Of a stretch of DNA of 12,938 nt, positions 1 through 12,938 are shown one piece after another. The first letter of the stretch is position 1. Each line of letters starts with the position of its first letter. Both the position numbers and the translations under genes were made by a program. A model generated the notes under the pieces. The model worked only from the letters and a program-made list of their open reading frames with translations, did not search any database and had not been told where the DNA came from. Origin of the DNA: Candidatus Hodarchaeota archaeon (GTDB lineage Archaea; Asgardarchaeota; Heimdallarchaeia; Hodarchaeales; Hodarchaeaceae); the NCBI GenBank assembly GCA_016840035.1, contig JAEOTC010000204.1:1-12938 (forward strand). The letters are read 5' to 3'.

Positions 1-1
1 A

Positions 2-55
2 AGAAAATTTATATTTGAGTATGCATATGCTCTATATAAGAAAGGAAAGGCTTAA
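2..55 (+). CDS. Possible 3' end of a gene entering from the left edge (…RKFIFEYAYALYKKGKA*)
   Basis: Frame is open from position 2 to TAA at 53-55 and is followed by a pyrimidine-rich stretch and T10 tract. Too short to identify. Confidence 0.35.
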   Translation, partial: RKFIFEYAYALYKKGKA

Positions 56-89
56 TTCGTTATACTCCCCCTTCATGATTAACGCAAAT

Positions 90-126
90 CCGCCTTCCTT
101 TCACCTTTTCTCAAAATTTTTTTTTT
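90..126 (+). terminator. Putative archaeal oligo-T terminator
   Basis: Pyrimidine-rich stretch ending in T10 (117-126), downstream of the putative + strand stop at 55. Confidence 0.35.
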
Positions 127-279
127 CTAAGTGCTTACTAAGAAATGAATTATATCCCTCTTCTCCATCATAGTCGATATGCAATTCATGAATTTCCAAG
201 AATTACTTCAATTCGGATATGAATGGATCAGTCGTTCTCTAGATTTGCTTCCGATTTCAAAGCAGAATATCGAATTATT

Positions 280-972
280 TTATTCTGCACTTAATCCTAT
301 CAAGAAGTTCATTATCGAATTCGCATTCTCTGCACTTTCTTTCTGAATACCACAATTATCACAAACTGAATATTCTAATTGGTGTTTTTTGCCCCAATAT
401 CGAATATTGTATTTGCCATTCAAAAAGAGACCTCCACATTCACACTTATCATCGGGATTCTCTAGAAAAGTAGTTTCCATCTGTCTTATTTGCCCAATGG
501 CTTTCCGTAAATATATCGTAGGATTCCCGATATTATGAATAGAGGGATCTATCCGAGTTTCCAAGAATGTCAATTTCTCAATATTCGTGTAGCTCTCTAA
601 ATATTTTGGATTTAAAAATGACGGAGTAAAAATTCCACTTGTAACGAAAACAAGATGAATTTTTTCCGCTCCTGATTTGTTTAAAGTGGAGATGCTTTCA
701 GTAAATGTTAGATCATCGGGGAAATGTGCTATTAACTCATCGCTCTGAATTACTTTAACGAAAGTTTTTCTACTCTCTGAATCGAGAGATAAAATATCCG
801 CTGTTTCTTCATTAATAAGAGGAAGAACGGGTTTAATATCGTTCCGTGCAGCGAGGGGGGTTTCGGTTCGAGAATGTGCATGATGTGCAATTCGGTGTCC
901 ATTATTTTTTAGATAAGATATGATAACTCTCAAATGCCAAACACGTTTCTTATCTGTTCTAGTGTGACTCAT
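280..972 (-). CDS. Hypothetical protein: possible degenerate restriction-endonuclease-like N-terminal domain plus C-terminal YgiT/MqsA-type zinc ribbon
   Basis: 230 aa ORF. C177-E-C179-GG … C204-DN-C207-G followed by a short helix (SAENANSIMNFL) matches the YgiT-type zinc finger layout. N-terminal YLKNNGHRI … ADIL … FVKV recalls the PD-(D/E)xK pattern. Confidence 0.6.
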   Translation of the reverse strand: MSHTRTDKKRVWHLRVIISYLKNNGHRIAHHAHSRTETPLAARNDIKPVLPLINEETADILSLDSESRKTFVKVIQSDELIAHFPDDLTFTESISTLNKSGAEKIHLVFVTSGIFTPSFLNPKYLESYTNIEKLTFLETRIDPSIHNIGNPTIYLRKAIGQIRQMETTFLENPDDKCECGGLFLNGKYNIRYWGKKHQLEYSVCDNCGIQKESAENANSIMNFLIGLSAE

Positions 973-1086
973 TTGATTCCTTTCCGAATATTAATTATGG
1001 GTAGTAAGATGATAGTTTGATTTAAGGTCAACAGAGACAGTTTATAAAATAAGTGTAATTCCTAATCTTTAATTCAGTTTGATTAA

Positions 1087-1099
1087 TTTTAATATAAAA
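1087..1099 (+). promoter_or_regulatory. Candidate TATA box for the ATP-grasp gene
   Basis: TTTTAATATAAAA lies about 16-28 nt upstream of ATG 1115 in a divergent intergenic region. The AT-rich background makes this weak. Confidence 0.25.
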
Positions 1100-1114
1100 C
1101 CAGAGAAATGAATA

Positions 1115-2281
1115 ATGACCCCTTCAAATTCTCCACTCCGAATATTAATTTTAGGACGAGAAACTGGCCCCCTTGCACACCTACTAAGGCGTTGTGTAGC
1201 AAATGTCAAGATTGGCACAGTAGATTACCTTGGTAATATGGAGACAAGAGAATTTTCTGATTGGAAGTTTTCTCTTTTAAAACAAACCCCTGAAAAGTCA
1301 ATGGATAGAAAAAGTAGGAGACACTTTGTCGAACTACTTCTCGAACTCTCAAAGGTTATACTTGAAGAGAGAGAATTTGATCAAATAATACCTTTGGCCC
1401 CGCTTCATAGATTTCCAGAACTTGTTGAGGAACTCAGAAACATATGTGAAATTCCAATAACCACACAAAATTCCCTAGAAGTTACATCCTCAAATATTAT
1501 TTTTGTTAAACAATTGATTGAGCTTTATTCTAATTTTGATTCTTATTTTAATATAATTTCAGTTAAAGAAAATTTAGAGGAATTTAAAGAAGGACTGATT
1601 ATCTCCGATAATAACAGTGATTTTATCAGAACTGAAACTATACCTGTTAATTTAGAAAAATCCATATCAAAAGCATATTTTCTCCCTTTTACCGAAGTAT
1701 ATTGTGCAGGATTTTTTTCAAATTATGACTCCATCAGTTTTCTTGGAGTTCAAACTTTAAAGCCACCAGAAGGACATAAATTCATTGGGGAGAACTTAGA
1801 AAGGAACGCATATCATCCCTTCATCGGTAGCTCTTCCCAGGTTAAAAAAATCTCTGGTTTAAGTGAGATTATCAAAAAATTTGACCTTAATGGTTTCATT
1901 ACTCTATTCTTTGGGATCAGGGATAAAAAAATTATTCCTTTTTCTTGTAACACTTTCCCCGATGAGAATATTGACTTGTGGATGAAGAAAATGGATTACA
2001 CCTTAGTCCCATCCTTATTTGAAAGGCCAAAAAACATGAAGAACTTCTCTTTAGATCCTTTATTTGCATTTAAAATTCCAATTTATTCCCCAAAGGTGAT
2101 TCCAGTACCCACTATACCCCAAAGTTTAGCAACTCAACGAAATTTGCCAGGAGTACTCTCTCATCATAACCACCCAGTATGCGCGATTGTTGGGACAGCG
2201 AAATTGTACCAAAATATAGAAAATCTGATGTTTGAGAAAAAAGAGAGTCTTAATAGGATTCTAAAAACCGTTAGTCTGTAA
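1115..2281 (+). CDS. COG2232-type ATP-grasp superfamily protein, degenerate active site
   Basis: N-terminus RILILGRETGPLA…VDYLGNME…FSLLKQTPEKS and C-terminus KIPIYSP…VP…PG…HPVCAIVG match the remembered archaeal COG2232 pattern (ILVVG.NTRP.A…VDYFGD.D; K.ILYAP…PG…GEPVCTV). The E-x-N-P-R motif reads SCNTFP. Confidence 0.7.
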   Translation: MTPSNSPLRILILGRETGPLAHLLRRCVANVKIGTVDYLGNMETREFSDWKFSLLKQTPEKSMDRKSRRHFVELLLELSKVILEEREFDQIIPLAPLHRFPELVEELRNICEIPITTQNSLEVTSSNIIFVKQLIELYSNFDSYFNIISVKENLEEFKEGLIISDNNSDFIRTETIPVNLEKSISKAYFLPFTEVYCAGFFSNYDSISFLGVQTLKPPEGHKFIGENLERNAYHPFIGSSSQVKKISGLSEIIKKFDLNGFITLFFGIRDKKIIPFSCNTFPDENIDLWMKKMDYTLVPSLFERPKNMKNFSLDPLFAFKIPIYSPKVIPVPTIPQSLATQRNLPGVLSHHNHPVCAIVGTAKLYQNIENLMFEKKESLNRILKTVSL

Positions 2282-2678
2282 ATGCGTTTTCTAATTCAGA
2301 TTTTAAATATTTTAAAAGAGATTTTTGAGACTCAGTTTTCTTACGGATATCTAGCCAGACGGGAGTATAAAGACCGAGCTCAATTGCTTGCAAAAGATCT
2401 TTCTCAGTTTGCTCAATTTTTTCAATAAAACGCGAATAAATTCGTGAGACATTATTTTCGTGCGAAATTCCTAAAGCAGTAGCTAATTCGGCATTCTTCT
2501 GATTTTCCAAAACTTTTCCTTTGGCAATTTCCCATTCAATTTCGCGTATAGGAGTCATTTGCTCTTCAACTGTCAATTTTCGAAAGTGTTTGTAAATTTT
2601 TTTGGAATTACAAGAAATGGGTTTCCTATTTCCTTTAACATAACTGACTTTTAAATATACTAATATTGGTGCAATCAC
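2271..2678 (-). CDS. Small sigma70 region-4-like helix-turn-helix protein (true start probably TTG 2576 or ATG 2558)
   Basis: MTPIREIEWEIAKGKVLENQKNAELATALGISHENNVSRIYSRFIEKI fits the LT.RE.EI…EIA..LGIS…VSR…R…KL consensus, followed by a helical C-terminal extension. The first ~35 codons from GTG 2678 look non-coding. Overlaps the convergent ATP-grasp gene by 11 bp. Confidence 0.6.
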   Translation of the reverse strand: MIAPILVYLKVSYVKGNRKPISCNSKKIYKHFRKLTVEEQMTPIREIEWEIAKGKVLENQKNAELATALGISHENNVSRIYSRFIEKIEQTEKDLLQAIELGLYTPVWLDIRKKTESQKSLLKYLKSELENAFTD

Positions 2679-2997
2679 TATTGGATATGATATTTGGGCT
2701 AAAATGAATATTAGAGCTACTTATAATCAGTTTAATTGAGAATCTTGCACTGATCATTATTTTTCCTAACTTTAACTGGTTTAATAGTTATATTTTTACC
2801 TTCTAGGGATTTAATCATAATTTAAAGGAATTTCTTTACCAACCTCACCAAAAGAATGGCAATCATTTAGAAAACAATTTGTATTCCTCAGGAGAGGTTC
2901 TTAGGAACCAAAAAAAAGCACTAATAAGCAATTAAATGCAAAATAATAAGGAAATATTTAATAAACTGAATAAGTCGGGGGCCCTCAGTGAGTAAAT

Positions 2998-3402
2998 GTG
3001 GCTGGAATGGAAATATCTCAAACATCTGCTAAAGATATGTTCAAAAAATGCAGTCCTGAACTAGCATTTCGTTTTATTGGAAATCAGGGAAGGACAATTG
3101 CAACAATAACGAATTTGTCGGAATTAATCTCTACTTTATCAGAAATACCAGCGATGATTGCTCAATTTCACGTTTTTAGAGAAACTACTCAAGATATTTT
3201 TGAGCCTCAACAACTAGATGGTCCAGTTGTTCGTTCAGATCTGGCATTATGGATTAACTATGTTTTAGGTGATTTAGAACTTTCCCGCAGGATTTATGAA
3301 TTAGGAAGGACTGAAAAAAATGCAGAAAAATTAAAAACAAAGTTAATACTACTTTTAAAAGAACGAGAAAAGGAATTAATTGAATTTATTCGTTCTTCAT
3401 AG
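2998..3402 (+). CDS. DUF5752-family protein (start GTG 2998 or ATG 3007)
   Basis: AFRF…ITNLSEL…L..IP…FH…SDLALWINYVLGDLELSRRI matches the DUF5752 pattern F.F…A.NL.EL…YH…NDFA.W….L.D..LA..L. Confidence 0.7.
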   Translation: MAGMEISQTSAKDMFKKCSPELAFRFIGNQGRTIATITNLSELISTLSEIPAMIAQFHVFRETTQDIFEPQQLDGPVVRSDLALWINYVLGDLELSRRIYELGRTEKNAEKLKTKLILLLKEREKELIEFIRSS

Positions 3403-3502
3403 CCTTTGAGAATTTTTACGGTCATTGTTTTTCTTCTAATAACTTTCAAAAACCAACGGATTTTTTTGATCTATCAGTAGTGATCAATATTACGGTGTCT
3501 AT

Positions 3503-4741
3503 ATGTCTTTTATTCGACGAATCCTAGGTGTAGATCCTCAAACAAATTTTGAAAAGGGAAAGGATGCATTTGAAAAGAATAATTTCAAATCTGCATATAA
3601 GTTATTTCATAAATCTTATCAACAATTCGATACAGAAGAAATGAAGCTACTTGCTCTTGATAATGCTGCTTTATCTGCAGAAAAAGCAAAAATGTATGAT
3701 AATGCTACCGAATTATACTATCAACAAATTTTAAGGGTTACAGCTGACGGTAAACCAAATAGAGAGATTTTTCAAAGCATTGAACGTACACTCCAGATGA
3801 TTCGTTCAAGTAAAAAGCCCAAGATAGCTGCAAATGAAGTAAAATATCTGCAATTCTTGATTTATCTCTCAGAGAAAGATTTTAATAAATTAACTACCAT
3901 TTATGACACAAATAAACGAAGTTTAACGGATTCCTATGGGAAAGCAATAGAATTAGCGTGGAAGCTTATCCATTCTTCAGAAACATTCTTAGAACATGAA
4001 CCGTTACCCACTATTACTATCCCTGATGAATTCGCAAAAATCAAGAAGAAAGCAGAAGAAATCATGCAAAGATGTTCTCTTTGTCAGTCAGAGTTATTCA
4101 TTAGTGATGCGAATCAAATAATCGAAAAAGGCTCAGAGTTTCTTTTAACAGCAACCCTTACAGCACATGCACCAGTTTCAGTAAACACAATCTTTTTGAA
4201 AACTGGATCTCAGGGAAGGCTCATCTCAACTACTACCCCAGAATTACCCCTGAATCTTAGTACAGGGGAGAATTATACAATTAACTTCTCACTCATCCCT
4301 AATTTGCCTGGAAAGTGGAGTATTGGCCCTCTAAATTTGAGTTATGAAATACCAAACGAAGATGGTGATTATCCAAGTAGTTCAAATATTTATACTATTG
4401 AAGCAAAAGATGCAGAACCCGCTTTAGATTTAAGAATGGAATCTGAGACACTTGAAGAGGATCACGAATATATTGTCTCTGTGATCGCAGAAAATATCGG
4501 GAAAATCTCATTGCAAGATCTACAAATAAAAATTGAACTTCCTGAAGGAGTAACTATCGCTCAAGGAACAGAGGAAAAATTTATCAGCTCTCTTGCTGAA
4601 GGAGAAACCTTTTCATTTGAGATTTCATTTAAATTTGATCTAGAAAAAACTCATTTCGATGGTCGAGTAATTAGATCTCAATGTTTCATAGGAGATCAAC
4701 ATAGATTAGCAAAAAGTTCAATAAAACTTGGTGGAAAATAG
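3503..4741 (+). CDS. Cytoplasmic TPR/alpha-solenoid protein with two C-terminal Ig-like (BatD/CARDB/NEW3-like) beta-sandwich domains
   Basis: N-terminal TPR pattern FEKGKDAFEKNNFKSAYKLFHKS / ALDNAALSAEKAKMYDNATELY. C-terminal repeats LSTGENYTINFSLIP..PGKWSIGP..LSY and ENIG..LQDLQIKIELPEG…LAEGETFSFEI. No signal peptide or TM helix. Confidence 0.7.
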   Translation: MSFIRRILGVDPQTNFEKGKDAFEKNNFKSAYKLFHKSYQQFDTEEMKLLALDNAALSAEKAKMYDNATELYYQQILRVTADGKPNREIFQSIERTLQMIRSSKKPKIAANEVKYLQFLIYLSEKDFNKLTTIYDTNKRSLTDSYGKAIELAWKLIHSSETFLEHEPLPTITIPDEFAKIKKKAEEIMQRCSLCQSELFISDANQIIEKGSEFLLTATLTAHAPVSVNTIFLKTGSQGRLISTTTPELPLNLSTGENYTINFSLIPNLPGKWSIGPLNLSYEIPNEDGDYPSSSNIYTIEAKDAEPALDLRMESETLEEDHEYIVSVIAENIGKISLQDLQIKIELPEGVTIAQGTEEKFISSLAEGETFSFEISFKFDLEKTHFDGRVIRSQCFIGDQHRLAKSSIKLGGK

Positions 4742-4757
4742 AGAAATTTCTCTGAAT

Positions 4758-4785
4758 GGGGGAAAGGGGACTCTAAAAAAAGGGA
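4758..4785 (-). terminator. Putative oligo-T terminator of the minus-strand HTH gene
   Basis: Minus strand reads TCCCTTTTTTTAGAGTCCCCTTTCCCCC just after the stop at 4797, between convergent genes. Confidence 0.4.
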
Positions 4786-4796
4786 CTGATTTTTGC

Positions 4797-5066
4797 TTAC
4801 AGAACTTTCCTGAACGAGTACATTTCTCCCTTTATCTTGTTGATGTTAGCACAATACAATGTCTGCCTCATATCACTTAGACATGGGCGTTTTTCAACGT
4901 ATTCGTCATCTAACAGTCTTTTTAACGCATATCGCACACTCCTTGTCGAGCAAGAAACACGTGCGACGATTTCCTTTGAACTAACGGGCCCCTCTTCAAG
5001 AATTACACTGTATACCTTCTTACACGAGTTTGGAAGTTGTACTTCTTCAAGAGTGGTCTTTGTCAT
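4797..5066 (-). CDS. Small archaeal winged-helix (MarR/Lrp-like HTH) transcriptional regulator
   Basis: LPNSCKKVYSVILEEGPVSSKEI…RSVRYALKRL….VEKR….DMRQTLY matches the widespread archaeal family LPPSAKLV…L…GPLTQKEI…RTVRYAL.RL…DARQ.LY. Confidence 0.85.
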   Translation of the reverse strand: MTKTTLEEVQLPNSCKKVYSVILEEGPVSSKEIVARVSCSTRSVRYALKRLLDDEYVEKRPCLSDMRQTLYCANINKIKGEMYSFRKVL

Positions 5067-5185
5067 GGAATACTCATCCAGAATTTTTACAATTCCTTAT
5101 TTTTTTTTGACCTCATTTTAGTTTAAATAACCTTATGATATATGCAAGAAATTTCAAAGTAAAAAGAAACACTTAGTGAAACTAT

Positions 5186-7348
5186 TTACGTTGGCCGAAG
5201 TCCTAATCGTGTAATGAACGTGGAATAGTAAGCGAAGCAATCAACAGATTCTTTCTCACCCAATGTAACCGATGAGTGTACTATTCTATTCCTAAGATTT
5301 CTAAAATGAGCAATTTTTTTCTCATTAGGTAGATCAAATCCGCGTTTTCTTAATTCCACCACCTGAGTCTGAAAATCTGCCTTAGTTTGGGAATTTATTG
5401 GACATATTTGTAAATATCTCGTTGATAATAAATTTTTCACGGCTGCATCGGCTTTTATAACGAAAAGCTCAAAGTTTTGGTTCTTGAATGCATGTCTTGC
5501 TTGATTCCATAATACTCTTACATAATTTATACTCTTAGCTGCTTGAATCGGATCCATGCTCAGAGTTGACATGGTATTTTCTTCTGAATCTTCGAAATTT
5601 TGAATTATGTATGAAATTCGATTGTACACTTGACTATAAGTCATATATGATGAGCCATTGGTAAATAATACGATTAACAACAACAAGATCGTTGGGATTG
5701 CCAAAAACAGAATCAAGGCAGTCAGATTTGTAAAATATATTGGTAAAAATTGAATAGAAAAGAAGAAATATGATAAAATATTTATTGCGTCAAATACAAA
5801 TAAACCAATCAGAATATATATTCCCCACTCATATTTACGGTTAATACGCTTTGAAAAAACCAACGTTTCATTTTCTGAAGACTCGACAAAATTAAGAATG
5901 GCATATGTTCGAAATGGTATACTGGCGATATGAATCAAAATAGAGTCGTTTGGTACCTCTTTAATGTTATATATTCCTCTAAAACTATTTCGAAATATTT
6001 TGAAGGCATTTTGAATTGAGGTTGTTACAGTCCATTGATTTACCCTATACCATTTTCCTTTTGAATCAAGGTAGATCAAATAAACTGGTAATAAAATTAT
6101 TGTACATATGTTAAGCAATATTGCTAAGAAATTCCAAGTAAAAGGCTGTGGTAATTCGAATTCAATGAATATTTGGAATGTACCAACCGCGTTAGTTTCA
6201 GGAGTCACTAATAAATAGTAAATTCCCACGTCAAGGGTCTCAGAGATATTGATCTGCCCATCTCTTTTCTGTTCTTCTTCTCGTTCCGTCAATCTGGGTT
6301 TTTGAAGCCCCTCATCGTAGATCTCTATAATAGCATAATCCAATATAGTGGATGTGGTCGTATTAAACTCAAACACACGGATATTCACAATTGATCTGCT
6401 CATATTAACTCGAAATTTGAAATAATAACGCTTCCGAGGAACGTAACCTTGATCAACCTTCACAGCATATGTTTGATTATAAGGTAACTCTTGAGCTGTC
6501 TGAAAATTATATCCTGCCGATTCAGCCGTAAATGAAACATTATATTGACCAATAGGAAAACCTACTACTGCTTTATGAGTTATAACCACAAAATATGTAT
6601 CGGTTGCAGGAGCGTTCCATGAATAGGTGTAATTACTAGACAAAATCTCAAAGGGTAGAAGGATTGGATTCTGAGGGTTAAGTTCACGAAAAATTGTGAT
6701 TTGTGCATACCGAAGTACAGTTGGTGTAATTTCTCTCAGATTTATGTTTCCAACCTGATTTTCATCTAATAGTACTTTCCAATAATGACTCTCATGACTA
6801 ACTGTGAAGTTTCCCGTAATTTGGTTCTCATTAACTTGAATCGCAGAATCGAGACTATATGCTGACGAGGGTATAAACGCTAGAAGTGAGTAAGTAAGAT
6901 TTTGGGTTGGTGAGGTTCGTGTATCATTCGCAGCTATGATCCAATCCCCATCATCATGGGATACCCATGAAGCCAGGTAATCTGTAGCGCTTTCCGTACG
7001 TTCTAATATTTGAGTGAAACTTTCACCTGACGGACGGTATAGATCTATATCCATAGTGATAACACTATAAGGAGATATTGAGAGATAAACAACTTGATCT
7101 TGTTGAATATTCTCAAGTTTCCAGTAGTGAGTACTATTTTCACTCGTAAAAATGCCTTCTTGAGAAATTCCTGATTGAATAACTGTAGAATTGGTAAAAT
7201 CATTGCTCAGAGAGTGAGGTGTTAATGTCAATATAGTTACATTTCCTGTTACAGTTACTGGATATTCAGTACTATGAAGAAATGCAAGTATTACTAGTAA
7301 GAGAAGGAAATAGTACGTTTTAGACAAACATCTCACACAAAAATACAA
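5186..7348 (-). CDS. Membrane protein: signal peptide, 3 extracellular PPC-like beta repeats, 3 TM helices, C-terminal HEPN domain
   Basis: Hydrophobic N-terminus (aa 12-24). Three ~115 aa repeats (NDFTNSTVI…HYWK; YSLDSAIQV…HYWK; YNFQTAQEL…YYFKF, each with a later G/D-x-W/Y strand). 12 N-x-S/T sequons in aa 36-369. TM segments at ~405-427, ~508-530 and ~542-562. Helical C-terminus with FRNLRNRIVH (R686-x4-H691). Start is TTG, or a nearby GTG/TTG. Confidence 0.8.
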   Translation of the reverse strand: MYFCVRCLSKTYYFLLLLVILAFLHSTEYPVTVTGNVTILTLTPHSLSNDFTNSTVIQSGISQEGIFTSENSTHYWKLENIQQDQVVYLSISPYSVITMDIDLYRPSGESFTQILERTESATDYLASWVSHDDGDWIIAANDTRTSPTQNLTYSLLAFIPSSAYSLDSAIQVNENQITGNFTVSHESHYWKVLLDENQVGNINLREITPTVLRYAQITIFRELNPQNPILLPFEILSSNYTYSWNAPATDTYFVVITHKAVVGFPIGQYNVSFTAESAGYNFQTAQELPYNQTYAVKVDQGYVPRKRYYFKFRVNMSRSIVNIRVFEFNTTTSTILDYAIIEIYDEGLQKPRLTEREEEQKRDGQINISETLDVGIYYLLVTPETNAVGTFQIFIEFELPQPFTWNFLAILLNICTIILLPVYLIYLDSKGKWYRVNQWTVTTSIQNAFKIFRNSFRGIYNIKEVPNDSILIHIASIPFRTYAILNFVESSENETLVFSKRINRKYEWGIYILIGLFVFDAINILSYFFFSIQFLPIYFTNLTALILFLAIPTILLLLIVLFTNGSSYMTYSQVYNRISYIIQNFEDSEENTMSTLSMDPIQAAKSINYVRVLWNQARHAFKNQNFELFVIKADAAVKNLLSTRYLQICPINSQTKADFQTQVVELRKRGFDLPNEKKIAHFRNLRNRIVHSSVTLGEKESVDCFAYYSTFITRLGLRPT

Positions 7349-7582
7349 GTTATCTTAATATTAATTATTTACTTCTTTTTGGGGTGTAATTATTTACACA
7401 TTTGTTTAAAGAGAATGAAGGAGAAAAAATTTTCTGATAAAAACACCTACTACGAAATTTAGTGCCACAATAATTAGGTATAATATTAAAGGAATATTCG
7501 CATTTCCTGTTTTGAAGAGAGAATAATAGTTGAAAATTATCTTCTGAATATTGATGAGATACAAATATATCCAAGGATATGA

Positions 7583-12938: not shown

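Follow-up and report, generated by a model that had tools for sequence, protein, structure and literature searches.

A conserved Hodarchaeales membrane protein joining a beta-sandwich ectodomain to a predicted cytoplasmic HEPN ribonuclease domain

The known outputs of transmembrane signalling in prokaryotes are phosphorylation, second messengers, proteolysis and DNA binding. The Hodarchaeales are Asgard archaea and count among the known archaea most closely related to eukaryotes. An open reading frame on the minus strand of Hodarchaeales contig JAEOTC010000204.1 (positions 5186-7348 of a 12,938-nucleotide stretch, the whole of which is called here the window) raises the question of whether an archaeal surface protein could have RNA cleavage as its direct output. 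A first-pass annotation, made from the letters of the DNA, had described the product as a receptor-like transmembrane HEPN ribonuclease. Our analysis confirmed what had been observed in the frame and lent partial support to the interpretation placed on it.

The frame runs for 720 codons from a TTG, followed by a stop codon, and is open throughout. The database's own call on this contig is a protein of 716 amino acids (P0002), which fits a GTG at position 7336 (MRCLSK...), and this GTG is likely the real start. The translation studied here, P0001, is a membrane protein of 716-720 residues that is annotated as 'hypothetical protein' in every source. Its layout was derived from hydropathy and from a full-length AF2 model of the 720-residue protein (mean pLDDT 85.9) and is given in Table 1; it matches the order read earlier from the sequence, i.e. 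three beta domains, TM1, an alpha/beta segment, a TM2-TM3 hairpin and a helical C-terminus. Taken from hydropathy and the model themselves, the elements are slightly tighter than some entries of the table: the N-terminal helix covers residues 10-25, the beta sandwiches 54-158, 177-275 and 293-398, TM1 407-429, the alpha/beta segment 437-501 and the five-helix C-terminal domain 600-715. Within the hairpin, TM2 spans residues 505-530 and TM3 residues 542-565, with the TM3 helix running on to residue 590. The N-terminal hydrophobic helix is either a signal peptide or an N-in membrane anchor; the protein has three transmembrane helices, or four if this helix stays uncleaved.

Table 1. Features of the open reading frame 5186-7348 and of its 720-residue translation.
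Feature	Coordinates	Strand	Residues, description and basis
N-terminal hydrophobic helix	7271..7321	-	residues 10-26; R and K precede; hydropathy, AF2
Beta-sandwich domain 1	6869..7204	-	about residues 49-160; extracellular; AF2, fold match
Beta-sandwich domain 2	6509..6868	-	about residues 161-280; extracellular; repeat of domain 1
Beta-sandwich domain 3	6149..6508	-	about residues 281-400; extracellular; AF2, fold match
TM1	6062..6136	-	residues 405-429; K/R-rich cytoplasmic flank after; hydropathy, AF2
Cytoplasmic alpha/beta domain	5837..6061	-	residues 430-504 (75 aa); order beta-alpha-beta4; AF2
TM2-TM3 hairpin	5654..5836	-	residues 505-565; uncharged 11-residue outer turn; hydropathy, AF2
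Stalk helix and acidic linker	5555..5653	-	566-590 continuous with TM3; linker 591-598; cytoplasmic
HEPN domain	5189..5554	-	residues 599-720 (122 aa), C-terminal; five helices; AF2
R-N-R-I-V-H motif	5276..5293	-	residues 686-691, end of H3; HEPN Rx4-6H
D634	5447..5449	-	invariant acidic residue in H2; conserved acidic HEPN position

The ectodomain had been described as three repeats. Three beta sandwiches are indeed present in the model, but a repeat was detected in the sequence between domains 1 and 2 (BLASTP E 1.8e-5, 25% identity over 84 aa), whereas domain 3 was recognised by its fold only. Fold comparison identified the sandwiches as jelly-rolls of a PPC/CUB-like type, with the collagen-binding segment s3a-s3b of ColG (PDB 5iku) as the best match of the ectodomain (Foldseek E 9.6e-10). 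The likeness to ColG/PPC (PF04151) and to CUB domains lies in the fold; unlike in ColG, no protease is attached, P0001 itself has no Pfam PPC match, and a homologue, P0050, scored 25.0 bits against PF04151, below the cut-off of 25.9. As to orientation, the net charge is -20.5 for the ectodomain, +3.7 for the cytoplasmic loop and +7.8 for the HEPN domain, and 12 of the 16 N-x-S/T sequons fall within residues 27-404, the conserved ones being N141, N180, N270, N291, N315 and N367. In 41 full-length homologues, 11.9 sequons were counted in the ectodomain, where composition predicts 5.1, and 0.24 in the HEPN domain, where it predicts 0.94. The charge pattern, together with the excess of sequons outside and their depletion inside, bears out the topology proposed in the first-pass annotation: the three PPC/CUB-like beta sandwiches face outward, and the alpha/beta and HEPN modules are cytoplasmic.

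The assignment of the C-terminus to the HEPN superfamily held as well, on the strength of the AF2 model and of structure comparison. Residues 596-720 were modelled with a pLDDT of 92.9 as helices H1 (600-622), H2 (626-648), an insert helix (659-668), H3 (676-692) and H4 (698-715). In an exhaustive comparison with 48,161 chains, performed without Foldseek, the best 23 were all members of the HEPN superfamily, and the structural neighbours in the ESM Atlas included a DUF4145 cluster (TM 0.69). No curated HEPN model of Pfam or NCBIfam reached its cut-off on P0001. All sub-threshold Pfam matches of 36 family members were to HEPN families, namely HEPN_RiboL-PSP in 27 of them (best E 2.2e-4), DUF4145 in 5 (best E 5.8e-5), and Cthe2314, HEPN, HepT and Ymh in a few members each; an hhalign comparison with RiboL-PSP, represented by only 3 sequences, gave an E of 0.026 with the motifs aligned. 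One relative, P0077, acts as a bridge, being found from P0001 by phmmer (E 5e-8) and scoring 21.8 bits against DUF4145, below the cut-off of 23.1. A profile search for longer relatives yielded no Pfam-annotated HEPN bridge, a word-index search with the HEPN part of P0077 returned only P0077 itself, and a PDB sequence-profile search with the HEPN alignment A2 produced chance-level matches only (E at least 0.13).

The HEPN domain also carries the features of catalytic members of the superfamily. According to Anantharaman, Makarova, Burroughs, Koonin and Aravind (2013, PMC3710099), the Rx4-6H motif of HEPN domains closes helix 3 or opens the H3-H4 loop, its arginine is followed by a polar residue, and core helix 2 contains the conserved acidic residue. 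The motif RNRIVH, reported earlier at nucleotides 5293-5276, is found there; it is the sole R-x4-H in the whole protein and sits where H3 ends, N687 directly following R686, and the insert helix stands between H2 and H3, as in the HEPN domains defined by these authors. A caveat raised at first, that the upstream helix reads ADAAVKNLL where many HEPN domains have A..AVE, was resolved, since the invariant D634 sits in core helix 2. All 33 close orthologues share R686, N687, H691 and D634, and among 36 diverse HEPN domains the arginine is invariant, while the asparagine and the histidine are each conserved in at least 90%. The R-N-x3-H motif is conserved in homologues, a point that the first-pass annotation had named as a check. 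HEPN is the most conserved part of the protein (75-82% identity versus about 50% for the whole protein and about 35% for beta domain 1, the most variable one), followed by the alpha/beta domain. It evolves far more slowly than the proteins of neighbouring genes, and its dN was 0.014-0.032, compared with 0.12-0.23 for the ectodomain; because dS in the domain-wise dN/dS estimates was saturated (at least 1 and in many cases undefined), this comparison relies on dN. With the same saturation of dS, every domain appears to be subject to purifying selection (for the ectodomain, dN/dS is well below 1), and no sign of diversifying selection was seen at the level of domains.

The gene was found in all 24 Hodarchaeales genomes searched, essentially as a single copy. 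Its place in the genome is fixed, with tRNA-modification genes and further housekeeping genes around it, and the gene order over 13 kb is preserved in 10 related genomes. Pfam and NCBIfam searches of the window's open reading frames detected neither an MNT nucleotidyltransferase nor a cas gene, and the conserved neighbours are unrelated, in agreement with the earlier remark that no MNT antitoxin or cas gene adjoins the locus. The sequencing runs listed as containing this stretch were all of marine-sediment DNA, with no RNA run among them, and the promoter and terminator scan, being sigma-70 based, is uninformative for an archaeon.

We tentatively prefer the explanation that the gene encodes a lineage-specific core Hodarchaeales membrane glycoprotein, the HEPN domain of which is a predicted active RNase gated by clustering of the ectodomain. 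Judged from sequence, such a glycosylated surface protein may connect RNA cleavage with the cell surface. The HEPN domain would then be a metal-independent endoribonuclease held close to the membrane on its inner side, with a composite active site of the kind that is formed across an HEPN dimer. Its tether appears to be a flexible linker of low conservation and not a rigid helix (residues 591-596 have a pLDDT below 50, and both the linker and the stalk are weakly conserved), and given a composite dimer site on such a linker, control would most plausibly be exerted by proximity. A surface ligand, a neighbouring cell or the state of the envelope could cluster or dimerise the ectodomains, two HEPN domains would meet, and their pairing would switch on cleavage of membrane-proximal RNA. 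Complex prediction with two HEPN copies (A2) gave 0.42, compared with 0.24 for the control, and counts neither for nor against a dimer. The conserved alpha/beta domain could serve as a regulator or as a binding site for RNA or a partner; it had no Pfam match in 23 members or in P0001:428-508, and its protein-atlas features scored 0.77 or less. Since the gene is universal in the order and almost always present in one copy, a role in housekeeping, signalling or stress seems more probable than one in suicidal defence. The broader proposition, that Hodarchaeales universally use a kinase-free transmembrane receptor-RNase in which clustering of the glycosylated ectodomain by ligand or contact lets HEPN dimers cleave specific RNAs, is doubtful; if true, it would add direct surface-to-RNA signalling as a new class to the outputs of prokaryotic signal transduction, and the protein would be a functional analogue of Ire1.

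The sequence data would be matched equally by an enzyme that is constitutively dimeric or constitutively active, or by a non-catalytic HEPN domain. Under one alternative, the protein is a constitutive membrane-tethered housekeeping RNase: HEPN would always act on a specific substrate close to the membrane, for instance a stable RNA or the mRNAs of secreted proteins, and the ectodomain would only anchor or localise the protein in the envelope and convey no signal. We consider this unlikely, even though the gene is universal and essentially single-copy in a syntenic housekeeping block, the extreme conservation of HEPN suggests a fixed cellular substrate, the flexible linker speaks against allosteric coupling, and the window holds no inhibitor or antitoxin gene nearby. 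A three-domain ectodomain of 375 aa, kept under purifying selection and with conserved sequons, would however be a costly mere anchor, and relatives join the same HEPN to other binding modules, which is typical sensor-effector logic: the family is fused to LRR in P0079, and in P0083 to a Zn-ribbon and TM. The contigs of P0064 and P0079 are 652 and 2188 bases long, too short for gene context, and P0064 may be a fragment and not a stand-alone form.

The second alternative, in which HEPN binds protein, nucleotide or RNA or mediates oligomerisation, and the whole protein is an adhesin, an envelope organiser or a channel, is in our view distinctly unlikely. It has precedents in sacsin, the KNTase C-terminal domains and the pore-forming Csx28, and many of the HEPN-fold structural matches are non-nucleases (the substrate-binding domains of ANT, GlnE and DrrA, as well as sacsin). 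The P0083-like relatives moreover retain the HEPN fold and are well conserved although they read R-E-x-x-A-K, with Lys replacing His, and the resemblance of the ectodomain to ColG collagen-binding and CUB domains, both binding modules, speaks for it too. Against it stands the invariance of R686, N687, H691 and D634 in orthologues that are only about 50% identical, which is the pattern of catalytic HEPN domains (PMC3710099). Abortive infection, in which a virus bound to the ectodomain would trigger RNA destruction by HEPN and thereby dormancy or death, had been entertained in the first-pass annotation and is now very improbable: HEPN RNases are common defence effectors (AbiA, AbiV, Csm6 and HepT are among the structural matches) and the membrane-distal beta domain evolves fastest, but a gene that is present in 24/24 genomes, essentially single-copy and fixed among housekeeping genes, that evolves under purifying selection everywhere with no domain-level diversifying sign (dS being saturated) and with an HEPN domain slower than its neighbours, and that has no partner immunity gene and, together with its neighbours, no PADLOC match save weak wHTH noise, favours a core membrane-tethered RNase or receptor instead.

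For this preferred reading, that of a core protein with regulated cleavage, the general idea is already known. Bacterial membrane-associated HEPN proteins were proposed in 2013 to be stimulus-dependent RNases 'similar to Ire1 and C6orf70' (PMC3710099), in three groups: a WP-signature TM with DUF4145, a helical domain with TM and an Abi2/Swt1 HEPN, and HEPN-2TM-Zn-ribbon. They share with the present family a TM-linked cytoplasmic HEPN domain with an intact motif, possible external sensor parts and the same proposed logic, by which a stimulus at the surface would alter the state of HEPN and the stability of RNA; a further point of contact is that the Hodarchaeales HEPN has weak sequence affinity to DUF4145-like and RiboL-PSP-like families. 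None of them has the three-domain ectodomain or the arrangement of three TM helices with an alpha/beta domain seen here, and the Hodarchaeales family is archaeal, reaches the cut-off of none of the existing Pfam models and occurs throughout one order. We found in the literature no experimental characterisation of the three bacterial groups, and no paper on the Hodarchaeales family, on Hodarchaeales together with HEPN, on this architecture or on an archaeal TM-linked HEPN case, in line with the earlier statement that no characterised archaeal protein so built was known. An archaeal HEPN-like dark-matter domain, EPP00023009, is mentioned elsewhere (PMC13607799); no link between it and this family was found.

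A receptor with RNA cleavage as its direct output has so far only been predicted, for bacteria in 2013, and our search found no experimental test of that prediction. The present family offers a clean test case: one gene with no partner, an intact motif, a very conserved effector and a large ectodomain, universal in the searched genomes of an order central to models of eukaryote origin. An active and gated protein would be the archaeal counterpart, in function, of Ire1-type signalling; a constitutive one would be a membrane-tethered RNase of archaea, for which the literature searched offered no parallel. Either way, a 'hypothetical protein' gains a fold and a testable activity.

The term 'Ire1-like', used in the first-pass annotation, holds as an analogy. 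The KEN domain of Ire1 and RNase L is related to HEPN (PMC3710099), and the likeness consists of a sensor across the membrane and a C-terminal HEPN-type RNase, which in Ire1 acts as a dimer or oligomer. The term does not extend to the kinase or pseudokinase of Ire1 and RNase L, which has no counterpart here in Pfam or NCBIfam searches, some 35 residues of helix and linker leading instead from TM3 to HEPN; Ire1 has one TM helix, compared with three here. KEN structures were absent from the structural matches listed, as were KEN, C6orf70/DUF4209 and Las1 from the Pfam and structural matches listed, and the likeness to Ire1 carries no evidence of common descent. The stand-alone HEPN protein AF_0298 (PDB 2hsb) and the HepT toxins of HEPN-MNT pairs (7ae9, 5yep, 7bxo) are small and soluble, and HepT has an MNT antitoxin as its partner; in the Hodarchaeales protein, HEPN instead terminates a membrane protein of 720 aa, with no MNT gene nearby. 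Csx28, described in a preprint as a type VI-B CRISPR accessory protein forming a Cas13b-activated membrane pore (bioRxiv 10.1101/2021.11.02.466367), resembles the present protein, judging by that description, in being a membrane protein with an HEPN-type domain; by the same account it sits in a CRISPR locus, whereas the Hodarchaeales protein has no cas context and bears a large ectodomain.

The target ORF, open over 720 codons in a window of about 34% GC, is annotated as a hypothetical protein in every source; the public protein call on the same contig is 716 aa long, a length consistent with a GTG start codon at 7336. Homologues bear Hodarchaeales or Heimdall names, and the archaeosine genes ArcS and RaSEA are present, in keeping with a window from that group of Asgard archaea. 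The layout drawn from hydropathy agrees with that of a full-length AlphaFold2 model (51 homologues in the alignment, mean pLDDT 85.9), and every element of the arrangement read in the first-pass annotation proved correct.

Genes of the window and predicted regions of the target protein
Feature	Position	Strand	Basis or match
DUF5752 protein	nt 2998-3402	+	E 3.3e-8; conserved in syntenic block
412-aa protein	nt 3503-4741	+	weak helical-repeat/BatD-like rows only; conserved in syntenic block
89-aa winged-helix protein	nt 4797-5066	-	MarR E 6.8e-6; TrmB, HTH_24 weaker
Antisense ORF	nt 4837-5121	+	
Target	nt 5186-7348	-	
213-aa C1orf109-like protein	nt 7583-8224	+	PF15011, E 6.3e-10, 39.6 bits vs cut-off 27
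488-aa conserved protein	nt 8240-9706	-	no family match; FtsZ row at chance level, E 0.078
ArcS-like protein	nt 9959-11866	+	DUF5591, TGT_C2, PUA domains
RaSEA radical-SAM protein	nt 11871-12938, runs off window	+	270 bits, above cut-off
Hydrophobic N-terminal helix	residues 10-25		hydropathy, AlphaFold2
Low-confidence spacer	between N-terminal helix and beta-sandwich domains		AlphaFold2
Beta-sandwich domain 1	residues 54-158		AlphaFold2
Beta-sandwich domain 2	residues 177-275		AlphaFold2
Beta-sandwich domain 3	residues 293-398		AlphaFold2
TM1	residues 407-429		hydropathy, AlphaFold2
Compact beta-alpha-beta4 (alpha/beta) domain	residues 437-501		AlphaFold2
TM2	residues 505-530		hydropathy, AlphaFold2
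TM3	residues 542-565, one continuous helix to 590		hydropathy, AlphaFold2
Short acidic linker, low confidence	residues 591-598		AlphaFold2
Five-helix C-terminal domain	residues 600-715		AlphaFold2
HEPN core helices	residues 600-622, 626-648, 676-692, 698-715		AlphaFold2
HEPN insert helix	residues 659-668		AlphaFold2
RNRIVH motif	residues 686-691, nt 5293-5276	-	sole R-x4-H in the protein

No curated family model gave a match above threshold on the target protein, and no Pfam model was matched above its cut-off by the target's family. We consider it very probable that the C-terminal domain has a HEPN fold, since three independent lines, namely structure, motif placement and sequence, converge on it. 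When a model of residues 596-720 (36 diverse sequences, pLDDT 92.9) was submitted to Foldseek, the best rows were nearly all HEPN proteins, with weak E-values (0.07-0.5). An exhaustive structural alignment performed without Foldseek on 48,161 representative chains placed only HEPN-superfamily chains in its top 23, and the nearest ESM Atlas clusters were DUF3644 (TM 0.77) and DUF4145 (TM 0.69). In HEPN domains, Rx4-6H is positioned at the end of helix 3, helices 2 and 3 may have inserts between them, and the conserved acidic residue, when present, is found in helix 2 (Anantharaman et al. 2013, PMC3710099). In the AlphaFold2 model, the R-x4-H motif of the target closes helix 3, while the invariant D634 lies in helix 2, where the acidic residue is expected. 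This placement answers the caveat raised earlier over the reading ADAAVKNLL. Among 36 family members, sub-threshold matches were found to HEPN_RiboL-PSP in 27 (best E 2.2e-4), to DUF4145 in five (best E 5.8e-5), and to Cthe2314, HEPN, HepT or Ymh in a few. The relative P0077, retrieved by exhaustive search with an E of 5e-8 against the target protein (P0001), scored 21.8 bits on DUF4145 versus a cut-off of 23.1. In a small profile-profile test with three genuine RiboL-PSP HEPNs, RNxxxH aligned with RRNxVAH at an E of only 0.026.

The ectodomain gave its best fold match with ColG (5iku, E 9.6e-10), in its tandem of collagen-binding (PPC) domains, followed by proteins with CUB domains and by SIDT1 with its jelly-roll ectodomains. 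At fold level, the label "PPC-like" of the first-pass annotation is fair. Beta domains 1 and 2 form a recognisable repeat (E 1.8e-5), and one homologue (P0050) fell just short of the Pfam PPC cut-off (25.0 versus 25.9 bits). Since two giant proteins, P0074 with 3236 aa and P0081 with 2422 aa, contain up to 19 copies resembling target residues 245-335, a stretch from the end of domain 2 into domain 3, the target shares an ectodomain module with very large surface proteins. As means over 41 full-length homologues, the ectodomain has a net charge of -20.5 and 11.9 sequons versus 5.1 expected, several of which are kept in 28-39 of the 41. The corresponding values are +3.7 and 1.0 versus 0.72 for the TM1-TM2 loop, uncharged and 0.05 versus 0.08 for the TM2-TM3 turn, and +7.8 and 0.24 versus 0.94 for the HEPN domain. 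Judged by the positive-inside rule and by where the sequons fall, the beta domains are predicted to lie outside and the C-terminus inside; because R and K precede the N-terminal helix, this would apply whether that helix is cleaved or not.

The target protein was matched in every one of the 24 Hodarchaeales genomes searched, essentially in single copy, the few extra matches being fragments or split contigs. Two genomes of the order's second family carry a form 27-29% identical (open frames of about 795 aa), and relatives at about 30% identity from the exhaustive search (680-775 aa) have the same layout. Beyond the order, the HEPN profile retrieved only weak or differently built relatives, which turned up in 2 of the 59 other genomes searched from the class and in 16 of 376 other Asgard genomes. 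Across ten related genomes with proteins only about 50% identical, the entire 13-kb block (DUF5752, 412-aa protein, target, C1orf109-like protein, 488-aa protein, ArcS, RaSEA) keeps its gene order, which says little about functional linkage. The winged-helix gene lies on the target's strand, 119 nt downstream of it. Only 6 of the 11 syntenic loci have this gene, which is therefore no obligatory partner; as the two genes are separated by a T-rich tract and an AT-rich element, the target is probably transcribed alone. The ORF antisense to the winged-helix gene is less conserved and probably spurious. The C1orf109-like gene, divergently transcribed from the target, adjoins it in 10 of 10 related genomes checked; PF15011 is a eukaryote-type family of CA109-like/C1orf109-like ribosome-biogenesis proteins. 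The 488-aa protein remains a neighbour of the target in the divergent second family too, in which the target lies inverted. The ArcS-like and RaSEA genes, in that order, form an archaeosine synthase pair; the ArcS-like protein scored 338.8 bits, below the NCBIfam cut-off of 440, with a match beginning only at residue 258.

The general idea is already in the literature: TM-linked HEPN domains have been described in bacteria, in three groups (PMC3710099). The target's layout is found in none of the three, and its family is a new layout of a known kind that is predicted and uncharacterised. A literature search for Hodarchaeales combined with HEPN found no paper in the library searched. The target lacks the kinase domain of Ire1 and so falls outside the Ire1 group; the likeness would be one of functional analogy.

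The target combines an outside, binding-type ectodomain with an inside HEPN domain bearing a complete catalytic signature, and has core-gene status. Its HEPN tail would be an RNase working at the membrane. The linker carrying this tail is flexible and poorly conserved, so rigid helix-to-helix coupling is unlikely. Realistically, either two tails are brought together and so controlled by proximity, or there is no control. A gated receptor-RNase, in which induced proximity would do the gating as first proposed, ranks first of four readings and is our tentative choice. A constitutive tethered RNase, corresponding to no control, ranks second and seems rather unlikely; a non-catalytic HEPN comes third and is more doubtful still. 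Toxins of defence systems tend to evolve quickly. Between orthologues with an overall identity of about 50%, the HEPN domain is 75-82% identical, the alpha/beta domain 57-73%, the stalk (the helix that continues TM3 up to residue 590) 24-48% and the outermost beta domain 32-40%. Between the closest orthologues, dN is 0.014-0.032 for HEPN, 0.035-0.059 for the alpha/beta domain and 0.12-0.23 for the ectodomain; dN/dS is far below 1 in all domains, the ratios being rough with dS saturated. The HEPN effector is the opposite of such toxins, the neighbourhood is not a defence island, the window holds no MNT or cas gene and no PADLOC match beyond weak wHTH noise (the first pass had likewise seen no adjacent MNT antitoxin or cas gene), and abortive defence, ranked last, is improbable.

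A paralogous family in other Asgard genomes (P0083, P0106-P0116; for example in 4 of 5 genomes of family f20) consists of proteins of about 330 aa in which a zinc ribbon at the N-terminus and TM helices accompany the TM-hairpin-stalk-HEPN module shared with the target. Conservation within this family is good (75% mean column identity). The motif there is R-E-[DN]-x-A-K, with Lys for His and Glu for Asn, and the HEPN domain is probably altered or non-catalytic. P0079 (419 aa, from a 2188-base metagenome contig) is a cytoplasmic leucine-rich-repeat protein that ends in the target's HEPN family with an intact R-N-x3-H motif, WRKLRNKLAHSS, a different binding module being joined there to the same effector.
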